Made by a program: the position numbers and the translations under genes
Notes under the pieces: model-generated
What the model was told of the DNA's origin: nothing
The model's database searches: none
What the model saw: the letters and a program-made list of their open reading frames with translations, nothing else
Shown here: in pieces, positions 1 to 64,000 of the stretch
How positions within the stretch are numbered: the stretch's first letter is position 1
How the letters are laid out: each line of letters begins with the position of its first letter
NCBI GenBank assembly: GCA_050633245.1
Contig: JBOEGD010000032.1
Coordinates: forward strand, 59,405 to 123,404
Reading direction: 5' to 3'
Length of the DNA stretch: 64,000 nucleotides
Source: Calditrichia bacterium
GTDB lineage: Bacteria > Calditrichota > Calditrichia > RBG-13-44-9 > J075

Positions 1-37
1 CTTTTAATTGATGAACGATGCTTGATGAATTAACCTG

Positions 38-132
38 AGAACACAGAACACAGAACACAGACGGTAGACTAAGGACGGCGGAGAATAAATAGCCTAATTG
101 CCTAATTGTCTTTTCACCTTTCACCTTTCACT
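38..132. repeat. Mixed short tandem repeats (AGAACAC x3, TTTCACC x~3, GCCTAATT x2)
   Basis: agaacacagaacacagaacacaga at 38-61; tttcacctttcacctttcac at 112-131. Confidence 0.8.
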
Positions 133-148
133 CTTTGAACCTGTTAAT

Positions 149-826
149 ATGAAAAATGCCCTCATCATGTTTATGAAAGCGCCTCGTCTTGGAACCGTAA
201 AAACCCGGATGCAGCCGCAGTTGACGCAGAAACAATCGCAGCAACTTTATATGGCAATGGGAAATGATCTCTTTGCGCAGCACAGTTCTTGTCCGGATTA
301 TGATCTACTCGTTTCTTTTTGGCCTCCTGACGGACTTCCGGATATGCAGCACTGGATGGGCTCGGATGCCTCGTATTTCCCACAACATAGCGGTGATCTT
401 GGCCTAAAGATGGAGCGGGCGTTCCAGGAAACACTGGCACGCGGTTATGAAAAAGTTTGCATTATTGGTAGCGACCTACCAACAATCGATTCTAAGCTTG
501 TCGATCGGGCCTTTGAAAAATTGTCTAATGCCGACGCCGTATTTGGGCCGACTGTTGATGGTGGCTATTATCTAATCGCGATGAAAGAAAGTAATCCACC
601 ATTATTTGCTGATGTTGTCTGGAGTACCGAAACAGTGCTGCCAAAAACTATGGAAAACGCCACATCTGCAAATCTTAAGGTTGAGCTGCTGGAGCAGCTG
701 CGCGATATCGATTCATTCGATGAAGTACAGGCATTATGGAATATGGTCAACTTTGCAAATAGCCCCGTTGCGAAGCAGATTCCTGCAACCACAAACGCTC
801 TTCGCACTATTTTTAGCGATAAATAA
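149..826 (+). CDS. DUF2064 / TIGR04282-family glycosyltransferase-like (GT-A fold) protein
   Basis: Motifs KAPRLGTVKTRM, GDLGLKM, IIGSDLP, GPTVDGGYYLI, LRDIDS typical of DUF2064; ATG at 149 chosen because the upstream extension runs through tandem repeats. Confidence 0.85.
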   Translation: MKNALIMFMKAPRLGTVKTRMQPQLTQKQSQQLYMAMGNDLFAQHSSCPDYDLLVSFWPPDGLPDMQHWMGSDASYFPQHSGDLGLKMERAFQETLARGYEKVCIIGSDLPTIDSKLVDRAFEKLSNADAVFGPTVDGGYYLIAMKESNPPLFADVVWSTETVLPKTMENATSANLKVELLEQLRDIDSFDEVQALWNMVNFANSPVAKQIPATTNALRTIFSDK

Positions 827-982
827 CGTTACCCTCGAAAAAAACTGACAGTTTGGTCGAACTTTTGCCCTTTTTTCTAATTTTTTAGAAACATTCCACT
901 TAATTTCCCGTCTGAACAAAGGCGACAAAAAGTCGCTTGGCTACGCATAAGCTGAAACATTGAAACATCTGGGGAATAACCT

Positions 983-2713
983 ATGCGTCTGAACATGGAA
1001 ACATATCGAACGAACGTGGCATTTATTTGCGTCTTGTTGCTAGGCTTGGTCGCTACAACATTGGCTCAAACGTTCACGGTTGAAATTAGCGATATTGAGC
1101 CGGACGAAATAGAATATGCCGGTTTTCGATTAGATCGCACAAGCGATGTAACTATAGATATCGTAAGTGGGCACTTGCGTGGAAAAAGCTCTTATCTGGC
1201 AACCGCGTGGATTCTAAATGCAGAGAATCGCGACGTTGTCTGGGAACTTACCGATTCAAATTCCAAATGGATGAGTCGAAAGCTACGCAACTATAAAGAT
1301 ACGGTCGAGTTGCCTGCCGGTAATTATGAAATATATTTCTCGGTTTTTCCGGGCTATTATTATAACAATAGCGGCTGGAGCGGTTTGAAGAACTGGATTA
1401 TGGGAAGCTCTGATCGCGACAATGATGATTCGTATGAAGAGTATTCTCTCAGTATTACCGGTAGCGGTTCAGCGCTTGAAAAACGATCGATTCGCGACAA
1501 GCGTGAATCGATTCAAAAAAAGGCCGTTGTTGCGATCTTTGCTTCGAGAGATGACTTGTTTAAGAAGCAGGGCTTTAAGATTAAGCAGGACACCGAGCTT
1601 ATGATCTATGCCTTGGGTGAAGCACGGGACGATGGTTCCTTCGACTATGGCTGGATTATCAATACAGATACACGTGAGCGTGTCTGGCAAATGGATTATC
1701 GCAATACCGATGAAGCTGGTGGTTCTAAAAAGAATCGTATGTATAAACGTACAATTGCTTTTCCCAAAGGTAACTACGCTCTCTATTTTGTAAGCGATGA
1801 CTCTCATTCCCCTCTCGAGTGGAATGCGTCGCCGCCTTATGATCCGGAATTTTGGGGTGTGTCGCTGTATGCCGATAATTCAAGTGCAAAGGCAGCAGTA
1901 GAGCTGTTTGACTATGAAGAAGCTGAGATGAAAAATCTCATTCTCGACTTTAGTCGTCTTGGTGATGATGAATTTCGTACCGAAGGTTTCACTCTGACGC
2001 GGGATATGGATGTTCGTATCTATGCGGTAGGTGAAGGACGGCATGGCGAAATGTTCGACTACGCATGGATAACGCGCGATAACACGCGAGAACGCGTATG
2101 GGAAATGGATTACGATGATACCGAGCATGCTGGTGGTGCCTCAAAGAACCGTTTGTTCGATGGCGTTGTTCGTCTGAAAAAGGGTAACTATGTGGCCAAC
2201 TTTGTAACGGATGATTCTCACTCCTATCGCGATTGGAACTCGGCGCGGCCTTTTGACCCCGAGCGCTGGGGAATGACGATTATGAGCGTTGAGAAGGGCT
2301 TTAACAGCAAGAAAGATGTGAAGACGTATGATGAAGATGCCGGTAAGGATATTCTGGCCCGTCTTGCTCGCGTCGGTGACGATAAAAAGCTGCGAAAATC
2401 ATTTACCGTATCTAAAGATGCCAGCGTGCGTGTTTACGCTATAGGTGAAGGGCGCGGTGGTGATATGTATGACTTCGCATGGATCGAAGATAAGAATGGG
2501 CGCGTTGTCTGGGAAATGACCTATCGCATGACGTCTCATGCTGGTGGATCGAAGAAGAACCGGGTGTTTGATGGCAATGTCTATTTGAAGTCCGGCGACT
2601 ATACCGTCGTATTCGAATCAGACGATTCGCATTCGTTTAAAAGTTGGAATGCTGCTGCTCCGCACGATCCGCGAGATTGGGGAGTAACGGTCTATAAAGT
2701 GAGTGGTCAATAG
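983..2713 (+). CDS. Secreted protein with four tandem ~135-aa beta-rich domains, unknown function
   Basis: Signal-peptide-like N-terminus (FICVLLLGLVATTLA-Q); repeated IYAxGE...DYxWI...VWxMxY...AGGxxKNR...L/FxxGxY...DDSHS...W...P.DP..WG, three well conserved copies plus one divergent. Confidence 0.8.
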   Translation: MRLNMETYRTNVAFICVLLLGLVATTLAQTFTVEISDIEPDEIEYAGFRLDRTSDVTIDIVSGHLRGKSSYLATAWILNAENRDVVWELTDSNSKWMSRKLRNYKDTVELPAGNYEIYFSVFPGYYYNNSGWSGLKNWIMGSSDRDNDDSYEEYSLSITGSGSALEKRSIRDKRESIQKKAVVAIFASRDDLFKKQGFKIKQDTELMIYALGEARDDGSFDYGWIINTDTRERVWQMDYRNTDEAGGSKKNRMYKRTIAFPKGNYALYFVSDDSHSPLEWNASPPYDPEFWGVSLYADNSSAKAAVELFDYEEAEMKNLILDFSRLGDDEFRTEGFTLTRDMDVRIYAVGEGRHGEMFDYAWITRDNTRERVWEMDYDDTEHAGGASKNRLFDGVVRLKKGNYVANFVTDDSHSYRDWNSARPFDPERWGMTIMSVEKGFNSKKDVKTYDEDAGKDILARLARVGDDKKLRKSFTVSKDASVRVYAIGEGRGGDMYDFAWIEDKNGRVVWEMTYRMTSHAGGSKKNRVFDGNVYLKSGDYTVVFESDDSHSFKSWNAAAPHDPRDWGVTVYKVSGQ

Positions 2714-2731
2714 AATTCACGCAATAAGTTT

Positions 2732-2769
2732 ACAAGGGCTCCGATAGCATTTGCTGTCGGAGCCCTTGT
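2732..2769 (+). terminator. Stem-loop, probable terminator
   Basis: acaagggctccgatagca / gctgtcggagcccttgt inverted repeat just after the stop at 2713. Confidence 0.7.
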
Positions 2770-2864
2770 CGTTTAGGCTTAGAATACTTCGATAGTTGCA
2801 ACGCCTGTTAAAACGTCCTATATTTCCGGCCAATTTTATTTTGGGAAGCAATAGAAGGTTTATC

Positions 2865-4271
2865 ATGTCTGTAGATCATACACGTTCCTGGCGACATCAA
2901 ATTCCGCCGACTGTTGAAAAACGCCTCCAACGTCCGGAACTTCTGGATCGGCTGAAGGAGGGAGTTGCTCTTCCGGTAACCATTCTTTCTGCGCCGGCAG
3001 GCTATGGAAAAACAACGTTGCTTAGTCAATGGGCGGCCGATGCACCGAAAAAGATCGGCTGGTTAACCCTCGACCGTTTTGACAACGACCCGGCAGTTTT
3101 TCTTGAACATTTTGTTCATACCATGCAGCAGATTCAGCCATCCATCGGTAATGCTGTGTTCAAAATGCTTCAGGCTGAAAAAAAGCCCAAAATGGAAGAT
3201 GTCTTGAAACGCATGTTGGATGATGTTGCATTGGTTATGTCCGATTTTGTAATTGTTCTCGATGACTATCACGTTATCTACAGCCCGCCAATTCATGCGA
3301 TGATGACCTTTATTCTTACTTATCTGCCGCCGCAGATGCACGTTGTAGTTGCCGCGCAAACCGATCCGCCGTTTGGCGATCTTGCTCGTCACCGTTCCTA
3401 CGAGCGTCTGATGGAAATTCGCACGCCTTATTTTGGTTTCTCTGTGGATGAATGCGAAAAGTTATTAAAGCAGCAATTTCAAATAATGCTCCCCTACGGG
3501 CCGATCTCAGCTATTGTGGAGACGGCAACGTCCCGTCCGATAGCGATAAACTATGTGGCACTCCTCTTGGAAGGAGACGACAAGCCAGTAACATTTGTCG
3601 ATCAATATGAGAAATCTGATGGTGACTCGTTGGTGATGCCATTCGATGCTCTGCTGGAAAAAGTGGATGCTGAGCTACAGGATTTTCTGCGAGATATTTC
3701 AATACTCGATGTGTTTAATGCCGATGTTGCCGCTGCTGTATCGGGTTGTTCTGATGCAGCTGAAAAGCTGGTAATGCTTGCGGGAAAAGGCCATGTTGTT
3801 GAATACGTTGATAGCGATAAAAAGTGGTTCCGATTGCACTCATTGGCAAGGGAGCAATTAAACCTGCGTTTGCATCGCACAGGGCTTGAACACCTTGCTG
3901 AAATTCATGCTCGCGCCGGAAAGGTCTTTGCTGTTTTGGAAATGCCGTTTCCCGCATTCTTTCACTTTTCCGAAGCGGGTGAATTTGATTTCGCCGCGGT
4001 GTTGGTTGAACAATACAGCGCATCCTGGTTACAAAAAGGACGCATGTTGAGCATCTTGAATTGGCTGAAAGTTATTCCGGAAACAACGTTGGAAAAACGA
4101 CCACAACTTGCTATTACGTCGGCATGGGTTGCTCTGGTTGGCGGGGATGTCGAAAAAGTAGCTAAGTATTTAGAACTGGCAGACGCTGCAAAGGGGGAAG
4201 GCGAAGCGGCTTCAAAGATTGCCGAAAATATTGATGCGATACAGCATTTTATATCGCAGCGTCAACAATAA
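2865..4271 (+). CDS. MalT-family (STAND) ATPase with TPR-like region, lacking C-terminal LuxR HTH
   Basis: RPELLDRL, Walker A APAGYGKTT, WLTLD..DND, Walker B VLDDYH, FRLHSL; protein ends at about 470 aa with no HTH. Confidence 0.8.
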   Translation: MSVDHTRSWRHQIPPTVEKRLQRPELLDRLKEGVALPVTILSAPAGYGKTTLLSQWAADAPKKIGWLTLDRFDNDPAVFLEHFVHTMQQIQPSIGNAVFKMLQAEKKPKMEDVLKRMLDDVALVMSDFVIVLDDYHVIYSPPIHAMMTFILTYLPPQMHVVVAAQTDPPFGDLARHRSYERLMEIRTPYFGFSVDECEKLLKQQFQIMLPYGPISAIVETATSRPIAINYVALLLEGDDKPVTFVDQYEKSDGDSLVMPFDALLEKVDAELQDFLRDISILDVFNADVAAAVSGCSDAAEKLVMLAGKGHVVEYVDSDKKWFRLHSLAREQLNLRLHRTGLEHLAEIHARAGKVFAVLEMPFPAFFHFSEAGEFDFAAVLVEQYSASWLQKGRMLSILNWLKVIPETTLEKRPQLAITSAWVALVGGDVEKVAKYLELADAAKGEGEAASKIAENIDAIQHFISQRQQ

Positions 4272-4273
4272 CG

Positions 4274-7192
4274 TTACTCTCGCGTTGCACCGATTACGCG
4301 ATGCAGAGTTTCCAGCAGGCGTTCCGCAGTATATGGTTTTTGCAGAAACCCATCGACACTGCGTCCCAATAGCTCCGAAATCTTACTGTCTTCCATATAA
4401 CCACTTGATGCGATTATCTTTACGTGCGGATTGATTTTTCGAAGTGCACGAATGGTTGCGGCCCCATCCATTACCGGCATCATCATATCTGTAATAACAA
4501 TCGGTATTGCTTCCTGATGTTGCGCATAGAGCGCCACGGCCTCGGCGCCATCGTGTGCTAGCATTACGGAATAGCCATAGGTCTCAAGAGTCTCACGGGT
4601 GATTTCCAGGATTGATGTTTCGTCATCGACAACCAGAATGACTTCGCCCTTACCGGCTCGCATACCTCCTTCTTCTTCGATGATCTCTTCAGCTTCGAAA
4701 TCGACCAGTGCTGGTAAGTACACGTCAAACGTTGTTCCTTCTCCGGAACTGCTGTTAACGTTTACAAACCCTCCATGGCTGCCCACTATTGCCGATACGG
4801 TTGAGAGACCGAGTCCTGTTCCCTTGTCCATTGTCTTCGTTGTGAAGAATGGGTCAAAAATTTTATTGATAATATCCGCTGGGATTCCAGTGCCGCTATC
4901 CTTCACGCGAATGGTAACGTACGGACCTGGACGTGCATCAAGATGCACGCGGTTGGCCTCGGTAGTCAATTCCTGGTTTTCTGCGATTAGCTGGAGTTCT
5001 CCGCCCTCCGGCATTGCATCGCGTGCATTTACACATAAATTTAGCAAAACCTGATGGAGTTGCGTAGCATCGCCGGAAACGCTCCAAAGTGAACGTGGGA
5101 TACTACTTTCGAGTGCGACAGAGCGTGGGAATGTCTCTTCAATGATTTGCCGAATCTCATCCAGTATTTGCGTCATTTGCAGTGGAATGCGCTCACCTTC
5201 GACGCCACGAGCAAACGTCAGAATCTGCTTAATCATATCAGCACCGCGTTTTACATTGGCTTCGATGGTGTCCAGAATTCGCTGGCTTTTATTGTCATCA
5301 AAACGCACCTGTAGAATTTGTACGGCGGTTAAGATTGGTGCAAGTACGTTATTCAGATCGTGTGCAATACCGCCGGCCAGCGCGCCGATACTTTCCATGC
5401 GTTGAGCTCGTAGAAATTGAGATTCGATGCGACGTTTTTCGGTAATATCAGTATTGACAACCAGAATCGACTTAGCGCTGCCGTCATTTCCGCTCACCAG
5501 CGTCCAGCGGCTTTTGACGATTATTTCTTTGCCCTCTTTGGTCATCTGCGAGAGCTCACCCTGCCACTCTTCATGTTCCAAAACCGATCTTCTGCTGGAG
5601 ATAAACTGCTCTGAGTGATTCATAAAAAGAAGTTCGAAGGCATTCGTGCCAATTACTTCTTCCATTTTCCAGCCGTATAGCCTTTCAGCACTTTTGTTCC
5701 AATAGATAATATGATCATTCAGGTCGCATACCATAATGGCGTCCTGCGCTTTGTCCAAAAGCGCAGCCTGTTCACGAATTTGTGCAGCGGCCCGCTGTCT
5801 CGCTGAAATGTCGCGTGCGATAGCCATAATTGTTGGTTTATTCTTAAAATCGAAAAGGTGCGCACTCACTTCAACTGGAATCTGGTTTCCCGAACGAGTA
5901 AAGAATGTATCTTCATAGAGCAGGTAACGCTCTTCCTGAATCTCTGATAAACGTGACAAAAATGTTGATTCGTCTACCTGTAGAGCAATTTTACGATAGT
6001 CTGCCTTCAACAGTTCTTCTCTGCTAAAGCCCAGTTTGCGGCAGGCAACATCATTTACCTCAATGAACGGTGTCAGGTCGCCATCCGTACGCTGACGATA
6101 GACGAGCACGACATCATTCCCACTGTTAAACAGAATGCGGTATTTTTCTTCGCTTTCCAGCAGCTGTTCTTCGGCGCGTTTACGTACTTCAATTTGCTCT
6201 TTTAAAATACGGTTTGCCTGTGAAAGCTCGGCAGTGCGCTCCTCAACGCGATGCTCCAGACCATCTTTTGCCCGCTGCAGCGCAATTTCGGACGTCTGCA
6301 AATCTGCCGTGCGAGCCAGGACGCGTTTCTCCAGTTCATCCCGTGCATTTTTAAGCTGTGTTTCAACAGCTTTTCGCTCACTGATATCTGAGATAATACC
6401 AAACGATCCACAAACCTTACCATCTGAATTAGTAACGGGCACTCCGCTAATGGATACCCAAATTAGCGATCCGCTTTTTTGCACCATTTGAATTTCGTAC
6501 TGATCGGATACTCTTTTGGTGCGCAGCTTGTTTTTATTGCGAATAACCTTCTGCTCGCGCCGATTAAACAAAACAGTGTAACCGACCTTGCCAATGAGTT
6601 CGTCTTCGCTATAGCCAAGCATTTCGCAAATCCGTGGGTTAACGAAGCGAACGACATCATCATTATCTACGATCATTAAGCCTTCCTGCATATTTTCAAT
6701 CAGCGTACCGTATTCGCGGAGAGTTTGCTCCGTCTGCATGCGTACACTTAAGTCTTCTATGAAGAGCAGGATACTGGTATTACCTTCATAATCAATGGGC
6801 CAGGCTGTGGTTTGTAGCGGTAATTTTTCGCCACTGGAGCTTACCGCATACAATCTTGCTGTGCTCGCACTTTGCTTTTTAAATGCTTCCTGACATAGGC
6901 TTCTGAAAAGACGAAGTTGCTTTGGGAAAACAAAAGTAGTTTTCTGTTGAATGATTTCCTGCTTGGCATAACCCAGAAGATCAGTAGTTTTTTTGTTGAC
7001 GTCGAGAATTTTACTGTTATCGGGATTGATAATCAGGACGGCTTCACGACATAAATCGAATAGAGTTTGAAAGCGCGCGTTGCTACGAAGAAGTTCTTCC
7101 TGAAGTATTTCCGGATGATTGTGAGAGGAGGCTTCGTTTTGAGCCGGAACAGATGCAATAATACGCTGAAGTGGAGACTTGAATGTTTTCAT
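4274..7192 (-). CDS. Cytoplasmic multi-PAS hybrid sensor histidine kinase / response regulator
   Basis: Four PAS-like segments, H-box [39 protein letters not shown]-terminal REC (VVDDE, TDMMMP, KP). Confidence 0.95.
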   Translation of the reverse strand: MKTFKSPLQRIIASVPAQNEASSHNHPEILQEELLRSNARFQTLFDLCREAVLIINPDNSKILDVNKKTTDLLGYAKQEIIQQKTTFVFPKQLRLFRSLCQEAFKKQSASTARLYAVSSSGEKLPLQTTAWPIDYEGNTSILLFIEDLSVRMQTEQTLREYGTLIENMQEGLMIVDNDDVVRFVNPRICEMLGYSEDELIGKVGYTVLFNRREQKVIRNKNKLRTKRVSDQYEIQMVQKSGSLIWVSISGVPVTNSDGKVCGSFGIISDISERKAVETQLKNARDELEKRVLARTADLQTSEIALQRAKDGLEHRVEERTAELSQANRILKEQIEVRKRAEEQLLESEEKYRILFNSGNDVVLVYRQRTDGDLTPFIEVNDVACRKLGFSREELLKADYRKIALQVDESTFLSRLSEIQEERYLLYEDTFFTRSGNQIPVEVSAHLFDFKNKPTIMAIARDISARQRAAAQIREQAALLDKAQDAIMVCDLNDHIIYWNKSAERLYGWKMEEVIGTNAFELLFMNHSEQFISSRRSVLEHEEWQGELSQMTKEGKEIIVKSRWTLVSGNDGSAKSILVVNTDITEKRRIESQFLRAQRMESIGALAGGIAHDLNNVLAPILTAVQILQVRFDDNKSQRILDTIEANVKRGADMIKQILTFARGVEGERIPLQMTQILDEIRQIIEETFPRSVALESSIPRSLWSVSGDATQLHQVLLNLCVNARDAMPEGGELQLIAENQELTTEANRVHLDARPGPYVTIRVKDSGTGIPADIINKIFDPFFTTKTMDKGTGLGLSTVSAIVGSHGGFVNVNSSSGEGTTFDVYLPALVDFEAEEIIEEEGGMRAGKGEVILVVDDETSILEITRETLETYGYSVMLAHDGAEAVALYAQHQEAIPIVITDMMMPVMDGAATIRALRKINPHVKIIASSGYMEDSKISELLGRSVDGFLQKPYTAERLLETLHRVIGATRE

Positions 7193-7340
7193 AGCGGTGA
7201 ACCGTCTTTACCGAAGATCAATAATAAAGATCATTTTCTAAAATATAGCAGTGTTGAGAAGAAAGATTGTGAGGAAAACGACGATATGCGAAATAGTTCG
7301 CATATCGTCAAGATTGTGCTGTTTTATGAAATAGCGGAGT

Positions 7341-9383
7341 TTACTCCACCGTCGCAAGATTTCGATCGAGAACCTGCCGGATCTGCTCAACTACTTTTTT
7401 CGGTGAATAGGGCTTTTGTATAAAGTCATTTATACCGGCCATCTCCATGCGTGTCTTAAGCTCCGGATCGAAGTATCCGCTGGCAAATACTGCTTTTACT
7501 CCCGGCTCAATAGCCTGCATTTCCGTAAAGGCTTCAAATCCACTTTTCTCTGGTAGTCCCGAATCAGCAAAAACAAGATCGATGGATTCACGTTGCTCCT
7601 CAAAAACACGAACGGCTTCTTCACCGTCTCTGGCGACAAGAATATTATATCCGTTTCGTTCAAAAATTGTTGATAACAGATTCACCAGCATATGTTCATC
7701 TTCTACAATAAGAATGGTTTCCGTGCCTGTCGTTGGAGCCAGTGCTTGTCGTTTCTCTTGTTTGTCTACGGAAGATGTGGCCACTGGTAAATAGATGTGG
7801 AAGCTGGTTCCGTGGCCCAACTCGCTTTCCAATTGGATAAAGCCGGCATGATTGCGAATAATGCCGTAAACCATAGCTAATCCTAACCCGGTTCCTTTAC
7901 CGTGCTCTTTCGTTGTAAAAAACGGCTCGAATATCCGCTGCTTTGTTTCCGCATCCATACCGGTTCCATTATCAGAAACAGTAATGTGAGCATGTGAGCA
8001 CTTTTGAGCTTCCGGATTCAGCTTTATCATCTCATCAGCGGAAATGGTTGTCGTGTGAATCTTTATAATGCCCCCACCGGGCATCGCATCTCTTGCATTG
8101 ACGCATAGATTTAGAAAAATTTGATGAAGCTGATTTTGGTCACCCCAAATTGGAGGAAGCTTTTCAGCAAGCTCGAGGTTGAATAATATGGTTTTGGGCA
8201 GTGTCCCCCCAAGCATCAGAGTTAAATCGCGAACTGTTTGATTCACTTTAATAGGCTTGAACTTGGCGTCCGACTTTCGTGCAAAGGTGAGAATTTGTTC
8301 AACCAGGCTTGCTCCTCTTCCAACTGCTTGATGAATTGCGCTGATACTTTCATCCAGTTGGCTGGACAAAGGTTTATTTTGTCTTATTAGAGACACGTGG
8401 CCTAAGATAATTCCCAGAATGTTGTTGAAGTCGTGGGCGATGCCACCGGCCAGCGTTCCAATACTTTGCATTTTTTGAACCTGAAGAAGCTGTTCTTTAA
8501 GTTTTGTCGGTTCAGTATTATCAAAAATATAACCGCGAATTTCAACAAGCTGTCCGTTTTTATCGAGGATGCCACTGACATTTTGAATGATATAAACAAT
8601 ACTGCCGTCAACTTTCTTAAGCTTACGCTGGTCGTATTCCAACTTGCTGTCTCTGGTTACAGCTTGTAAAAAACTTTCGTAGTCCTTACGCGAATTATAG
8701 AGTGACTGTAGCCTTTTGTGCGCCACATCGGTAGGATTGCTAAAGCCAAAGATCGATGCAAATGCCGGGTTACATGATAATATCTCGCCATCGGGATTGG
8801 CAACAAAATCTCCGGTCAGATCTTCCAAAAAGAAGCGTCGATAGTTTTCTTCGCTCTTTTTGAGCGCTGCTTCTGCTTTGCGCTGTTCAGTTACATCTCT
8901 GGCGATACCTTCGATCCGTTTTGTGCCCGTTTCACCCTCAATTAAAATGCTGCGATATTGAAAGATACGTGGATTTCCATTTTTGCTAAGAAGCGACAGA
9001 TAGCCGTTTGCCTGACGATTCTCAGTAATGTTATCGAGATAGGTTTGCAGCAGCAACTTATCAGCGGGCGTATTCGGAATGAGTTCAAATAACGATTTAT
9101 CAATGAGCTCACGCACGGAATAACCGAGTTCGCGGGTTGCAGCAGCATTCATTTGCTGAATAATGCCCTCATCAGAGTGCGAGAAAACGATATCTGAAAT
9201 GTTATTAAACAGTTCGCTATACTTGCGCTCACCATCAATGAATATCTGTTCTTTTTCTATAGCGTCATTGATGTGGCGTTTTCTGTAAAGCGAAAGAGCA
9301 ATTACAATTGCCCAGGCTAAAATGATGAGTGTGATACTCGCAAATAAAGTGAATTGCAGAATATCTATTGATGTGATGGACAA
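7341..9383 (-). CDS. Membrane-anchored PAS hybrid histidine kinase (one N-terminal TM, 2 PAS, HisKA, HATPase, REC)
   Basis: N-terminal hydrophobic helix, [42 protein letters not shown]. Confidence 0.93.
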
Positions 9384-10003
9384 AACAGCCCTCCGGCATA
9401 GAGCATGTTAGCAATTGTTGTTACCCCCCACGATACAGACCAGACGACAAGAACACTGGCAGGAGATAGGTGGATAATTTGGTTACTGAAGCAAAAGATT
9501 GGAATTGTTCCAATAAAATAGGTTAGCACACCTGCTGAGATCCAAAACCTGCTGTCTGTATATTGAGATGTATAATTGTCCATGTAAAGTTTGACAAGTG
9601 TATGGACGGCTACTCCAACCAGAATAACGCGTGAGATAGACGAGGTAACGGAGTCGAATTTACTGAGAGTTCCCAGGTAGAATGTGGCAAAAACACAAAT
9701 GAGGCTAAAGATGATTGCCGTTGTAAGCATTATACTCTGAACCTTTTTATCTTCCTGCCAAAAGGCAAAGGCACTCATAAACAACGCAAACTCGATAGGC
9801 GTATAGATATGGTGTAGCCATAGATTTTGGGTTCCGCTCATAGCAAGATAAACACCAACGAAATCGACGATGGCGTGTAAAATGAACAGGCAGATCAAAA
9901 TTTTCATCGGTATCGAGGCTTTACGAAAGAAATAAAGCCCGATCAATGATAGCAGTACGTCAGTGATCAACTGCAAAAAGAATAAGATTGGTAGATCGTT
10001 CAT
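9365..10003 (-). CDS. 7-TM integral membrane protein, putative receptor partner of the adjacent kinase
   Basis: Seven hydrophobic helices; motifs NLWLHHIYTPIEF and FWISAGVLTYF; overlaps the kinase start by 19 nt. Confidence 0.8.
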   Translation of the reverse strand: MNDLPILFFLQLITDVLLSLIGLYFFRKASIPMKILICLFILHAIVDFVGVYLAMSGTQNLWLHHIYTPIEFALFMSAFAFWQEDKKVQSIMLTTAIIFSLICVFATFYLGTLSKFDSVTSSISRVILVGVAVHTLVKLYMDNYTSQYTDSRFWISAGVLTYFIGTIPIFCFSNQIIHLSPASVLVVWSVSWGVTTIANMLYAGGLFCPSHQ

Positions 10004-10217
10004 AATTGATCCAGAGTCCTTTCATCAAAGAAAATGGATTTAGATGACACGCAACATGTATAATATGCGTTAACTATACAAAAGGCATGTGACCCAATAG
10101 CAGGATTTGTCTTTGTGATTTTTTCAAGGTAACAAGGGCGCAAGACACTATCCTCCATGATTATGTCTTCAGTGGTTTTTTGATAATCGGCAGGAATGAA
10201 GAAAAAGTTTAGGGTAC

Positions 10218-10258
10218 AAAAAAACAGGGACTTTCACATTGACAATGGAAAGTCCCTG
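10218..10258 (-). terminator. Rho-independent terminator of the 10300-10743 gene
   Basis: cagggactttc...gaaagtccctg stem preceded by an A7 run on + (U-tract on -). Confidence 0.8.
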
Positions 10259-10299
10259 ATGGTACTAATAATCTTCCGGGCAGGAGAGGGTTTAGCGAA

Positions 10300-10743
10300 T
10301 TACTTAGCTAATTGTGCTTTCGCCATGGACACATTGCTGTTTAGGGGGTTTTCGTCAAAGCAGAACGGCGGGCATGGTAGAGCCATTTCAGCAAGCTCAC
10401 CGTGAATCATATCCCGGTTTTCTTTGTCGACGCCAACGAGAACTAAAACATTCTCGCCGTCAGCATTTAGTCCGTGGTAATAGCGAAGACCCATTACACC
10501 ATCCTGGCTCATAATGCGATCAATGGCGGCACGTGCAAAAAAGCCACCCACCTTAGTTTCGCCCTCATCCATTTGAGAACGATAGCGAGCCGTAAACTCG
10601 GCTGCTTCATCGAGGCTTACAACATGTGTATCCTCGAAGGTAACCATCTTAGAATTATCTTCTGCACCCTCTGTCAGCGCCCACATCGTAACGCTGAAAA
10701 ACAGTACAGTAAGAATTGCTAATGTTATTTTTGTTGCTTTCAT
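10300..10743 (-). CDS. Small secreted protein with PCPPFC motif, unknown function
   Basis: Signal peptide (MKATKITLAILTVLFFSVTMWA), SLDEAAEFTARYR, GGFFARAAIDRIMSQDGVMGLRYYHG, LVLVGVD, PCPPFC; GGAGAGG RBS upstream on -. Confidence 0.85.
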   Translation of the reverse strand: MKATKITLAILTVLFFSVTMWALTEGAEDNSKMVTFEDTHVVSLDEAAEFTARYRSQMDEGETKVGGFFARAAIDRIMSQDGVMGLRYYHGLNADGENVLVLVGVDKENRDMIHGELAEMALPCPPFCFDENPLNSNVSMAKAQLAK

Positions 10744-11189
10744 GTGAACCTCTCCTTCGTGTCATAATAGACATCTAGGTGTTGAACGTAGTTCTCCCGC
10801 CCGGAAGAGAACCTCCGAATAGTACGTATCAGATTTTTTTCTGTCCACAGAAAGTCGGGTGTTCGATAGAGAGGTGTGGTGTCGACTTTCTCACAAAATT
10901 CTTTTAATACCCAAACTCAGTAATAATGTGTGCAATTTGAACATATAAATCAATAACTATGAATAAATATTCATTTTTCCAAATTGGTAAATAATGCCTT
11001 ATGTAGCTTCCTTGCGTACATAATTATCTATTGGTAAAGAAGCTACATCGATTTCAGCGCTGGCAGCACCTAGAGAGAAAGAATGCGAAGATGAGTAAAG
11101 CTAGTGTGTATACTTATATGAAACGCTGTTTACTTCTTATCTAAAGATTATAAGAAAAGTTCCACAATTCTTAAAAAAAATGCAAGATA

Positions 11190-11229
11190 TTTTTTGCCGA
11201 CTGACGTTATTTTATCAGCCGGCAAAAAA
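11190..11229. terminator. Bidirectional-type terminator downstream of the ALDH gene
   Basis: ttttttgccgactga...tcagccggcaaaaaa. Confidence 0.7.
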
Positions 11230-11236
11230 CCGTCAT

Positions 11237-12769
11237 CTAAATATCAAATTTAATGCCCTGAGCGAGTGGTAAGGAATGTCCATAATTAATGGTGTTGGTT
11301 TGACGACGCATATACGCTTTCCAAGCGTCTGAACCAGATTCTCGTCCACCACCTGTTTCTTTCTCACCACCGAATGCACCACCAATCTCAGCACCCGACG
11401 TACCGATGTTTACGTTGGCAATCCCACAATCCGAACCGGCCTGGGAGAGGAACATTTCGCTTTCCTGAATGCTATCAGTGAAAATCGCGGAAGAGAGTCC
11501 CTGGGTTACATCGTTTTGCAAAGCAATCGCGTTTTCAATGCCGCCAGTATATTTCATCAGGTATAGAATAGGAGCAAATGTCTCTTCTTTGACAATTTTA
11601 AAGTCTGGTTCAGCTTCAACAATTGCGGGTCTTACATAGCAACCAGATTCAAATCCTGCGCCTTCCAATACTTCATTACCACAGGCAATTGTAGCGCCTT
11701 CCTTCTGAGCATGCTCTAGTGCTTTTTTATAGGCCATAACAGCATGTGTATCGATAAGCGGACCAACGTGATTATTTTCATCAAGCGGTGAACCAATTCT
11801 AAGGCTGGAATACGCCTTAACCAGAGAGTCTTTTAAGCGATCGTACATCGACTCGTGAATAAATAGTCTGCGTGTGCTGGTACAGCGCTGTCCGGCGGTT
11901 CCGACTGCGCCAAAGACCACGGCGGGAATGGCCAGTTTCAGGTTTGCATTCGGAGAAATAATAATGGCATTGTTGCCACCAAGCTCAAGAATGCTTTTGC
12001 CAAAACGACGTGCCACGGTTTCACCGACATGCCTGCCAACGCGAATTGAACCAGTGAAGGAAATAAGCGGGACGCGCTTGTCATTAATCAGCGTTTCACC
12101 GATTGTGTCATTATCGCCGATCAATAGGGTGAATACGCCTTCAGGGATATCGTTTTCTTTTAGGACATCCTGAAGAATATGCTGGCAGGCAATCGCAGTC
12201 AGCGGAACTTTTGGAGAAGGTTTCCAGAGGTTTACATTACCACATACGGCAGAAATCATGGCATTCCAGGCCCAAACAGCTACCGGGAAATTGAATGCGG
12301 TAATAGTACCGCAAATTCCAAGCGGATGATACTGCTCATACATGCGGTGGCTCGGGCGTTCCGAGTGCATGGAAAGACCGTATAGCTGGCGTGATTGCCC
12401 AACAGCAAAGTCGCATATGTCGATCATTTCCTGTACTTCGCCGAGACCTTCCTGAAGCGATTTCCCCATTTCGTAGGATACCAGTTCGCCCAGAGGCTGT
12501 TTGAAGTGGCGAAGGCGCTCACCTATTTGGCGAACAATTTCACCACGCAACGGAGCGGGGATATTCCTCCAGTGTAAAAATGCTTCCTGAGACTTGGCAA
12601 TAACTGTTTCGTAATCGCTCGCGGATGCCTTGTAAACAGAGGCGATTTGTTTTCCGTCTACGGGAGAAGTAACAACAAATTCACCCTCAGATGTGGTCTC
12701 GAGCCAGTTGAGACCGGTAGAGGCGCCAAAATTCTTTTCTTTTAATCCGAGTTCCTGTAAAATCTTCAT
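11237..12769 (-). CDS. Aldehyde dehydrogenase family 7 (piperideine-6-carboxylate / alpha-aminoadipic semialdehyde dehydrogenase-like)
   Basis: [67 protein letters not shown]. Confidence 0.92.
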
Positions 12770-12960
12770 GCAGGTTCTTCCTTTATCAATATTGTTTTGA
12801 ATGACTTTGTATTTACTAACGGCTGGTAATATAAGAAATAAATTATCTGTGTTGAACCAGATTATGAAGTTGGTTTAAAGGTTATAATTAGACTACTTTG
12901 TGAGAAGCAGGAAGTGAGTGTTATTTTATGTACGATGCGGATTAAGGAAGGACATTTGAC

Positions 12961-14394
12961 ATGACAGATAAGCCGAAAAAGATGTGGAGCGGTAGGTTTT
13001 CGGAGGAAACGAATTCGTTAATGGAAGTTTTTAGCCGTTCTGTTGAGTTAGATAAACGTATGTGGCGTGATGATATTGCCGGGAATCGCGCGTGGGCAGA
13101 GGCATTAATGAATGCTGGCATCTTTACGGCCCAGGAGTTCGAGCAGGTAGATTCTGCTCTTCAAGTAATTGCAAAAGAATTTGCTCAGGAACGTTTTCAG
13201 TTTGAATTGGCGGATGAAGATATTCATATGGCTGTTGAGCGTCGTTTGACCGAGCTTACCGGAGCAATCGGTGCTCGCATACACAGTGGACGAAGTCGCA
13301 ACGATCAGGTTATGACGGATGCCCAGCTCTATCTGAAGCGTGCGGTTGGAGAATGGGTATCTGCACTAACAGAGCTTCAACAGGTACTATTGAATACGGC
13401 CAAATTGAATGAGGATGCTATTTTACCGGGATATACCCATTGGCAGCAGGCTCAACCGATTTTATTATCCCATTACCTTCTCGCTGTTTTCTGGGGAATT
13501 TATACCACAGTCGATCGGCTAAATGACTATTATGCCAGGCTCGACATCCTGCCTTTAGGCAGCGGTGCGCTTGCCGGCAGCGGAATCCCGGTCAACCGCA
13601 AGGCGTTGGCGAAACGCCTTAACTTTGCTAAAATTTCTCCAAATTCGCTCTATGCCACCGGAAGCCGCGAGGTCTTTGCCGAGCTGCTGTTTATTTGCGG
13701 TGGCTTCTTTACGCACATAAGTCGTGTTTCAGCGGAGCTGCAAATATGGAATACCAACGAGTTTGGCTTTGTTACCTTCTCCGATGCATTTACCACCGGA
13801 AGTAGCATGATGCCTCAGAAGAAAAATCCGGACTCGCTGGAACTGTTGCGTGGGCGTAGTGCTGCTGCAATCAGTGCAGCGAATCAACTTCAAATACTGC
13901 AGCGCGGCCTTCCGATGACCTACAATCGCGATCTCCAGGAAGATAAGCGGGTAACATTTGAACAACTAGACTCCGCAATTCTGTGCACGAAGGTTTTGGC
14001 AGGGACGATAGAGGGCGCAAGCTTTAATGAGGAACGTATGATAGAGGCGTGTGATAGTCTTCTCCTGGCCACCGACTTAGCTGACTACTTAGTTCGCCGC
14101 GGGACGCCGTTTAGACATGCCCACGATATAGTCGGCAATATTGTAGCAGAAGCAATTCGCCGCGATTGCGCTTTGGAAGATTTGTCTTTGGAAGACTTAA
14201 ATGGCTTTTCAGACCAGTTTGAAAAAGATGTTTATACTGCACTCGATTTACGCAAGAGCTTACAAAACCGCAATATTGACGGGGGAACCGGGCCAAAGGC
14301 TGTGCAGCGCCAGATTCGACTTGCCGAAAAGGCTGTTGCCAGGATGAAGAAGCATCCGTTTCTGGCCAGAAAAAATGGCGAGCAACGAATATAA
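12961..14394 (+). CDS. argH: Argininosuccinate lyase
   Basis: MWSGRF, EDIH, HSGRSRNDQV, PGYTHWQQAQP, GSSMMPQKKNPD signature. Confidence 0.96.
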   Translation: MTDKPKKMWSGRFSEETNSLMEVFSRSVELDKRMWRDDIAGNRAWAEALMNAGIFTAQEFEQVDSALQVIAKEFAQERFQFELADEDIHMAVERRLTELTGAIGARIHSGRSRNDQVMTDAQLYLKRAVGEWVSALTELQQVLLNTAKLNEDAILPGYTHWQQAQPILLSHYLLAVFWGIYTTVDRLNDYYARLDILPLGSGALAGSGIPVNRKALAKRLNFAKISPNSLYATGSREVFAELLFICGGFFTHISRVSAELQIWNTNEFGFVTFSDAFTTGSSMMPQKKNPDSLELLRGRSAAAISAANQLQILQRGLPMTYNRDLQEDKRVTFEQLDSAILCTKVLAGTIEGASFNEERMIEACDSLLLATDLADYLVRRGTPFRHAHDIVGNIVAEAIRRDCALEDLSLEDLNGFSDQFEKDVYTALDLRKSLQNRNIDGGTGPKAVQRQIRLAEKAVARMKKHPFLARKNGEQRI

Positions 14395-14403
14395 AGTCAG
14401 GAC

Positions 14404-15876
14404 TTACTCTTTGACGGTTTGTAGAATCCAGTCGCGAACCAGCTTCATTGCCGAAGGAGAAAAGGTTTCGCTAATTGCTCCGTATTCGGATGGGGCTCCT
14501 GATATTGCATTCTGAAACAAGTGATTTAACCCCTCAAGCTCTTTTACCGTTGTTCTTTTATTGCCAGCTTTTTGCAGAGCTGCACGAATGGCGTTCAGAT
14601 TTACTTGAGGGGGCACTTGTAAGTCTTTCGAGCCGATAATCGCCAAAACCGGACAGCGCACCCTTTGCCAGTCCGTTGCCGGGTCGTGCTGAAGAAAAAA
14701 GCGAAACCACGGTGAAGTTAATTGAGATGCATTAAGAGCAATATTGGCATCGATATCACCGTTTTGGCTGAACTCTTTTTTCTCTTCGTCGTTAAGCGAT
14801 GCGAAAAAAGAGTTGAAGTGGGAGCGTATTTTTTGCTTAGCAATTGTGTTGTCAGGTTCGTCTTTTACAATTTGAAATAGATTTTCTTGCAGGTCGCGAT
14901 TCCACGCTATTAGTTTGGCACTGCCACCATGTGCTTTGAGGATCAGCGCTGTCTGTTGCTTAATAATCTCATCGCCACGAATACCGCTACCCGCAAGTGA
15001 AATAATGAACGGAACGTTGGGATTCTCTGCAGCGAGCATTGCAGCAATGTAGCCACCTTCACTATGTCCGATAAACCCAATTGCAGTGGTATCAATATTA
15101 ACTTGCTTTTTCAACCAATCCCGGCCTGCAAGGGCATCTGTAGCAAAGTCTCTGGAGTCGGCAGAATTAAATGCGCCGGTAGATTTTGCAAATCCACGGT
15201 CATCGTAGCGTAAAACGGCAATGCCATTGCGAGTCAAATAATCACTTAAGATCAGATATGGGCGGTGATTTAACAATTCCCCATCGCGGTTTTGTTGACC
15301 GGAACCACTGATAATGATAACCGCTGGAAATGGACCCGAGCCATTCGGAATACTTAATGTGCCTGCGAGGGTAATTTGGGAAGTCTTATTTTCGAAGCTA
15401 ATGTCTTTACTTACATAAGGGAAGGGAGCTTTGGGGTCTTGTGGTCTTCCGCTTGGCTGTTGTTCTTCCAGCCGGATCATCGACATGTCTAATCTGGCAC
15501 CGCCCTGGCTCCAAATGCCGTCCAAGCGCCCATTCTCTTGAAATTTGGCACGATATAAACCGCCTATGGAAGCAAAGCGAATTTCTAAGTCTTTGTTGCC
15601 ATAGGTAATGCTGCTTGCCGGAATTCCAGCTGCACCCTGATCGGGGCTATCCATCGTGCTGAATAACTGTCCTTTATCATTGCGCTGAATGTGCAGGATG
15701 AGCCGCAATTCACTCCTCGAGTTCGGCATTTCAAGTTTGCCCGTCCAGTCGCCAACGATTTCGTCTCCTGCTTCACTTGCCGCAATCAGGGGACTACCCA
15801 GAAGTAGAACGAACAGGGCGATACAAAACCTGTTCGTCATGGAAACCGTTCGAAACTGACATGATGGGGAAAACAT
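14404..15876 (-). CDS. Secreted alpha/beta-fold hydrolase with N-terminal beta-rich domain
   Basis: Signal peptide; SGSGQQNRD, LRYDDRG, nucleophile GHSEG, KDLQV, LNHLFQ triad motifs. Confidence 0.88.
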   Translation of the reverse strand: MFSPSCQFRTVSMTNRFCIALFVLLLGSPLIAASEAGDEIVGDWTGKLEMPNSRSELRLILHIQRNDKGQLFSTMDSPDQGAAGIPASSITYGNKDLEIRFASIGGLYRAKFQENGRLDGIWSQGGARLDMSMIRLEEQQPSGRPQDPKAPFPYVSKDISFENKTSQITLAGTLSIPNGSGPFPAVIIISGSGQQNRDGELLNHRPYLILSDYLTRNGIAVLRYDDRGFAKSTGAFNSADSRDFATDALAGRDWLKKQVNIDTTAIGFIGHSEGGYIAAMLAAENPNVPFIISLAGSGIRGDEIIKQQTALILKAHGGSAKLIAWNRDLQENLFQIVKDEPDNTIAKQKIRSHFNSFFASLNDEEKKEFSQNGDIDANIALNASQLTSPWFRFFLQHDPATDWQRVRCPVLAIIGSKDLQVPPQVNLNAIRAALQKAGNKRTTVKELEGLNHLFQNAISGAPSEYGAISETFSPSAMKLVRDWILQTVKE

Positions 15877-15979
15877 GAAGTACTCCTGTAAATAGTGTTC
15901 TATCTATATTACACGGTTACGAGTAAAATATTCATTTGTTATTAAAAATTTATCGGTGAACGGTGAGCGCTGCCCGCCT

Positions 15980-17245
15980 TCAGGCTCGTAGCATTCTCCA
16001 AAGATCAACGACACCTGGCTTTTTCCCTGTCATTAAAATACCAACACGATAAAGTTTTCCGGCAACCCGCAAGCTGGCATACATGGTAATAATATTAATA
16101 CCTGTTGTCGTAAGAAGCTGCCACCAGGGAACATCAATCAGAGTCATTCGAGCCGGCATTATGATCAGCGAAGAAAAAGGAAGTAGTGAAAAGGTGGTTG
16201 CTATGGAGTTTGCCGGGTTTTTGATCATTGTAAAAGTAAGATAAAATGATAGAGTAACCACTAGCATAACCGGGATAAGAACGCGTTGAGCATCCTTTGC
16301 GGAATCGAATACCGCTCCGGCAGCAGCATAAATCCCAAGAAACGTAATTAGACCAATACTGTAGTTGATTAGAAAATAGACAATTTGCACGGCATTGATT
16401 TGCAGATTTATATCTGCATATTGTTGAATGAACTGCAACGACCCGAAACCGACAAAGGCAATAGGCGCGGCCCAAACCAAAACCTGAAGTAAGCCGGCAA
16501 TGAGCGTTCCCAGTATTTTGCCGCTCATTAGCTCTTGTGGTTGAACAGATGCCAACAAGACTTCAACCAGGCGGTTCTCTTTTTCCTCCGTAATTGTTGA
16601 AAAGATAGAGGAGCCGATTGTCAGCAAACTCGAATAGAGCATAAAGGTAAGAATATAGGCAATAGCTAAATTGCTATATCCTGCTTCCTCCTGCCCGTCG
16701 GCAGATATCTTTATTTTATCAAATGATACAAACTGCTTCGCATAAGCAAGGTCTTTTAAATGGACCGGGCTTTCTGAAAAATATGCTTCTACCAGAACGT
16801 CATCAATTACGCGTCGGAACTTCTCTAATAGCTGCAAGTTCACAGGATTTGCAGAATAGTATTCCAGCGTTTTGGTTGTTTTGGCAGAATCAGGAATAAA
16901 CAGTACCCCGGTTGTGATACCCTCTCGCAGCGATTCATGCATCTTCCCCAAATAATCCTGAAAACTGTTTCGGGACATGGTGATAAATGTGGTATTTAGT
17001 TCTGCGCCAAGCTTATCGGACATTGCCTCAATACGGGTTGAGAGCTGGTCGTTGATAAACGGACTTTCTTCAACAATAACAAGGTTGGTATCGCGATCTT
17101 CTTCATAAAGAACCAGAAAAAACTGAAATCCTATAAAAACGATATATAGAATAGGAATGATAAGCGTGCTTAGAATAAATGACCAGGTAAGTACCTGCGA
17201 TTTCAATTCGCGTTTGAGAATGGCTTTCGTACGAAAGTTAATCAT
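15980..17245 (-). CDS. ABC-2 type exporter permease (NatB/YhaP-like)
   Basis: TM1, large loop, EEKENRLVEVLLASV..ELMSGK motif, five C-terminal TMs; ATG at 17245 with GGAGG RBS overlapping the ATPase stop. Confidence 0.88.
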   Translation of the reverse strand: MINFRTKAILKRELKSQVLTWSFILSTLIIPILYIVFIGFQFFLVLYEEDRDTNLVIVEESPFINDQLSTRIEAMSDKLGAELNTTFITMSRNSFQDYLGKMHESLREGITTGVLFIPDSAKTTKTLEYYSANPVNLQLLEKFRRVIDDVLVEAYFSESPVHLKDLAYAKQFVSFDKIKISADGQEEAGYSNLAIAYILTFMLYSSLLTIGSSIFSTITEEKENRLVEVLLASVQPQELMSGKILGTLIAGLLQVLVWAAPIAFVGFGSLQFIQQYADINLQINAVQIVYFLINYSIGLITFLGIYAAAGAVFDSAKDAQRVLIPVMLVVTLSFYLTFTMIKNPANSIATTFSLLPFSSLIIMPARMTLIDVPWWQLLTTTGINIITMYASLRVAGKLYRVGILMTGKKPGVVDLWRMLRA

Positions 17246-18155
17246 GGCTTTCCTCCGCAACATCACCGGCAACGCGCATAAACATTTCCTGCAAGGAGAT
17301 ATCATCTGCATCAAAACACGTTACCTGCAAACCGGCGTTTAGCATGCCTTGCAGAATGTCTTGCAAGTGTTCTGGGGCAGCAACTTTAAGGTCGACATTA
17401 TTACCGAAGGTCTCAATTTGCTTTACAAGGGGATGTGTTTTAAGAAAGTCCGTTGCTCCATCAGCGACAATTCGTGCGCTGTTTGCACCAAAGCGCCGCT
17501 TAAGCTCACTTAGATTTCCACTAAGAACCATTTCTCCATGATTCATAATTGCGATGTGATCGCATAGCTTTTCCGCAAAATCCATGAGATGGGTCGAAAG
17601 TAGAAGAACCTTCCCTTCATTGCGCAATTCAAGAATCAGATCTTTAAGAAGATGAATGTTGATCGGATCGAGTCCGGTAAAGGGCTCGTCGAGAATGATA
17701 AAGTCCGGGTTTGCAAGAATAGAAATGATAAACTGAATCTTTTGTTGGTTGCCCTTGGAAAGCTCATCCATTCGGGAGTTCGCACGATCTGCCAGATCGA
17801 AGCGCTTAAGAAAGTCCATAGCGCGGTCACGAATACCTGCTGGCTTAAGGCCTTTAATTTCTGCGAAAAAAAGCAGAGTCTCCAGCACCTTCATCTTCTT
17901 GTACAGGCCGCGTTCTTCCGGCAGGTAGCTGACGCGGTCGCGGAATTCTTGCCCCACGGGATTGCCGCGAAAAATTATCTCTCCGCTATCGGGGAGGTAA
18001 AGCCGCATAATCAGCCGAATAACGCTGGTTTTACCGGCGCCATTTCTGCCTAGCAGTCCAAATACAGCTCCTTCCGGAATTGCAAAAGAGACGTCTTTAA
18101 CGGCTGCTACTGTGCCAAATGATTTATAGAGGTGACGCACTTCCAGAGCGTTCAT
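17238..18155 (-). CDS. ABC exporter ATP-binding subunit (NatA/YhaQ-like)
   Basis: GRNGAGKT, LSKGNQQK, ILDEPF, STH. Confidence 0.93.
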   Translation of the reverse strand: MNALEVRHLYKSFGTVAAVKDVSFAIPEGAVFGLLGRNGAGKTSVIRLIMRLYLPDSGEIIFRGNPVGQEFRDRVSYLPEERGLYKKMKVLETLLFFAEIKGLKPAGIRDRAMDFLKRFDLADRANSRMDELSKGNQQKIQFIISILANPDFIILDEPFTGLDPINIHLLKDLILELRNEGKVLLLSTHLMDFAEKLCDHIAIMNHGEMVLSGNLSELKRRFGANSARIVADGATDFLKTHPLVKQIETFGNNVDLKVAAPEHLQDILQGMLNAGLQVTCFDADDISLQEMFMRVAGDVAEESHD

Positions 18156-18178
18156 AGGAATCCGTTTTAATAACCGAC

Positions 18179-19876
18179 TTATTCTACAACTGCCGGCAGG
18201 ATATAGTTCTGCAAAAGTTCAAAGGGTTTTCCCAGCTGCTTATTTCGGACGTCGCTGGAGAAGAAAATGATGACCATTTGATATTGAGGAATAATAAACA
18301 AATATTGCCCACCCATACCGGCAGCATAATGTAGCTTAACATTTTTGCTATTGTATGAAATATTTTTGCTCCACCAAAAATAGCCGTAGTCGCTCTGTGC
18401 ATCTGCTTCAAGGTCAATCTGCTTTTGCCAAATAGTTTCAATCCAGCTTGGCGGAACAAGCTGACTTCCATTGGCTCTTCCCTTATTTAGCAGCAAAACC
18501 CCAATTCTTGCAAGGTCGTGAGCAGACATGAACATGCCCGAGCCACCATCGGGATTCGCAAATGTATCATGCTCCCAGCGGGCGCTTTTTATTTTTAAAG
18601 GATCAAACAGTTTCTCTGCGGCAAATGTTTGCAGTGGCAGCCTGGTTGCTCTCTCGATGATAGATGCAAGCAGAACGCCGTTTCCACCGCAGTCGGACCA
18701 ATTACTGCCTGGTTTGTCTGCCAGTGGAACGCGCAGCATATAATCTGTCCAGTCTTTTTCGCGCAGCATTTTAGTGCGATTAGAAAAAGAAGTGCGTGAC
18801 CAGTCGTTGCATGCGAATCCACTACTCATTGTCATTAGCTGGTGTAGAGTAATTGCGGCATAGTCAGATTCTTCTGGAATGTCGAGATACGTGCTGATCG
18901 GTTCTTGGAGATCGTTAAGAATGCTGTCTGGTAGAGCAATCCCCGCTAGCAGTGATGTAATGCCACGTGAAATTCCGGAGAGAGCATGTGGTGTTTGGCT
19001 GGTGTAGCCATTATAGTAACGCTCTAATACCAGACGATTATTTTTTACAAGCATAATGCCATCCAAAAATGGAGCCGTGCCATCATTGAGTGCCTGCAGC
19101 AAGAGGGAAAGCTTGTTCGGGTAAAGACCGGTTTCTTCCGGAGAGGCTTTAGAAAACATCTGAGCATATTCATTTGGCAGAGGGAGGTCGCTTTTAATGG
19201 CTTTCCTGAACGTTGCGCGCGTTTGGTTCAGAAGATATACCGTCTTGCTGCTCCAGGCACCTTGCAAAATGCCGTTAGAATTTAACTCTCCAACAAAGCT
19301 TAACTGAAGACGCTCCGATTCAAAGCTTAGCTTATTACCGGAAATGGTAACGTTGTTCATGGGAATATTTTGCACTTCCAGGCCGGGGATATCAACTTTC
19401 CCTCTAACAGCCCCCCAAAAGGAGCGGTCCAGAGTAATGCGAATGCCCTGAGACTGCAGGGGGCGGGAGAAAAAGCCGGTAAAATCCCGTAATGTGCGGT
19501 CACCTTTGGTCGATTTTCTATAACGCATTTCCAAGGGGAAGGCGTTACGACCCTCGACAAATATGCCTTGAATCAAGGTTGTGTCTTCAGAGAGAACACC
19601 ATGATAATAAAGGCCCTTTTCCGGAAGTTCAAAGACCACGCTCTTATTCTCTAATTTGAGAGGAAATTCGTTGTCGTTTTTAATAAATACGGAAGCATTA
19701 TCTACCGGATTTTGAAAAGTTAGCTTTGCTGCATACGAGGTTTTCTCAGGAAAGATATGAATCGCATCGTACCATTGTCCCAGAAGCGGGTCTTCCTGTG
19801 GATTAGAATTTGAGCAGCTTCCCCAAAAAAGGCAAAATAACAGAATAGATAGTAGGGGGAATGAAAAATTGTTCAT
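18179..19876 (-). CDS. Lipoprotein with C-terminal beta-lactamase/serine-hydrolase-family domain, catalytic motifs degenerate
   Basis: Lipobox-like FWGSC; LVLERYY, ITLHQLMTMSSG, LFDPLKI, DLARIG, YGYFWW, AAGMGGQ; SxxK position reads GISR and YxN position reads DCG. Confidence 0.82.
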   Translation of the reverse strand: MNNFSFPLLSILLFCLFWGSCSNSNPQEDPLLGQWYDAIHIFPEKTSYAAKLTFQNPVDNASVFIKNDNEFPLKLENKSVVFELPEKGLYYHGVLSEDTTLIQGIFVEGRNAFPLEMRYRKSTKGDRTLRDFTGFFSRPLQSQGIRITLDRSFWGAVRGKVDIPGLEVQNIPMNNVTISGNKLSFESERLQLSFVGELNSNGILQGAWSSKTVYLLNQTRATFRKAIKSDLPLPNEYAQMFSKASPEETGLYPNKLSLLLQALNDGTAPFLDGIMLVKNNRLVLERYYNGYTSQTPHALSGISRGITSLLAGIALPDSILNDLQEPISTYLDIPEESDYAAITLHQLMTMSSGFACNDWSRTSFSNRTKMLREKDWTDYMLRVPLADKPGSNWSDCGGNGVLLASIIERATRLPLQTFAAEKLFDPLKIKSARWEHDTFANPDGGSGMFMSAHDLARIGVLLLNKGRANGSQLVPPSWIETIWQKQIDLEADAQSDYGYFWWSKNISYNSKNVKLHYAAGMGGQYLFIIPQYQMVIIFFSSDVRNKQLGKPFELLQNYILPAVVE

Positions 19877-19980
19877 AGAGCACTTCAGCCGTATATTGGA
19901 TACATGTTATTGGATTCGCAAAATAAAACTAAAAAGAGTGTGATTCCAGTAGCAAAAAATTCGGAGCAAAGGGAGAAGCA

Positions 19981-20676
19981 ATGAAAACAATTTTGATTAC
20001 AGGAGCCAATCGTGGTATCGGTCTTGAATTTACGAAACAATACTTAGAGCAGGGCGAACGGGTTTTTGCCGCTTGCCGTCGGCCAGATATGGCAACTGCA
20101 TTGCGCGAGCTGGAAGCACGGCATTTGGAGTTGACTATTGTTGAGTTGGATGTTCAACGAGATGTGGATATTGAAAAAGCCGTAAACACAATTGAGAAAT
20201 CGGGTTTGTCGCTTGATATGCTAATTAATAATGCCGGCATGATGCAGGAACATCAAAGTCTGGCAAAGCTTGACCGTGAAGCGTTGCAAACCACATTCGA
20301 CGTGAACTCTGTTTCTCCGATAATGATGGTGCACTATTGTTGGCCACTTCTGGCAAAAGCTACGAAGCCAATTGTTATTAATATATCTTCGCAGCGAGGT
20401 GCCATGGGATTACGGCAACCAAGCAATCGCATAGACTATTGCACCAGTAAAGCCGCGCTAAATATGGCGACAAAAATTTTCGCAGATGATTTACGGGAAA
20501 TAGGTGGAATTGCAATTGCCATGCATCCGGGATGGGTGCAAACAGATATGGGCGGGCCCAATGGTGACCTTACGCCTGAAATCTCAGTGCGTGAGATGCG
20601 TGAGTTTCTTGCAGCTCTTTCACACGAACATAATGGTGGCTTCTATCGTTGGGATGGCAAAGAACACGTCTGGTAA
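19981..20676 (+). CDS. Short-chain dehydrogenase/reductase (CsgA/C-factor-like)
   Basis: TGANRGIG, LINNAG, YCTSK, HPGWVQTDMGG. Confidence 0.92.
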   Translation: MKTILITGANRGIGLEFTKQYLEQGERVFAACRRPDMATALRELEARHLELTIVELDVQRDVDIEKAVNTIEKSGLSLDMLINNAGMMQEHQSLAKLDREALQTTFDVNSVSPIMMVHYCWPLLAKATKPIVINISSQRGAMGLRQPSNRIDYCTSKAALNMATKIFADDLREIGGIAIAMHPGWVQTDMGGPNGDLTPEISVREMREFLAALSHEHNGGFYRWDGKEHVW

Positions 20677-20720
20677 AGACAGGTGTCAGGTATCAGGAAT
20701 TATTAAGATATAGGAATGTT

Positions 20721-21596
20721 ATGAGGAAATTAAGAAGGCTTTTTTTGCTAACGCTATTCATTTTGCTTAGTGGTTGTATGTCGGATTTACGAAATGATTA
20801 TTTAAAATCTGAAGGCATACTGCCAGGCGATGAAGATAAAGGGCGAGCGCTTCTGGCAGCAGCCGCTCTAACACACGGTCTGGATGTCTGGGTAATGAAA
20901 AAAACGCTTACTGTGGTGATGCGGGATGAATGGCAGGGATTGATGACAAAGATTGCCGGACGCCCTTGGAATAAAGAAGATTTGCTTAGAATGACTTTTC
21001 GTAACGGTACTTTTACCAGCCAGGCTACGTTTCTTGAAGGTGATCGAAAGAACAAGACAATCGGTATTCAAAGTTGGAAAACCTATGAACGTGAGAACGA
21101 TCAGCAGGAGTATGTCTTTAAAGATGATGACAATACGTTGTTCATACTGCCGGCTTTTCAATATTTTTTTGAGATGCCCTTTCGTTTGCATACAGCTGAG
21201 CTCGTCGCTTGGATGGGAGAAGGTATATTAAGCGGGCAGGTTTGTGATAAGGTCTTTATCACCTGGAATACAGCAGAACCCCATGTAGAAAACGACCAGT
21301 ATATTGTTTGGATTAACCGTGAAACAGAACGAATTGAGTTGGTTCAATATACCGTCCGTGACATTTTTCGTTTTGTTACCGGAGAAATGCGATTTCAGGA
21401 CTATCGCGAACTTGAAGGTGTTTTGTATCCGTATCTCATGACAGTGAGTAACCTGGATTCAGAATATAAAGTCGGCGATGGCTATCTGCATCAGATTCGT
21501 GTCGAGTCGATGGAATTCGACGTGGTGTTGTCGGAAGAGCTAACGGTTAATGCTGATATTGAAGAACTTGGAGATAATAAGCCCGGCAAGGAATGA
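20721..21596 (+). CDS. Putative lipoprotein, unknown function
   Basis: Lipobox LLSGC after a hydrophobic stretch; beta-rich mature region. Confidence 0.7.
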   Translation: MRKLRRLFLLTLFILLSGCMSDLRNDYLKSEGILPGDEDKGRALLAAAALTHGLDVWVMKKTLTVVMRDEWQGLMTKIAGRPWNKEDLLRMTFRNGTFTSQATFLEGDRKNKTIGIQSWKTYERENDQQEYVFKDDDNTLFILPAFQYFFEMPFRLHTAELVAWMGEGILSGQVCDKVFITWNTAEPHVENDQYIVWINRETERIELVQYTVRDIFRFVTGEMRFQDYRELEGVLYPYLMTVSNLDSEYKVGDGYLHQIRVESMEFDVVLSEELTVNADIEELGDNKPGKE

Positions 21597-21616
21597 CTTG
21601 GTTAACGGTGATCGGG

Positions 21617-21695
21617 AGATGCCAGATGTCAGATGCTAGATGTAAATTCACGTTTCACCTTTCACCTTTGACTTTTAGAACACAGAACACAGAAC
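21617..21695. repeat. Mixed heptamer tandem repeats (AGATGYN, TTTCACC, AGAACAC)
   Basis: agatgccagatgtcagatgctagatg; ttcacgtttcacctttcacc; agaacacagaacacagaac. Confidence 0.75.
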
Positions 21696-21717
21696 TTCTT
21701 AAACCAGAAACCCTCGA

Positions 21718-22464
21718 ATGAGACACATACAGGCCATCGGATTCGATCTGTTTGACACGCTGATAACGATGCGGCAGCCAGCCGTTGGTACGGCACTTTC
21801 GCGCTTATGCAGAGCATTGCACGATGAAGGGATAATCTTCGATGAAGATGCCTTTAATCCGATCTACGTGCGCATTGCCAAATCTCAGTTTGAAGCAGCC
21901 AGGCACACCGGTATTGAAACGCATAACAGCTTCTGGATTTGCGCTACGCTCGCAGAGCTTGGGCAGCCTATCTCACTAGAAGATGAGCGCCTCACGAAGG
22001 CTATTCGAATCTATTTTGCAAGCTTTGTTGAGTTTGCTTCCGTTATTCCCGGAACGGTCGAAATGTTAAAAGAATTGCGTAAACGCTATAAACTCGGTTT
22101 ACTCTCTAACTTTACAGATGGACAGGGTGCTCGCAATATTTTGACTGAACTTGGTCTGGCGAACTATTTTGAGGTTACACTTATTTCTGGTGAGCTTGGT
22201 TATCGTAAGCCTCACCAAAAGGTCTTCGATACGCTTGCAAGTGAACTTTCGACGGTACATGAGCAAATATTATTCGTGGGAGATAATGTTGATGATGATA
22301 TCGGCGGAGCGATGCGAAGTGGTATGACGCCGGTTTGGACGACCTACGCCCGTGATAATGGACGTAAGCGTACAAATAAAATTATGACTGAGCCGGTGCA
22401 TGAAGCAGAGGCCTCAGTGCACCGTATTTTAGATTGGTCTGAGCTGCTGTCACTGCTGGACTAG
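21718..22464 (+). CDS. HAD-superfamily hydrolase
   Basis: FDLFDTL, LSNF, RKP, VGDNVDDDIGGA. Confidence 0.9.
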   Translation: MRHIQAIGFDLFDTLITMRQPAVGTALSRLCRALHDEGIIFDEDAFNPIYVRIAKSQFEAARHTGIETHNSFWICATLAELGQPISLEDERLTKAIRIYFASFVEFASVIPGTVEMLKELRKRYKLGLLSNFTDGQGARNILTELGLANYFEVTLISGELGYRKPHQKVFDTLASELSTVHEQILFVGDNVDDDIGGAMRSGMTPVWTTYARDNGRKRTNKIMTEPVHEAEASVHRILDWSELLSLLD

Positions 22465-22470
22465 CAAACT

Positions 22471-25400
22471 TTACTTACCTACCGCAATTCGAATACCTTC
22501 CGAGTGTGATGTGAATTCCGGTGCATACATACACTGGATTGTTGTGATTCCATTAGAAAAATTGCCTTCATGCGTTACTCGCAGCGGATATTCAAAGACA
22601 TAGGTGCCTTTTGGCAGCCAGCCAAAGAAGAAGTTGGTTGAGGCATCTTTGGTGCTCTCGTAATAACCAAGTCCGCCCTGATATTTCGATTGTGAAATAA
22701 CATTAATCGGTTCCAAGCCGGCAGCACGCATGTCTTTCATATGAACGTATTCCATGGTGCGGTCAACACGCAGCTCAATGCGAACCTTTATTAAGTCACC
22801 TGGCTTCAGCGTTTGTTTGTCGAGCTTCTTCAATACCGGACCTGTTGCAGACGGCTGCTCCAAGAACAGTTCTTTCTTTAGCTTTAGTGGTGTTTCATGA
22901 GGTGTGATCTTGTCCAGATCTTCAAAATACTGCCAGTAGAGGCCTCCCCATGCCACACCTTCGGTCTGCTTGGTTACAGTCACATTACCCATGTCTTGTT
23001 TGATGTCGCTACCTGTCCACGCCGTTTTGAAGTATCCGGTTCCAGCTTCAGGTTTCGTATCATCTTTCGAGGAGATGTCGACTTTTTCCCCGCCAAGGGA
23101 TACCTCAACGATACGGTCATCTGCTAACCATTCACTTCCGCGAAGCAGCAAGGCATAGCAAGCTTCAACCGTGGCCTTTGTGGTTTTCCAATCCTGCGTT
23201 TGCTTTTGCTTCAATAACCAGATGCGCATGTCGTTGACTGCCTGACGATCGTTGGCGACTTCATCAAACAATTCGATTAACAAGGCCTGTGTTTCAATAG
23301 GAGCCTGATACCAAAAATAACCGCTTTTGCTGCGCCAATACATGCCCATTTCGTTGGAGTGCAGTGCGCGTTCTTTTAAAGACGCGATAATGTCCGCCGG
23401 TGTTTTCTTGTCATCCAAACGATGCAGAGCCAGCGCAATCATCCCTTCGCGATACACCTGACCGAGATCGACCCAATATTGCTGTGCCTGAGACTTCCAG
23501 TAGTCAAATGCTTTCTGATGCTGGCTTTGTACCGGGAACTGCATAAAGTAGCTGCGCGCATACAAATAGTGAATGATCAGCGAGCTTAGGTGATTGTCTT
23601 TCAGGTTCACCTTGTGTTCAAGTAAGCGCATATAGTCTTCATTCATTTCTTCATCGAGATACCGAATAGCGTTTTGCGCCATAGCTTTTGCTTCGGCAGC
23701 ACCGGTTGAGATTTCCAGGCGATCGAGATGACCAAACCCTGCGACGATGTGCTGAGTTAAATAGCGATTGGGTCGCATATCGGTAAACCAGGGCCATGCG
23801 CCGGAAGGTAGCTGCATTTGCTGTAGCTTGCGCTTTGCTGTTTCCAGCTGGCGACTCATATTATTCAGATCAAATAATAACCCAACGCGCTTCTTACGCT
23901 CACTTTCATCTTGTGCCTGAAGCACCCAGGGTGTTTCCTGCAGGAGTAAGCTTTTCAGCTCCTGGTTTTTCTCCAGATTAGAGGCTAAAGCATCTCCGCT
24001 TTGCTTCCAACTGTCAAAAACGCGCTTGATCTTCGGATTGGAGTTGGCAATATGTGCAGCAATGCTGTTCGCATAAAAGCGGCTAAATGTTTGTTCGGAA
24101 CACTCATAAGGATATTCCATTAGATACGGCAATGCCTGAATGGCATACCATGCCGGGTTGGAAGTGAATTCCAACGTCAGTCGCTTGTGTTTCAATGTTT
24201 TGGACTTATTGTTGACCAATTTCTCAAGTTTGAAGCTGGTCGTGCCTTTTCCGCGAACCGGTAGTGGCAAGGTTTCTGTCACCAGCATACGATTTGTCAG
24301 TACCGGCAGCGTGCTCTCTTCACCGTCGCTGAAGTTACCGGCTTTGGCGATTACGCGATAGGTAACCGCATCAATGTCGGCCGGAACTTTAATGTCCCAC
24401 ATCAGCGCATCACTTTGCCCGGCAGGTGCCGAAAAGGCAATACTCTTCTTTTTATTGCCAAAAAGATTATCTATCGGTTTCATGTTGAGTGCATCAAAAA
24501 GCTGTAGCTCGGCAGTGCCGCTAAGCGCCTTCTCGCTGAGATTACTGACTTTGGCAGAGAAGGTCATTTTATCGCCATCACGCATAAAGCGTGGCGCGTT
24601 TGGTAGAACCATCAACTCTTTTTGAGTGACGATTTCATTCTGCGTCATACCAAACTCAAGATTTTTGGTATGAGCCAATCCCATCAGCTTCCAGCGAGTA
24701 AGGGCTTCGGGGACGGTGAAGGAAAGAATAATTTCTCCCTCGGCATTTGTTTGCAGATGCGGAAAGAAAAAGGCTGTTTCGCTGAGGTTCTTGCGGACTT
24801 GTGGTTCGCCGGCGCCACTGGTATTGTCCGCTGGAGTCCCTTCTTCGTTGCGTTCTTTTGATTCACCTGCCGGCGCTGGTTTTGCTTGTGCAAGAACCTG
24901 AACGGCATCTGCATTGGCAAATTCAGCCTCTTCGGCAGGCGCAGCACCTTCCATCATCATTGTCGGTGCCGGAGCATCGGCTTGAATGCCACCCATTGAC
25001 CGTTTACTCATTAATCTTGCCCGACTACCAAACATCATATTGCTGCCGGGATAAAAATCCAGCTGGTCATAGGTGCGATGATGCAGGCCACCATAGTAAT
25101 TCCAGTTGCGCCCATTCGCCGAATAGTTACGACTGGTGAAGTTACTACCAGAGTTAATTTGTCTGAGATAATAGGGGAACGAATATCCGCCATAGATTGA
25201 GAAATTCCAGCTGTGTGGTGCGAAGGCGTCCAGAGAAGCATCGTACATGCCGGCCAGCATTTCTGCCGCTAGTTTTTCACCTTTGTGACCGCGAATTTTC
25301 AGGCGCCATTCTTCTTCCTGACCCGGCTTTAACTTGTCGCGGAACGTTTCATAGCTGATGGAAAGTTCTTTATTACTCCACGGTACCTGAACCATATTGC

Positions 25401-28400
25401 TGATTTGAGTGAGGCGACCGTAACGAATCCAGGTAATGGAAAATCCGAATCCACCGCGATCTTCTTCGGCAATCGGCATGCTGAGTGTGCGTTTGCCAGT
25501 AGCTCTCTCCCAGCGCGATTCGTGAATTCCTTCTTTTTTGTATACCTCAACCAGCGCATGCAGATCTTTTGCAGCGGAGCCCCAGGCATAGGTTGCCTTT
25601 CCACCCGGCTCACCGACCAGTTTTTCGGCAGCCTGCCAGTTGAACTGTTTGCCGGGGATATCTTTCTCTCGCAGGTCGTACATCGTAAAGTATTTCTTAA
25701 TATTTATATCTTCACCAAAGGCATCCTTGGTGTTCAACTCGACAACATAATTTCCTTCCGGCCATGAAGAGAGTTTTTCCAGTCGTAGCTTCTTGTATCT
25801 GTCGGTGTTGAACTGTTGACTGAGATAGCGTTTTCCCGGCTCCCAGGAACGAAAATCGTCTTCGCGATCGTACACATCATTCGGAAAGTCTTTTACATAT
25901 GCAGTTTTGTCCATCATAAAACGATCCGGTCGTTGCCACAGGCGTGGACGCAGCACGCGACCGTGATCATCCAAACGATGAATAGTGATGTCGCCGGAAG
26001 CTGCTTCAAACTCACCGTTCAGATTATTCGTCGTAATAGCCCATTCCGGTAACGAGTTTCGATTCAATACGCCTGGCACGTTAAGCTGCACATCCAGGGC
26101 TACATAGCCGACGCGTACGGTTGCCGTTGCGCTGCGTGTTTCTCCACTAATATCTGTGATGTCGGCATAAACCGTATAATTAAAGATCGGCTTGTCTTTC
26201 TTTTCCAGAGTAGGATCGGCCAATGCAGTGAAGTCTATTTCAAAGGCTCCGTTGGCATCTGTTTTTGAAATGCCATTTAGGATTTCAACTGCCGGTGAAC
26301 TCGGAGCTGGTTTCCACCAATAGCCATAGTAAGGAAATGATGCAGCTCTTACCACGCGATACGCAACGCTGGCATTATCGATATTGGACCCCGCATAGGC
26401 CGTGGCCTTACCGCTGACCTTTACCTTGTCGTCCAGTCGGAAGCTGCCTTCAATAGGATTAAATGTAACTTCAAAGCGCGGGCGCTTGTACTCTTCCATC
26501 GAAAACCAGCTCGAACCGTTTTCATTGTGCAAGCTCATTTGCCCATTCAAGCTGCCATTTGGCAATACAAATGAGCCGGAAACCGTGCCGTATTCATTGC
26601 TGGTTAGCTTTAGATCACTGACCTTTTGCTGATTCACATCATAGAGCGTGACGGTTGTGCTGCGCTTTTTGGCAATAAACGGTTTGGCATCGTAAAAGTC
26701 GAGTAAGATACCCTTGAAGAAAACAGTTTGGCCGGGACGATAGATACTACGATCAGTAAAGAAGTGAGTTGTTGTATGCTTCCGGTTACCGCGATTTCGA
26801 TAGCGCTGGGCATTGTTGTAAAAATCATCCAGAAAAAGGCGATCGCTGCTTGTCTTCAAGTCGACACGAAAACGATCGGCTCGTGAGCCGCTTTTAACCA
26901 AAAACTCACCGTTACGATCCGTTTTCTTTGTGGCGTGCTTGACCATCTCATTGCGGCGTTTGGACTGATTGTACTTTTGCTTCCAAAGCGTTGCGGTTAC
27001 GCCGGAAAGCGGCTGACCGCTGTGGCGATCTACCACAACAAAACGATGTTTTTTCTTGTCCCCGGATTTTTGGAACATGCCGAGGCGAGAAACCCAGGTC
27101 GGGGCCGTTGCGACGGCTTGTTTGTCGGTAGAAAATTCAGGGGTTGTGCCCATTAGAAAAACATAGTTTCCACCTGCTAAGGCGGGCATTTTAATTTCTA
27201 CTGAATGAGTGTGATAGTCACCGTCATCTGGTAGATCTACCGACCAGGTTGCGACTACTTCTTTGGATAGATACCATTTAATCCAGGCATCCTGATTCAT
27301 GCGGTCGCCGCTATTGCGTTTTTGCTCCAGCTCTTCAGGAGAAATGATGATTGCTTTAAGATATACTTTGGGAACGTTCTGATAACTCACTAATCCACGA
27401 AACGGCATGTCCGGCAAATTGACCTGCTCTAAATTGAGTGAAAGCTGCTTGGCCTTTATCTGATCTTGCATAACGCGACAGTTATGAGCGCCCGATGACT
27501 CCGGGAAGCGGGTGATGGCCTTTTGCAATATTTCATAAGCCGTCTTGCGATCCCATTTGTGGGCTTCACTTTCATGGCGGTACTCTGAGCTTTGGCTGAA
27601 GTAATACTGTGCAATTTCATAGGACACGTCGGTAGATATCGGACTGTCGGCATGCGCCTTTTCCAGATTTTGCAGCGCTTTCAGGTAGAGCTCGTCTTTG
27701 TTGGGCATAACACCATGTTGATTGATAAACTTCAGGCGCTTCAGATCGATATCAACCAGTGCTTCCGGACTCTCATCTCTCAGGTGAAAGCGTACAGTGT
27801 TCTGCAATAACTTCAGGGCATAATAGTGTAAGGCATTCTCTTCCGGGGACTCGACTTTTGCCGCAGCAAAATTACGCGCTGAACCGAACAGCGTTTCATC
27901 GCTTAGATGAAACTGTTCGGCCGGTCGGGTAAGACCCGATTCAGAATTCATATAAAAATCGATTGCCCGGTGTGCCAGAAAATCGAAAAGAGTTGGGCGG
28001 AAGGTGCGTGACTCTTTTTGCTTAATAATGACGTCGTCAAATACTTCAACATACAGTCGCTTCAGCTCATCCGACTTTTCCATTGAGGTTTCGTAGAGCT
28101 CAATGGTTCGCTCCACCAACTGCTTCGCGTCCCAGGTGCGGATGTCATTGACATTCGGCTCCTCGACCGTGGTGCGTTCAAGTATATTCCAGCGATTATT
28201 TTGATAATACTGCCAGTAGGATTGTGCCAGCATTGAAGTTAGCACATTCTTTTCCGGAAACACGCTGGCAGCCAGCTCCTTTTCCAGTAGATAAATGCCA
28301 CCGGCCTGCGGATCTTCCTGATAACTGTCGTCCATACGCAGACGGTAAATAAGTGCTTTTACGACCTGCCCGGAGTTCTTGTCTTTTTTGGCCTTGGCAT

Positions 28401-28590
28401 AAATATCGTTGATAACCTTAAGTGCAGATTGGGGAAGATTCTTGCTGATGTGCTGCTCAACTTCCTTCCATTCCTTTTCATAGCCCGGGCCTTTTTTAAC
28501 CTCTTTCATTTCATCATCCTGCCAATTGTTAGAGTAAAGTACACCTGCAAAAACTGTAAGTAAGAGTGCCGTAATAAGAATGCGTTTCAT
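22471..28590 (-). CDS. Bacterial alpha-2-macroglobulin family protein
   Basis: Signal peptide, FTDRSIYRPGQ, EEYKRP, VRKNLSETAFF, thioester YPYECSEQ, C-terminal MYAPE. Confidence 0.93.
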   Translation of the reverse strand: MKRILITALLLTVFAGVLYSNNWQDDEMKEVKKGPGYEKEWKEVEQHISKNLPQSALKVINDIYAKAKKDKNSGQVVKALIYRLRMDDSYQEDPQAGGIYLLEKELAASVFPEKNVLTSMLAQSYWQYYQNNRWNILERTTVEEPNVNDIRTWDAKQLVERTIELYETSMEKSDELKRLYVEVFDDVIIKQKESRTFRPTLFDFLAHRAIDFYMNSESGLTRPAEQFHLSDETLFGSARNFAAAKVESPEENALHYYALKLLQNTVRFHLRDESPEALVDIDLKRLKFINQHGVMPNKDELYLKALQNLEKAHADSPISTDVSYEIAQYYFSQSSEYRHESEAHKWDRKTAYEILQKAITRFPESSGAHNCRVMQDQIKAKQLSLNLEQVNLPDMPFRGLVSYQNVPKVYLKAIIISPEELEQKRNSGDRMNQDAWIKWYLSKEVVATWSVDLPDDGDYHTHSVEIKMPALAGGNYVFLMGTTPEFSTDKQAVATAPTWVSRLGMFQKSGDKKKHRFVVVDRHSGQPLSGVTATLWKQKYNQSKRRNEMVKHATKKTDRNGEFLVKSGSRADRFRVDLKTSSDRLFLDDFYNNAQRYRNRGNRKHTTTHFFTDRSIYRPGQTVFFKGILLDFYDAKPFIAKKRSTTVTLYDVNQQKVSDLKLTSNEYGTVSGSFVLPNGSLNGQMSLHNENGSSWFSMEEYKRPRFEVTFNPIEGSFRLDDKVKVSGKATAYAGSNIDNASVAYRVVRAASFPYYGYWWKPAPSSPAVEILNGISKTDANGAFEIDFTALADPTLEKKDKPIFNYTVYADITDISGETRSATATVRVGYVALDVQLNVPGVLNRNSLPEWAITTNNLNGEFEAASGDITIHRLDDHGRVLRPRLWQRPDRFMMDKTAYVKDFPNDVYDREDDFRSWEPGKRYLSQQFNTDRYKKLRLEKLSSWPEGNYVVELNTKDAFGEDINIKKYFTMYDLREKDIPGKQFNWQAAEKLVGEPGGKATYAWGSAAKDLHALVEVYKKEGIHESRWERATGKRTLSMPIAEEDRGGFGFSITWIRYGRLTQISNMVQVPWSNKELSISYETFRDKLKPGQEEEWRLKIRGHKGEKLAAEMLAGMYDASLDAFAPHSWNFSIYGGYSFPYYLRQINSGSNFTSRNYSANGRNWNYYGGLHHRTYDQLDFYPGSNMMFGSRARLMSKRSMGGIQADAPAPTMMMEGAAPAEEAEFANADAVQVLAQAKPAPAGESKERNEEGTPADNTSGAGEPQVRKNLSETAFFFPHLQTNAEGEIILSFTVPEALTRWKLMGLAHTKNLEFGMTQNEIVTQKELMVLPNAPRFMRDGDKMTFSAKVSNLSEKALSGTAELQLFDALNMKPIDNLFGNKKKSIAFSAPAGQSDALMWDIKVPADIDAVTYRVIAKAGNFSDGEESTLPVLTNRMLVTETLPLPVRGKGTTSFKLEKLVNNKSKTLKHKRLTLEFTSNPAWYAIQALPYLMEYPYECSEQTFSRFYANSIAAHIANSNPKIKRVFDSWKQSGDALASNLEKNQELKSLLLQETPWVLQAQDESERKKRVGLLFDLNNMSRQLETAKRKLQQMQLPSGAWPWFTDMRPNRYLTQHIVAGFGHLDRLEISTGAAEAKAMAQNAIRYLDEEMNEDYMRLLEHKVNLKDNHLSSLIIHYLYARSYFMQFPVQSQHQKAFDYWKSQAQQYWVDLGQVYREGMIALALHRLDDKKTPADIIASLKERALHSNEMGMYWRSKSGYFWYQAPIETQALLIELFDEVANDRQAVNDMRIWLLKQKQTQDWKTTKATVEACYALLLRGSEWLADDRIVEVSLGGEKVDISSKDDTKPEAGTGYFKTAWTGSDIKQDMGNVTVTKQTEGVAWGGLYWQYFEDLDKITPHETPLKLKKELFLEQPSATGPVLKKLDKQTLKPGDLIKVRIELRVDRTMEYVHMKDMRAAGLEPINVISQSKYQGGLGYYESTKDASTNFFFGWLPKGTYVFEYPLRVTHEGNFSNGITTIQCMYAPEFTSHSEGIRIAVGK

Positions 28591-28788
28591 AGGAGTTCAA
28601 CCTTTGTTGTATCAATATGCTATATAGATTGAGAGCTTTTTTTTCGTTGGAGGTCACAACTAATTTGCAATATGACGTCTTTCATACGCCGATTGCAATT
28701 TTATTGTATCTTTTCTCCAAAATAACTGCTAAACATCTGATTTCAACTATTGATGTCATTTGATGCGAAAAGGTAAATGGGAGGGGTG

Positions 28789-28827
28789 AAAAAAAATGGC
28801 GCAGGCGAAAAAGATCACCTGCGCCAA
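28789..28827 (-). terminator. Rho-independent terminator
   Basis: A-run followed by tggcgcagg...cctgcgcca stem, downstream of the 28891-29427 gene. Confidence 0.65.
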
Positions 28828-28890
28828 ACTGAATGTAAAAATGTCCCGCAAAGAATATAGTCGATTCATGCCTAAAGGCTGTGCGAGCCG

Positions 28891-29427
28891 TCACTTACGT
28901 CTATTTATTGCATAGCCGAATACGAATGAAAACCGATTTCCTGATGGGCTGGTCGCAAGCACCAGATTTATTGGCAGGTGCACACCATTGTAGTTAAATG
29001 TTTTTCCAAGGGCCAGTAGTAGCGCAGTATGAACAGTATCTTTACCTGCAGAAACCGTTGGACCCATTCCAAACTCAATACCATTTGGCAGTCGTACGCC
29101 CATTGCAAGAGATGCATTAGGAATAAATTTGCCATATTCGACCCCTGCTATCATTGGGATGAACTCGATGACAAATGATGGTGCGGCTCCGGCAGGCTTA
29201 ATTTGGTATTCAAGATGCCAGCCAAACTGACTTAGAATTGGCCCCAGGTTGTTCTCCTCCAACTCATCTAATAAACTTCCTCCTCCTACATAAGTAACTC
29301 CCAATCGTGGACCGCTTAAGTTGTACTCGTTGAAGCTAATGGTGTCGGACCGCTTGAGCGGCTGTGCGAGTCCCAGACTTGCACATACGCAAACGAGAAT
29401 AAGGGAAACGATAGAATGCTTTAACAT
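28891..29427 (-). CDS. Secreted hypothetical protein, possibly a small outer-membrane beta-barrel
   Basis: Signal peptide; amphipathic beta-strand pattern; aromatic-rich C-terminus FSFVFGY. Confidence 0.7.
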   Translation of the reverse strand: MLKHSIVSLILVCVCASLGLAQPLKRSDTISFNEYNLSGPRLGVTYVGGGSLLDELEENNLGPILSQFGWHLEYQIKPAGAAPSFVIEFIPMIAGVEYGKFIPNASLAMGVRLPNGIEFGMGPTVSAGKDTVHTALLLALGKTFNYNGVHLPINLVLATSPSGNRFSFVFGYAINRRK

Positions 29428-29468
29428 AACAGGCTCCTTCTGGTTTTAAACGCCTTTGCTATGGATAA

Positions 29469-29485
29469 GTCAAAGGTCGTGCCAA
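29469..29485 (-). promoter_or_regulatory. Putative sigma54 (-24/-12) promoter
   Basis: Minus strand TTGGCACGACCTTTGAC matches TGGCACG-N4-TTG(C) with C to A at -12, about 40 nt upstream of the 29427 start. Confidence 0.5.
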
Positions 29486-29649
29486 AATTCACTTCTCTGG
29501 TTAAGGTTAGTGTAAACAACGGTTTGGGTGGAGTCGAGGCGTCGCGTTGACCATCTCTTTCGATATAATTTATTAGACATCTGTCTGGTTGTGTGAATCA
29601 GAAGAAAGCGGTAGTTTGTTGAGGAAGTGAGGAAAGAATGTGAGAAACG

Positions 29650-29690
29650 GGCAGTAAGGCAGTAAGGCAGTAACGCAGTAAGGCAGTAAG
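29650..29690. repeat. GGCAGTAA octamer x5
   Basis: ggcagtaaggcagtaaggcagtaacgcagtaaggcagtaag. Confidence 0.9.
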
Positions 29691-29736
29691 AAAAGAAAAA
29701 TGATACGTCGTGGGTAATTGAAAGTGAGAGTTTACG

Positions 29737-29964
29737 ATGAATAATAAACTATCAGATTCCGGTAAGCAAAAAACGCCTGAGAAGATTAATTGGCCAGCGC
29801 GAATTTGGCGAACTCTTATCAGGCTGATCCCCTTTCTTCTGCTGCTTTATTATTTTACTTATACGCCGACGGATCAAAAGAGCGAAGGGAAATTGACTCC
29901 TGTGGATTCTGTGCAAGTGGATTCTTTGTCGATTGAGAAGGGCAGTGAGGCAGTGAGGCAGTAA
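29737..29964 (+). CDS. Small single-TM hypothetical protein
   Basis: 75-aa ORF with one hydrophobic helix (LIRLIPFLLLLYYFT); 3' end runs into a GGCAGTGA repeat. Confidence 0.5.
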   Translation: MNNKLSDSGKQKTPEKINWPARIWRTLIRLIPFLLLLYYFTYTPTDQKSEGKLTPVDSVQVDSLSIEKGSEAVRQ

Positions 29965-29982
29965 GATCACTAGTGGGAAGTG

Positions 29983-30045
29983 AAAGTGAGAAACAAAAGT
30001 GAGAAACAAAAGTGAGAAACAAAAGTGAGAAACAAAGGTGAGAAA
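29983..30045. repeat. AAAGTGAGAAACA 13-mer x~5
   Basis: Four exact copies plus one variant. Confidence 0.9.
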
Positions 30046-30108
30046 TGGTCAGATAGGTATTCGACTTTCCCCCGGTTTTCCAGTCGGTTTTTCAGTGTTC
30101 TGAGTTCG

Positions 30109-30143
30109 AATAAGGCAATAAGGCAATAAGGCAATAAGGCAAT
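30109..30143. repeat. AATAAGGC octamer x4
   Basis: aataaggcaataaggcaataaggcaataaggcaat. Confidence 0.9.
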
Positions 30144-30211
30144 TTCTCACCGTTTCTGCCTCATTCTATTCTGCTCTCTGACTTTGAGGGCTCTGCCAGC
30201 TTTTTCTCTAA

Positions 30212-30337
30212 TCTGAGTTCTGAGTTCTGAGTTCTGAGTTCTGAGTTCTGTGTTCTGTGTTCTGAGTTCTGTGTTCTGTGTTCTGAGTTCTGTGTTCTGT
30301 GTTCTGAGTTCTGAGTTCTGAGTTCTGAGTTCTGAGT
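30212..30337. repeat. TCTGWGT heptamer array x18
   Basis: 126 bp of tctgagt/tctgtgt units (reverse complement of the AGAACAC/AGAACTC family). Confidence 0.95.
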
Positions 30338-30475
30338 ATCGCACTGTGAATATCTTATAGGATAAGCTGCATTTTGTGCTTAAATTATCAAGTCGGGTGT
30401 TCCTTTCTAAAATGTATGGCTGTCTCAGCCTGGCGCCGATTGCGCCGCTATTTAATCAATGACGGGAGAATCATA

Positions 30476-31549
30476 GTGGAAACAGTAGATCCTAAGCTAC
30501 TCAAGGAGATTGACGAGGAGAAACCGGACACCCCGGTAGGTTTACTCAGCGATGAGCAGAAAGATACGCTTATCGAACGCGCTTTTTTAGGTTTATATCG
30601 ATGGTATGTGCAACGTTCCCAAACCAAGCGAAACTGGAATCCTGATTTCGATTTCGATTGGCGCAAATTCCGAACCGACCATACTGCAAAACTCAATACC
30701 ATTCTGGAGGGCTTTTTTGCCGTTGAGCAATACGTCCCGGACTATGTATTTACGCTTTTACGAGTGATTCGCAAGAGCCACGGTCGTTCGCATTTCCATA
30801 TCCGTTGGGGATCGGAAGAAGAAAAGCATGCCGAGTTATGGGAAAACACGCTGCTCTTTTCGCGCTTTCGTACGCCGAAGTGGATTGAAGATTACAAACA
30901 TGCACTTCGTGAAAAAGAATGGGAGCTTCCATGGGATTGCCCTATTCACATGATTTTTTACACGGTCGTGCAGGAGCGTGCAACCCAGGTGAATTATCTT
31001 AATACCGGTCTGATTGCCAGAGGCAAAAGCAAGCATGCAGAGTTCAAGGAGTCTACAGATGAGGTGCTGGCTCGTGTCGCTCAAACAATCGCTATTGATG
31101 AAGCGGCCCACTATAACTTCTTTCTGGAAGGCGCACGTTTGTATATGTATTACTATCCAACTAAGGCTATCGAAGCATTGCATAATGTAATCAAGTTTTT
31201 TGCAATGCCCGCTGGAGACCTGATTCCCGGCTACGATAAATTTGCCGAGGTGGTTTCCAAAGCAAATGTGTATGGACGTCGTGAGCATATGAAAGATGTG
31301 CTGGATGTCGCTCTGGATAATCTTGGAATCGCTGGTCGCCGTGCATTATTTCAGGGAATTGAGCGTATTCGTAAGGTGCCGGATGAAAATGGCGATATGC
31401 GTCATACCGGACTTTTTGATCTTCTTGACTACGAAGGTGTAGAGTCGAAGGTAAAACGTCTATTTGGACGCATTTCTGATTATGAAAAAGAGGTTGGCTT
31501 TGATCTAATCAATCCCACGGAATTTATTCCGAGCGGATTAAAGGCTTAA
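30476..31549 (+). CDS. Ferritin-like di-iron acyl-ACP desaturase family protein (DesA-like)
   Basis: WGSEEEKH, QERAT, IAIDEAAH, FAMPA di-iron motifs; GTG start with GGGAGA RBS. Confidence 0.85.
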   Translation: METVDPKLLKEIDEEKPDTPVGLLSDEQKDTLIERAFLGLYRWYVQRSQTKRNWNPDFDFDWRKFRTDHTAKLNTILEGFFAVEQYVPDYVFTLLRVIRKSHGRSHFHIRWGSEEEKHAELWENTLLFSRFRTPKWIEDYKHALREKEWELPWDCPIHMIFYTVVQERATQVNYLNTGLIARGKSKHAEFKESTDEVLARVAQTIAIDEAAHYNFFLEGARLYMYYYPTKAIEALHNVIKFFAMPAGDLIPGYDKFAEVVSKANVYGRREHMKDVLDVALDNLGIAGRRALFQGIERIRKVPDENGDMRHTGLFDLLDYEGVESKVKRLFGRISDYEKEVGFDLINPTEFIPSGLKA

Positions 31550-31578
31550 TCGCTTGTTGTTTTTATTTAGGGGCTGCT

Positions 31579-32130
31579 TCATTTTTGAGGCAGCCTCTTT
31601 TTTTTGCTTTTTAACCACATCGTAAGCAGACCCACACTACTTATCGGCAAGACAATCCACAAGAACTCACTCCATAGCACCCTTAGCCCTCTTTCACCCA
31701 AAAATGTTTGAATCTTTATTGGTGAAACGCGTATCGGTCTGAATTCAAAGAAGTGTCGCGTATTGTCGAAAGGTGCAAAAAAGGCCACTCCCTTTCCACC
31801 ATTTGTTAACGCATCAAAAATTCCGTGTGAGGCGGTAATAGCTGTGAATAATAATGCCAGACCGAGCAGCTGCTTTTGCGAGAAGCCGCTTTTACGAAAG
31901 AATAAGGCCGAAGCGCACATCCCTGTCAGCAAAGCAAAGAAAAGCGAGTGAGTTATCCCTCGATGACCCAATACGTGTTCGTATGGAATACCAAATCGGA
32001 AGGCAATTACGTCAAAATCCGGCAGCACGGGAAGTAAGATTGTCAATAACCAGAATCGTTTCGGCATCTTGCGAAAAAAGCTGCGTCCGAGGATCCAACC
32101 GCAGTAGGCGTGTGTGAAAATTGTAGGCAT
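31579..32130 (-). CDS. Membrane-bound metal-dependent hydrolase (YdjM/YbcI family)
   Basis: MPTIFTH, LPDFD, HRGITHS, SHGIFDALT. Confidence 0.9.
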   Translation of the reverse strand: MPTIFTHAYCGWILGRSFFRKMPKRFWLLTILLPVLPDFDVIAFRFGIPYEHVLGHRGITHSLFFALLTGMCASALFFRKSGFSQKQLLGLALLFTAITASHGIFDALTNGGKGVAFFAPFDNTRHFFEFRPIRVSPIKIQTFLGERGLRVLWSEFLWIVLPISSVGLLTMWLKSKKKRLPQK

Positions 32131-32447
32131 GAAGGCGCTCTCTATTGAGTGGGAATTAAAAACGTAAACCGGTTTTATGATACGAAACTCACGGCTATAG
32201 CGCTAGTTCGTCCATATTATTATTCGTCTTGAAGGCTGTTCAACCAACGAACAGATGCCCAAAATACATATTATGCTGCCAAAAAAAACTGCTGGCGTAG
32301 CAGGACAGACCTGCTCCTATGAGGAACTCCCTCAACGCTCTTAATGAATTCCATTTTGAATTGTATCGTCTCTTAGACTCGGATATCGGCGTGTCGCATC
32401 AAATACGCGAACCGATATCTTTCACCTGCATAGCAGGACAGGACTAT

Positions 32448-33548
32448 ATGAAGAAAAAATCTATATTACTTATCGATAGTAATCGAGAGCGTCGTACTCT
32501 TTGCATTAAGGTACTTCGCGAAAATGAATTCGAGGTTATTACCCGCTCCCCGCGTCGGTTGGACCTGGCCTCGATAACGGCACTTGCTCCGGCAATTGTG
32601 CTCTGTGAAGCTGAACTCTTATTGGATTTAGGTAAAAGTCAGTTATCGGAAATCTATGCAAATCGTGCTGCCGCGATGACGTCTTGTATTGCTATGACTT
32701 CAAAAACCGGCAAAACTCATTTGCGTAATTTATTATCTGTTGATGTAGATGACCTGCTAATTTCGCCATTTAAGGGCCAGGACTTGCTGGCATCAATCGA
32801 GCGTTGTTGCGAGCGACGAGAGCGCCTGTTGAACGCAACAGAACAGCGATTGGAAGAGATTCGCGTTTTCTTTACCATGTCTCTGCCTCATGAGCTACGA
32901 ACTCCGCTAAACGGCATTTCCGGAAACTCCGAACTTTTAATTGACCATATCGACCTTCTAAGTAACGATGAGGTGAAGGCGATTGCGCGGGATATTAAAG
33001 CTTCTTCATCGCGGTTGAACCGCGTTTTCAATAACTTTCTAACCTATTCGCAAATAGAGTTCTTGGCTGCAGATCCGGCAAGGCTAGATCTGGTGCGTCG
33101 CCGCAGAACAAGTCAACTTGGTGAGGTATTAGAGGTTCTGGCAAAATTGACGTCGCAGCATTACAAGCGCGAAAGCGATCTTGAGATGCGGTTGAATAGT
33201 CGAACGCTGGCGATGTCTGAAGAATATGTACGAAAAGTTTTTGGTGAATTGCTGGACAATGCGTTTAAATTTTCTAAAGCGGGTACCCGCGTAAGATTTG
33301 TAACAAAAATTGACGGCCGCCGTCTTTCTGTTGCTGTTGAGGATGAAGGACGTGGAATGAGTCCGGCGCAGATTGCGCGTATTGGGGCAAATATTCAGTT
33401 CGAGCGCCGCCAATATGAACAGCAAGGTACCGGTATGGGATTGGTCATAGCAAAACGTCTTGTCGAGTTACATCGTGGCAAGCTGCAAATTGAGAGTCAT
33501 CCGGATTCCGGAACGCGTGTAGAGGTAATGCTTCCTTTAGGTAAATAG
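32448..33548 (+). CDS. REC-HisKA-HATPase hybrid kinase with atypical receiver
   Basis: HELRTPL, ELLDNAFKFS, DEGRG, GTGMGL; receiver-like N-terminus (ILLIDS, VLCE). Confidence 0.85.
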   Translation: MKKKSILLIDSNRERRTLCIKVLRENEFEVITRSPRRLDLASITALAPAIVLCEAELLLDLGKSQLSEIYANRAAAMTSCIAMTSKTGKTHLRNLLSVDVDDLLISPFKGQDLLASIERCCERRERLLNATEQRLEEIRVFFTMSLPHELRTPLNGISGNSELLIDHIDLLSNDEVKAIARDIKASSSRLNRVFNNFLTYSQIEFLAADPARLDLVRRRRTSQLGEVLEVLAKLTSQHYKRESDLEMRLNSRTLAMSEEYVRKVFGELLDNAFKFSKAGTRVRFVTKIDGRRLSVAVEDEGRGMSPAQIARIGANIQFERRQYEQQGTGMGLVIAKRLVELHRGKLQIESHPDSGTRVEVMLPLGK

Positions 33549-33647
33549 GTTTTAGAACGTAAGATATCTGCAGCCCCGGAATACGAAGCACTATTTCATG
33601 CCGACCTTATAAAAATGAAAATTTCTTTGAGAACATCATTTTCTCTT

Positions 33648-34901
33648 TTAATGCCAAATAATAGCAGTCGGTTTTTTTTCTATAACCGGCTTTTCTAGTT
33701 GCGCTGGCATAATTATCACAATCGATTCCCGCAAAAAACGCTGTTGGAGAGAACCCTGACTGATTATCAGCCGAGATCGCTGTTGAATTAACACATGTTG
33801 TGTTGGCGAGGGGGATAGATCGTTTTCCAAAGCAGGGGCATTTGCAATTGCAAATCGAGGTGCTGTTGTTAACAGAATGACTCCCATTGCCAAAGCGAAA
33901 ACCGGCGCAGAATAACGAAAAGTATCTTTTCGTTCCGCATTTTGATCAAGAATTCGCACCACGCGCTTTTTTAATGAACCGGAAGATCCCATTGCGGCTA
34001 CATATTCCGGTATTGTCGATCGTTGCTGCATCCAGCTTGCAACGTTTGAAAGGCAGCGAGCGAGATCCAGCGAGCGCCCGGTCTGCTGTAGTGCCCAATC
34101 ATCACATAGATATTCGGCTGTTGCTCGCATGCGTAATCTGGCTAAATAGTTAAGTGGTTGAAAAAAGAACAGGGCTTCAACTACGGCAATCAAAGCAAAC
34201 CAAAGCGGATCGCGGCGCACAAGGTGCGCCATTTCATGGGCCAGCACGCTTCGTTGTTGGTGGGTGTCCATAGTATCCAGAACCTGTTTGGGAAGACATA
34301 TCTCTTTATGAGAGATGGCAAGTGGACTGGTAATATGCTCAGAACTAGTCAATATAACATCTGGCCGGTAACCGGAATTGTTTTTGATCGCGCTAACAGA
34401 CCCCAAAATTGACCTGTCCGTTACCAGAGTTCTGGGAGTGCGGCGTACTGCCCAATAAGAAAAAAACAGACGAATTAGACCAACTATTGCGAGGAAGCTC
34501 CAACCTGCCAAAAACAATAAAGGCCACGAAAAAGTTGCTGCTGCAGCAGGCTCAAGTTGTGGAGTATGGCGAATATTGCTATTCCGGAAGTAGAATTGAG
34601 AACCGTTAAGGCTCGTTCCGCTTATCTGGATTGTTTCAATCTGTTGAGATGGTTGTGGGGGCTGAGCATGCGAAACTTCTGTGGCTTGGGGAAACAGAAA
34701 AGACCCGCCAATTGGAGCTAAGTCTCCGGCTGTTTGCATTGTTGCGGTTATGAAACCGGTAAGCAGCGCCGCTTTTAAAAGGGTGTTTTGCAATCGTAGT
34801 TGCCTCTGATCGAGAACAAAGGATATTCCCAGAATGGTCAAAAGAATGATGCTGCTGTGAATACTATAGGTAAGCACCCACGTCATGACGACGTCACTCA
34901 T
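33648..34901 (-). CDS. BlaR1/M56-family metallopeptidase (no penicillin-binding domain)
   Basis: TM segments, HEMAH zinc motif, FFFQPL, EYLCDD, LKKRV. Confidence 0.88.
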   Translation of the reverse strand: MSDVVMTWVLTYSIHSSIILLTILGISFVLDQRQLRLQNTLLKAALLTGFITATMQTAGDLAPIGGSFLFPQATEVSHAQPPQPSQQIETIQISGTSLNGSQFYFRNSNIRHTPQLEPAAAATFSWPLLFLAGWSFLAIVGLIRLFFSYWAVRRTPRTLVTDRSILGSVSAIKNNSGYRPDVILTSSEHITSPLAISHKEICLPKQVLDTMDTHQQRSVLAHEMAHLVRRDPLWFALIAVVEALFFFQPLNYLARLRMRATAEYLCDDWALQQTGRSLDLARCLSNVASWMQQRSTIPEYVAAMGSSGSLKKRVVRILDQNAERKDTFRYSAPVFALAMGVILLTTAPRFAIANAPALENDLSPSPTQHVLIQQRSRLIISQGSLQQRFLRESIVIIMPAQLEKPVIEKKPTAIIWH

Positions 34902-35289
34902 TGATTTTACCGCCACTTTTTTCACGCTCTTCAATTAAGCGTCGTATATCTTCAAGATCGCTGTTGTTAATTTCAGACTCGCTGACAAGATGATTTACCA
35001 TTGCTTTTACGTCACCTCGAAAAAGCCGGTTCAGTAGATCGCCTACCATAGACTGCTTTACCTCGCCTTCACTGACGCAGGCGCTGTAGAGGTATTGTCT
35101 GCTTTGGGCGCGATGTTTTAAGAGGCCACGTTTTTCGAGGCGAGACAAGATGGTTGCAACGGTAGTTGTGGCAAGAGGGCGAAACCGATTTAGCTTTTCG
35201 TGCACGCAGGCGGCACTGGCTTCGCCTTCTGCCCAGATAATTCGCATAATCTGCATCTGTAAATCGCTGAGTGTGTTATCCTGAGACAT
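34894..35289 (-). CDS. BlaI/MecI/CopY-family repressor
   Basis: LSDLQMQIMRIIW, TTVATILSRLEKRG, YLYSA, LNRLFRG; overlaps the BlaR1 start. Confidence 0.9.
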   Translation of the reverse strand: MSQDNTLSDLQMQIMRIIWAEGEASAACVHEKLNRFRPLATTTVATILSRLEKRGLLKHRAQSRQYLYSACVSEGEVKQSMVGDLLNRLFRGDVKAMVNHLVSESEINNSDLEDIRRLIEEREKSGGKINE

Positions 35290-35310
35290 TTCTACTCCCT
35301 TGCTATTCAA

Positions 35311-35324
35311 ACTACAGGTGTCAT
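35311..35324. promoter_or_regulatory. Putative BlaI operator
   Basis: actacaggtgtcat, near-match to TACA-N2-TGTA just upstream of the BlaI gene. Confidence 0.4.
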
Positions 35325-35448
35325 ATATAGAGCTTACGGTTAGCTGAAAAAGATGTTCCGGCACCGCAGAGAAATTTTAGGATAGTTCTGGTTTTTCTGA
35401 CGTCTATGATAGATAATATGTACTTACTATAAAGATGGAATAGGGAAT

Positions 35449-37260
35449 ATGAATATATTGGGAATTTCGGCTTACTATCACGATAGCGCAGCATGCTTAG
35501 TGCAAGATGGTAAATTGATCTCTGCCGCTCAGGAAGAACGCTTTACTCGCAAGAAACACGATTTTCGCTTCCCCAACAATGCGGTAGACTACTGTTTGAG
35601 AGAAGCGGGGGTCTCTCCTGCCGATATAGACTATGTGGCCTTTTACGATAAACCTTTTTTGAAGTTCGAACGATTGCTGCTCACTTATATCTCGTATGCT
35701 CCGGCCGGGTTACGTTCATTTATCCAGGCAATGCCTTTGTGGTTGAAACAAAAAATCTGGATGAAAGATCTCATTGCCAAGGAATTGGACTATGAGGGCA
35801 AGATATTATTCCCTGAACATCATCAGTCACATGCGGCTTCTGCATTTTTACCATCTCCTTTCGAAGAGGCCGCTATTCTTACGCTTGATGGCGTGGGTGA
35901 ATGGACAACTGCCAGCTATGGCGTTGGGAGTGCCAACAAGCTTGATCTTTTGGCTGAACTGCGCTTCCCGCATTCGCTCGGCTTACTTTATTCGGCATTT
36001 ACTTATTTTACCGGCTTTCGCGTGAACTCCGGGGAATATAAGCTAATGGGGCTTGCCCCCTACGGTGAACCGCGTTATACCGATATTATTTTGAATAAGT
36101 TGATTGATCTGAAAGAAGATGGCTCATTCAAAATGGATATGATGTATTTCAATTATCCGGCGGGCTTGACGATGACCAACCGGCATTTCGCATCACTTTT
36201 TGGCGGTCCTGCCCGCAAACCGGAAAGCGATATTACGCAGCGCGAAATGGATTTGGCGCGTTCGGTTCAGGAAGTAACGGAAGAGATTATGTTGCGCATG
36301 GCGCGACATGTTCACAAAGAAACCGGTCAGAAGAATCTGGTGCTCGCAGGAGGCGTAGCATTGAACTGTGTTGGTAATGGTCGAATTCTACGTGAAGGTC
36401 CTTTCGAAAACGTTTGGATTCAACCCGCAGCCGGCGATGCCGGTGGGGCCTTGGGAGCAGCATTGTTTACTTGGTATCAGTATCTCGACAATCCGAGATC
36501 GCTCAATGATGGTCGCGATCTACAGGCGGGTTCCTATCTTGGTCCGGCATTCGACGACGACAGCACTGAAGCCTGGTTAAACGAAATTGGTGCGCCGTAT
36601 AAACGCTTATCGGATGACGAGTTATTTGATTCGGTCGCAGGCTTAATTGCATCAAATAACGTAATTGGCTGGTTTCAGGGAAGAATGGAGTTTGGCCCGC
36701 GTGCACTCGGAAATCGCAGCATTATTGGTGATGCCCGTTCTACTGAAATGCAGTCAGTTATGAATCTGAAGATAAAATTTCGCGAAAGCTTCCGACCATT
36801 TGCCCCCTCGGTATTGCGTGAAAAAGTAGATAGCTGCTTCGAATTGACGGAGGCGAGCCCATATATGCTGCTGGTTGCCCCGGTAAAGAAGGAACTGCAA
36901 ATTTCTGATGACGAAAGTGATAATCAAGGCCTCGATAAGCTGAAAGTTGCACGATCGACTATTCCTGCTGTTACGCATGTGGACTACTCAGCTCGCGTAC
37001 AAACCGTTGATGCACAGGATAATCCACGTTATCACCGATTAATTTCGACTTTCTACGAAAAAAGCGGCTGCCCAACCATAATCAATACCTCCTTTAATGT
37101 GCGCGGCGAACCGATTGTCTGCACTCCGGAAGAAGCGTTTCGCTGCTTTATGCGCACCAATATGGACTACTTGGTACTTGGTAATATTTTAATCAATAAG
37201 ATCGATCAAAAGCCGCTGGAAGAGTCCGGGGATTGGCGAGATGAATACGAATTGGACTAA
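35449..37260 (+). CDS. Carbamoyltransferase (NodU/CmcH/SxtI family)
   Basis: YHDSAA, QEERFTRKKH, EHHQSHAASA, DGVGE, EYKLMGLAPYG, GGVALN, GRMEFGPRALGNRS, FRESFRPFAP, NTSFNVRGEP. Confidence 0.95.
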   Translation: MNILGISAYYHDSAACLVQDGKLISAAQEERFTRKKHDFRFPNNAVDYCLREAGVSPADIDYVAFYDKPFLKFERLLLTYISYAPAGLRSFIQAMPLWLKQKIWMKDLIAKELDYEGKILFPEHHQSHAASAFLPSPFEEAAILTLDGVGEWTTASYGVGSANKLDLLAELRFPHSLGLLYSAFTYFTGFRVNSGEYKLMGLAPYGEPRYTDIILNKLIDLKEDGSFKMDMMYFNYPAGLTMTNRHFASLFGGPARKPESDITQREMDLARSVQEVTEEIMLRMARHVHKETGQKNLVLAGGVALNCVGNGRILREGPFENVWIQPAAGDAGGALGAALFTWYQYLDNPRSLNDGRDLQAGSYLGPAFDDDSTEAWLNEIGAPYKRLSDDELFDSVAGLIASNNVIGWFQGRMEFGPRALGNRSIIGDARSTEMQSVMNLKIKFRESFRPFAPSVLREKVDSCFELTEASPYMLLVAPVKKELQISDDESDNQGLDKLKVARSTIPAVTHVDYSARVQTVDAQDNPRYHRLISTFYEKSGCPTIINTSFNVRGEPIVCTPEEAFRCFMRTNMDYLVLGNILINKIDQKPLEESGDWRDEYELD

Positions 37261-37685
37261 TGATGATTAAAGAAGATCTACAGTTATTAAAGCAGGCGAC
37301 AACCAGAAAGGTGCTGCGCAGCTTCGGCTTATCTATAGGCGGTGTTCTTCTGGCAATAGCCGCATTTTTATTTTGGAAAGAATCGTCTGCTGCCGTTTAT
37401 TTTACTGTGCCGGGTGCGCTGCTCGTTGTTTTTGGTCTGCTCTTGCCCAATGCCTTAAAGCAATTGTATTGGGGCTGGATGACAGTCGCTCTGGCAATTG
37501 GCTTCGTAATGACGCGCGTTATCTTAACGCTTGTCTACATGCTGGTATTTACACCGGCATCAATGATTGCGAGACTACTGAGCAAGGATTTGTTGGAAGC
37601 AGGTATCGATAAAGAGGCTAAGACGTACTGGAAGAAGCGCGAACAGACTGAATACGATCCGGCATCAACCGAAAATCAATATTAA
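37260..37685 (+). CDS. SxtJ-family membrane protein
   Basis: LRSFG, WMTVA..IG.V, TYW, ENQY C-terminus; translationally coupled to the carbamoyltransferase. Confidence 0.85.
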   Translation: MMIKEDLQLLKQATTRKVLRSFGLSIGGVLLAIAAFLFWKESSAAVYFTVPGALLVVFGLLLPNALKQLYWGWMTVALAIGFVMTRVILTLVYMLVFTPASMIARLLSKDLLEAGIDKEAKTYWKKREQTEYDPASTENQY

Positions 37686-37703
37686 TAGATAAGGAATAGA
37701 CAG

Positions 37704-37862
37704 ATGTCTAAACTTTCAATTCTTGGGGAATTCGTTCAGTTCCTGAAGGTGAGTAAAAAATGGTGGTTGGCTCCGATAGTGGCAATCTTACTTCTGCTCG
37801 GTTTAATCATCGTTCTGGCTGAAGGAAATAGTTTGGGTATGTTCATTTATACCTTGTTTTAG
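37704..37862 (+). CDS. DUF5989 / SxtK-like small membrane protein (not in the ORF track)
   Basis: Translates to MSKLSILGEFVQFLKVSKKWWLAPIVAILLLLGLIIVLAEGNSLGMFIYTLF (52 aa) with KKWWLAP and FIYTLF hallmarks; AAGGA RBS. Confidence 0.88.
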   Translation: MSKLSILGEFVQFLKVSKKWWLAPIVAILLLLGLIIVLAEGNSLGMFIYTLF

Positions 37863-37914
37863 CAGATGAGTGGCCGTTAGGTTGTGTTGACACTTAAGAC
37901 CTGTTGCCCATTTT

Positions 37915-38033
37915 ATGTCACCCCTCCGGGGTTCAACATACTTATGCGAGCACATGCCATACATATTAAGCACCTCTGGTGCTTCGCGAACAAGCTGTGT
38001 AAAAGAACTGGCTTTGCCCCGGAGGGGCGGCAT
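37915..38033. repeat. REP-like inverted pair (CCCCTCCGGGG core) with a degenerate middle copy
   Basis: atgtcacccctccggggt (37915-37932) vs reverse complement of gccccggaggggcggcat (38016-38033), 15/18 identical; gcacctctggtgc between them. Confidence 0.65.
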
Positions 38034-38179
38034 ATTTCTTATGAATATCGGTTCAAATAATGTCTGTTTTTCGAAACACTTTATTAAACTTCCCCGTTGT
38101 ATCTACAACTATTTCTATATCTTTACCTTGAGCTACCTGATAAAAATGTGTTCCACACTCGGAATCTAAAGGAGCCTGG

Positions 38180-39055
38180 ATGAAACTACTCAAAGGAATA
38201 CTGCTTGTCCTTGTTGCGCTTATTGCACTGGTTTTTATCTTGATATACTTTAATGTGCTGTGGCTTATGGCTCCTTCTTATGATGTGAAGCAATACATTG
38301 AGCTTAAAGAGCCCATTATGGATATGCTGGCTTATGAAGAGATATGGGAAACGCATCGTCGCCCATACATTTATTCTGTTTTGGCCGCCAACGGCGGCGG
38401 CGTTTGGGTAATGGGTGTTGAGCACTCCAAGGATGTCGATCACCCGCAAATGGATTCTATTCGCTACTATTGGGAGAAGGCGCAGCCGAACTTGGCGCTG
38501 GCAGAAGGTGGTGTGGGCAATTTGGTACGCTACCTACAGCATCCGATAAAAACGAATGGCGAGGGCGGATTGCTCCGGCAGCTCGCCGATGATGCCGGAG
38601 TAGAGCTCTATTCCTGGGAACCGAGACGAGAAATAGAAATTGAACTCTTGATGCGAGACTTTCCTGTTGAGCAAATAGCAATGTTCTATACACTGCGCCC
38701 TTATTTTAGCAACATGCGTTTTGGCCGCCCGGATAGCCCGGAGGCAGCGTTGCAGGACTATTTAAACAGTCGAACTGATTATAAGCACCTGCGTGGTGTT
38801 TATACATCATGGACTGAATTAGATAGCATCTGGCAGCGAGATTTTCCTGATAAGGACTGGCGAGAACATTCCAGTGGAAATGGCTGGCCTAAGGGATATC
38901 TTCACAGCATCTGGAATAAGTCTAATGTGGCAAGAGATGAGCATATGGTTCAGATTATTTTGGAAGCTGTTGGGGAGGGGAAAACAGTCTTTGTAACGAT
39001 GGGAGCCAGTCATGCACCGCGTGTAGAAAAAACACTGCGGGCTGAGTTGGAATAA
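38180..39055 (+). CDS. Membrane-anchored hypothetical protein, TraB/GumN/ChaN-like fold
   Basis: N-terminal TM; GVEH, AEGG, RDEHM, VFVTMGASH motifs. Confidence 0.55.
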   Translation: MKLLKGILLVLVALIALVFILIYFNVLWLMAPSYDVKQYIELKEPIMDMLAYEEIWETHRRPYIYSVLAANGGGVWVMGVEHSKDVDHPQMDSIRYYWEKAQPNLALAEGGVGNLVRYLQHPIKTNGEGGLLRQLADDAGVELYSWEPRREIEIELLMRDFPVEQIAMFYTLRPYFSNMRFGRPDSPEAALQDYLNSRTDYKHLRGVYTSWTELDSIWQRDFPDKDWREHSSGNGWPKGYLHSIWNKSNVARDEHMVQIILEAVGEGKTVFVTMGASHAPRVEKTLRAELE

Positions 39056-39081
39056 AATGCTTGAAAGGATGAGATCTACCT

Positions 39082-39423
39082 ATGAACCTGAATAAGAAGA
39101 GATTCAGAACAAGTGAGAACAAGTCAGGTTTATCATCTGACGAAACGACATTTCAATATTTTGAAAAAGACAGTGTTATTAGCGGTCGCTATCATGGTGG
39201 GTCGATCGTAGAAGGAACTCTGTTGGGCAAGCGAGTTGCTGATGACCGAATTGAACTGCTGTATCAGTGTCTAACCGATTCCGGTGAGCTAAAGGCAGGG
39301 CAATCGACTGGAGCGCTTTCCATAAATGAAGACGGACTGCTTGAAATACGATACGACTGGCAATGGCTCAACGGAACGCGTACTGGAGGAAAATCTGTAT
39401 ATATCGAGATTCCCGAAAGATAG
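39082..39423 (+). CDS. Small beta-rich conserved hypothetical protein
   Basis: 113-aa ORF, TTFQY, YHGGSIVEG, YQC, WQWLNG; family recalled as loosely labelled 'n-acetylglutamate synthase' but no GNAT or kinase motifs. Confidence 0.65.
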   Translation: MNLNKKRFRTSENKSGLSSDETTFQYFEKDSVISGRYHGGSIVEGTLLGKRVADDRIELLYQCLTDSGELKAGQSTGALSINEDGLLEIRYDWQWLNGTRTGGKSVYIEIPER

Positions 39424-39523
39424 CGTCCACTTTTGTAGCGTAAACAACTGCATGAACTCAGTGCCAGAGATTATATTCAACCATAAATGCGAATTATGCT
39501 TGGAATTCTATATCAATATTTTT

Positions 39524-39635
39524 GTCACTCCGAGGGGCGTCGAGGCGTTTAGACAAATAATATAACAGCCTAAATAATGAAAATGTGAACTTCGATGGAG
39601 TTTATACCGAGCGCAGCCGAGGTGTCGGCACGACA
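39524..39635. repeat. REP-like palindromic elements (CCGAGCGCAGYCGAGG type)
   Basis: gtcactccgaggggcgtcgagg (39524-39545) and cttcga...ccgagcgcagccgaggtgtcggcacgaca (39590-39635). Confidence 0.55.
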
Positions 39636-39707
39636 TTTCGGCTCTAAAATATAGCCAAAGCGTCAACATGTAATTCACATCATAAGCGATTAACTTTAAA
39701 GGTTCAT

Positions 39708-40637
39708 ATGAAGCGATACCTGGTCATTCTGTTTGTCTGTTTCCTTATCTCGTGTAGCTACGCGCAATCTAAGATCCTTTTCTCACGAAGTTCAGGTGGG
39801 TTGAATACCGGTAAAACTCCCAGTTTAATGACCTACGATCCGGCTACGAAAGAGGTTCGCACTTTTCTCAAGGGCCAAGTTGCGAAACGGGGTGAATATG
39901 CAGCCGTCGTATCGCCAGATAAGTCGAAGCTGTTATCAAATACCTATGTGTTTGGTGGATGGAAGTTGGGGATAGCCACAATTAATAACGGCACGGTTGG
40001 TAGCTTTGAGCGATTTACTTCGCGCCCAAACTATGAGTATAATGCGAAGTGGTCTTATGATGGGAAGAAGGTTGCTTACCAGGAGTTTAATTGGAGTGAA
40101 CGTGATACCGATATCTTTATCGCGAATTCCGATGGGCGAAATGTGAAGCGATTAACTAACGTTCCCGGTGGAGATAGGACACCACAATGGACTCGTGATG
40201 ATAAGCAGATTGTCTTTACATCTGGCAGGGAAGACAGCTACGAAATTTATATTCAGTCGGTAAATAGCGAAGCAGCTTTGAACCTCAGTAAGCATGCCTC
40301 AACCGACTTTGCTCCCTCAACCTGCGCCGTAAATGACAAGATTGCATTTTTATCAGACAGAGACGGGGCTGTACATCTTTATACAATGTCTTACAATGGA
40401 AGTGGACTAAAGAACATGACGCCGCTGCTGAAGTCCGGGGTACCCGGTGATGGGAGCTTTGAAGGCAATGGCTACTGGGCATATCAAACGTCGTGGTCGC
40501 CCGATGGTAAGCAGATTGTTTTTAATGTGCTGATCGGTTCCGATCTGGAGCTATTTATGGTAGATGCCGACGGTAAAAACCTTGTTCAGTTAACGGATAA
40601 TGCCGATTCAGACTTTTGTCCAACCTGGATAAAGTAA
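39708..40637 (+). CDS. TolB-like PD40 (WD40-like) beta-propeller protein
   Basis: Signal peptide; repeated SPD, WSYDG, WTRDD, WSPDGKQIVF, LTDN motifs. Confidence 0.88.
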   Translation: MKRYLVILFVCFLISCSYAQSKILFSRSSGGLNTGKTPSLMTYDPATKEVRTFLKGQVAKRGEYAAVVSPDKSKLLSNTYVFGGWKLGIATINNGTVGSFERFTSRPNYEYNAKWSYDGKKVAYQEFNWSERDTDIFIANSDGRNVKRLTNVPGGDRTPQWTRDDKQIVFTSGREDSYEIYIQSVNSEAALNLSKHASTDFAPSTCAVNDKIAFLSDRDGAVHLYTMSYNGSGLKNMTPLLKSGVPGDGSFEGNGYWAYQTSWSPDGKQIVFNVLIGSDLELFMVDADGKNLVQLTDNADSDFCPTWIK

Positions 40638-40714
40638 TTCATTACCGTGAATGTATAATTAATCCAAATGAGCACTCTTGGAAACGAAACCACTGAGCTT
40701 ACTCTAACGAGCGC

Positions 40715-41668
40715 ATGATGAGAATACTAGTGATACCCGGATTGCTGTTGCTGCTTAGCTCATGTGCTTCAATCCTGAATGGACCGACACAAACAATAAC
40801 TATTATAACATCGACTCCGTCGAAGGTTATTGTTAATGCAGATACTCTGGTAACAACCACGGGGCGTTTAAGATTGTCCGTCGAGCGGAAACCAGAGGAT
40901 TTAGTACTTACCGTCGCTAACGATAGTCTGGTAAAAATGATTACGCTAAAATCTAAGTCTTCCTGGGCGTATTGGCTAAATGCCTATCCGGCACCGTTAT
41001 TGGGACTTGGACTCTGGTTAGAGCGTGATAAGCCAGAGCGCTATACCTATCCCGGTAAGCTACATATCAATCTTGGCGATACCGAAGGCCGTTCTTTTAT
41101 GGCATATTCTGAACGGAAATCGAGCAAGGTTCGGCTGCATTTCTCTGTGCCTTATGTGAATAGCTTTTTGCTTAAACCAGACGGTGAAGTCGATCAAAAA
41201 ATCAGTAGCGGTTTCCTGGGAATGTCCGGAGGTTTTGATTATGCCTATTCTGCCACGCGTTATTTTAACCTAACCGTGACAGGTGCGACGGATTTCCTGA
41301 TGCCTATTCCAGTGCCGTTGGAATATGAGGGAGAATATAAAATAGCCGCTACGCTATATGCCAGTGTTTCTCATAATCATGAACTAAAACGATTTTCTGC
41401 GGGATACGGACTTAGTTTCTCACGAAATCTCTGGCGAGTAAACTACAATGCTTTTTCTGCCGATACGCCGCCTCCAACCAGAGAGCCGGCGAGGCTTATT
41501 AATGATGCCATTGGACTGGTCGTTCCAGTATACTACAGGGTTAGTCGGCACTTCTATGTCGGAACAGTCTATCGACCAACATTGCTTCGCTTGGATGCCG
41601 CAAAAACATTCGATTATGAACATTTAATAAGTCTCGATCTTGCATGGAAGATCGGACTGGGGTTCTGA
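40715..41668 (+). CDS. Putative lipoprotein with C-terminal beta-barrel-like region
   Basis: Lipobox LLSSCASI; C-terminus ending in an aromatic residue (WKIGLGF). Confidence 0.65.
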   Translation: MMRILVIPGLLLLLSSCASILNGPTQTITIITSTPSKVIVNADTLVTTTGRLRLSVERKPEDLVLTVANDSLVKMITLKSKSSWAYWLNAYPAPLLGLGLWLERDKPERYTYPGKLHINLGDTEGRSFMAYSERKSSKVRLHFSVPYVNSFLLKPDGEVDQKISSGFLGMSGGFDYAYSATRYFNLTVTGATDFLMPIPVPLEYEGEYKIAATLYASVSHNHELKRFSAGYGLSFSRNLWRVNYNAFSADTPPPTREPARLINDAIGLVVPVYYRVSRHFYVGTVYRPTLLRLDAAKTFDYEHLISLDLAWKIGLGF

Positions 41669-41669
41669 G

Positions 41670-42212
41670 ATGAGAAAAATCAAAAAGCCTATACCGGGAG
41701 AATATCCTGAATATTCACGTATTTATCTGGACTTGTTGGAAGACGATGGAAATATACTTGATCAACTTTGGAATAACTTTTTGATGATCAAACAATTTAT
41801 TTATGATTTACCAGAAGAAAAACTCACGTATCGCTATGCTGAAGGGAAGTGGACAATTAAGGAAATACTGGTTCATTTGATCGATGATGAACGTATTTTT
41901 GCCTACCGTGCCCTGCGGTATGCCCGCAACGATTCAACTCCGCTGCATGGTTTTGAAGAAAATCATTATGCGACATTTTCCGGCGCAAATGAACGAAGCT
42001 TAGAAAGCATCTTTGAAGAGTATGAAGCGGTACGGAAAGCGACGATTACGTTATTCCAGTATTTACCGGAGGAGGCGTTTATGCGTAGCGGTGCTGGCAT
42101 AGACACAGACGGAAGCGTTGTGAACGAGCGCACTGTGAGGGGACTGGCCTGGCATATAGCCGGACATGAACTTCGCCATTTTAATGTCATTAAAGAGCGC
42201 TACCTAAGCTGA
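41670..42212 (+). CDS. DinB/YfiT-family protein
   Basis: YRYAEGKWTIKEILVHLIDDERIF, GHELRH. Confidence 0.9.
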   Translation: MRKIKKPIPGEYPEYSRIYLDLLEDDGNILDQLWNNFLMIKQFIYDLPEEKLTYRYAEGKWTIKEILVHLIDDERIFAYRALRYARNDSTPLHGFEENHYATFSGANERSLESIFEEYEAVRKATITLFQYLPEEAFMRSGAGIDTDGSVVNERTVRGLAWHIAGHELRHFNVIKERYLS

Positions 42213-42280
42213 AAACGGTCAATATGATACATTGCGTAAATAATCGTCTTAGGATATACCGATAAAAGCGAAATGGGAAA

Positions 42281-43198
42281 ATGAAAAAAAGACTATCCTT
42301 AATGTTAGCCATACTTCTGATGTTTAGTGTAACGATGAGCTGCAACAAGCAGAAGGAGCCACTACGTTTGGCTACCTATACATATTCCACAAATGATCGG
42401 CTGAAGAACTTGCAGCCTCTGGCTGATGATCTCGCAGAACAGCTGAAGAGGCCTGTATCCACAACCAGTTACCCGGATGTGGCATCTTTTATTAAAGGTC
42501 TGAAGTCGAACTCTGTTGATATTGCCTTGATAAATACCTTAGGGTATTTGCTGTTATCTCTGAATAATGAGCACATGAATCCGGTGGCCGTATTAAAAGT
42601 ACGGCAGGATGCGGTGGATAATTATAAGACGGTTTTGTTAACCACTAAAATGGATATTGCAGACCTCGATGATGTAAAAGAAAAGGCTTCGGGCTTGTCG
42701 ATGATGTTCGTTGCCGAGGGATCGACTTCAGGGAATTTAGTGCCACGGCTATTATTTAGTTCAATGGGACTTAATGCACCCAAACAGCAATTTAAACATG
42801 TGAGCTATGGCGGAAATCATACTTCTACATTGGAAAGGCTTCTTGCAGGTGAGGCTGATTTATGCGCAATAGGCAGTAATGAATACTTTAAACAGCTTAA
42901 GGCAGATTCCACCTTAAAAACCGCTACACGCTTACTGTGGATTTCTAAGGAAATACCACTGGGCCCGGTCTTGCTAAACAAGAGATTAGCAAACGATGAG
43001 CAGCAACAAATTACGAAGCGTCTTTTACAACTTCATGATGCAGACGCCTCTGTACTACAGTCAATAAAAGCAGGATGGTCTGAAGCAAAGCAAGCAGAGA
43101 AGTTTTATGCGATCACAGATAACTACTATGACAATTTTCGGATGGTCAATGGGAATACTACCGACCTGGCAGAAATTTTAGCTGCCTTTGTAAAGTAG
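42281..43198 (+). CDS. PhnD/PtxB-like phosphonate/phosphate-binding lipoprotein
   Basis: Lipobox TMSC; STSGNLVP, GNHTS, EIPLGP. Confidence 0.82.
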   Translation: MKKRLSLMLAILLMFSVTMSCNKQKEPLRLATYTYSTNDRLKNLQPLADDLAEQLKRPVSTTSYPDVASFIKGLKSNSVDIALINTLGYLLLSLNNEHMNPVAVLKVRQDAVDNYKTVLLTTKMDIADLDDVKEKASGLSMMFVAEGSTSGNLVPRLLFSSMGLNAPKQQFKHVSYGGNHTSTLERLLAGEADLCAIGSNEYFKQLKADSTLKTATRLLWISKEIPLGPVLLNKRLANDEQQQITKRLLQLHDADASVLQSIKAGWSEAKQAEKFYAITDNYYDNFRMVNGNTTDLAEILAAFVK

Positions 43199-43281
43199 TT
43201 GTTTGTCAACTAACAAGCTTAAAGGTTAAGTTCTTACTGCTGTTTGCTGAAATTAGCCTGCTAAAGATGGGTAAACCGGTA

Positions 43282-43752
43282 TTATATGCTCTCAAAGCGC
43301 TTCAAAATTAGCAAATCGTTCTCGGAGCCTTTGATCTGTTTTAAGTGCAGAATGTGTTGAAGTGAGGCAATATTACAGCCTTTGATAATGCTCTTTTTAG
43401 CGGACAGTTCCTGCCATCTAATGAACGGGCATTCGTAGGTAATATCCAAAGTGAGTTGAGCTCTTTTCGCTCGCAAATAATATTTGTCCTTTAGAAACTC
43501 TGCCTCTACCTGCTCATCCACATCTGACTCCCAAACTGTCACCTTCCATCGATTTTTTCGCAGAAGAAGGATCGCTTTGCGAATTTCTGTCATGTTGTTT
43601 CTGATAATAAGATCGCAGTCCTTAATCGGATAACCTTGCATTTTGTCTGGAAAAAGGCACTTCAGCGCCCAAGTACCGATTGTAACATAAGCGATGTTTT
43701 CAGCTGAGAGCTGGCGAAGAGTGCTTACATATTTTTCAAGATCCATCTCCAT
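43282..43752 (-). CDS. Pol-beta-superfamily nucleotidyltransferase-like protein
   Basis: IGTWAL...KDCDLI..LDI and LKQIKG..DL pattern; ATG overlaps the radical SAM stop (TGATG). Confidence 0.7.
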   Translation of the reverse strand: MEMDLEKYVSTLRQLSAENIAYVTIGTWALKCLFPDKMQGYPIKDCDLIIRNNMTEIRKAILLLRKNRWKVTVWESDVDEQVEAEFLKDKYYLRAKRAQLTLDITYECPFIRWQELSAKKSIIKGCNIASLQHILHLKQIKGSENDLLILKRFESI

Positions 43753-44843
43753 CAGGAAAAGTAATTCCCGATTATATGGTTCTCCGGATCCCAATCCCCA
43801 CAGAGATTTCCATTAGAATGAAAAACAAGCTTCTGCACAACATCCGATTCGTTGCGGCTGATGAGTTCATTATAGCTGGATGTTTCCATAATAACCTCAA
43901 CCTCATCTTTATAGCAAAAATGTTCATTGTAATAGTAATAGCCTGCTTTGCTATGTGCATACTGCCAATGCTTTCGCTGTTCATTGAAATCAGGCATCAC
44001 CTCGACGAGAAGAAGGTCTATTGGAACGCGATTTTGCTCGACCCACATTTTCGTTTTGTTGTTGATATACGTGTCGTCCAGTCTGCTGAGTTCGCGAAAT
44101 ACGACCTGCTTTACGCCAAGTGAAAGCGCCCAGTCGAGATAGCGCTCAACTTCAGAGATGCTATTTATGCCAACCTTTGTAAGGATGCAGGAATTCTTGA
44201 CAGGAACATGTTGCAGAACGGTTTGTATGAGCTGCTCGTAAGCCTGGTTGCGATACACCGGCTCGTTTCTATTGATATACATAATGCTCTGATTAATCGT
44301 ATCGTTATAGTGGCAGCGGGAGATCTCCAGCCGATCGAAACCTGCATCACGAAGGCCATAGATAAGCTCTGGAGAGTTGTGGAGCCCTGAGGAGTTGGTA
44401 TAGAGCACCTTCTCATTAAATTTCGGAACATGGTGGCCACCGAGTGTCTTCAGGAAAGCCAACAGCCATTGCGGATCGCTGGTTGCCTCGAGCCCGGAGA
44501 GACTAAGCCCAATATTTTGAATCGTAGAAAGATCGGCTAAAACGTTTTTTAGTGCCTCAAAATAACGAGTGTAATCTGAAATGGTGTTTTGCGCTGTAAG
44601 AAACTTCTGATGTCTGCGCTGTAGTTCTTCCGAACAAAACCGACAGTGCGCATTACAGCGCGTTGGATTGGCGTAGGGGGTAAAGGTAAGCCCGGAGCGG
44701 ACCTGTTTGTTTTTCCCTTTAAAGGTGGCTGTTTCGGTATTTTTTTCCTGATAGACATCCCATTTTCCAGCTCTTAACTCGAGCAGCTCAAAGTTGTTGT
44801 CCGGATAAACGGTATGATTTCTAAACGTTTGCGTCGTTTGCAT
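43752..44843 (-). CDS. Radical SAM protein, unknown function
   Basis: CNAHCRFC (CX3CX2C), SLSGLEA, YTNSSG, EISRCHY. Confidence 0.9.
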   Translation of the reverse strand: MQTTQTFRNHTVYPDNNFELLELRAGKWDVYQEKNTETATFKGKNKQVRSGLTFTPYANPTRCNAHCRFCSEELQRRHQKFLTAQNTISDYTRYFEALKNVLADLSTIQNIGLSLSGLEATSDPQWLLAFLKTLGGHHVPKFNEKVLYTNSSGLHNSPELIYGLRDAGFDRLEISRCHYNDTINQSIMYINRNEPVYRNQAYEQLIQTVLQHVPVKNSCILTKVGINSISEVERYLDWALSLGVKQVVFRELSRLDDTYINNKTKMWVEQNRVPIDLLLVEVMPDFNEQRKHWQYAHSKAGYYYYNEHFCYKDEVEVIMETSSYNELISRNESDVVQKLVFHSNGNLCGDWDPENHIIGNYFS

Positions 44844-44928
44844 TTTTCACCTATATGTTGTGCAGGTATTAAAATATAATCGATATTGGTTTGAATTGGT
44901 TGCTGCGTCTGCTTTGCGAAGTCATTGG

Positions 44929-45858
44929 CTAGGCGACCATTCGCCCTCTTTTTGCCGCTAATGTTATCGTGACACTCATTCCCGAATTGAATTCCAGAAA
45001 ATCGTTCTCAATTCCATCGCTAAAGATAACGCCATTTCCCGGCATGCCTGATTCAATGCCAAGGGGCTTTGAAGGGTTGATTTTGCCAAAAGTTAGTGTG
45101 GTTCCACAGCCGCCATAAGGATAGGGTTCGCGAACCACGAAATACAAATAGCGGGAATCCCATTTCATGTCCTGCAAAGCGATTCCCGATTGCCCTTTAT
45201 TTAGCCTGTCGGATCCGGCAACCACGCTGCTAAGCCACCCGGTGGAACCAAGCCCCGTGGAAACAAGTATGCCGCTGGATGACTGATATTCCTGCTTTCC
45301 GCCGAACTTAAGGGTGTAGCGCGCTGAAGCATGAGTTTGTTGGCCGATGAAGAAATCGTTTACGGCATGCAGTGTTTGCCCATTGTTTAAGGTCGCATTC
45401 GCCATACTAACTTCGCGAATTGGTCGCTTTTGCTGAATAATTTCATTCAGCACTTTTGACAAATCTGCTGGTGTGAATGGCAATAAGCAACCTTCCCAGC
45501 GTTTCGGGTCGGGATTCAAACCTACCAACCGCTGCTGATCGAGGTATTTAAGTGTATTGGCTGCCAAACCATCCTGCCCCAATGTAAAAACAATGTCATC
45601 TTCACCGAACATGAAGTTTGGCAGGAAATGTCGATCTACCAACTGCACTCGACCAAACTTTTTCAGGCAGGCAATTGTTGTATCAAGAGCTAGATGATAA
45701 GTCTTGTGTTCGATTAGATAATCATCGAAATCGATTCCCATCTGAGTAAGATAAAAACGCGTTTGGCTGATGGTATTATAACGCAGGATTTGTTCATCGA
45801 GCCTGGTTTTTCTGATCACCAGCACAAAACGATGGTCGTTAGTTGCCATATTTATCAT
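44929..45858 (-). CDS. NAD-kinase-like (ATP-NAD/'sugar kinase') protein
   Basis: LGQDGL (GGDG variant), VNDFFIG, SSGILVSTGLGSTGW, FSDGIE. Confidence 0.85.
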   Translation of the reverse strand: MINMATNDHRFVLVIRKTRLDEQILRYNTISQTRFYLTQMGIDFDDYLIEHKTYHLALDTTIACLKKFGRVQLVDRHFLPNFMFGEDDIVFTLGQDGLAANTLKYLDQQRLVGLNPDPKRWEGCLLPFTPADLSKVLNEIIQQKRPIREVSMANATLNNGQTLHAVNDFFIGQQTHASARYTLKFGGKQEYQSSSGILVSTGLGSTGWLSSVVAGSDRLNKGQSGIALQDMKWDSRYLYFVVREPYPYGGCGTTLTFGKINPSKPLGIESGMPGNGVIFSDGIENDFLEFNSGMSVTITLAAKRGRMVA

Positions 45859-45865
45859 CCTTTAA

Positions 45866-46882
45866 TCAGGAGTTTTGCGGTGTTATTAATTCTTTTAACA
45901 AGTCTGGCGTAATGTTTAGCTGTCCAATACGCTGAGCGTTTTCGGCGAGCTCCTGAAATGCCAGTGCCACCATCTGCCCCGGTGCCATTCCTACGGAAGC
46001 GAGTGCCTGTAGACTTCCGGCATCGATTGTTTTTAGCGTATCCAGAGTCTTAGCCAGCTCGTAAATTCGGGTGTCCGCTTCAATGCGTCCATTCTCTGCT
46101 GATTTTTTGATCAGTGTGGTTTTATCATTTTCCAGCTCCTGTTTAAATGCAAGGCTTGCCTTTTCCAGGTCGAACTTCTTTGCCTGCATCTCCTGCTTGC
46201 CGGCGATACGCGTTTTTTCTATTTGCTGCTTTTTGTTCTCGATGGCGATTTCGGTATTGAGTTCATTCTCTTTTATTGCCCGCTCCTGTGCAATTGCCGA
46301 GTTCCTGCGGATATAAATAGCATCATCTGCTTCCTGTAGCAGTTTCTCTCGCATTTCAGCTTCCAGGGCTCGTGCCGTTTCCGGCGTTGGACGAACGGCC
46401 AGAATCGCCAGGCCCATTATTTCCAACCCAAGAGCCTCAAGCTCCGGTGCAGAGCTCAACTTACCCAGAACAATTTTGGATAAGGAATCACTAACGCCCA
46501 TGGCCTCACGAAGACTGGTTTTGCGTAGCTCTGCGCGAATGAGTACCTGTAAGACAGCAATGAGCCGCTGTGGTAGCCGTTCATTGTCGCTGCACTGATA
46601 ATCGCCTCTCGGGTTTAGGGAATAGTCCAGGCATTCTGCCGTCTTATGTGGCGATTTTATTCGCCAGGTGAGCTGTCCTTGAATTGTAATGGTTTGAAAA
46701 TCACTGGTCGTCTCTTCGAATATGAAGGGCATCTCTTTACTTTCGGTGGGAATTGCGACCAGTGAGGAGGTAGGGGCGAAGTAAAAAAACGACAGCCCAT
46801 GACCTTCCCGAATGATCTGTCCTTTTTGATACTGGAAAACATACGTGGACGGATTAAACTTTGCAAATTTGAATCCAAACAT
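45866..46882 (-). CDS. SPFH/Band-7 domain protein with coiled-coil tail
   Basis: GHGLSFFY, TSDFQTITIQGQLTW, ARALEA..RE.LLQEADDAIY.RR, IGQLNITPDLL. Confidence 0.9.
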   Translation of the reverse strand: MFGFKFAKFNPSTYVFQYQKGQIIREGHGLSFFYFAPTSSLVAIPTESKEMPFIFEETTSDFQTITIQGQLTWRIKSPHKTAECLDYSLNPRGDYQCSDNERLPQRLIAVLQVLIRAELRKTSLREAMGVSDSLSKIVLGKLSSAPELEALGLEIMGLAILAVRPTPETARALEAEMREKLLQEADDAIYIRRNSAIAQERAIKENELNTEIAIENKKQQIEKTRIAGKQEMQAKKFDLEKASLAFKQELENDKTTLIKKSAENGRIEADTRIYELAKTLDTLKTIDAGSLQALASVGMAPGQMVALAFQELAENAQRIGQLNITPDLLKELITPQNS

Positions 46883-46932
46883 AACGCGCTCCTTTGAGTT
46901 GCTTTTCTGTACTGCTCTAATAGATTGTAAAT

Positions 46933-46961
46933 ATAATAGTGTATAAACAACACTAAGTCAA
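46933..46961 (-). promoter_or_regulatory. Sigma70 promoter of the SPFH gene cluster
   Basis: Minus strand TTGACT-N17-TATTAT. Confidence 0.75.
46936..46956. promoter_or_regulatory. NrtR-type operator palindrome
   Basis: aTAGTGT-ataaaca-ACACTAa, a 21-bp GT-N7-AC palindrome filling the promoter spacer. Confidence 0.7.
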
Positions 46962-47113
46962 GCATGATTTATTTTATCTTAATTAGAACAGTAGGATGGA
47001 GTGGGAGAGCTAATCTGGCTTTCCCCTGAAAAGATAGAGACTTAGTTAAGTTAGAAGACCTATTCGTTCAAATTGAACCGGGCTCATATTTCCGATTCCT
47101 GAGTGAATTCGTT

Positions 47114-47162
47114 TTCTGTATTCTGTATTCTGTTCTCTGTATTCTGTATTCTGTTCTCTGTT
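47114..47162. repeat. TTCTGTA/CTCTGT heptamer array
   Basis: ttctgtattctgtattctgttctctgtattctgtattctgttctctgtt. Confidence 0.85.
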
Positions 47163-47186
47163 ATCCCTTTCATCCATGTTCTAAAT

Positions 47187-47220
47187 AAAAAAAGGTGGAT
47201 AGCATTTGCTATCCACCTTT
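47187..47220 (-). terminator. Terminator after tRNA-Asp
   Basis: aaaggtggatagca-tt-tgctatccaccttt perfect stem with A-run. Confidence 0.85.
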
Positions 47221-47228
47221 AAACTGTG

Positions 47229-47303
47229 CGGGGCCGACGAGATTCGAACTCGCGACCTCCGGCGTGACAGGCCGGCGTTCTAACCGGGCTGAACTACGAC
47301 CCC
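47229..47303 (-). tRNA. tRNA-Asp(GTC)
   Basis: Minus strand GGGGTCGTAGTTCAGCCCGGTTAGAACGCCGGCCTGTCACGCCGGAGGTCGCGAGTTCGAATCTCGTCGGCCCCG; cloverleaf, anticodon GTC, CCA not encoded. Confidence 0.97.
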
Positions 47304-47318
47304 ACAGTTAAGAGGCAA

Positions 47319-47347
47319 AAATATAGGCCGTTGTTTATACAAATGCA
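47319..47347 (-). promoter_or_regulatory. Sigma70 promoter of tRNA-Asp
   Basis: Minus strand TTGCAT-N17-TATATT. Confidence 0.6.
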
Positions 47348-47371
47348 AGCTATTTTTTGTAGAAAATCATC

Positions 47372-48736
47372 TTAATTCAGATCATGTTTCTTTAGCTTCG
47401 ACATAAAGGTGCTTCTATGAATATTAAGAACCTCTGCAGTGCGTTTTTTGTTGTTCTTGTTTTCTTCAAGAGCACGTGTAATAAGCTTTTTCTCGTAATT
47501 ATCAACCATTTCGGTTAACGATACTCCCGATGCGATATCAACTCCGGGAAGGCTGAGTGGGCGTTGCTTTTGCAGGGTAGAAGGTAAATCCCGCGCATGA
47601 ATAACGTCGGACTTACCAAGGGCAATTCCTCGCTCTATTGCATTCTCCAGCTCCCGGATATTACCGGGCCATGGGTAGGCTTGTAGAACTTCCATGGCTT
47701 CATTGGAAATCCCGTGAAATTCCTTGGACAGCTTTTTGTTGTATTTTTCCACGAAATGTGAAACCAGTAGTGGAATATCATCAATACGTTCACGCAGTGG
47801 CGGCACATCTATTTGAATAACATTTAGACGGAAGTAGAGATCCTGACGAAAGCGTCCGGCGTCCATTGCTTCTTCAAGATTCGCATTTGTAGCGGAGATT
47901 ATTCGGGTGTCTACCTTATTTACCTGTGTGCTACCAACACGCTCAATTTCTTGTTGTTGTATGGCACGAAGCAGCTTTACCTGTAAACTAACGTCAATTT
48001 CACCAATTTCATCCAGAAAAAGTGTGCCGCCATCGGCTAATTCAAACTTACCTGGCTTGTCTTTTATCGCATGGGTAAAGGCGCCTTTTACATGTCCAAA
48101 TAACTCACTTTCTAACAGGCTTTCGGGAATTGCTCCGCAGTTCACGGTAACCAGTCTCTTTTTGACGCGACTGGAATGGAAGTGAATGGCTTTTGCTATT
48201 AGCTCTTTACCGGTGCCGTTTTCGCCACGAATGAGAACTGTGGAAGGTGTTTCAGATATGGCTTTGATTAAATCAAACAGCTCAAGCATTTTTGTATTGC
48301 GACCAATAATATTGTCGAAGCCAAAGGTGTTTTTCAATTGTTGATGCAGGTAGGTGTTTTCGCGCATCAATGATTTAAGCTCGGCCATCGTTTCTACTTT
48401 GGAAACGATTTCGTCGAAACGCAGTGGTTTTAGAATATAATCTTTAGCGCCCTTTTTCATAGCCTCGACGGCTGTTTCAATTGTGCCATGCGCAGTGATC
48501 ATCATGACGGCTAAATCGGGATATTCTTTTTGCGCAAGATCTAGCAGCTCCATGCCATTCATTTCCGGCATCTGCATATCCGAAATAAGAATGTCCGGTT
48601 CTTGAGAGCGAAGAATGCTCATCGCTTCCATTCCGTTCTGGGCGGTAATCGTTTCATAACCGTGCTGAACGAAAAGCTCTTCCATTAGGTCCAAGGCATC
48701 AACTTCATCATCGACGATAAGAATGCGTGTTTTCAA
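47372..48736 (-). CDS. Sigma54-dependent NtrC-family response regulator
   Basis: REC (VDDE, SDMQMP, KP), GENGTGKE, ESELFGHVKGAFTHA, FLDEIGE, FRQDLYFRL, WPGNIREL, Fis-type HTH. Confidence 0.95.
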   Translation of the reverse strand: MKTRILIVDDEVDALDLMEELFVQHGYETITAQNGMEAMSILRSQEPDILISDMQMPEMNGMELLDLAQKEYPDLAVMMITAHGTIETAVEAMKKGAKDYILKPLRFDEIVSKVETMAELKSLMRENTYLHQQLKNTFGFDNIIGRNTKMLELFDLIKAISETPSTVLIRGENGTGKELIAKAIHFHSSRVKKRLVTVNCGAIPESLLESELFGHVKGAFTHAIKDKPGKFELADGGTLFLDEIGEIDVSLQVKLLRAIQQQEIERVGSTQVNKVDTRIISATNANLEEAMDAGRFRQDLYFRLNVIQIDVPPLRERIDDIPLLVSHFVEKYNKKLSKEFHGISNEAMEVLQAYPWPGNIRELENAIERGIALGKSDVIHARDLPSTLQKQRPLSLPGVDIASGVSLTEMVDNYEKKLITRALEENKNNKKRTAEVLNIHRSTFMSKLKKHDLN

Positions 48737-50274
48737 TTTGAATTGTCCTCCAGTGGTAGCGAGAGCCGTTTGTTTGCCCGATGCGGTTTTTCAGATGTAT
48801 TCGTCAAATCGAGCTCTTGCTGAAACCCTTTTACACCTGCTACAGCAAACTGCAGCTTTAAAAGTTTGTTCTTCTCATCTGAACTATCGATGAAAAGCTT
48901 GCCATCAAAGTTAGAGAAGATGGTATAAGCCAGAGCAGCGTCCAAAACAGAATGTTTTGTATGCTCTAATTTTTCAAATGTCTCAAAAAATCCGTCAGGA
49001 ATATCCAGATCCTTGATGTTAATCTGAAGTTCAAGGCAGGGTGGATTTGTTGACGTACAAAGTAGGTGGCAAAGGATAGACACCGGCTTAGTTGACTCTA
49101 ATAGATTATCCAGAGTACGAAACAAATACGTAAATCCATCCTGAAACTGATTTTCATTTCCCCGAATAAGAATATCTTGCCAATTCTTTTGATATTTCAG
49201 CTTGAATTGCAAGCTCGTTTTGATATGCTGGCCTGCAAGAATACCTTCGAGAAACTGGATTAACCCAAATACCTCGGGAATTGAGTCTTCTTTGTTGTGA
49301 TTGAATTTTCGCAGCTGGCTGATAATTTCGTCAATTCGATCTACCTGCTTATGTACAATGTCCATTGAACGTATGCTATCTTCGGGCATAACCTTCTGCA
49401 TTAATTGAAGTCGCCCCATTAGGATATTTACAGGATTGTGGATTTCATGAGCTAATGCCTGCGATAGATATTTGATGACGTTGAATTTCTCCCGCCGTAA
49501 TAGTTGATTAAAAACCAGGTCGCTAATGGTGCGATTTTCCATAGTAATAATTAAACCTTTTACATAACCGGCGGAAGAATAAAAAAAGTCTGCATTCAGG
49601 TTTGCGTCAATGAATTTGCCTTGTGTGTGCTTTATGCTGACGCGGTACCCACGAATTTCTTTACCCATTGTTAAGCGCTGATAGACGTGATGGAGCACTT
49701 TAAAACCGTCATCAAGATAATCCTGTAAATTATGACCGATTAGTTCTTCGCTATCCATGTTTAGAAACTCGCTCAGTACATTATTACAATAATCGATGCA
49801 GAAGTTCTCATTCAGAACGATCACTGCTTCAGTAGAATAATCCAGCAGATTTTTGTAGTACTGTAACATTACGGCAGCATCTTTGCTCTCTACCTCGAAC
49901 TTATGCTGTCGAGCCAGACAATGTTTGTATTGGACAACAATCGCCGCCAAACGTGCCGGGGAGAGTGGATCGAAAAGAAGGAGGTCGAATTCATTTTCCT
50001 GATACGTTTCCTCAAATTGATCACTTTTTTCGTCCACCCAATAAGCAAAGTGCAAGATCGGATTTTTGCTGCGCATTGTTGCGAGTTTCTTTTTACCCGT
50101 CGATGTTAAATAGCTGGAGTCGACAATGGCAATATCTGCATTCGTCGCATCGGACGAAGCAGACTTTGTTTCGGGTATCAACTTCCAGGTTGTTTGCTCG
50201 GAAATTCTCTTGAATTGCTCCCGTCGAGTTTGATCATTCGTCAAGAGCATAAGATTTACGCATGTGCTACTCAT
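48733..50274 (-). CDS. PAS/HisKA protein with degenerate ATPase domain
   Basis: Receiver-like N-terminus, PAS, H-box LAHEIHNPV; no recognisable N/G1/G2 boxes; overlaps the NtrC gene start. Confidence 0.75.
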   Translation of the reverse strand: MSSTCVNLMLLTNDQTRREQFKRISEQTTWKLIPETKSASSDATNADIAIVDSSYLTSTGKKKLATMRSKNPILHFAYWVDEKSDQFEETYQENEFDLLLFDPLSPARLAAIVVQYKHCLARQHKFEVESKDAAVMLQYYKNLLDYSTEAVIVLNENFCIDYCNNVLSEFLNMDSEELIGHNLQDYLDDGFKVLHHVYQRLTMGKEIRGYRVSIKHTQGKFIDANLNADFFYSSAGYVKGLIITMENRTISDLVFNQLLRREKFNVIKYLSQALAHEIHNPVNILMGRLQLMQKVMPEDSIRSMDIVHKQVDRIDEIISQLRKFNHNKEDSIPEVFGLIQFLEGILAGQHIKTSLQFKLKYQKNWQDILIRGNENQFQDGFTYLFRTLDNLLESTKPVSILCHLLCTSTNPPCLELQINIKDLDIPDGFFETFEKLEHTKHSVLDAALAYTIFSNFDGKLFIDSSDEKNKLLKLQFAVAGVKGFQQELDLTNTSEKPHRANKRLSLPLEDNSN

Positions 50275-50495
50275 GAAGATTCTGGCCTCGGTATCGGTTA
50301 ATCACCTTGCCACAGCAGTATGCCGATGAGAATTCCGCTGCCGTAAGCAGTGGAATGGGGCAATGTAGACAGTTAATTTTCGGCATTGTTGAAATAATCG
50401 GCAGAATAGCTAAATACTTGCGTACAATATTCAAAATAGTGTCGATAAATACAACGAAGTTGTGTGATGAGTGTCGAAGAAAGGGACAGGTGTTT

Positions 50496-50532
50496 AAAAA
50501 AGCGACAGTCTGAGTTGAGCTCAGACTGTCGC
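50496..50532 (-). terminator. alaS terminator
   Basis: aaaaaa-gcgacagtctgag...ctcagactgtcgc. Confidence 0.85.
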
Positions 50533-50543
50533 AAGCGGGTTTA

Positions 50544-53165
50544 CTAAGCTAATTTAGAGCGAAGAAATGCATAGACGTCCGGAAGTTTTGAAGCATCTTT
50601 TGCTCCTGCTGTTGCAAGGTGTGGTCTTCCGCCCCCACCGCCGCCAGCCATCTTTGCTGCTTCACGAATCAGGTCTCCTGCTTTAAGGCTGCGCTCTTTG
50701 ATAAGGTCGTCGGTTACGGCACAGACAAAGTTAACCTTGCCACCGGCCTTGTTTACCAGAAATCCAACCGTTTTAGTGGACTTTTGCCGAAGTGTATCGC
50801 CCACCTGCTTTAAAAGATCGACATCAACGTCACTGAACTCTTCGATAACGAGCGAGACGTCGCCGATCTTCTCGGCACCGGCAATGAATTCATCAACGCG
50901 TTCGATAATTTTTCCGGCCTGCAACTTTTGCAGTTCTTTTTCAGACTGTCGCGCTTTTTCCTGAATGGCGTGAACACGATCTGCTAATTCGGAAGCAGGT
51001 GTATTTAACAGCTGTTCCAAAGAATTTACAATATTGCGTCTTTCCAGCATGTATCGGGTTGCCTGCGGTCCGGTGAGTGCCTCGATACGACGAACGCCGG
51101 CAGCTACGCTGCTTTCCTGCGTAATAATAAAGGGGCCAATTTCGCCCGTTGCCTGAACATGGCAACCCCCGCAAAGCTCAACGCTGAATGGTGCAATATC
51201 TACGACGCGAACGACATCGCCATATTTTTCACCAAAGAGAGCCATCGCTCCTTTTGCTTTGGCTTCATCAAAGCTGCTTGAATACGTTGAAACAGTCATG
51301 TTCTCTTGTATTTTGCTATTAACCATCAGTTCGATCTTCTGAAGTTCATCCGACTCAATCTTCTTAAAATGAGTAAAGTCGAATCGCAATCCGTCTGGTG
51401 CAACCAGCGAACCAGCCTGCTGAACATGATCGCCCAAAACGTCGCGCAGGGCAGCGTGCAGCAGGTGAGTGGCAGTATGGTTGTAGATCGTTGGGTTACG
51501 TCGATCAATATCCACGCCTGCCTCTACAGACACATCGCTGCCAATTTCACCGGTCAATGCACCGATGCTAACATTTTCACCGCTTTGCTTACGGGTCTCT
51601 ACTATATCGATCTTAAAACCATTACCCTGAATAATGCCCTGATCTCCAACTTGTCCACCAGACTCGGCATAGAAGGGCGTCTTTTCGAGGACGACATGAA
51701 CATGATTGTCGTGTTTTGCCCATTTGCGAATAGTGGTTTCTACATTTAGATTTTCATAGCCAACGAATTCTGTTTCGCCTTCGTTGATAACCTGCCATTC
51801 GAGAGCTTCACCCTCTTCGGCACTAAACTTTCCTGCGGCACGAGCACGGTCTTTCTGCTGACTCATCTCAGCTTCAAAGCCGCTCTCGTCAACATCCATG
51901 TCTATTTCCTGAGCCATTACTCTGGTTAAATCCAGCGGAAAACCAAATGTATCGTAGAGTTTAAAGGCTTCGCTGCCGGGGACTGTTTTGATATTTTTGT
52001 TTTTCAATTCCTCGACGATACCGCCAAACAGCTCAATTCCACGATCCAGCGTTTTGTTAAAGCTTTCTTCTTCAGACTTGATCACTTCCATAATGTAGCT
52101 TGCTTTATCTACAAGCTCGGGGAAGGCTTCACCGTTTATATCTACAACCGTTTTAACAATCTTATAGATGAAAGGATCTTTCATATTCAGCTTGCGGCCA
52201 TATCGGGCAGCACGGCGTAGCAAGCGACGTAGCACGTATCCGCGACCATCATTGGATGGCATGGCGCCATCTGAAATGGAAAAGGTTAGCATGCGTACGT
52301 GGTCGGCGATAACGCGAAAAACAATCTGCTGTTCTTCGGTTGCTTTCTCGTAATTCAATCCGACCTGTTTCCCAATACTATCGAGAATTGGTGTGAAGAC
52401 ATCGGTATCGTAATTGGATTTTTTATTCTGTAGAACCGCGACAATTCGCTCGAAGCCCATTCCGGTGTCAACATGCTGAGCAGGCAACTTATTTAACGCA
52501 CCGCCTTTTACGCGATTGTATTGAATAAAAACCAGATTCCAGATTTCCATAACCAGAGGAGAGTCGCCGTTGACCAAATCTTTACCAGACATATCCGGTG
52601 TCAGGTCGATATGTACTTCTGAACACGGACCGCATGGGCCCGTTTCACCCATCTCCCAAAAGTTGTCTTCTTTACCACAGCGAATGATATGATCAGGATT
52701 GATGTCTGTTACTTTGGCCCATAGACTCTCGGCTTCAGTATCTGCCTCGGTACCATCTTCTTTGTCACCGCCAAAGACGGTGGCATAAAGTCTTTCTTTT
52801 GGAATGCCCCAAACCTCAGTCAGTAATTCCCAGGCCCACTTAATGGCGTCTTCCTTGAAGTAGTCGCCAAAAGACCAGTTACCGAGCATCTCAAAATAGG
52901 TGTGATGATAGGTATCATGGCCTACTTCTTCGAGGTCGTTGTGTTTTCCACTAACGCGAATACATTTTTGTGAGTTGGCTGCACGTTTGTACGGTCGCGT
53001 TCCGGTTTCCAGAAACACGTCTTTAAATTGGTTCATCCCTGCGTTAATAAAAAGGAGCGTCGGATCGTCGTGGGGAACAACCGGGGAACTCGGCACAAAA
53101 GTGTGATCCTTTTTCTTCTCGAAGAAGTCAATGAATTCCCGGCGAATTTGCTTGGATGTCTTCAT
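50544..53165 (-). CDS. alaS: Alanine--tRNA ligase
   Basis: DPTLLFINAGMNQFK, HHTYFEMLGNWSFGDYFK, DTGMGFER, HTATH...ELCGGCH editing motif, GGGGG C-Ala. Confidence 0.98.
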   Translation of the reverse strand: MKTSKQIRREFIDFFEKKKDHTFVPSSPVVPHDDPTLLFINAGMNQFKDVFLETGTRPYKRAANSQKCIRVSGKHNDLEEVGHDTYHHTYFEMLGNWSFGDYFKEDAIKWAWELLTEVWGIPKERLYATVFGGDKEDGTEADTEAESLWAKVTDINPDHIIRCGKEDNFWEMGETGPCGPCSEVHIDLTPDMSGKDLVNGDSPLVMEIWNLVFIQYNRVKGGALNKLPAQHVDTGMGFERIVAVLQNKKSNYDTDVFTPILDSIGKQVGLNYEKATEEQQIVFRVIADHVRMLTFSISDGAMPSNDGRGYVLRRLLRRAARYGRKLNMKDPFIYKIVKTVVDINGEAFPELVDKASYIMEVIKSEEESFNKTLDRGIELFGGIVEELKNKNIKTVPGSEAFKLYDTFGFPLDLTRVMAQEIDMDVDESGFEAEMSQQKDRARAAGKFSAEEGEALEWQVINEGETEFVGYENLNVETTIRKWAKHDNHVHVVLEKTPFYAESGGQVGDQGIIQGNGFKIDIVETRKQSGENVSIGALTGEIGSDVSVEAGVDIDRRNPTIYNHTATHLLHAALRDVLGDHVQQAGSLVAPDGLRFDFTHFKKIESDELQKIELMVNSKIQENMTVSTYSSSFDEAKAKGAMALFGEKYGDVVRVVDIAPFSVELCGGCHVQATGEIGPFIITQESSVAAGVRRIEALTGPQATRYMLERRNIVNSLEQLLNTPASELADRVHAIQEKARQSEKELQKLQAGKIIERVDEFIAGAEKIGDVSLVIEEFSDVDVDLLKQVGDTLRQKSTKTVGFLVNKAGGKVNFVCAVTDDLIKERSLKAGDLIREAAKMAGGGGGGRPHLATAGAKDASKLPDVYAFLRSKLA

Positions 53166-53339
53166 AATAAACTCTTTAGTTTTTTATAATGGGAATAGTT
53201 TTCCGGCGATAGCTCTTCAGATTACATGATTAGTATCGGCGGTAAACGCATACTGTTCAATAATAGAGCCTGAAAGGTAGAGAAGTTATCAGGGTTTTTC
53301 AATATTTTTGTGGGATTAGGCACAGAGGAGGGGATAAAT

Positions 53340-53444
53340 AATTGATGATTGATGAATTATGATTGATGAATTGATGAATTATGATTGATGAATTGATGAT
53401 TGATGAATTATGATTGATGATTGATGATTGATGAATTATGATTG
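53340..53444. repeat. ATTGATG/AATTATG degenerate tandem array
   Basis: About 100 bp of attgatg(a)/attatg units. Confidence 0.9.
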
Positions 53445-53449
53445 GTGGT

Positions 53450-53486
53450 TTTTGTTAGATCCGCACAACCGTGCGGATCTAACAAA
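53450..53486. terminator. Long perfect hairpin after the RND operon, next to a GTAG-type REP half-site
   Basis: tttgttagatccgcac-aacc-gtgcggatctaacaaa; ttgcgtctctac follows at about 53497-53508. Confidence 0.7.
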
Positions 53487-53516
53487 ATGCAATACATTGC
53501 GTCTCTACATACATTG

Positions 53517-56500
53517 TTATTTTTCGGTACTGGAAAGTGCCGCTGCGCCAGGAGCTACTTCTTGCTTTCCGGTACCTTTAAGCCACGCAATCATACGATA
53601 CATATGAATAGACAGGTCATCGAACAACGAATAGAAAACCGGAACGATTACCAGTGTTAATACTGTACTGGTGAGCATACCACCAACGATGGCGCGTCCC
53701 ATTGGCGCGTAGGGAATGCCAATCAGGTTTCCGGTCCCAAGTGCCATCGGCAGCAATCCGAAGATTGTGGTAAAACTGGTCATTAGAATGGGGCGAAAGC
53801 GATGTTGCCCCGCTTCAATGATGGCTTCATATCGGCTAAAGCCCTCTTTTCTTCGGCGGATGACCATATCCAGCAAAACGATACCGTTATTTACCACCAC
53901 TCCAACGAGAATAACAATTCCAATGTTCGCCATAATATCGGCTGATGTGCCGGTAATTGCCAGCATCATAAAGGCACCGAAAAAGGATAGCGGTATGGAC
54001 AGCAGTATGGATAGTGGTATAAATGTAGATTCAAATAGAATTGCCATCAGGATGTAGATGAAAATTACAGATAGCATAAGTGCATTCGCGAATGCCTGTT
54101 GGTCATCGTCAAAGCTGCGGAAGCGATTCCCGGGATTCCAGCTGTAGCCATAGGGGAGTGGAAACGATTCCATTATGCCGTTAATTTGTCCACGCAGTTC
54201 CTCGATGTTGTCAGAGGTCGATTTTGCTGTTATGCTGATAAAGGTTTTACCGTTTTCTCGGCCAATTTGCCCAAACCCTTTCTGAATCTGGAACTCTGCC
54301 AGGGCATCAAGCGGAACAGCCTGTCCATTACTGCTGATAAAAGACATGTTTTTTAACTGCATCAAGTTCTCGCGATCTTCTTCACGGAACTGCACGCGAA
54401 TATCAATTTCACGATCGCTGGCCTGAACGCGGGAGAGTGTCATTCCGCGTACTGCATATTGCAGCGTGTAAGCAATCTGGTTTGCATTAATGCCGTTGCG
54501 TGTTGCAACTTCCCGATCGACATTTATCAGAATTTCGTCGCTGCCGGTTTCATTGCCGGATTCAACGCTGATAACACCATCAAGCAGCTTCATGCGGCGC
54601 TCGACTTCTTCAGCGAGTTCTTCAAGTTTACCGGTATCATCTCCATAGAGCATTATTGAGACGGAACCGGCATCACTGCTACTTGCGCCAAACCAGGAAG
54701 TTCGGAACTTAACGCCGGGTTTGCTGGGAACGCGTTTCTTTAAGTCTTCGAGAACTTCATCCTGAGTCATCGGTTTGTCAACCTCAATGCCGGCAACAGT
54801 TTGCATACCTTCCCAAAGCACGTCGTACCATTGTGCGCGCGGAGGTGAGTTTAAATAAAGACGAGTACGGCCGAAGGTTTGACGGAAACCGGTATTCATG
54901 GACTTTATATTGTATTTATGAGCATTGGCGCGAACGGTATCTTCTACCTCATTGAAAAAGGTCTGAGCATCTTCCTTTGAGTAGTGTCCAGGTAAGTCGA
55001 ACATCAGTGTAACATCATTTGGGCCGCCGTCACTATCGCCTGAACTTGGCACCAGACCTATGAATACGCCTGTCATCATAATTATACCAAACGCGAAAAT
55101 CACTACGTTAAGGCGATTGCGTAATGCTTTGTCCAGGACAATCATGTAGCGAGCTTTGATATAGCTGATAAATCTACTTTCTTTTGCCAGTCCGTCAGTA
55201 GAGAAATGGCTGGTTGCAAGTGGGATTAGCACCAGAGCCACAAATAAAGAACCCGCGAGCGCAAATATTACCGGCATTCCAATACGTCTCATGTAAAAGG
55301 CAAAGCCGCTTCCCTCAATCAAAAGAATAGGTACAAACACCATGATGGTGGTCAGCGTCGCCATGATAATAGCCAGATTTACTTCGCTTGCACCAAAGAT
55401 TGATGCTTCCTGCGGGCTTTCGCCTTCGCTGCGCCGCCGATAAATATTTTCCAGAACCACAATGCCATTGTCGACGACCATGCCAATGCTGATCATAATA
55501 CTCATCATGGTAATGACGTTGAGCGTCCAACCGATGAAATACACACAAACCAGAGCAATAAGAATAGAAAGTGGAATAGCGAACATCATGATAATGGTCA
55601 TGCGGATGTTACGCAAAAAGAGGAGCAAAATGAGAATGGCAAAAAAGCCACCCCACATCGCGGTATCGCGCAGGTTGTTTACCGCCTCTTCAATAAATTC
55701 CCCCTGAACGAAAATCAGATTGATATCTAATTCTGAGAGTGCAGGATGCTTGGCGATGTCCTCTTTTAAAATAGTGCTGAGCTCACGGCTGATATCTACC
55801 GTGTTTGCCAGCGATTCTTTGAATATTTCAATAAGAACGCCCGGACCACCGTTAATTGTTTGCGTCCAAGTGCGTTTGGTAATGTCGAAATCGACGTCGG
55901 CGACATCGCCTATTGTCAGTCCGAGATTGTTGATCGGGAGTGTTCGCACAGCTTCGAGATCATCGAAGCGCGCTACGGAACGCACGATAAACTTTTTGTC
56001 TCCTTCGTAGACCCAACCGGAAGACATGGCAAAGTTGTCCTGCTGCATTTCATTGATCACATCGAACATATTCAGACGATGGGCCTTGATCTTGTCTTGA
56101 TTCAGCTTAATCTGAATGCTTTTTTCGTCTGTTCCGTAAACCTCAATATTAGCAACGCCATCAATTCGTTCAATAGGCCGTTTCAGATAGTTCTCAACAA
56201 GGTGGAAAGGATCTTTAACGCCATCGGGATAAGCAACCGATAGAAAAATGATCGGTGGATCATTTTGGCCAAATTTACGCAAGAAATAGCGATCGACGTC
56301 TGCCGGTAAGGTTGCGCGCACGCGCTCCATTCTGTCACGCAACTGATCATAGGCATCATCGGGATCGGTATCATGATCAAGCTCCAGCCATGTCCAGCAG
56401 CCGTTCACCTGACTATATGTCTCTACCCGGTCTACGCCGTTAATGGTGCGCACCTGTTCTTCCACTGGTCGGGCAATCTGCTCTTCCACCTCTTCGGGGT

Positions 56501-56678
56501 TTGCGTTGGGATAGCTCACCCACACTCCCAGGAATGGTGCTGTAAAGCCCTGTGGAAGCAGCTCTATGGGAATGCGCACGTAGGCGATTGCTCCAATAAC
56601 CAGAATGGCAAAGAGTGATACAACGATAGTTACGGGTCTCTTTACCGCTAAATTTGGTAAAAATGATGGCTTGCTCAT
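53517..56678 (-). CDS. RND (AcrB/SwrC-like) transporter permease subunit 2
   Basis: RPVT, GMVVDNGIVVLENI, GVVVNNGIV, RFRPILMTS. Confidence 0.93.
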   Translation of the reverse strand: MSKPSFLPNLAVKRPVTIVVSLFAILVIGAIAYVRIPIELLPQGFTAPFLGVWVSYPNANPEEVEEQIARPVEEQVRTINGVDRVETYSQVNGCWTWLELDHDTDPDDAYDQLRDRMERVRATLPADVDRYFLRKFGQNDPPIIFLSVAYPDGVKDPFHLVENYLKRPIERIDGVANIEVYGTDEKSIQIKLNQDKIKAHRLNMFDVINEMQQDNFAMSSGWVYEGDKKFIVRSVARFDDLEAVRTLPINNLGLTIGDVADVDFDITKRTWTQTINGGPGVLIEIFKESLANTVDISRELSTILKEDIAKHPALSELDINLIFVQGEFIEEAVNNLRDTAMWGGFFAILILLLFLRNIRMTIIMMFAIPLSILIALVCVYFIGWTLNVITMMSIMISIGMVVDNGIVVLENIYRRRSEGESPQEASIFGASEVNLAIIMATLTTIMVFVPILLIEGSGFAFYMRRIGMPVIFALAGSLFVALVLIPLATSHFSTDGLAKESRFISYIKARYMIVLDKALRNRLNVVIFAFGIIMMTGVFIGLVPSSGDSDGGPNDVTLMFDLPGHYSKEDAQTFFNEVEDTVRANAHKYNIKSMNTGFRQTFGRTRLYLNSPPRAQWYDVLWEGMQTVAGIEVDKPMTQDEVLEDLKKRVPSKPGVKFRTSWFGASSSDAGSVSIMLYGDDTGKLEELAEEVERRMKLLDGVISVESGNETGSDEILINVDREVATRNGINANQIAYTLQYAVRGMTLSRVQASDREIDIRVQFREEDRENLMQLKNMSFISSNGQAVPLDALAEFQIQKGFGQIGRENGKTFISITAKSTSDNIEELRGQINGIMESFPLPYGYSWNPGNRFRSFDDDQQAFANALMLSVIFIYILMAILFESTFIPLSILLSIPLSFFGAFMMLAITGTSADIMANIGIVILVGVVVNNGIVLLDMVIRRRKEGFSRYEAIIEAGQHRFRPILMTSFTTIFGLLPMALGTGNLIGIPYAPMGRAIVGGMLTSTVLTLVIVPVFYSLFDDLSIHMYRMIAWLKGTGKQEVAPGAAALSSTEK

Positions 56679-56825
56679 AAAAACCTCTTTAGACGGTACC
56701 AGTTGGTACGATCAAACAAATCTCCCATCGCAATCTCACAACAGGAGGCGATTAAAAATTGCTTCCCACGCAATTTTATTGATAAATAATGATTGATTGT
56801 TTATGAGTGCACAGAGACAATGCGA

Positions 56826-56921
56826 CATACTTCATCACTCATACTTCATCACTCATACTTCATCACTCATACTTCATCACTCATACTTCATCACTCATAC
56901 TTCATCACTCATACTTCATCA
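56826..56921. repeat. CATACTTCATCACT 14-mer x~7
   Basis: Six exact copies plus a 12-nt partial copy, no spacers. Confidence 0.95.
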
Positions 56922-56925
56922 ATTC

Positions 56926-59900
56926 CTACGCGCCGCTGATAGCCGGATCGGCTTCGTTGGCACTTTCTGTTACCTCTACTTCGCTACGATCAAAAATAGC
57001 GTAGACCGTCGGTGTAACAACCAGCGTAAGAAATGTTGCACTTAACAAACCGGCAATTACCGTTATTGCCATTGGCGTTCGGATTTCGGCACCTTCACCA
57101 AGTCCCAATGCCATTGGAAAAAGACCAAGAACGGTGGTAGCCGTTGTCATCAGGATTGGACGTAGTCGCGCCATACCAGCCGCTTTGATAGCTTCGTCCT
57201 TTTCCATACCCTTGCGACGGAGCTGGTTGATATAGTCCACGAGAACAATGGCATTGTTCACCACAATACCCGCCAGCATAATTAAACCGAGAAAAACCAT
57301 AATGTTCAGCGGGATGTTGAATAAAAAGAGAATCAGAATTACACCGATAAGCGCAAATGGTACGGTAAATAGAATCACAAATGGGTGAACAAAAGACTCA
57401 AATTGAGATGCCATTACAATGTAAACGAGGAAGATGGCCAGCAATAATGCGAGCTGTAAACTGCCCAATGAAACTTCCATCTCTTTATTTTGTCCGGAAA
57501 TGTTAAAGGAGAAGCCTTCCGGCAGCTCCATGTTTTGCATAGTAATAAACACGTCTTCGCTAACGCTGGAAAGATCACGCCCTTCAATGTTGGCAAGAAT
57601 AACTGCCGAACGTTCCTGATCTATGCGACGAATTTCACTCGGACCTTCGTTGATCTCAATATGTGAGACGCTTTCGAGAGAAATCGGAAACTCTCCGCCT
57701 GGATTGACGTTCAGGCGCTTCAAATTGGCCAGCGAAGCTTTGTCTTCATCACGCACGCGAACGAGAACATCAATTCGTCGATCTTCTTTCTTAAATTGTG
57801 TCGCAACATCTCCGCGTACTTTGTTGCGTACCAGCTCTGCAACGGTGCGGATATTTAATCCGTAAAACGCAAGACGCTCACGGTCGTAAATGATTTGCAC
57901 TTCCGGATTGCCGCGCTGCAAATTCGATTTTACATCGGTTAGACCATCAACCTTCTCCAACTCTTTTACCGCGTCTCGGCTAACCTGAGCAAGAGCAGCA
58001 AGATTGAATCCCTGAATTTCAACTTCGACAGGTGTTTTAAAGCTGAATAGAACAGGACGAGATATGTTGTAAACGATGCCGCTATAGTTGCTGATTTCCC
58101 TGCGGATAGATTCCAACACCTGATCTTCCAGAGCAGCAGGATCGTTTGAGTCTACCAGATTAACGGTAATCTTTGCCGTATGCTCTCCGGATTCTGAATC
58201 GGAGACTTTAGTGATATCTATTCCAGCCACAGTTGAAATCTGTTTAACGCTTTCATTCGCGAGAATCAAATCTTCTATAGGGCGAATAACTTCCGATGTC
58301 GTTTCTACCGGAGTACCGATCGGCAGCGTTAGTTCGACATTAAATTCACCTTGCCTTACCTCTGGAATTAATTCACTACCGAGTCTTGGCAGGAGCACAA
58401 ACACCGCTAGCAGAAAGGGAATTAATGCCATCATCAATACACTCTGTTTGTTTGCCAGAGCAGAGCTGATAATTGAAGAATAACGATCGCTCAGAATATT
58501 CAGTGCAGAATTGAATTTATTAATAACCCATTCTATCACCGGGAAGATGGCGCGATTCCAGACTATGACCACTACCCCGACTATGGCAAATATAGCTGTC
58601 ATCGCTGCTGTTAGTACTGCGCGAGCAAGTGCAAGAACAGTATGAAGACCCAGTCGAAGTATAACAAAGCCAAGGCCGGCTGCTAATGCCGGTGCAAGCC
58701 ATAGCCGTTTCAATACGCTGGCATTGCTCCATTTATGAGAGCCCCAGTGCAGGCTGTTTTTGAAGGTCGTCCAAAACGATGTATTTGAAAAGAATTCTGC
58801 TGGTGTGCCAATGGCTTTCTGGCTTACCGGTAAATTAAAAACGCGTGACGCCAACATTGGAATAAAAAATAGTGCAACAACGAGTGATGCCAACAGAGAG
58901 AATACAACGGTCAGGGCCAGGTTGCCGAAAATCTGGCCGGCAATTCCCTGCACAAATACCATTGGAAAAAATACAGCAATGGTCGTGAGTGTCGATGCAG
59001 TTACAGCGGCGCCCACTTCGCCGGTGCCGCGAATAACGGATTCGGTTACACTGTCGCCTTCTTCGCGGCAGCGGAAAATACTTTCAATTACCACAATCGA
59101 GTTATCTACTAACATACCGATTCCGAGTGCCAAGCCACCGAGTGACATAATGTTAAGCGAAACATCGAACAGACGCATCGGGGTAAACGTTGCGATAATG
59201 GAAATAGGAATAGCGAGACCGACAATCACGGTGCTTGAAAGATTGCGCAAGAAGAGCAGGAGTATGAGAACTGCGAGAACGCCACCCCACATTGCGGTGC
59301 TTTTTACTTCATCAATGGAGTTCTTAATAAAAACTGACTGATCGCTGAGTAACGAAATGCGCAGATTCTCAGGAATACCATAGGCGATAAAGTTTGTCAT
59401 TTGTCGTTCAAGCATTTGAGCGCCGCCGGGTCCGCCCCGTCTTCCGCCACCACCAGCTTGGCTATCTTCCTTTGCCTCTTCTTTTGTTTCTTCTTCCTTG
59501 TCCGATTTGTTCTCTTCTACCCAGGCAAGCTGTGCTTCGGTTCCGAATACGCGTTCTCGAACGCGCTCTGCAACCTGAACAATATTGGCGTCGCCTTCTT
59601 TGTATACTTCCAGCTCGACGCTTTCATCAATGTTGCCAAGGCCCGCAGACTGCATTTCCTTGGAATTGAGTCGCGTAATAATTTGTCGTTCCTTAAATGT
59701 GCGATATACTTTTCCAACATCAGCAAGCTTAATGTCGCGACCTTGGGCGTTGTTCAGCTTCAATTCGCTGATCTCATCTATGGAGCGGAATTCATTGAGC
59801 GTGCGAACAATATATTCTGTTTGACCTTCTTTAAGTTCACCACCCGCCAGATTGATGTTCTCTTGTGCCAGACGCTGCCGAATCTGCTGAATGTCTAAAC

Positions 59901-60504
59901 CGATCAGGGTGATTTTTTGCTCGTCGAGCTCAACGCGAATTTCTTCCTCATAACCCCCTTTTACCCGCACGGATGCGACACCGGGAATGGTTTCCAGTGC
60001 ACGTTTAATTTGCTCTTCGGCAAGATAACGCTCGAAAAACAAATCGCCGCTACCCGCCAGACCCAATCGCAATATCGGGTCGAGGGATGGATCATATTTT
60101 AATATGAGCGGTTTATCAGCATCATTTGGCAGGAAAATGCGATCCAGCTTTTCACGCACTTCGCTGATGGCCTCGCTCATATCGGTGTCCCAGTTGAACT
60201 CTAAAATAACGTCGGACTGTCCGGCCTTGGAAATAGAGGTGACGTTAACGAGGTTTGTAACCACGCCAAGTGCCTCTTCAATGGGGCGGGATATTGAGGT
60301 TTCAACTTCTTCGGGAGCAGTTCCCTCATAGCCGGTACGAACGGTTAATGATGGATAGGTAATATCCGGCATCAGATTTAATGCCAGTCGTTCATAGGAG
60401 ATAAAGCCAAAAATGATGATGCCGATTGTGATCATAAAAATTCCCACCGGGCGCTGGGTGGTAAATCGAAAGAAACTATGATCGTTGGCTGAATTCTGTT
60501 TCAT
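56926..60504 (-). CDS. RND (AcrB/SwrC-like) transporter permease subunit 1
   Basis: RPVG, LGIGMLVDNSIVVIE, GIVVNNAIV, RLRPILMT, PMAITVIAGL. Confidence 0.93.
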   Translation of the reverse strand: MKQNSANDHSFFRFTTQRPVGIFMITIGIIIFGFISYERLALNLMPDITYPSLTVRTGYEGTAPEEVETSISRPIEEALGVVTNLVNVTSISKAGQSDVILEFNWDTDMSEAISEVREKLDRIFLPNDADKPLILKYDPSLDPILRLGLAGSGDLFFERYLAEEQIKRALETIPGVASVRVKGGYEEEIRVELDEQKITLIGLDIQQIRQRLAQENINLAGGELKEGQTEYIVRTLNEFRSIDEISELKLNNAQGRDIKLADVGKVYRTFKERQIITRLNSKEMQSAGLGNIDESVELEVYKEGDANIVQVAERVRERVFGTEAQLAWVEENKSDKEEETKEEAKEDSQAGGGGRRGGPGGAQMLERQMTNFIAYGIPENLRISLLSDQSVFIKNSIDEVKSTAMWGGVLAVLILLLFLRNLSSTVIVGLAIPISIIATFTPMRLFDVSLNIMSLGGLALGIGMLVDNSIVVIESIFRCREEGDSVTESVIRGTGEVGAAVTASTLTTIAVFFPMVFVQGIAGQIFGNLALTVVFSLLASLVVALFFIPMLASRVFNLPVSQKAIGTPAEFFSNTSFWTTFKNSLHWGSHKWSNASVLKRLWLAPALAAGLGFVILRLGLHTVLALARAVLTAAMTAIFAIVGVVVIVWNRAIFPVIEWVINKFNSALNILSDRYSSIISSALANKQSVLMMALIPFLLAVFVLLPRLGSELIPEVRQGEFNVELTLPIGTPVETTSEVIRPIEDLILANESVKQISTVAGIDITKVSDSESGEHTAKITVNLVDSNDPAALEDQVLESIRREISNYSGIVYNISRPVLFSFKTPVEVEIQGFNLAALAQVSRDAVKELEKVDGLTDVKSNLQRGNPEVQIIYDRERLAFYGLNIRTVAELVRNKVRGDVATQFKKEDRRIDVLVRVRDEDKASLANLKRLNVNPGGEFPISLESVSHIEINEGPSEIRRIDQERSAVILANIEGRDLSSVSEDVFITMQNMELPEGFSFNISGQNKEMEVSLGSLQLALLLAIFLVYIVMASQFESFVHPFVILFTVPFALIGVILILFLFNIPLNIMVFLGLIMLAGIVVNNAIVLVDYINQLRRKGMEKDEAIKAAGMARLRPILMTTATTVLGLFPMALGLGEGAEIRTPMAITVIAGLLSATFLTLVVTPTVYAIFDRSEVEVTESANEADPAISGA

Positions 60505-60598
60505 AATGACGGGGTTCCTGTATGTTGCGGTGCGGAAGATTCAATTTTTCATATGGGCCTGAGCCGGAATAGCTCCGGCTCACTCAGATAGCTGTCTT

Positions 60599-61801
60599 TT
60601 AGTTGACTGCAGAAAGCGTCTTGCCAGCGGTTTGCCAGGAAAAAGACTTTTCATTCGTTACTTTAATTTTGCTGCCGTCCTTCAGGCCGCTCTGACCCAG
60701 AACAACAACTTTTGTCCCCGGTTTCAGATCATTCATTATTTCAACTTTTACCGCATCCTCGAAGCCCTTATCCAAAAGAACGCGTTCGGCTGTTTCTCCA
60801 TTCGCGACAAAAAAGAAGGTTCGTTCATTCTCGTAAACCAGTGCGGTCTTGGGAAGCAGACGCGTATTCTCGTGTGTGTCCACAATCAGTTTCGTAGAGA
60901 CAAACATTCCTGGACGCAGTTGATTTTTAGTATCCTTCACCGCAACAACGACTTTAAACGTGCCGCTTTGGGAATCAATAATCGGGCTGATACGTTTTAC
61001 AAAGCCATTTAGCCGAACACCTGGAACAACATCGGAGGTTACTATGGCCTTCTGACCTTTAAAGGTTCTGGTAAACTCATTTTGTGGCACGTAAACCTGA
61101 ACAATCTTGTCATCCAGATTAGCGATGGAAAGTAGCTTGGTCGACGTCTGAATACGATCTCCAAGGCGAACCGGGCGGTCGCCTGCATAGCCTGAAATAG
61201 GTGCGGGAACGGTCGTATAGCGCAGGTTTAATGCAGCCTGCTTCCAGGCAATTTCAGCCTGCTTCATAACCAGACGTGCATTTTCAAATTCTTCTTCGCT
61301 CAACAACTCTTTATCCTGAAGAGATTTGAAACGCTCGAACTGCGTTTTCTCTTTTTCATAGTCAAGACGCGCTTTTTGTTCACTCAGCTCGTATTCATCT
61401 TTTTCGATCTGGAGTAAGCGCTGTCCCTTGCGAACTTTATCACCTTCCTGCACGTAAACAGCAACAACCAGTCCGCCGATTCTGGAATAGACATCTACTG
61501 TTTGTTCCGTCTCCAGTGTAGAGCTATATACCAGAGAGCTGGAAATATCTCCCCTGACAAGGCTCGTAACTTCAACCGGAATTGCGCTGCTGCTTCCCGT
61601 ATTCTTTTCGAAGCCCTGACGGGAAAGAGATGGCTTGTCACTGCCATTTTGCTCTGAGTCGTTATTCTCGTTTGCAGTGCTATCCGCATTCTCTGCGCTA
61701 TTGTCATCTGCTTTTTCACTGGCGTTTGAGGTTTGAACCTCACATCCTGTCAGAAGCCCCGCTAGAAGAAGAGCCGCAAACAGCGTAAGTAACTGTTTCA
61801 T
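60599..61801 (-). CDS. RND membrane fusion (periplasmic adaptor) lipoprotein
   Basis: Lipobox LLTGC; V.EGD.V.KGQ.L, APISG, LRPGMF; ATG at 61801. Confidence 0.92.
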   Translation of the reverse strand: MKQLLTLFAALLLAGLLTGCEVQTSNASEKADDNSAENADSTANENNDSEQNGSDKPSLSRQGFEKNTGSSSAIPVEVTSLVRGDISSSLVYSSTLETEQTVDVYSRIGGLVVAVYVQEGDKVRKGQRLLQIEKDEYELSEQKARLDYEKEKTQFERFKSLQDKELLSEEEFENARLVMKQAEIAWKQAALNLRYTTVPAPISGYAGDRPVRLGDRIQTSTKLLSIANLDDKIVQVYVPQNEFTRTFKGQKAIVTSDVVPGVRLNGFVKRISPIIDSQSGTFKVVVAVKDTKNQLRPGMFVSTKLIVDTHENTRLLPKTALVYENERTFFFVANGETAERVLLDKGFEDAVKVEIMNDLKPGTKVVVLGQSGLKDGSKIKVTNEKSFSWQTAGKTLSAVN

Positions 61802-62009
61802 TGTGCTGGAATTCCTGTGTTTGGTGTACCGATCAAATGTTACATCTACACTACGTGAGAAGCAATTAGAAGTTTGCATTTTAATTTAATTTTTAACAAA
61901 AATTGAAATTCCTAACTATTCTGGCAATATTGGATTGGTTTTTATATTGTTTATATCCAAATCTTTTGCGGTGATGAGCGATTTTTGTGGACGATGTGAC
62001 TCACTAATA

Positions 62010-62036
62010 AGACACATGGTCTAGTAAAAGGTTGCA
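62010..62036 (-). promoter_or_regulatory. Possible ECF-sigma promoter for the RND operon
   Basis: Minus strand TGCAAC-N17-GTCT. Confidence 0.3.
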
Positions 62037-62080
62037 GGATTATTCTAAAACTTACGCCCTTTAGCAGGAAATATTGCTCG

Positions 62081-62728
62081 ATGAAACAAAAAGTGATTCT
62101 ACTTTTGGTCAGATACGTGGCGCCGCTGATTTTACGCTGCTACTTTTGCACGATGCGAATTGAGGAGAAGAACAGTTTGGTGCGCGATGAAAATGAGCAA
62201 ACCAGTCGAGGTGCGATCTTTGCCCTTTGGCATGAAAACATCATGGCGCCGATTTATGTCAACCGAAATCAAGGATTTGAAATACTAGTCAGTAAGCATT
62301 TTGATGGTGAAATTGTGGCGTCGATTTTAAACTCGTTTGGCTATAAAACGGCTCGAGGTTCTTCCTCGCGAGGTGGGGCGAAGGCATATCTTGCGTTGCG
62401 AGATGAGCTTTGCAAGGGAGAGAATAAAATTGCGATAACTCCTGATGGTCCGCGCGGGCCGCGGCGAAAAGTGAAAGCGGGAGTACTTCATATAGCCGGT
62501 CGTACCGGTCGCCCGATAATCCCCGTTGGTGTTGCAACAAGTCACTCAAAGCGCCTTAGAAGCTGGGACAAGTTTTTGCTGTTGGTTCCTTTTAGCAAGG
62601 TAATTGTCGCCTATGGAACTCCGGTTGAAGTGCCGGCAGAGCTTTGTGGTGAAGGGCTCGACCGCATGAAAGGTGAGCTACAGACGGTTCTGAACGATCT
62701 TGATAAAACTGCTGCGACATGGTTGTAA
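62081..62728 (+). CDS. DUF374 lysophospholipid-acyltransferase-family protein
   Basis: LWHE, SKHFDGE, RGSSSRGG, TPDGPRGP, SWDKF; typical lpxK neighbour. Confidence 0.9.
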   Translation: MKQKVILLLVRYVAPLILRCYFCTMRIEEKNSLVRDENEQTSRGAIFALWHENIMAPIYVNRNQGFEILVSKHFDGEIVASILNSFGYKTARGSSSRGGAKAYLALRDELCKGENKIAITPDGPRGPRRKVKAGVLHIAGRTGRPIIPVGVATSHSKRLRSWDKFLLLVPFSKVIVAYGTPVEVPAELCGEGLDRMKGELQTVLNDLDKTAATWL

Positions 62729-63777
62729 TGTTGAAATGGTTTCGTTGGATTCTGTTGCCGCTAGGTGTTCTGCATCTAACCGCTATACAGCTACGCCACA
62801 TTGCCTATCGCTTCGGTTTTTTCAAACGACGCTACCTACCGGTTCCGGTAATATCTGTAGGTAATATTCAGGCAGGTGGAACCGGAAAAACCCCATTCGT
62901 TATTTTACTGCTTCAACAACTACAGGAAAGCGGGCTTCGGGTCGGCATTCTTTCACGTGGTTATGGTCGCCAGTCCGAAGGAATACTTACCTTTACGACA
63001 AATGGTGAGCAGCAGCCGACGGCTACAACGGCTGGCGATGAGCCAATTGAGATCTGGCCTCATATTACAGCAGGTGGAATGGGGATTGGTGCAGATCGCT
63101 ATGAAGCGGGAATGACGCTGTTAGAGACGTGCCAACTGGATTGCATCCTTTTGGATGACGGGTTACAACATCAGCGTCTTGGCAGGGATTTGGATATTTG
63201 CTTAATTGATGTTTCCAGCTGGCAATTCCACCCATTTCTATTGCCGTTCAGCTATTTGCGGGACATAAAGAATAAGCTGCGCGATGTCGATTGGATTATT
63301 CTTAATAAATGGGAAGCACAGCCGCACAAGCTGACGCAAATAGAACCTGAGTTGGCGAGTTATCCAGCTAATATAAAGAGAGCGCGATTCACTTTTGCCG
63401 ATATCACCAATCTTTATGGTGAGAAGATCAAAGAAAAACCAATGCGCGTAGGCATGATTTGTGGAATCGCCAATCCGCAATACTTTGCCGACATGCTATC
63501 GGGAGCCGGTTACGAGATCGTTTGGCAGAAGCACTTCGCCGATCACCATTCCTATACTAATAGCGAATTGCTGGATGTGCTGGAGCTAGCCAAAACAGCT
63601 GGGGCAGAACAGCTGATAACGACAGAGAAAGACGCTGTTAAGATACGTCCGCTTCTTGCAGGGAAATCTGAACAGAACAAGCACTTTGCCATTGCGAATC
63701 TAAAGATTGAAGTCGCGGATGACAGGAAGCTGTTGCAGCAAATAATAAGCATCGTTGGCAAGAGTCGTTCGCAATAA
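62719..63777 (+). CDS. lpxK: Tetraacyldisaccharide 4'-kinase
   Basis: SVGNIQAGGTGKTP, LSRGYG, GDEP, LDDGLQH, GIANP, FADHH, TTEKDAVK. Confidence 0.95.
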   Translation: MVVMLKWFRWILLPLGVLHLTAIQLRHIAYRFGFFKRRYLPVPVISVGNIQAGGTGKTPFVILLLQQLQESGLRVGILSRGYGRQSEGILTFTTNGEQQPTATTAGDEPIEIWPHITAGGMGIGADRYEAGMTLLETCQLDCILLDDGLQHQRLGRDLDICLIDVSSWQFHPFLLPFSYLRDIKNKLRDVDWIILNKWEAQPHKLTQIEPELASYPANIKRARFTFADITNLYGEKIKEKPMRVGMICGIANPQYFADMLSGAGYEIVWQKHFADHHSYTNSELLDVLELAKTAGAEQLITTEKDAVKIRPLLAGKSEQNKHFAIANLKIEVADDRKLLQQIISIVGKSRSQ

Positions 63778-63832
63778 AGATTGTGTTCCTCGGAATATCT
63801 CAGAAATAAAATCAATTATCTTTATTTAACTA

Positions 63833-63861
63833 TTGACAACGCCTGCATGCCAGTGTATATT
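63833..63861 (+). promoter_or_regulatory. Sigma70 promoter of tRNA-fMet
   Basis: TTGACA-N17-TATATT. Confidence 0.8.
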
Positions 63862-63876
63862 GGCCTCCCATTACAT

Positions 63877-63953
<77 letters not shown>

Positions 63954-64000
63954 AATTTCAAAACGAATTTCTTGTGCTTTAAGAAGTTCTCAAAAAAAGC

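Follow-up and report, generated by a model that had tools for sequence, protein, structure and literature searches.

The window, as we call the whole stretch of 64,000 nucleotides that was analysed, carries, in three genes, one copy of a bacterial signalling cassette that is widespread and so far undescribed. In such a cassette one to three small PCPPxC-domain proteins are followed by a stand-alone seven-helix membrane (7TM) protein and then by a signalling protein with a single N-terminal helix. We consider it reasonably likely that the 7TM protein serves as input subunit, in the membrane, for a kinase without an outside domain, and that the small protein is an optional, fast-evolving accessory. 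Many kinases lack an outside sensor domain, while to our knowledge the way in which they receive signals is understood for only a few, and the cassette suggests an unnamed stand-alone 7TM family as their missing input. In Bacteroidota and their relatives the partners of this family are single-helix kinases of a large class, mostly of the HisKA_3/NarL type. The cassette also brings in two candidate new protein families (the 7TM protein, and a conserved-Cys small protein with no known fold), yields a testable subunit model for the 7TM protein and the kinase, and poses a puzzle, namely that the small domain is predicted to lie outside the cell in some relatives and inside it in others.

Layout of the cassette and its linkage across genomes

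In the list of open reading frames (ORFs) all three genes lie on the minus strand, in the shared orientation that a preliminary description of this DNA had given them. The features are as follows:

10300..10743, minus strand: small PCPPxC-domain protein, 147 aa (ORF; core domain roughly residues 33-130)
10672..10743, minus strand: signal-peptide-like segment, residues 1-24 of the small protein (two Lys, then a hydrophobic stretch ending ...MWA-L)
10360..10377, minus strand: P-C-P-P-F-C motif, residues 123-128 of the small protein
10218..10258, minus strand: intrinsic terminator of the small gene (11-bp G+C-rich stem, loop, U7)
9365..10003, minus strand: stand-alone 7TM protein, 212 aa, predicted N-out/C-in (ORF)
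7341..9383, minus strand: hybrid histidine kinase, 680 aa, TTG start (ORF, Pfam, NCBIfam)
9365..9383, minus strand: 7TM stop and kinase TTG start overlapping by 19 nt (GGAGGG 5 nt upstream of the TTG)
7279..7310, minus strand: terminator-like hairpin 3' of the kinase gene, 14 pairs

The 147-aa protein has the signal-peptide-like N-terminus (a reading of hydrophobicity), the PCPPFC motif near its C-terminus and the terminator of its own that had been ascribed to it. This terminator, a hairpin followed by U7 that lies 45-85 nt past the stop codon, folds at -21.8 kcal/mol (z -4.48), with 0 of 200 shuffles as good, and was missed by a simple terminator scan because its loop exceeds the limit of that scan. 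A gap of 296 nt separates the small gene from the 7TM gene, and the separate terminator and this gap fit a regulated target gene as well as they fit an accessory. It is conceivable, though on balance we think it unlikely, that the small protein works together with the 7TM protein, the latter being for instance a transporter or an enzyme of the membrane and the former its soluble thiol partner, and that the adjacent two-component system controls the expression of both, so that the three genes would be linked because of regulation and not because of sensing.

The three families keep company across phyla far more often than chance would give. A pattern scan that took one genome from each species found 19 small-gene loci in Bacteroidota, Ignavibacteria, Marinimicrobia and Calditrichota; a 7TM gene comes next in 15 of the 15 with downstream sequence, and the remaining 4 end at contig ends. 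Among 251 sampled Bacteroidota genomes 43 of the 47 small-protein matches adjoin a 7TM match, 42 of them on the same strand at <=300 nt and one at ~1 kb in reversed order. For Calditrichota the linkage is present in 17 of 26 informative loci (28 loci in total, with an adjoining 7TM gene in 17, none in 8, one ambiguous case and two at contig ends). The recurrence of such small proteins beside 7TM proteins and kinases in Bacteroidota, which had been put forward earlier, holds in the genome scans.

Both proteins also occur apart, which would suit regulated targets. Three loci (L005, L037 and L038) have 7TM-kinase pairs without the small protein, and no small-family match was obtained in genomes G057 (88% complete) and G060 (97% complete). 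Conversely the small protein is present in three genomes (98%, 95% and 85% complete) that have no 7TM match by profile, and must therefore have some function of its own. A literature search on the motif, on stand-alone 7TM accessory proteins and on Bacteroidetes neighbourhoods, with supplements outside its scope, returned nothing on the cassette; what it did bring up concerned conopeptides, polyphosphate probes and unrelated comparative genomics.

The 7TM protein and its kinase

The 212-aa protein has seven hydrophobic segments, in agreement with its earlier description as a 7-helix membrane protein, and matches no Pfam or NCBIfam family at E<=0.1; its 7-helix Atlas model is confident (pTM 0.86). 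An exhaustive search (E<=1e-3) returned a family of 1137 clusters at 50% identity, the best 150 of which are all 119-291 aa long, and showed that the mere 2 proteins found by a single-sequence word-based search reflect a limit of that tool. The family is present in 57 of the 251 sampled Bacteroidota genomes. Pfam, run on 121 members at E<=0.05, found 30 families, and among the best 25 of these 30 none was consistent; EutH matched two members and each other listed family one, and we regard these as chance matches.

Per sequence, averaged over the same 121 members, loops 1, 3 and 5 and the C-tail carry 2.8, 2.7, 2.3 and 1.4 Lys+Arg, and the N-tail and loops 2, 4 and 6 carry 0.2, 0.7, 0.9 and 0.6, from which an N-out/C-in topology is predicted. 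The loops are very short, there is no soluble domain, and polar residues (E71, Y162 and N199) are conserved inside the bilayer. Among the Atlas neighbours of the model, three rows belong to its own family (TM 0.88-0.90). Of the seven others, six are 7TM regions at the N-terminus of histidine kinases or of 7TMR-DISM_7TM/GerE proteins, at TM 0.64-0.70, a likeness to fused sensor modules that helical bundles easily reach, and the last is Wntless-like, an unrelated 7TM protein from eukaryotes. One neighbouring Atlas cluster, without a common Pfam family, bears the automatic name 'Lysoplasmalogenase'.

The kinase has one N-terminal TM helix followed, by Pfam, by PAS domains at residues 54-168 and 193-291, HisKA at 309-370 (E 4e-9), HATPase_c at 414-535 (E 3e-24) and a receiver (REC/Response_reg) at 557-668 (E 3e-21), and with HisKA, HATPase_c and receiver in one protein it is a hybrid two-component histidine kinase. 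It had been called sensor-less, with one TM helix and no extracellular sensor domain; the helix and the missing outside domain stand, but the term itself does not, since there are two cytoplasmic PAS domains.

The reported overlap of the kinase start with the 7TM stop amounts to 19 nt. Kinase orthologues (E 1e-148 to 1e-219) come after the 7TM gene in related genomes, and the genome of the window has a second, paralogous 7TM-kinase pair on contig C10, also with a 19-nt overlap; the same overlap recurs in L056 and L038, and one of 13 nt is present in L095 and L096. In 18 of 20 fetched Bacteroidota loci a single-TM kinase directly follows the 7TM gene, and in a nineteenth there is only a NarL-type regulator. 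Partners confirmed by Pfam include TM-PAS-HisKA-HATPase-REC proteins, TM-HisKA_3-HATPase kinases with a NarL regulator, TM-HisKA kinases whose regulator is of the NtrC type, and, as a one-component protein, TM-PAS-PAS-GerE; in Bacteroidota the usual partner is a short TM-HisKA_3 kinase with a NarL-type regulator after it. All that these partners have in common is that they have one N-terminal TM helix and no outside domain, and translational coupling to single-TM proteins of several transmitter types fits the earlier suggestion that the 7TM protein is the separate receptor subunit of the kinase.

Since the ORFs overlap by 19 nt in different frames, they could in principle be one 8-TM sensor kinase split by a frameshift, through gene fission or an assembly artefact. 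This is very hard to reconcile with the conservation of the split and the overlap in many genomes from several phyla, with the lengths of the best 150 of the 1137 7TM clusters (all 119-291 aa), and with the Shine-Dalgarno-like GGAGGG before the kinase start. Moreover the 7TM C-terminus is predicted inside, whereas the kinase N-terminus has to be outside if its catalytic part is to be cytoplasmic, and the two could not simply be joined.

The same data bear on the possibility that the small protein and the 7TM protein are targets of the two-component system. Conserved polar residues inside the membrane are found in transporters and membrane enzymes too, and the automatic name of the neighbouring Atlas cluster would agree with an enzyme. 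However, a 7TM gene that nearly always lies directly upstream of the kinase, and overlaps it, has the arrangement of co-made subunits; the partner varies over transmitter types, including the TM-PAS-PAS-GerE protein, and keeps only the single helix and the absence of an outside domain; and neither YhhN nor a transporter family is among the families listed for the 121 members. We prefer to see the 7TM protein as an input subunit, because it is predicted to be N-out/C-in, has short loops and polar residues within the membrane, and is modelled with a fold near that of fused 7TM input modules.

The small PCPPxC protein

By hydrophobicity the small protein starts with two Lys and ~18 hydrophobic residues, with a maximum of 2.35-2.54 over 15 residues in the cluster of the window's protein. 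Its n- and h-regions are present, and the candidate Sec site (...T-M-W-A/L) has Ala at -1 and Met at -3; the segment could be an uncleaved anchor. Some relatives have, by eye, AXA-type classical signal peptides, and a hydrophobic N-terminus was detected in 38 of 132 relatives and was absent from 94. A flipped 7TM topology was rejected as the cause of this division into exported and cytoplasmic small proteins, as the charge bias of the 7TM protein is alike in 29 of 29 loci (10 with exported and 19 with cytoplasmic small proteins). With the small domain predicted both outside and inside, and with a constant 7TM topology, one fixed binding face cannot explain both.

C124, P125 and C128 are invariant in alignment A1, and across sets of 26 and of 73 sequences C-P..C does not vary. 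The invariant residues of the family are G, F, Q, Y, G and C-P..C; PCPPxC is its best-conserved part, although the second Cys is missing from some two-domain members. The protein matches no Pfam or NCBIfam family, and a profile search gave 367 family matches, for which the names seen were all 'hypothetical'. An AF2 model of the core, built from 73 sequences, reached pLDDT 79.6, with lower confidence in the PCPPFC tail (62-67), and superseded a first model of the full 147 aa from 15 sequences (pLDDT 57). With the core model Foldseek gave 0 matches against the PDB at E<=0.001 (best E 0.048, TM 0.25) and VIA-align none at Z>=5 among 48,161 chains (best Z 3.8); CopG (Z 3.7, 50 residues) and YpmB/PepSY (Z 2.4) were at noise level and were dropped as folds. 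A match to a known unrelated enzyme, which would have spoken against a signalling role, was not among the results of these searches against solved chains. Tandem small genes, in 2-3 copies, are frequent in cassette loci, small genes diverge much faster than 7TM genes, and the ORFs upstream in 'small-less' loci retain little beyond a C-terminal CPPxC.

The preliminary description had proposed an Agr-like system, in which the small protein, or a disulfide-closed PCPPFC peptide, is a secreted ligand that the 7TM protein reads and signals to the kinase. Several observations would suit such a ligand, including the signal-peptide-like N-termini of the window's protein and of the 38 relatives, some with AXA sites, the gene's own terminator, the tandem copies, and the strong linkage to the 7TM protein and the kinase. 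Small genes also outpace 7TM genes in divergence, as ligand-receptor specificity pairs can, and even the 'small-less' ORFs keep CPPxC. Nevertheless we find a secreted ligand improbable, and so too the wider claim that the stand-alone 7TM family reads a PCPPxC protein cue and relays it sideways to single-helix kinases. The 94 relatives without a hydrophobic N-terminus are not accompanied by a change in 7TM topology, and instead of a short precursor there is a conserved, folded domain of ~100 aa. As a ligand peptide PCPPFC fares no better: the motif is the most conserved part and not a variable core, some members have lost its second Cys, and there are 7TM-kinase pairs without the small protein. 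Furthermore the loci have no conserved AgrB-type peptidase, exporter or other maturation gene, and the small family occurs in genomes without the 7TM protein. Overall an accessory part seems to describe the small protein better than a secreted pheromone does. If it were a ligand after all, the exported cue in versions like the window's might act between cells, ligand-receptor specificity would be set by the small genes through their fast divergence and their tandem copies, and the cassette would be a so far unnamed protein-ligand/7TM/kinase pathway common in FCB-group bacteria.

Agr itself (AgrD, AgrB, AgrC, AgrA) is alike in that a Cys-containing product is encoded beside a polytopic membrane protein and a kinase, and differs in precursor size, AgrB family, kinase class and regulator class. 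In place of an AgrD-like short precursor (~46 aa, with a variable Cys core) there is a 147-aa protein with a conserved ~100-aa domain; AgrB is not matched by the window's 7TM protein in Pfam at E<=0.1 and is absent among the best 25 of 30 families for its 121 relatives; and in place of an AgrC-type multi-TM kinase with a LytTR regulator there is a kinase with one TM helix and HisKA, with NarL/GerE or NtrC regulators in related loci.

Proposed working and likeness to known systems

With the linkage, the domain architectures and the charge-bias topology observed, we infer how the cassette proteins touch each other, which way regulation runs and what chemistry the Cys pair supports, as follows. 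The 7TM protein would pass a conformational signal sideways to the lone TM helix of the kinase, to which the PAS domains may contribute cytoplasmic cues. The working part of the small protein is probably its flexible C-terminal PCPPxC tail, whose two Cys might take part in redox or metal chemistry. For the version in the window we would expect the small protein to work in the periplasm, either as a co-sensor or by modulating the 7TM-kinase pair through feedback, and not as a diffusible pheromone, in a manner that we liken to the action of SaeP, CpxP and MgrB on their kinases. A complex prediction for the 7TM protein (A4) with the small domain (A3) gave a score of 0.00 and a mark of 0.32, which counts neither for nor against binding.

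In CpxP-CpxA and MgrB-PhoQ the kinase receives feedback from a small envelope protein whose gene belongs to the two-component system or lies near it, and MgrB relies on periplasmic cysteines; unlike the cassette, these systems have no 7TM partner, and there is no homology. SaePQRS of Staphylococcus aureus shares with the cassette the logic and the order of a small protein (exported, in the window putatively so), a polytopic membrane protein and a kinase without a real outside domain; SaePQ reportedly modulates the phosphatase activity of SaeS, and SaeQ has fewer TM helices than the window's 7TM protein. The operon encodes the auxiliary lipoprotein SaeP, the membrane protein SaeQ, the intramembrane-sensing kinase SaeS and the regulator SaeR (PMC3748130 and PMC5083920). 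No sequence relation to it was found, the window's small and 7TM proteins being without a Pfam family; most small-protein relatives in the cassette are predicted to be cytoplasmic, and the cassette belongs to the FCB group, not to Firmicutes.

In LiaFSR (membrane protein LiaF, HisKA_3 kinase LiaS, NarL-type regulator LiaR) an accessory membrane protein is likewise encoded directly upstream of an intramembrane-sensing kinase, and the usual Bacteroidota partner in the cassette is TM-HisKA_3 with NarL. Unlike LiaF, with its C-terminal Toastrack domain, the cassette's membrane protein consists of 7 TM helices without a soluble domain, and a third, small protein is present; the LiaF/Toastrack (DUF4097-like) family was found neither in the window's proteins nor among the families listed for the 121 relatives. 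LiaF exerts inhibitory feedback on LiaS (PMC11237479), and the 7TM protein that this paper deals with is a different one from the cassette's.

Sensory rhodopsin, a stand-alone 7TM receptor, signals sideways to the separate transducer Htr via TM-TM contacts; the cassette transducer differs in having one TM helix and in being a kinase or a transcription factor, and neither a retinal-binding Lys motif nor a rhodopsin family was matched in the 121 7TM members, among the families listed. The 7TMR-DISM (PF07695) and HisKA_7TM (PF16927) kinases are alike in coupling a seven-helix input module to a kinase or LuxR-type output, and unlike in that the cassette 7TM is a separate protein and the transmitter has a TM helix of its own. 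No significant sequence relation to 7TMR-DISM_7TM or HisKA_7TM was obtained for the 121 members among the families listed: PF07695 is absent from the best 25 of 30 (E<=0.05), and HisKA_7TM matched 1 of 121 members at E 0.0038, below threshold (17.5 bits vs a cut-off of 28.6, partial model). The predicted 7TM structure has a TM of 0.70, within the range easily reached by helical bundles, to a cluster carrying PF07695, and in the window the putatively exported domain, the 7TM protein and the transmitter resemble the three parts of a 7TMR-DISM receptor spread over separate genes.

Genes of the cassette in the window

The three co-oriented genes of the preliminary description were all recovered as ORFs on the minus strand of the window:

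10300-10743, minus strand: small protein, 147 aa (ORF)
9365-10003, minus strand: seven-helix (7TM) membrane protein, 212 aa (ORF)
7341-9383, minus strand: hybrid histidine kinase, 680 aa, TTG start (ORF)

The small protein starts with two lysines followed by around 18 hydrophobic residues, and carries the motif P-C-P-P-F-C at residues 123-128. Shortly 3' of its stop lies a hairpin followed by U7 (-21.8 kcal/mol, z -4.48, with 0 of 200 shuffles as stable), and on this terminator side 296 nt separate the small gene from the 7TM gene. The 7TM stop and the kinase start overlap by 19 nt, with GGAGGG placed 5 nt 5' of the TTG. In the Pfam analysis the kinase has a single TM helix, a pair of PAS domains, HisKA, HATPase_c and a receiver. 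It lacks an outside domain, but the earlier label of sensor-less does not hold, given the PAS domains. With Pfam and NCBIfam, neither the small nor the 7TM protein gave a match at E<=0.1. The names carried by close relatives place the genome in Calditrichota.

Just downstream of the cassette kinase, and separated from it by a terminator-like hairpin (7279-7310), the window encodes another hybrid kinase (4274-7192, minus strand; 972 aa), which has 3-4 PAS domains together with HisKA, HATPase_c and REC but lacks a TM helix. Three related genomes (L054-L056) have a similar kinase, also without a TM helix, after the cassette, and the 972-aa protein is a possible phosphorelay partner. The gene immediately upstream of the small gene encodes an aldehyde dehydrogenase (11237-12769, minus strand; Pfam Aldedh, E 1e-131). 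Four other Calditrichota genomes preserve this order; in one of them (G056, locus L063) the small gene is not followed by a 7TM gene. Elsewhere in the window, a 491-aa ORF (2796-4271, plus strand) gave weak, sub-threshold matches to the AAA_16, STAND NTPase and NB-ARC models, and may encode a STAND-type regulator.

Linkage of the small, 7TM and kinase genes

The main result of this study is gene linkage: the association proposed earlier between the small, 7TM and kinase families was observed in three separate samples, one drawn across species, one from Bacteroidota and one from Calditrichota. The first came from a pattern scan in which each species was represented by a single genome and an alignment of Bacteroidota-type small proteins served as query; it returned 19 loci, four of them ending at a contig edge just after the small gene. 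In each of the 15 remaining loci, one to three tandem small genes precede the 7TM gene (profile E 1e-36 to 1e-68), and the gene after it encodes a protein whose N-terminus carries a TM helix. When Pfam was run on six of these downstream partners, three were TM-PAS-HisKA-HATPase-REC proteins; one (L091) was PAS-HisKA-HATPase-REC, with no TM helix seen in an ORF whose start is cut by masked bases; one, from Marinimicrobia, was TM-HisKA_3-HATPase followed by a NarL-type regulator; and one was a one-component TM-PAS-PAS-GerE protein.

In an even sample of 251 Bacteroidota genomes, the 7TM family was present in 57 (119 matches) and the small family in 30 (47 matches). Nearly all the small matches (43/47) adjoined a 7TM match, 42 on the same strand within 300 nt and one about 1 kb away in reversed order; of the four unlinked matches, two belonged to a genome in which the 7TM family was not found and two lay on different contigs from the 7TM genes. 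We inspected 20 loci, 12 with and eight without a detected small gene, and in 18 a single-TM kinase directly followed the 7TM gene, while the other two had, respectively, a regulator alone and neither kinase nor regulator. Four of the 18 kinases were PAS hybrids and 14 were short and had a NarL-type regulator after them; the best seed match of the short kinases was HisKA_3 in all but L098. Pfam bore this assignment out for one of them (L105) and found no HisKA_3 in L098. Upstream sequence was available for seven of the eight loci apparently lacking the small gene, and in four of these seven an upstream ORF had a CPPxC-like motif at its end. Two of these four ORFs, plus a third without the motif, were detected by a second-round HMM (E 1.6e-6, 5e-4 and 8e-3), so the small family is under-counted, and its divergence is much faster than that of its neighbours.

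The third sample covered all 86 Calditrichota species genomes, of which 16 had the small family and 13 the 7TM family, the latter count coming from a single-sequence query. The 43 small matches formed 28 loci: 17 with an adjacent 7TM gene, eight without, one ambiguous and two at contig ends. Three genomes shared the gene order of the window, including the second, TM-less hybrid kinase downstream. At six loci a two-domain small protein and the 7TM gene faced a convergent PAS-HisKA_3 kinase and a NarL-type regulator (Pfam-checked in four of the six), and at one locus, from another Calditrichota family, genes for the small protein, the 7TM protein, a TM-HisKA kinase and an NtrC-type regulator all overlapped.

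The 7TM-kinase pair also occurred without the small gene, at L037, at L038 and at L005 (7TM gene at G000:C10:196527-197135), a further pair encoded by the same genome as the window, in which the genes for the 7TM protein (208 aa) and its TM-PAS kinase have the same 19-nt overlap and no small gene lies upstream. Two genomes (88% and 97% complete) had the 7TM protein and no small-family match; in three others (98%, 95% and 85% complete) the small protein was present, the profile found no 7TM protein, and the small gene sat after a glycogen-synthase-like gene (named by eye). The small protein thus has some function of its own. Since each partner was found without the other, we consider the 7TM-kinase pair to be the core, with the small protein a frequent but dispensable third part.

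Several loci depart from these arrangements. At L064 and L065 (G068, contigs C79 and C14) the small protein has a signal peptide and its gene comes after one for a 288-299-aa protein with 5-6 TM helices, which at L064 is a distant 7TM-family member (E 1.5e-9); because there are integrase-like and phage-like ORFs (by eye) in the neighbourhood, a copy of this gene pair may be mobile. L061 (G061:C1:499-501 kb) holds a degenerate cassette, its small and 7TM genes both broken into overlapping ORF fragments, adjoining an intact convergent kinase and regulator pair. At L060 (G062 C54) the small-7TM pair faces not a kinase but a membrane protein of 945 aa that combines PDZ, GAF and SpoIIE phosphatase domains. 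The divergent neighbour of the L005 pair resembles a 3-hydroxyacyl-CoA dehydrogenase (by eye).

The two protein families

The small-family profile matched 367 proteins at E<=1e-3, from 3222 candidates. Among the 120 matches listed, from Calditrichaeota, Bacteroidota, Gemmatimonadetes and unclassified bacteria, every name given by the source was 'hypothetical protein' and none carried a precomputed Pfam domain. In 73 sequences the core positions G35, F37, Q48, Y57, G72 and C92-P93...C96 were invariant, and H8, R55, D79 and P94 nearly so. We compared the architecture of 132 relatives (15 from an earlier search and 117 new ones among the listed profile matches): 38 had a hydrophobic N-terminus, 33 were bare domains, 28 had a conserved, non-hydrophobic N-extension of about 35 aa and 33 were two-domain forms, some of which have lost the second Cys or the entire motif in one or both domains. 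An AF2 model from the 73 sequences predicted a small alpha/beta domain (pLDDT 79.6), less confident in the C-terminal tail with the Cys motif than elsewhere; this model had no Foldseek match in the PDB at E<=0.001 (best TM 0.25) and none at Z>=5 in an exhaustive VIA-align comparison over 48,161 chains.

Tandem small genes took different forms. In the window's own genome, two paralogues (L002; G000:C18, 1168-1836, plus strand) of 89 aa without the Cys motif and 117 aa with PCPPWC, neither with a signal peptide, have no 7TM gene nearby. At L073-L087 (Bacteroidota/Ignavibacteria) the genes come in two or three copies, the last consistently more divergent, and the proteins have a conserved Pro/Arg-rich N-extension instead of a signal peptide and end exactly in ...NPLNS; at L075, the product of the convergent gene after the kinase has a lamin-tail domain as well as a sorting domain for type IX secretion.

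At 50% identity the 7TM family comprised 1137 clusters with E<=1e-3, of which 290 reached E<=1e-10. Among the 1137, the best 150 were all 119-291 aa long, indicating stand-alone proteins, and 121 members gave no consistent Pfam match. Lys/Arg counts in these 121 sequences placed loops 1, 3 and 5 and the C-tail inside and the remaining segments outside. Conserved residues included three at the outer end of helix 3 (N60, W62, H65), E71 inside that helix, R152-F153-W154 where helix 6 begins on the inner side, and Y162, N199 and C208. The Atlas model of the window's protein was confident (pTM 0.86). Three of its structural neighbours were its own family; of seven others, six were N-terminal 7TM regions (TM 0.64-0.70) of histidine kinases or 7TMR-DISM_7TM/GerE proteins and the seventh was a eukaryotic Wntless-like protein. 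Because helical bundles align easily, we take this modelled likeness to fused 7TM input regions as a lead only. In Bacteroidota, two or three tandem 7TM genes can follow one small gene (G279:C7:162399-165258 and G175:C1:110658-112417).

Reading of the parts

The partners of the 7TM protein have in common a lone N-terminal helix and the absence of an outside domain, and nothing else; their outputs include a hybrid kinase, HisKA_3 and NtrB-like kinases and a LuxR-type DNA binder. Together with the conserved gene overlap, this is the pattern expected of a separate input subunit, and the earlier idea that the 7TM protein is the kinase's receptor subunit probably holds, judging from the overlap and the partner architectures. 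An origin of the two genes by simple splitting of an 8-TM kinase is ruled out by topology, since the 7TM C-terminus is predicted to lie inside and the kinase N-terminus must be outside.

Sensory rhodopsin couples through the membrane to Htr as a separate input subunit. The 7TM protein and its kinase can be likened to this pair, and to LiaF and SaeQ with their kinases, by analogy and not homology; at the sequence level, membership in the Agr, 7TMR-DISM, HisKA_7TM or LiaF families fails. SaePQRS (PMC3748130, PMC5083920) and LiaFSR (PMC11237479) are the closest working analogues. The kind of system, accessory proteins feeding kinases without a sensor domain, is already known; this cassette and both its families appear to be undescribed, since no Pfam or NCBIfam model covers them and literature searches found no description of the cassette. 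It is, in our view, a solid signalling module, broadly distributed and as yet without a name, and the experimental path to follow is clear.

The mechanism that we infer for the cassette overall would have the 7TM protein act as a separate input subunit, coupling to its partner through the membrane, and the small protein, by means of its Cys-bearing tail, as a co-sensor or feedback modulator. We favour such an accessory role over that of a pheromone, and the secreted, Agr-like ligand first proposed now seems unlikely. The small domain is predicted to lie outside in ~29% of the relatives and inside in the rest, and the 7TM topology was identical in 10 loci with an exported and 19 with a cytoplasmic small protein; the same domain on both sides of the membrane with an unchanged 7TM topology is explained by none of the models. 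Across these two groups of loci, the cytoplasmic C-terminal Cys of the 7TM protein (C208) was kept in 9 of the 10 with an exported small protein versus 5 of the 19 with a cytoplasmic one.

Follow-up and report, generated by a model that had tools for sequence, protein, structure and literature searches.

Histidine kinases that carry no sensor domain of their own are common, and for most of them the question of how they receive their signals has been left standing. The question is raised here by a locus in a stretch of 64,000 nucleotides from a Calditrichia bacterium (hereafter the window, i.e., the whole stretch of DNA that was analysed). Three genes, all on its minus strand, encode a small protein of 147 amino acids with a Cys-Pro-x-x-Cys (CPxxC) motif, a free-standing membrane protein of 212 amino acids with seven transmembrane (TM) helices (the 7TM protein) and a hybrid histidine kinase of 680 amino acids. 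A preliminary description of the same DNA had noted three co-oriented genes and had read them as a ligand, a receptor and a kinase, and all three genes are indeed present at the place that it gave. In the reading that we favour and consider somewhat probable, the module would be a widespread three-component signalling system, with the 7TM protein as a detached input subunit of the kinase and the CPxxC protein as an auxiliary partner.

The small-protein gene (10300-10743) begins with MKATK and an 18-residue hydrophobic stretch (residues 1-24; 10672-10743; hydropathy 2.35), and AF2 models residues 3-24 as a helix. This N-terminus may be either a signal peptide or a signal anchor, and its flanking charges favour an orientation in which the N-terminus lies inside and the domain outside. 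The P-C-P-P-F-C motif (residues 123-128; 10360-10377) is followed by a conserved N-x-L-N-S and a variable tail. An intrinsic terminator (10218-10258), consisting of a hairpin (10225-10258) and seven T residues (10218-10224), lies 42 nt past the stop codon and folds with -25.2 kcal/mol (z -4.89, matched by none of 200 shuffles); the consensus terminator scan of the window did not call this hairpin. The hydrophobic N-terminus, the cysteine motif near the C-terminus and the gene's own terminator had all been pointed out before, and the sequence, the AF2 helix and the folding z score bear them out.

A gap of 296 nt, with the terminator inside it, separates the small gene from the 7TM gene (9365-10003). 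An open reading frame of 52 codons between the two genes (10000-10158) was rejected as a gene because it is not conserved, the gap at that place in locus L041 being only 24 nt. The end of the 7TM gene and the start of the kinase gene (7341-9383) overlap by 19 nt (9365-9383), as the preliminary description had also observed; the kinase start codon is a TTG (9381-9383) with GGAGG 6 nt upstream, an arrangement that suggests translational coupling. A terminator-like hairpin of 14 pairs (7279-7310), found by the terminator scan, marks the end of the 7TM-kinase unit. Beyond it, also on the minus strand, lies a second hybrid kinase of 972 amino acids (4274-7192) with several PAS domains (four PAS_9 stretches), HisKA, HATPase_c and a receiver, and with no predicted TM helix, which is a conserved downstream neighbour in orthologous loci (counterparts of 1120-1137 aa in L041, L045 and L050).

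The 680-aa kinase consists, in order, of an 11-residue stub, a single predicted TM helix (residues 12-30; 9294-9350) running into YRKRH, two cytoplasmic PAS domains (residues 54-168 and 193-291, spanning 8511-9224; PAS_9 at 1.4e-22 and PAS at 5.1e-18 in Pfam), HisKA, HATPase_c and a receiver. Its NCBIfam matches all fall far under their cut-offs, and HATPase_c_5 reaches 14.1 bits against a cut-off of 22. This kinase had been described as having one N-terminal TM helix and no sensor; the single helix stands, as does the absence of an extracytoplasmic sensor, which is the only sensor part missing, but "sensor-less" is wrong for a protein with two PAS domains.

Linkage of the three genes across genomes

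The preliminary description stated that small proteins of this kind recur beside similar 7TM proteins and kinases in Bacteroidota, and the linkage has turned out to extend more widely than that. In the window's own small phylum, where the nearest relatives are labelled Calditrichota, 26 small-protein loci and 24 7TM loci were collected. Among the former, the small gene lies directly upstream of a same-strand 7TM gene in 16, a divergent 7TM-like gene lies upstream in 2 more, a contig edge intervenes in 2 and there is no 7TM gene in 6; among the latter, a kinase adjoins the 7TM gene in 18 (directly downstream in 9, as a convergent kinase-regulator pair in 9) and no kinase is nearby in 4. Most genomes of one Calditrichota family encode the 7TM protein ahead of a kinase. 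For other phyla, a search seeded with a tight subgroup alignment of the small protein placed the 7TM gene 1-13 nt downstream in all four genome loci (Bacteroidota and Ignavibacteriota MAGs) and in 15 of 17 metagenome loci, the other two being contig ends. Sampling of 301 genomes from the Bacteroidota/Ignavibacteria phylum showed the 7TM family in 50. When 40 loci from this phylum, one per genome, were chosen by their 7TM match alone, a kinase core followed the 7TM gene directly in 36 and a small-family CPxxC gene preceded it in at least 23, while a profile-detected small gene directly upstream was absent in 17; the order in these loci is membrane gene, HisKA_3 kinase and NarL/LuxR-type regulator. 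Longest-ORF starts put 43 of 51 same-strand 7TM-kinase pairs in overlap or within a gap of 30 nt. The flanking genes differ between loci that have the same module order, and since the three-gene arrangement is repeated in dozens of genomes and at least two phyla, it goes far beyond chance. A lack of conserved linkage among the three families had been named as an outcome that would tell against a module; the synteny counts show a three-way linkage.

Three classes of kinase adjoin the 7TM gene, i.e., HisKA hybrids, HisKA_3/NarL-type kinases and short kinases with an NtrC-type regulator, and all three begin with a short stub that leads into an N-terminal TM helix. Each of the 19 complete 7TM-neighbouring kinases has this helix, as the sole predicted TM segment in 17 and with a weaker second stretch in 2; in a further set, all 34 of the 7TM-adjacent kinases checked have exactly one TM helix and no outside domain. 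The helix of the window kinase aligns without internal gaps to the N-terminal helices of 18 other 7TM-adjacent kinases. Within the window's genome, a stub, one helix and a basic stop occur together in 3 of 99 kinase-like ORFs, 2 of which follow the genome's only two 7TM genes. Many of the 7TM-adjacent kinases are minimal proteins of 241-281 aa in which HisKA_3 begins at residue 53-65 and sensor domains of every kind are lacking, and most of those in the Bacteroidota/Ignavibacteria loci consist of one helix, HisKA_3 and an ATPase domain; because they have no sensor domain, the 7TM protein is the only candidate input there. The proposal that the 7TM protein is a separate subunit of the kinase fits this comparative evidence of one-helix architecture across three kinase classes, and the single helix of the kinase may be what docks onto the 7TM bundle.

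The same neighbourhoods can also be read in the other direction, with the small protein and the 7TM protein as the regulated output (an envelope-stress or transport pair, say) of an adjacent two-component system, perhaps with feedback, and not as its primary sensor. Target genes adjoin their regulators in LiaRS-like systems, which supports this view, and so do the many Calditrichota loci (the nine counted above) in which the kinase-regulator pair is convergent to the small-7TM pair; separate transcripts follow from that orientation, and small-7TM may thus be a target there and not an input, which counts against our model. Against it, the window and the 36 of 40 Bacteroidota-phylum loci have the kinase gene behind the 7TM gene on one strand, in most cases overlapping it; minimal kinases are left with no input domain apart from the 7TM protein, and the single-helix architecture goes with the 7TM protein in all three kinase classes. 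We consider this output reading unlikely. A second point against the 7TM protein as the input is that the two PAS domains of the window kinase could sense by themselves. The six small-protein loci without a 7TM gene, the four 7TM loci with no kinase nearby, and the terminator and 296-nt gap between the small and 7TM genes of the window also count against our model, as does, weakly, the lack of a fused 7TM-kinase form among the candidates searched.

The small CPxxC protein

The family of the 147-aa protein has the core GGFF..I..IL.Q..GLRYYxG..G..LVLVGVD..G.D...CPPxC...N.LNS, with C124, P125 and C128 invariant in the alignment, and 73 of 79 distinct members carry CPxxC near the C-terminus. The family has a conserved folded body of ~100 residues, which is not a leader. 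An N-terminal export or anchor segment is present in 27 of the 79 and absent in 52; many members are tandem two-domain cytoplasmic proteins, and in a tree of the domains the first and second domains of such proteins form separate clades. AF2 models the window's protein with a pLDDT of 75.9 and with its C-terminal 40 residues at low confidence. The protein has no match in Pfam, NCBIfam, PADLOC or PHROGs. A fold already known from some unrelated enzyme would have pointed elsewhere; the fold searches returned no PDB match, the best Foldseek E-value being 0.22 and the best VIA Z 3.5, and we distrust the weak PepSY-like and CopG rows among them (VIA Z at most 3.5, Foldseek E at least 0.22). PDB sequence searches with the small-protein and 7TM families gave no match, and a word-index homologue search matched 15 sequences to the small protein and 2 to the 7TM protein. 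The two are families that are unnamed in current libraries.

The preliminary description took the small protein, or a disulfide-closed peptide from it, for a secreted signal that the 7TM protein receives and relays to the kinase, in a form of cell-to-cell signalling like that of Agr. Several observations fit: the window's protein has an export-type segment, its gene has its own terminator (as suits a signal expressed above its receptor), the low-confidence C-terminal 40 residues look like a free tail, the 7TM fold is receptor-like and the linkage to 7TM and kinase is conserved. Agr likewise places a Cys-bearing small product beside a polytopic membrane protein and a kinase, and a further likeness is that the Cys motif is followed by a tail that is acidic or variable. 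The idea is nonetheless not supported, because two thirds of the small-family members (the 52 of 79) are without an export signal, many of the family being tandem two-domain proteins. In Agr the precursor peptide, AgrD, is short (~46 aa) and variable in its core, whereas the module's protein has 147 aa, a conserved domain of ~100 residues and a Cys motif that does not vary as the strain-variable Agr precursor does. No peptidase or exporter gene was found to accompany the module in the loci examined, where neither an AgrB-type peptidase nor an ABC exporter or other maturation gene recurs, and the 7TM protein that stands in the place of an AgrB-family peptidase has no Pfam match at E≤0.1. The neighbouring kinases are not AgrC-like either: in place of a polytopic AgrC (HATPase_c_5) and a LytTR regulator there are, in the window, one TM helix and HisKA and, beside the module, regulators of the GerE or sigma-54 (NtrC) types. 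A secreted signal of the Agr kind therefore seems to us distinctly unlikely.

The seven-helix membrane protein

The AF2 model of the 212-aa protein has seven helices (pLDDT 95.5, pTM 0.91), in agreement with the earlier description of a seven-helix membrane protein, and NCBIfam, like Pfam, gave no match. The protein is oriented with its N-terminus outside and its C-terminus inside, loops 1, 3 and 5 being where Lys and Arg cluster in each of the 25 homologues examined. An exhaustive search assembled 1137 cluster representatives at E≤0.001, with lengths of 119-291 aa among the 150 matches listed, and no fused or longer form turned up among 7999 candidates, which is weak evidence on that point. 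When 60 members were run against Pfam, 46 families were matched at E≤1 and none was common to more than two members. Conserved polar residues (H65, T68, E71, Y162, N199 and Y202) are buried in the bundle.

As modelled, the fold is a generic GPCR/rhodopsin-like bundle. The fold search gave VIA Z values of 11-13 to GPCRs and rhodopsins, with none standing out (the resemblance to rhodopsins is at Z 11.6-12.9) and with no enzymes among the matches listed, and among its structural neighbours in the Atlas (TM 0.64-0.70) are sensor kinases and 7TM-GerE proteins, both matched in their membrane regions. The automatic Atlas name "Lysoplasmalogenase" for one cluster was rejected since it has no supporting Pfam family, there being no YhhN match among the 25 listed of the 46 Pfam families (E≤1). 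Identity with the microbial rhodopsins was also set aside, the conserved helix 7 positions (W188, H191, N199 and Y202) including no Lys, and so was membership of 7TMR-DISM_7TM (PF07695), to which the window's protein has no match and only 1 of 60 relatives has one, at E 0.06; hhalign of the 7TM protein against the five 7TMR-DISM_7TM domains of the window's genome gave a probability of 0.33%, with a thin template alignment. Sensor kinases with 7TMR-DISM_7TM domains do resemble the module in coupling a seven-helix input to kinase or HTH outputs, but they are fusions, whereas the 7TM protein of the module has a gene of its own.

It might be supposed that the 7TM protein acts on the CPxxC tail as an enzyme within the membrane, be it a thiol-disulfide oxidoreductase or a peptidase, or exports it as a translocator, the kinases being co-regulated neighbours only. 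The 1-13 nt between the small and 7TM genes in all 15 determinable metagenome loci would suit such a pair, as would the nearly invariant Cys208 and the conserved His65 of the 7TM protein, and the signal-less small proteins, if they are exported, would need another route. Yet 7TM genes occur with a kinase and without a small gene (L064, L065, L066, L067 and L070), and the 17 of 40 Bacteroidota-phylum loci mentioned above are without a profile-detected small gene upstream. The 7TM protein has one conserved Cys and no CxxC pair; its topology would put His65 close to the outward-facing end of TM3 and Cys208 at the cytoplasmic end of TM7, and with this placement the two would not form a dyad. The fold search, moreover, leads to receptors and rhodopsins and not to enzymes, and we regard an enzyme or exporter as very unlikely. 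That the three genes lie side by side without any functional tie, as the few loci with an incomplete set (one or two of the three) could be taken to mean, is scarcely credible and is contradicted by the synteny counts, in which one order is kept, amid differing flanks, in dozens of genomes from at least two phyla.

Comparable systems and the proposed meaning of the module

Kinases with accessory proteins encoded beside them are known, and two cases invite comparison. The SaePQ-SaeRS operon of Staphylococcus aureus starts with SaeP (a lipoprotein of 146 aa) and SaeQ (157 aa, polytopic) before an intramembrane-sensing kinase, and SaeP, SaeQ and SaeS are reported to form a ternary complex that alters the phosphatase activity of the kinase (PMC5083920). 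Gene order and protein sizes are strikingly similar to those of the module; by the same partial account, SaeQ has four helices and not seven, SaeS has two helices with a short linker and not one helix, SaeP is exported whereas many CPxxC proteins are cytoplasmic, and SaePQ is dispensable for activation whereas the module kinases often have no other input domain (PMC5083920). The two have no sequence family in common, because the window's proteins match no Pfam family, the pairs being set apart by library matches only. LiaFSR-type systems resemble the Bacteroidota-phylum loci in their membrane accessory protein, HisKA_3 kinase with a minimal outside part and NarL/LuxR regulator, and would resemble the module in that the signal comes from the accessory protein and not by direct perception (PMC3543457). 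LiaF is not a 7TM protein, the CPxxC partner is an extra with no Lia counterpart, and the window kinase is a large PAS hybrid. No homology to LiaF was detected in the Pfam and NCBIfam searches, which also served for SaeP and SaeQ and in which neither the small protein nor the 7TM protein matched any family. LiaF itself acts as an inhibitor. With the intramembrane-sensing class in general (Lia, Sae and Bce) the module shares a negligible extracytoplasmic part of the kinase (in the window, the 11-residue stub and one helix) and a linked accessory membrane gene (18 of 24 Calditrichota and 36 of 40 Bacteroidota-phylum loci). A literature search, with subscription journals outside its scope, found no description of the module, whether through its motif, through 7TM accessory proteins or through standalone sensors; the motif strings led only to conopeptides and unrelated texts.

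In the model that we favour, the 212-aa 7TM protein would be the membrane-embedded input and signal-transfer subunit of a histidine kinase whose own hold on the membrane is limited to one helix behind a short stub. Both proteins would be co-produced from their overlapping genes and, we infer, pair helix to helix in the membrane, where the 7TM protein would set the balance of kinase and phosphatase activity of the cytoplasmic PAS-HisKA-ATPase-receiver part. The CPxxC protein would be an auxiliary partner of the 7TM protein, exported or anchored on the periplasmic face in the window's case, and would modulate signalling, perhaps as its Cys-Pro-Pro-x-Cys tail changes in redox or metal state. The gene structures, the fold class, the topology pattern and the conserved three-way linkage are shown, whereas contact between the proteins, the way in which the signal runs and what the cysteines do are inferred. 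A single binding face cannot account for every case, which counts against the model, because exported or anchored members (27) and signal-less ones (52) adjoin 7TM proteins of the same topology. A bolder version, which we offer tentatively and think rather doubtful, has the free-standing GPCR-like 7TM protein as a plug-in sensor for blind single-helix kinases throughout the Bacteroidota, Ignavibacteria and Calditrichota, with the CPxxC protein as a protein ligand or a thiol or metal co-sensor whose paralogues may work on either face of the membrane, some operons having one of each sort on the two sides of the 7TM gene.

For a large set of kinases the module suggests an answer to the question with which we began that is definite and open to test, namely a conserved 7TM partner encoded in front of them. 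The minimal modules (small protein, 7TM protein, ~260-aa kinase and LuxR-type regulator) are of a size that allows reconstitution, which brings the mechanism of coupling within experimental reach. If the bolder version is true, these bacteria would use a principle of receptor-to-kinase coupling that is new to bacterial signalling, and roughly every sixth species sampled in a major phylum would have a plug-in 7TM sensor.

Organization of the genes in the window

Three minus-strand genes span positions 7341-10743 of the window, as the preliminary description had it: a small-protein gene (10300-10743, an ORF of 147 aa), a 7TM gene (9365-10003, an ORF of 212 aa) and a hybrid kinase gene (7341-9383, an ORF of 680 aa) with a TTG start that sits 19 nt within the 3' end of the 7TM gene and has a GGAGG 6 nt 5' of it. 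The small gene and the 7TM gene are 296 nt apart, and 42 nt past the small-gene stop this gap contains a hairpin (10225-10258, minus strand; -25.2 kcal/mol, z -4.9) followed by seven T; none of 200 shuffled sequences folded equally well. A 52-aa ORF in the same gap (10000-10158, minus strand), the stop of which overlaps the 7TM start (ATGA), was rejected as a conserved gene because only 24 nt separate the small and 7TM genes in the orthologous locus L041. The hybrid kinase gene is followed by a predicted 14-pair terminator hairpin (7279-7310, minus strand), beyond which lies the gene for a second, soluble hybrid kinase (4274-7192, minus strand) and, divergent from it, one for a 491-aa protein (2796-4271, plus strand) that matches AAA_16 and STAND NTPase models only weakly and below threshold.

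In the kinase encoded next to the 7TM gene, a stub of 11 residues leads into one TM helix (residues 12-30), after which come two PAS domains, HisKA, HATPase_c and a receiver. It had been called sensor-less, which is correct for the outside of the cell only, as the two PAS domains are present.

Two unnamed protein families

The small protein and the 7TM protein represent two unnamed families that lie outside known ones. Neither matches Pfam or NCBIfam, no common family emerged when 60 relatives of the 7TM protein and 47 small-family sequences (intact proteins as well as the separated domains of tandem ones) were each compared with Pfam, PADLOC and PHROGs yielded nothing, and profile searches of PDB sequences yielded nothing for either family. 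The nearest relatives carry the sole label "hypothetical protein [Calditrichota bacterium]". In an exhaustive search the 7TM family comprised 1137 cluster representatives at E<=0.001, the 150 listed spanning 119-291 aa; a search for longer family members, a weak test, found no fused 7TM form.

The AF2 model of the 7TM protein has seven helices (pLDDT 95.5, pTM 0.91) and, with Z scores of 11-13, is about equally similar to microbial rhodopsins, GPCRs and designed GPCR-like folds, none of which stands out; Foldseek gave no E-value <0.02 with this model, and structural neighbours in the Atlas include sensor-kinase membrane regions. The predicted fold is best described as a generic, receptor-like bundle of seven helices, and the family is distinct from 7TMR-DISM (hhalign probability 0.33%). 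Conserved buried polar residues include H65, T68, E71, Y162, N199 and Y202, and C208, at the inner end of helix 7, is nearly invariant. Lys/Arg counts, which place loops 1, 3 and 5 inside, give an N-out, C-in topology in 25 of 25 homologues.

The small protein begins with MKATK and an 18-residue hydrophobic stretch, residues 3-24 being helical in an AF2 model of moderate quality (pLDDT 75.9) that has an alpha/beta core and found no structural match in fold searches (best Z 3.5). The C-terminal 40 residues, which hold the P-C-P-P-F-C motif (residues 123-128), are poorly defined in this model. A CPxxC near the C-terminus is kept in 73 of 79 distinct family members, and in tandem proteins the cysteines are retained in the second domain only. 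The N-terminal anchor or signal segment is present in 27 of the 79 and absent in 52, and some operons carry one signal-less and one anchored copy that flank the 7TM gene on either side. Since all of the 7TM proteins share one topology, either the small domain must act on each side of the membrane or its two forms differ in job. This dilemma, the conserved folded body of the small protein and the lack of maturation genes in the loci all speak against the Agr-like secreted peptide or ligand that had been proposed.

Distribution and linkage of the families

When 61 and 86 related genomes were searched with profiles, both families proved to be almost confined to one taxonomic family of the window's phylum, where the small protein occurs in 11 of 15 genomes and the 7TM protein in 14 of 15; in the rest of the phylum the latter was found in 1 of 70 genomes. 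We mapped ~16 kb around every match with our own profiles and Pfam and found that, among 26 small-family loci from related genomes, which are non-independent samples, 16 lie directly upstream of a same-strand 7TM gene, two (L043, L046) are instead preceded by a divergent 7TM-like gene, two stop at a contig edge and six are without a 7TM gene (L042, L047, L048, L053, L056, L063). On the same non-independent footing, nine of 24 7TM loci have a kinase gene directly downstream (the window, L041, L045, L050, L064, L065, L069, L070, L057), nine adjoin a convergent pair encoding a PAS-HisKA_3 kinase and a REC-GerE regulator, four have no kinase nearby, one is at a contig edge and one (L061) fell outside the scan. 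The full order of the window, aldehyde dehydrogenase-small protein-7TM-hybrid kinase-large hybrid kinase, is shared by three other genera (L041, L045, L050).

Several of these neighbourhoods have features of their own. The aldehyde dehydrogenase gene (11237-12769 in the window) also precedes the small gene in L042 and L044, and a GAF-HD (HD_5) protein is encoded one gene further upstream in L041, L044, L045 and L050, a position taken in the window by argininosuccinate-lyase-like and hydrolase genes. A second small-family locus of the window's own genome (L056:8012-8680; contig C18:36320-36934) is a tandem pair split by a stop into separate ORFs, an 89-aa first and a 117-aa second domain (VPCPPWC), neither with a signal and with no 7TM gene nearby; on one side it has a gene for an amino-acid permease-EIIA fusion and on the other a gene for a 1378-aa SNF2 helicase. 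The second 7TM gene of this genome (L070:3689-8645, contig C10) overlaps the start of a gene for a 972-aa PAS-HisKA_3 kinase with one N-terminal helix; two REC-GerE regulators follow, and there is no small gene. Genome G011 has small and 7TM genes split into several ORF pieces beside an intact kinase-regulator pair (L062:8047-9792), apparently a copy of the module in decay. Genome G007 has two anchored small genes (L046:6481-11294 and L043:7001-11589), each preceded by a gene for a divergent multi-helix protein of 288-299 aa; these two proteins have a cytoplasmic N-terminal extension and are 28% identical to each other. One locus adjoins an HTH_26 gene as well as Mu-like portal and F genes, whereas a gene for a 1019-aa LRR-Roc-COR protein neighbours the other.

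The linkage extends to other phyla. A tight subgroup of signal-less, 111-aa small proteins was scanned against genome and metagenome collections, and a 7TM gene follows within 2-10 nt in all four genome loci (MAGs titled Bacteroidota and Ignavibacteriota/Ignavibacteriae) and within 1-13 nt in 15 of 17 metagenome loci, one of the 17 duplicating a genome locus and the other two stopping at a contig end. On the 3' side of the 7TM gene comes either another 7TM gene or a second small paralogue, this one anchored by a hydrophobic N-terminal segment; a gene for a PAS-domain kinase with a single TM helix comes next. A search that started from the 7TM profile, which removes the bias of a small-protein start, matched 50 of 301 evenly drawn genomes of the Bacteroidota/Ignavibacteria phylum at E<=1e-8. 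Among 40 loci examined, one per genome, 36 have a kinase core directly after the 7TM gene on the same strand; the exceptions are L172 (a TM-PAS ORF before the kinase), L168 (a TM-PAS ORF only), L174 (a regulator) and L173 (neither kinase nor regulator). An iterated profile placed a small-family gene ahead of the 7TM gene in 23 of the 40, with one more at E 5e-4, and inspection by eye showed a terminal CPxxC in another five upstream ORFs that are unassigned. Two tandem 7TM paralogues lie between the small gene and the kinase gene in L097/L117, L106, L118, L119, L120 and L184, which hints at hetero-oligomeric 7TM units. The linkage of the three families given in the preliminary description is confirmed and extended by these counts.

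A candidate split sensor and its analogues

An N-terminal TM helix was found in 19 of 19 complete 7TM-adjacent kinases of a first set (two add a weaker second hydrophobic stretch), and exactly one in 34 of 34 of a second set. A short stub precedes the helix and basic residues follow it, and the helices align without internal gaps. In 43 of 51 gene pairs the called kinase start, taken from the longest ORF, overlaps the 7TM stop or is <=30 nt from it. Within the window's own genome this stub-single-helix architecture occurs in only 3 of 99 kinase-like ORFs, two of which come after the genome's only two 7TM genes. The partner kinases fall into three classes, the single helix being their sole common feature, and many are without any input domain; those of the Bacteroidota/Ignavibacteria phylum are mostly minimal by Pfam (241-281 aa, HisKA_3 from residue 53-65, then HATPase_c), with a REC-GerE regulator gene next.

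A split sensor is the most economical reading: the 7TM protein would perceive or relay a membrane or periplasmic cue and control the kinase through helix-helix contact. The earlier proposal that it is the receptor subunit of the kinase gains comparative support from the linkage and from the single-helix kinases without an input domain. By gene content the 7TM protein is the hub of the module, being found beside kinases where the small protein is missing and beside the small protein where there is no kinase. The tight and widespread coupling of the small protein to the 7TM protein argues for the former as a direct partner.

The same logic is known from intramembrane-sensing kinases reliant on accessory membrane proteins. 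Within the open-access literature searched, the system nearest to the module in layout is SaePQ-SaeRS (PMC5083920), in which the kinase gene is preceded by those for a 146-aa lipoprotein and a membrane protein of 157 aa with four helices; these two join the kinase in a ternary complex that switches on its phosphatase activity. LiaFSR (PMC3543457) has in common with the module the order accessory gene-HisKA_3 kinase-NarL-type regulator. At the level of Pfam and NCBIfam families, neither system shows homology to the small protein or the 7TM protein of the window. We favour the small protein as an auxiliary, SaeP-like modulator, the Cys pair of which may, quite speculatively, report redox state or metal. 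The module is worth bench work, and what is new in it is a variation on the theme of the accessory-protein-dependent kinase, drawn from two unnamed families.

Follow-up and report, generated by a model that had tools for sequence, protein, structure and literature searches.

Background

Two of the described systems closest to the locus studied here belong to the regulon of NrtR, a repressor linked to NAD stress; the NrtR motifs have in common a palindrome of 21 bp built around a GT-N7-AC core (PMC2330246). One predicted NrtR target is the gene pair nrtX-nrtY, the function of which is marked "?" (Rodionov 2008, PMC2330246, Table 1); the layout nrtR<#>nrtX-nrtY is tabulated there for Proteus mirabilis, Hahella, Streptomyces, Kineococcus and Frankia, and the passages cited here give no protein family for either nrtX or nrtY. 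The locus described here, located in a 64-kb stretch of DNA from a Calditrichia bacterium (hereafter the window), has in common with this divergon both the gene pair and the type of promoter palindrome; it differs in that no nrtR adjoins the pair and that two extra genes follow the kinase gene. With NrtR-controlled NAD-salvage operons (such as nrtR-prs-nadV and nrtR-pncA-pncB; PMC2330246) it shares a promoter palindrome of 21 bp with the GT-N7-AC core but, unlike in those operons, none of its four genes encodes a recognised enzyme of NAD biosynthesis or salvage.

Results and discussion

Gene organization and boundaries

All four co-oriented ORFs are carried by the minus strand; they encode an SPFH/Band-7 protein, a putative membrane scaffold and the counterpart of nrtX (45866..46882; 338 aa; Pfam Band_7, E 1.2e-12), an NADK2-like protein of the NAD-kinase superfamily, the counterpart of nrtY (44929..45858; 309 or 306 aa), a radical SAM enzyme of an unnamed family (43752..44843; 363 aa) and a minimal nucleotidyltransferase (NTase) of the Pol-beta superfamily (43282..43752; 156 aa counted from the ATG of TGATG). 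The SPFH and kinase genes are separated by 7 nt, or by 16 nt if translation of the kinase begins at codon four, as in the 306-aa database version (P0121). A spacer of 85 nt (44844..44928, minus strand) lies between the kinase and radical SAM genes, and on the coding (minus) strand no terminator-like or promoter-like site was found in it. The radical SAM and NTase genes overlap in TGATG and are thereby coupled in translation; the database version (P0241) of the NTase starts instead at another ATG, 6 nt farther downstream. The ORF coordinates agree in full with the gene content and order, the gap lengths (7 and 85 nt) and the TGATG coupling that a sequence-only reading of this DNA had claimed. 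The upstream boundary (47191..47303, minus strand) consists of a tRNA-Asp(GTC) gene (47228-47303), the only element found with Rfam, and then a strong intrinsic terminator (47220-47191), while the downstream neighbour of the cluster is a convergent PhnD-like gene.

Promoter and operator-like palindrome

The best promoter match within 43000-47400 was a sigma-70-type TTGACT-N17-TATTAT (46933..46961, minus strand; 10 of 12 consensus positions), located 51 nt ahead of the SPFH start; it is the promoter named in the sequence-only reading. As 5 promoter-like matches were observed in this region against 6.6 expected from shuffled sequence, the promoter match alone is no better than chance. The spacer between the -35 and -10 boxes is occupied by the palindrome TAGTGTTGTTTATACACTA (46955-46937), and the operator candidate as a whole (cTTAGTGT-tgtttat-ACACTAtt, 46935..46957) overlaps the -10 box. 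TAGTGT-N7-ACACTA occurs exactly once in the 64 kb, in this spacer, and the site TTAGTGT-tgtttat-ACACTAt matches TTAGTGT-N7-ACACTAA at 13 of 14 positions. With a 21-bp palindrome and a GT-N7-AC core in a promoter region, the site thus has the sequence features of a putative NrtR operator. A weak second site (11/14; 44958-44978), which precedes the radical SAM start by 115 nt, is no more than chance would give in a window of 64 kb. None of the 43 large ORFs in the window was identified as an NrtR gene, and tblastn with three NrtR queries found no match in it either; the regulator is therefore assumed to be encoded elsewhere in the genome.

The SPFH and kinase genes

The SPFH protein, the C-terminal half of which is long and coiled-coil-like, is 41% identical to the product of the P. 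mirabilis SPFH gene adjoining nrtR, and the kinase is 51% identical to its P. mirabilis counterpart; both identities span nearly the full length, and the gene order is the same. As the P. mirabilis layout matches the tabulated nrtR<>X-Y (PMC2330246), we take the window pair to correspond to nrtX-nrtY. In all six loci inspected from other genomes, the SPFH gene immediately precedes the kinase gene; five of these loci (Rhizobium, Cupriavidus, Moraxella, Providencia and Proteus) have a divergent NrtR gene beside the pair, and the sixth, a Streptomyces plasmid locus, carries the pair with no adjoining NrtR gene. Where scanned, these NrtR neighbours matched Pfam NUDIX and NrtR_WHD. Four of the five nrtR/SPFH intergenic regions (L065, L067, L068 and L070) resemble the window in their palindromes and contain 12 sites that agree with TTAGTGT-N7-ACACTAA in at least 11 of 14 positions; the NrtR-adjacent regions of L063 and L066 stayed below 10/14, with TAGT-N11-ACTA-like variants present in L063. 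The association of SPFH and NAD-kinase-like pairs with NrtR, stated in the sequence-only reading, is borne out by these neighbourhoods and by the Proteus layout in the tabulated part of PMC2330246. Overall, the adjacent, co-oriented SPFH and kinase genes (module 1), homologous to the Proteus nrtR neighbours and with orthologues that have like sites and/or an adjoining nrtR, match the nrtX-nrtY pair, which on this comparative basis is a predicted member of the NrtR regulon.

With the known NAD kinases (PpnK, NADK2 and POS5) the window kinase shares the GxDG motif and a profile match (E 1.2e-13 to human NADK2 and 6e-4 to yeast POS5); in our alignment (A3), both G-Q-D-G and the glycine-rich S-T-G-x-G-x-T-G-W are invariant. 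It differs from them in its SPFH partner and in scores of only 16-22 bits against the NCBIfam NAD-kinase equivalog models, far under their cut-offs of 211-309, and no match to Pfam NAD_kinase was obtained even at E 10. The family is large, with at least 7564 clusters.

The radical SAM enzyme and the nucleotidyltransferase

The radical SAM protein scored 25.5 bits against Pfam Radical_SAM, under the cut-off of 29.5, and contains CNAHCRFC; the CX3CX2C motif (C63/C67/C70) is invariant in 16 aligned sequences (A1). An AlphaFold2 model (mean pLDDT 88.8) ranked MoaA as the best fold match in the PDB (E 4.5e-10, TM 0.54-0.60), followed by SuiB, DesII and viperin (TM 0.47-0.65 for the latter), and yielded 140 matches at E <=0.001, of which every one listed is a radical SAM enzyme. 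The canonical motif, shared with MoaA and viperin, together with the partial TIM-barrel fold predicted by the model, places the protein in the radical SAM superfamily; its own N-terminal beta-rich extension and an invariant GYYYYNE motif set it apart from both enzymes. Identity with MoaA (GTP 3',8-cyclase) was rejected, as the TIGR02666 score was 18.3 bits against a cut-off of 284 and the C-terminal cysteine triad of a second cluster is absent from alignment A1, in which, beyond the motif, C219 is the sole invariant cysteine and C177 is almost invariant. Identity with prokaryotic viperin (pVip) was likewise rejected (NF038283, 18 bits against a cut-off of 180; PADLOC pVip, E 0.002, 15.5 bits).

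The NTase-like protein matched no Pfam family, even at E 10, and its best sequence-profile match in the PDB was LnuA (E 0.37). Its model (mean pLDDT 95.3) predicts an NTase fold with confidence, and Foldseek matched this model to MenT1, JHP933, LnuA, TM1012 and ANT(2'')-Ia (TM 0.6-0.69). G26, D47 and D103 do not vary among 27 sequences and D45 is nearly invariant, with G26, D45 and D47 making up the G...DxD motif; the pattern of the Pol-beta superfamily (hG[ST] ... [DE]x[DE] ... third carboxylate, on an NTase fold) is thus present. LnuA, ANT(2'')-Ia, TM1012/DUF2204, DUF6036 and MenT1/AbiEii have fold and size in common with the window NTase (TM 0.6-0.85), which keeps the G...DxD motif and third acidic residue of such minimal enzymes; unlike these, it is partnered by a radical SAM enzyme rather than placed in an antitoxin or resistance context.

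Distribution and neighbourhoods of the radical SAM gene

Homologues of the radical SAM gene were found at 64 loci among 185,579 species representatives; as the scan used two exact peptide patterns, this number is a lower bound, and the distribution is sporadic. The NTase gene directly follows the radical SAM gene in 48 of the 64 loci; in one further locus it is found at a distance of 1.2 kb, and the other 15 lack it. SPFH and kinase genes were found in none of these loci, and no plasmid record carries both the radical SAM and the kinase gene; the one strong plasmid match of the radical SAM gene is in Hymenobacter, which is not named in the organism breakdown of the 70 kinase-bearing plasmid records or among the 57 distinct ones listed. 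Linkage of the two modules was seen directly only in the window and may extend to two metagenomic relatives. Judged from these neighbourhoods, the radical SAM and NTase genes are a separate, self-contained cassette rather than part of one four-gene unit; the layout that had been read as a four-gene cluster is real, but it is made up of two modules.

The sporadic distribution is one of several observations that would fit an anti-phage module, a kind of role that the sequence-only reading raised as possible. In such a module, a viperin-like radical SAM enzyme would make a modified, chain-terminating or signalling nucleotide, a MenT/AbiEii-like NTase would use or install the product, and the system would be switched on when infection destroys NAD. 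The radical SAM enzyme has a weak likeness to viperin in sequence and fold, the MenT1 toxin and the AbiEii/DUF2204/DUF6036 clusters are nearest to the NTase in fold, and a distant homologue occurs in a phage genome. Conversely, when the four proteins were run against PADLOC (version 2.0, covering known anti-phage systems), three were without a match and the radical SAM enzyme had just the above pVip match, which is not credible. Of 85 ORFs neighbouring the cassette, only 3 matched one of the PADLOC models (a Uma2-type nuclease candidate and two generic repeat matches), and no defence-island context was found. Ordinary housekeeping genes flank the radical SAM loci, the best fold match is to MoaA rather than viperin, and the viperin model score is a tenth of its cut-off. 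These data argue against the defence suggestion, and we regard such a role as very improbable.

A protein with two TauD/TfdA domains in tandem is encoded directly upstream of, and co-oriented with, the radical SAM gene in 23 of the 64 loci, the arrangement of the three-gene form in Myxococcota. TauD-family and radical SAM enzymes co-occur in nucleoside-antibiotic pathways, and LnuA and ANT(2''), both among the best fold matches of the NTase, are O-nucleotidyltransferases of small molecules. The cassette could thus mainly make a specialised (nucleoside-type) metabolite, with the NrtR link secondary and confined to some lineages. This reading seems quite improbable to us: the cassette has only two or three genes, nothing else biosynthetic is encoded near it in Bacteroidota or in the window, and the NrtR-type sites and NAD-salvage operon contexts described below would be left unexplained.

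Association of the cassette with NrtR

The cassette nevertheless appears to have an NrtR link of its own in other lineages, either through an operator-like site or through nrtR/NAD-salvage neighbours. In 10 of 62 loci, the radical SAM gene is preceded by palindromes that agree with TTAGTGT-N7-ACACTAA in at least 11 of 14 positions and begin 25-49 nt before its start, as compared to 30 of 5000 random windows (0.6%; binomial P about 5e-12). The background windows were taken from the same loci with GC contents mixed; when only loci with <50% GC were counted, 3 of 12 had such a site, compared with 1.2% of the background (P = 4e-4). A previous search, in which the palindrome of the window itself served as query, scored 9 of 64 loci and 14 of 2000 in the background. 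The ten positive loci fall into approximately six related groups and are thus not independent events. The other 52 loci, including most Hymenobacter loci and the TauD-bearing Myxococcota loci, have no such palindrome, and none recurs consistently in front of the TauD-fusion gene.

A weight matrix built from 11 sites upstream of radical SAM genes and scanned over 902,590 bases found only these training sites, the Rhizobium nrtR/SPFH intergenic site and a site in L061. In addition, radical SAM homologues were observed downstream of nadV in L063 (nrtR<>PRTase-like-nadV-rSAM) and of nadM-Nudix in L060 (nrtR, isochorismatase (PncA-like), NadM-Nudix, rSAM, methyltransferase), as in NrtR-regulated NAD-salvage operons. 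Inspection of homologue neighbourhoods, proposed earlier as a check on the cluster, thus failed to join the cassette to SPFH-kinase pairs or defence islands but placed nrtR beside the radical SAM gene in these two loci. These sequence comparisons suggest that the two pairs are tied by a shared regulator rather than by synteny, and the radical SAM and NTase pair appears to belong to the NrtR regulon, in which it had not been listed before; both families are missing from the regulon table of PMC2330246, and a full-text literature search found no publication that links NrtR with radical SAM or with SPFH.

The palindromes could, on the other hand, belong to a regulator other than NrtR. If so, the two modules may adjoin by chance, with the nrtX-nrtY operon ending at the kinase and an unrelated cassette transcribed from its own unrecognised promoter. 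The 85-nt gap, the weak site upstream of the radical SAM start, the lack of SPFH and kinase genes in the other loci and on shared plasmid records, and the many loci with no palindrome are compatible with such an arrangement. We nonetheless consider it unlikely, given that the gap is free of terminator-like and promoter-like sites, that the weak site is at chance level, that palindromes preceding the radical SAM gene have the same TTAGTGT-N7-ACACTAA form as sites next to bona fide nrtR genes, that the matrix built from the former recovers the Rhizobium nrtR divergon site, and that the radical SAM gene lies directly in nrtR/NAD-salvage operons at two loci.

Our preferred explanation, to which we assign a probability of roughly 0.6, is that the locus is one transcription unit of two independently conserved modules under a common regulator, which would add a new cassette to ADP-ribose-derepressed NAD homeostasis. 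An NrtR-type repressor encoded elsewhere would bind the single operator in the promoter spacer and block RNA polymerase; ADP-ribose, a breakdown product of NAD, would free the repressor and, with transcription presumably continuing across the 85-nt gap, turn on all four genes. The kinase may then phosphorylate NAD(H) or a close analogue, and the MoaA/viperin-like radical SAM enzyme may transform a nucleotide or ribosyl substrate, so that the overall role would be in NAD(P)/ADP-ribose nucleotide homeostasis. The coupled LnuA/DUF2204-like NTase would nucleotidylate the substrate or product of the radical SAM enzyme; in L061, the two proteins are fused in a single ORF of 539 aa.

Organization and boundaries of the gene cluster

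The cluster comprises four ORFs, all on the minus strand, which encode an SPFH/Band-7 protein (45866-46882; 338 aa), a NAD-kinase-like protein (44929-45858; 309 aa), a radical SAM protein (43752-44843; 363 aa; rSAM) and a small nucleotidyltransferase-like (NTase-like) protein (43282-43752; 156 aa). The gene content and spacing described in the sequence-only reading (i.e., a 7-nt gap, an 85-nt gap and a TGATG overlap, in this order) were all read in the sequence; database versions with later start codons (306 aa for the kinase, 154 aa for the small NTase-like protein) leave the overall picture the same. On the coding strand, neither a terminator-like nor a promoter-like site was found in the 85-nt gap (44844-44928).

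Upstream, a tRNA-Asp gene (47228-47303) and a terminator with a 13-bp stem (47220-47191) stand between the cluster and a two-component pair (47372-50274, minus strand), i.e., a sigma-54-dependent response regulator and a PAS/HisKA sensor kinase in which Pfam detected no HATPase_c domain. As the tRNA gene and a strong terminator intervene, this pair was set aside as a regulator of the operon. A tandem repeat (47107-47161), which can be described as 2.7 copies of a 21-nt unit or 5.9 copies of the 7-nt unit TTCTGTA, separates the tRNA-Asp terminator from the operon promoter. Downstream, the cluster is bounded by a convergent PhnD-like gene. An Rfam scan of 43000-47400 for a riboswitch or leader RNA matched nothing besides the tRNA at E 0.1 or better. 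Elsewhere in the window, and unrelated to the finding, a BlaR1/BlaI-like pair (33648-35364, minus strand) adjoins genes for a carbamoyltransferase and an SxtJ-like small protein (35449-37685, plus strand).

Candidate promoter and operator

The promoter initially proposed for the cluster, TTGACT-N17-TATTAT (46961-46933), is present and, with 10/12 matches, represents the top sigma-70-like site of 43000-47400, although sigma-70-like sites as a group showed no excess in this region (5 observed vs 6.6 expected from shuffling). Its 17-nt spacer is occupied by the palindrome TAGTGT-tgtttat-ACACTA, the single exact occurrence of TAGTGT-N7-ACACTA in the 64 kb. This palindrome agrees with the consensus TTAGTGT-N7-ACACTAA at 13/14 positions, a score reached by 1 of the 5000 random 156-nt windows in the background sample. 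Most NrtR motifs are described in the consulted sections of Rodionov et al. 2008 (PMC2330246) as 21-bp palindromes with a GT-N7-AC core. The enterobacterial NadR operator (TGTTTA-N6-TAAACA) and the NadQ motif (ttATRCTCannntGAGYATaa) were rejected as candidates, as their spacing or sequence is unlike that of the sites found here. A second palindrome (44958-44978; 11/14 positions), in the 3' end of the kinase gene and 115 nt upstream of the rSAM start, is a weak site at chance level for a 64-kb window. No NrtR gene was found within the window.

The SPFH and kinase genes as probable counterparts of nrtX and nrtY

The SPFH protein matched Pfam Band_7 (E 1.2e-12); the kinase matched no Pfam model and showed only weak matches to NCBIfam NAD-kinase models (16-22 bits vs cut-offs of 211-309). 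A profile of 12 members of the kinase family matched human mitochondrial NADK2 (E 1.2e-13) and yeast POS5 (E 6e-4), and the motifs G-Q-D-G and S-T-G-x-G-x-T-G-W are invariant in the family; we infer from its fold that the kinase is NADK2-like. Of 8000 candidates scored, 7564 clusters fell at E 0.001 or better, making this a very large family; annotators name its members 'sugar kinase' or 'NAD kinase', and the kinase gene was found by tblastn in 70 plasmid-database records. On several small plasmids, the kinase gene is represented by 3' fragments only (hits H55-H60).

In all six loci inspected (Rhizobium lentis, Cupriavidus necator, Moraxella osloensis, Providencia alcalifaciens, Streptomyces yangpuensis and Proteus mirabilis), the SPFH gene precedes the kinase gene. 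A gene encoding Nudix and NrtR_WHD domains is located divergently upstream in five of these six, the exception being the Streptomyces plasmid; this NrtR gene was confirmed by Pfam for Rhizobium and Cupriavidus and by tblastn for the others. The association of SPFH/NAD-kinase-like pairs with NrtR, noted in the sequence-only reading, was thus borne out. Between nrtR and the SPFH gene, Rhizobium, Moraxella, Providencia and Proteus together carry 12 sites with at least 11/14 positions of TTAGTGT-N7-ACACTAA. In two of the loci, the nrtR-SPFH-kinase unit directly adjoins tetracycline efflux genes, i.e., tet(H) on the Moraxella osloensis plasmid (L067:2100-6847) and tet(J) in Proteus mirabilis (L070:1103-5834).

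The arrangement 'nrtR<#>nrtX-nrtY', with function '?', appears in Table 1 of PMC2330246 for Proteus mirabilis, Hahella, Streptomyces, Kineococcus and Frankia. The Proteus locus shows exactly this layout, and the window proteins are 41% (SPFH) and 51% (kinase) identical to their Proteus counterparts; on the basis of this layout and identity we equate the SPFH gene with nrtX and the kinase gene with nrtY as putative counterparts, the passages of PMC2330246 consulted naming neither family. Searches of the full-text literature found nothing linking NrtR with SPFH, NrtR with radical SAM, or SPFH with NAD kinase; the matches listed for 'nrtX' represented unrelated uses only, and no later work on nrtX-nrtY function was found.

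The radical SAM and NTase-like proteins

The rSAM protein contains the invariant motifs CNAHCxFC and GYYYYNE and scored 25.5 against Pfam Radical_SAM, under the cut-off of 29.5. Its predicted structure (mean pLDDT 88.8) matched MoaA as the top PDB fold (E 4.5e-10; TM 0.54-0.60), followed by SuiB, DesII, viperins and NifB. Judged by the curated models of MoaA and of viperin, it is neither protein, and no cysteine triad for a second cluster is conserved in it. The NTase-like protein had no Pfam match even at E 10 and is predicted to adopt a minimal Pol-beta nucleotidyltransferase fold (mean pLDDT 95.3), with fold matches to MenT1, JHP933, LnuA, TM1012 and ANT(2'')-Ia (TM 0.6-0.69); as a lead only, its Atlas structural neighbours were DUF6036, DUF2204 and AbiEii clusters (TM 0.75-0.85). 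Over 27 sequences, G26, D47 and D103 are invariant and D45 is nearly so. With a 363-aa radical SAM enzyme as its partner, to which it is fused in one lineage, the NTase-like protein was not considered part of a toxin-antitoxin system.

Distribution of the rSAM-NTase cassette

Species-representative genomes scanned with the rSAM alignment yielded 64 loci, in Bacteroidota, Myxococcota and single Blastocatellia, Nocardia, Bdellovibrionales and other records; cultured carriers include Hymenobacter and Flavilitoribacter. An NTase-like gene was found in 42 of these loci by tblastn and in 49 by profile HMM, directly downstream of rSAM in 48 and 1.2 kb off in one (L036). It was not found by profile HMM in the other 15, among them L063, whose contig stops where the rSAM match ends. 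In a Polyangiaceae MAG (L061; 6947-8566, plus strand), rSAM and NTase form one 539-aa ORF with both matches in-frame, which could also reflect an assembly error. In 23 Myxococcota-type loci (L023, L030, L034, L036-L047, L049-L054, L056 and L057), a protein of approx. 700 aa with two TauD/TfdA domains is encoded directly upstream of rSAM, giving a three-gene form of the cassette. Elsewhere, the flanks consist of unrelated housekeeping genes.

The sequence-only reading had treated the four genes as a single module. Although they are co-oriented as described, homologues of the SPFH and kinase proteins were found in none of the 64 rSAM loci (tblastn, E 1e-3), so that the four-gene cluster is two modules, not one unit. 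The closest database relatives, named Calditrichota, are 64% (rSAM), 72% (kinase) and 55% (NTase) identical; consecutive locus tags (AAFP70_01605/01610) and contigs of equal size (6204, 3845 and 3681) suggest that kinase, rSAM and NTase are kept together in two or three relatives.

Proposed association of the cassette with NrtR

When probed with the window palindrome, 9 of the 64 rSAM loci showed a match of at least 10/12 positions in the 350 nt upstream, as compared to 14 of 2000 random windows (P about 8e-10). The 14-position consensus gave matches of at least 11/14 within 150 nt upstream in 10 of 62 loci (L001, L002, L006, L007, L010, L011, L033, L035, L048 and L061) as compared to 30 of 5000 random windows (P about 5e-12); random windows were drawn from the same loci, of mixed GC contents, and the ten positive loci represent about six related groups. 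Among loci below 50% GC, 3 of 12 were positive vs a background of 1.2% (P 4e-4). The sites begin 25-49 nt before the rSAM start. The high-GC Polyangiaceae MAG carries a perfect TTAGTGT-N7-ACACTAA 25 nt before its fusion ORF, and L013 carries the variant TTGCGTA-N5-TACGCAA upstream of rSAM. The remaining 52 of the 62 loci, including most Hymenobacter loci and the TauD-bearing Myxococcota loci, had no such site, and no palindrome was consistent upstream of the TauD-fusion gene across 20 Myxococcota loci. A weight matrix derived from the rSAM-upstream sites and the window site, run over 902,590 bases, recovered at a score of at least 20 the 11 training sites and only two others, i.e., the Rhizobium nrtR/SPFH site and the L061 site.

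Two distant rSAM homologues are encoded in operons with nrtR and NAD-salvage genes, one in the arrangement nrtR<>PRTase-like-NadV-rSAM (L063:70-3870) and one with NrtR, an isochorismatase (PncA-like), NadM-Nudix, rSAM and a methyltransferase (L060:2159-6342). In L063 and in L066, an NrtR-adjacent SPFH-kinase locus, the best site matched fewer than 10/14 positions of TTAGTGT-N7-ACACTAA; TAGT-N11-ACTA-like variants are present in the L063 region. The NrtR-type regulation initially proposed is strengthened. Comparative evidence ties the rSAM-NTase cassette to NrtR, as its putative regulator, in several phyla; its best-supported interpretation is that the cassette itself is a previously unlisted predicted member of the NrtR regulon in several lineages.

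Regulation and possible function

The best-supported reading of the cluster is a single NrtR-type-controlled operon that unites the nrtX-nrtY pair with a second cassette. Overall, the observation was confirmed and its interpretation partly supported, the cluster being read as an NrtR operon extended by a new enzyme cassette; two modules with a shared regulator replace the single four-gene unit. As the putative operator sits within the promoter spacer, a bound repressor would occlude RNA polymerase, and, as for NrtR proteins already characterised, this repression would be lifted by ADP-ribose arising when NAD is broken down. Gel-shift experiments with two NrtR proteins are reported in PMC2330246.

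Judging from the structural models, the substrate of the MoaA/viperin-like radical SAM enzyme is probably a nucleotide or a ribosyl compound, and the NTase-like protein, coupled to rSAM and once fused to it, appears to be LnuA-like. One tentative interpretation, to which we assign roughly one chance in four, is that the cassette represents a new NAD/ADP-ribose branch, induced by ADP-ribose via NrtR, in which radical conversion of an NAD-derived nucleotide is followed by nucleotidyl transfer, with the SPFH/NADK2-like pair acting on the same pool. Candidate substrates would be ADP-ribose, NMN/NaMN or NAD itself, and the outcome could be a salvage or repair route not known so far, or a new signalling or antiviral nucleotide derived from NAD.

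For many bacteria, the rebuilding of NAD after its consumption is mapped chiefly through NrtR regulons. Since 2008, this map has included nrtX and nrtY with no assigned function; the window assigns them to an SPFH protein and a NADK2-like kinase and adds a second uncharacterised pair, i.e., a radical SAM enzyme resembling MoaA and viperin together with a minimal nucleotidyltransferase. If the NrtR link holds, the handling of NAD or ADP-ribose involves radical-SAM chemistry; to our knowledge, such chemistry is absent from known NAD pathways. It is not among the NAD pathways in the sections of PMC2330246 consulted. A new NAD/ADP-ribose branch, if true, would also provide the first functional handle on nrtX-nrtY, left without a function in those sections. 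With just two genes, one fusion lineage and cultured carriers, the question of what the cassette does is directly testable in vitro and by genetics.

Defence gene content

A role in phage defence, which had also been suggested, found no support. PADLOC gave no match for three of the four cluster proteins and matched rSAM to pVip at E 0.002. Among 85 cassette-neighbour ORFs, three matched a model, i.e., one PDC-S03 candidate (Uma2 according to Pfam) and two generic TPR and HEAT matches; the set of 85 was obtained from 312 ORFs (at least 110 aa, within 3.5 kb) by taking the nearest 104 and dropping 19 of these before the scan (14 TauD-fusion ORFs, two antisense ORFs over those and three of >1300 aa). 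A 28%-identical rSAM homologue is encoded in a phage genome (Dulem virus 40; L071:5144-7297), where it is flanked by genes for a putative Fe-S oxidoreductase and an acetyltransferase-superfamily protein ('NAT SF protein').
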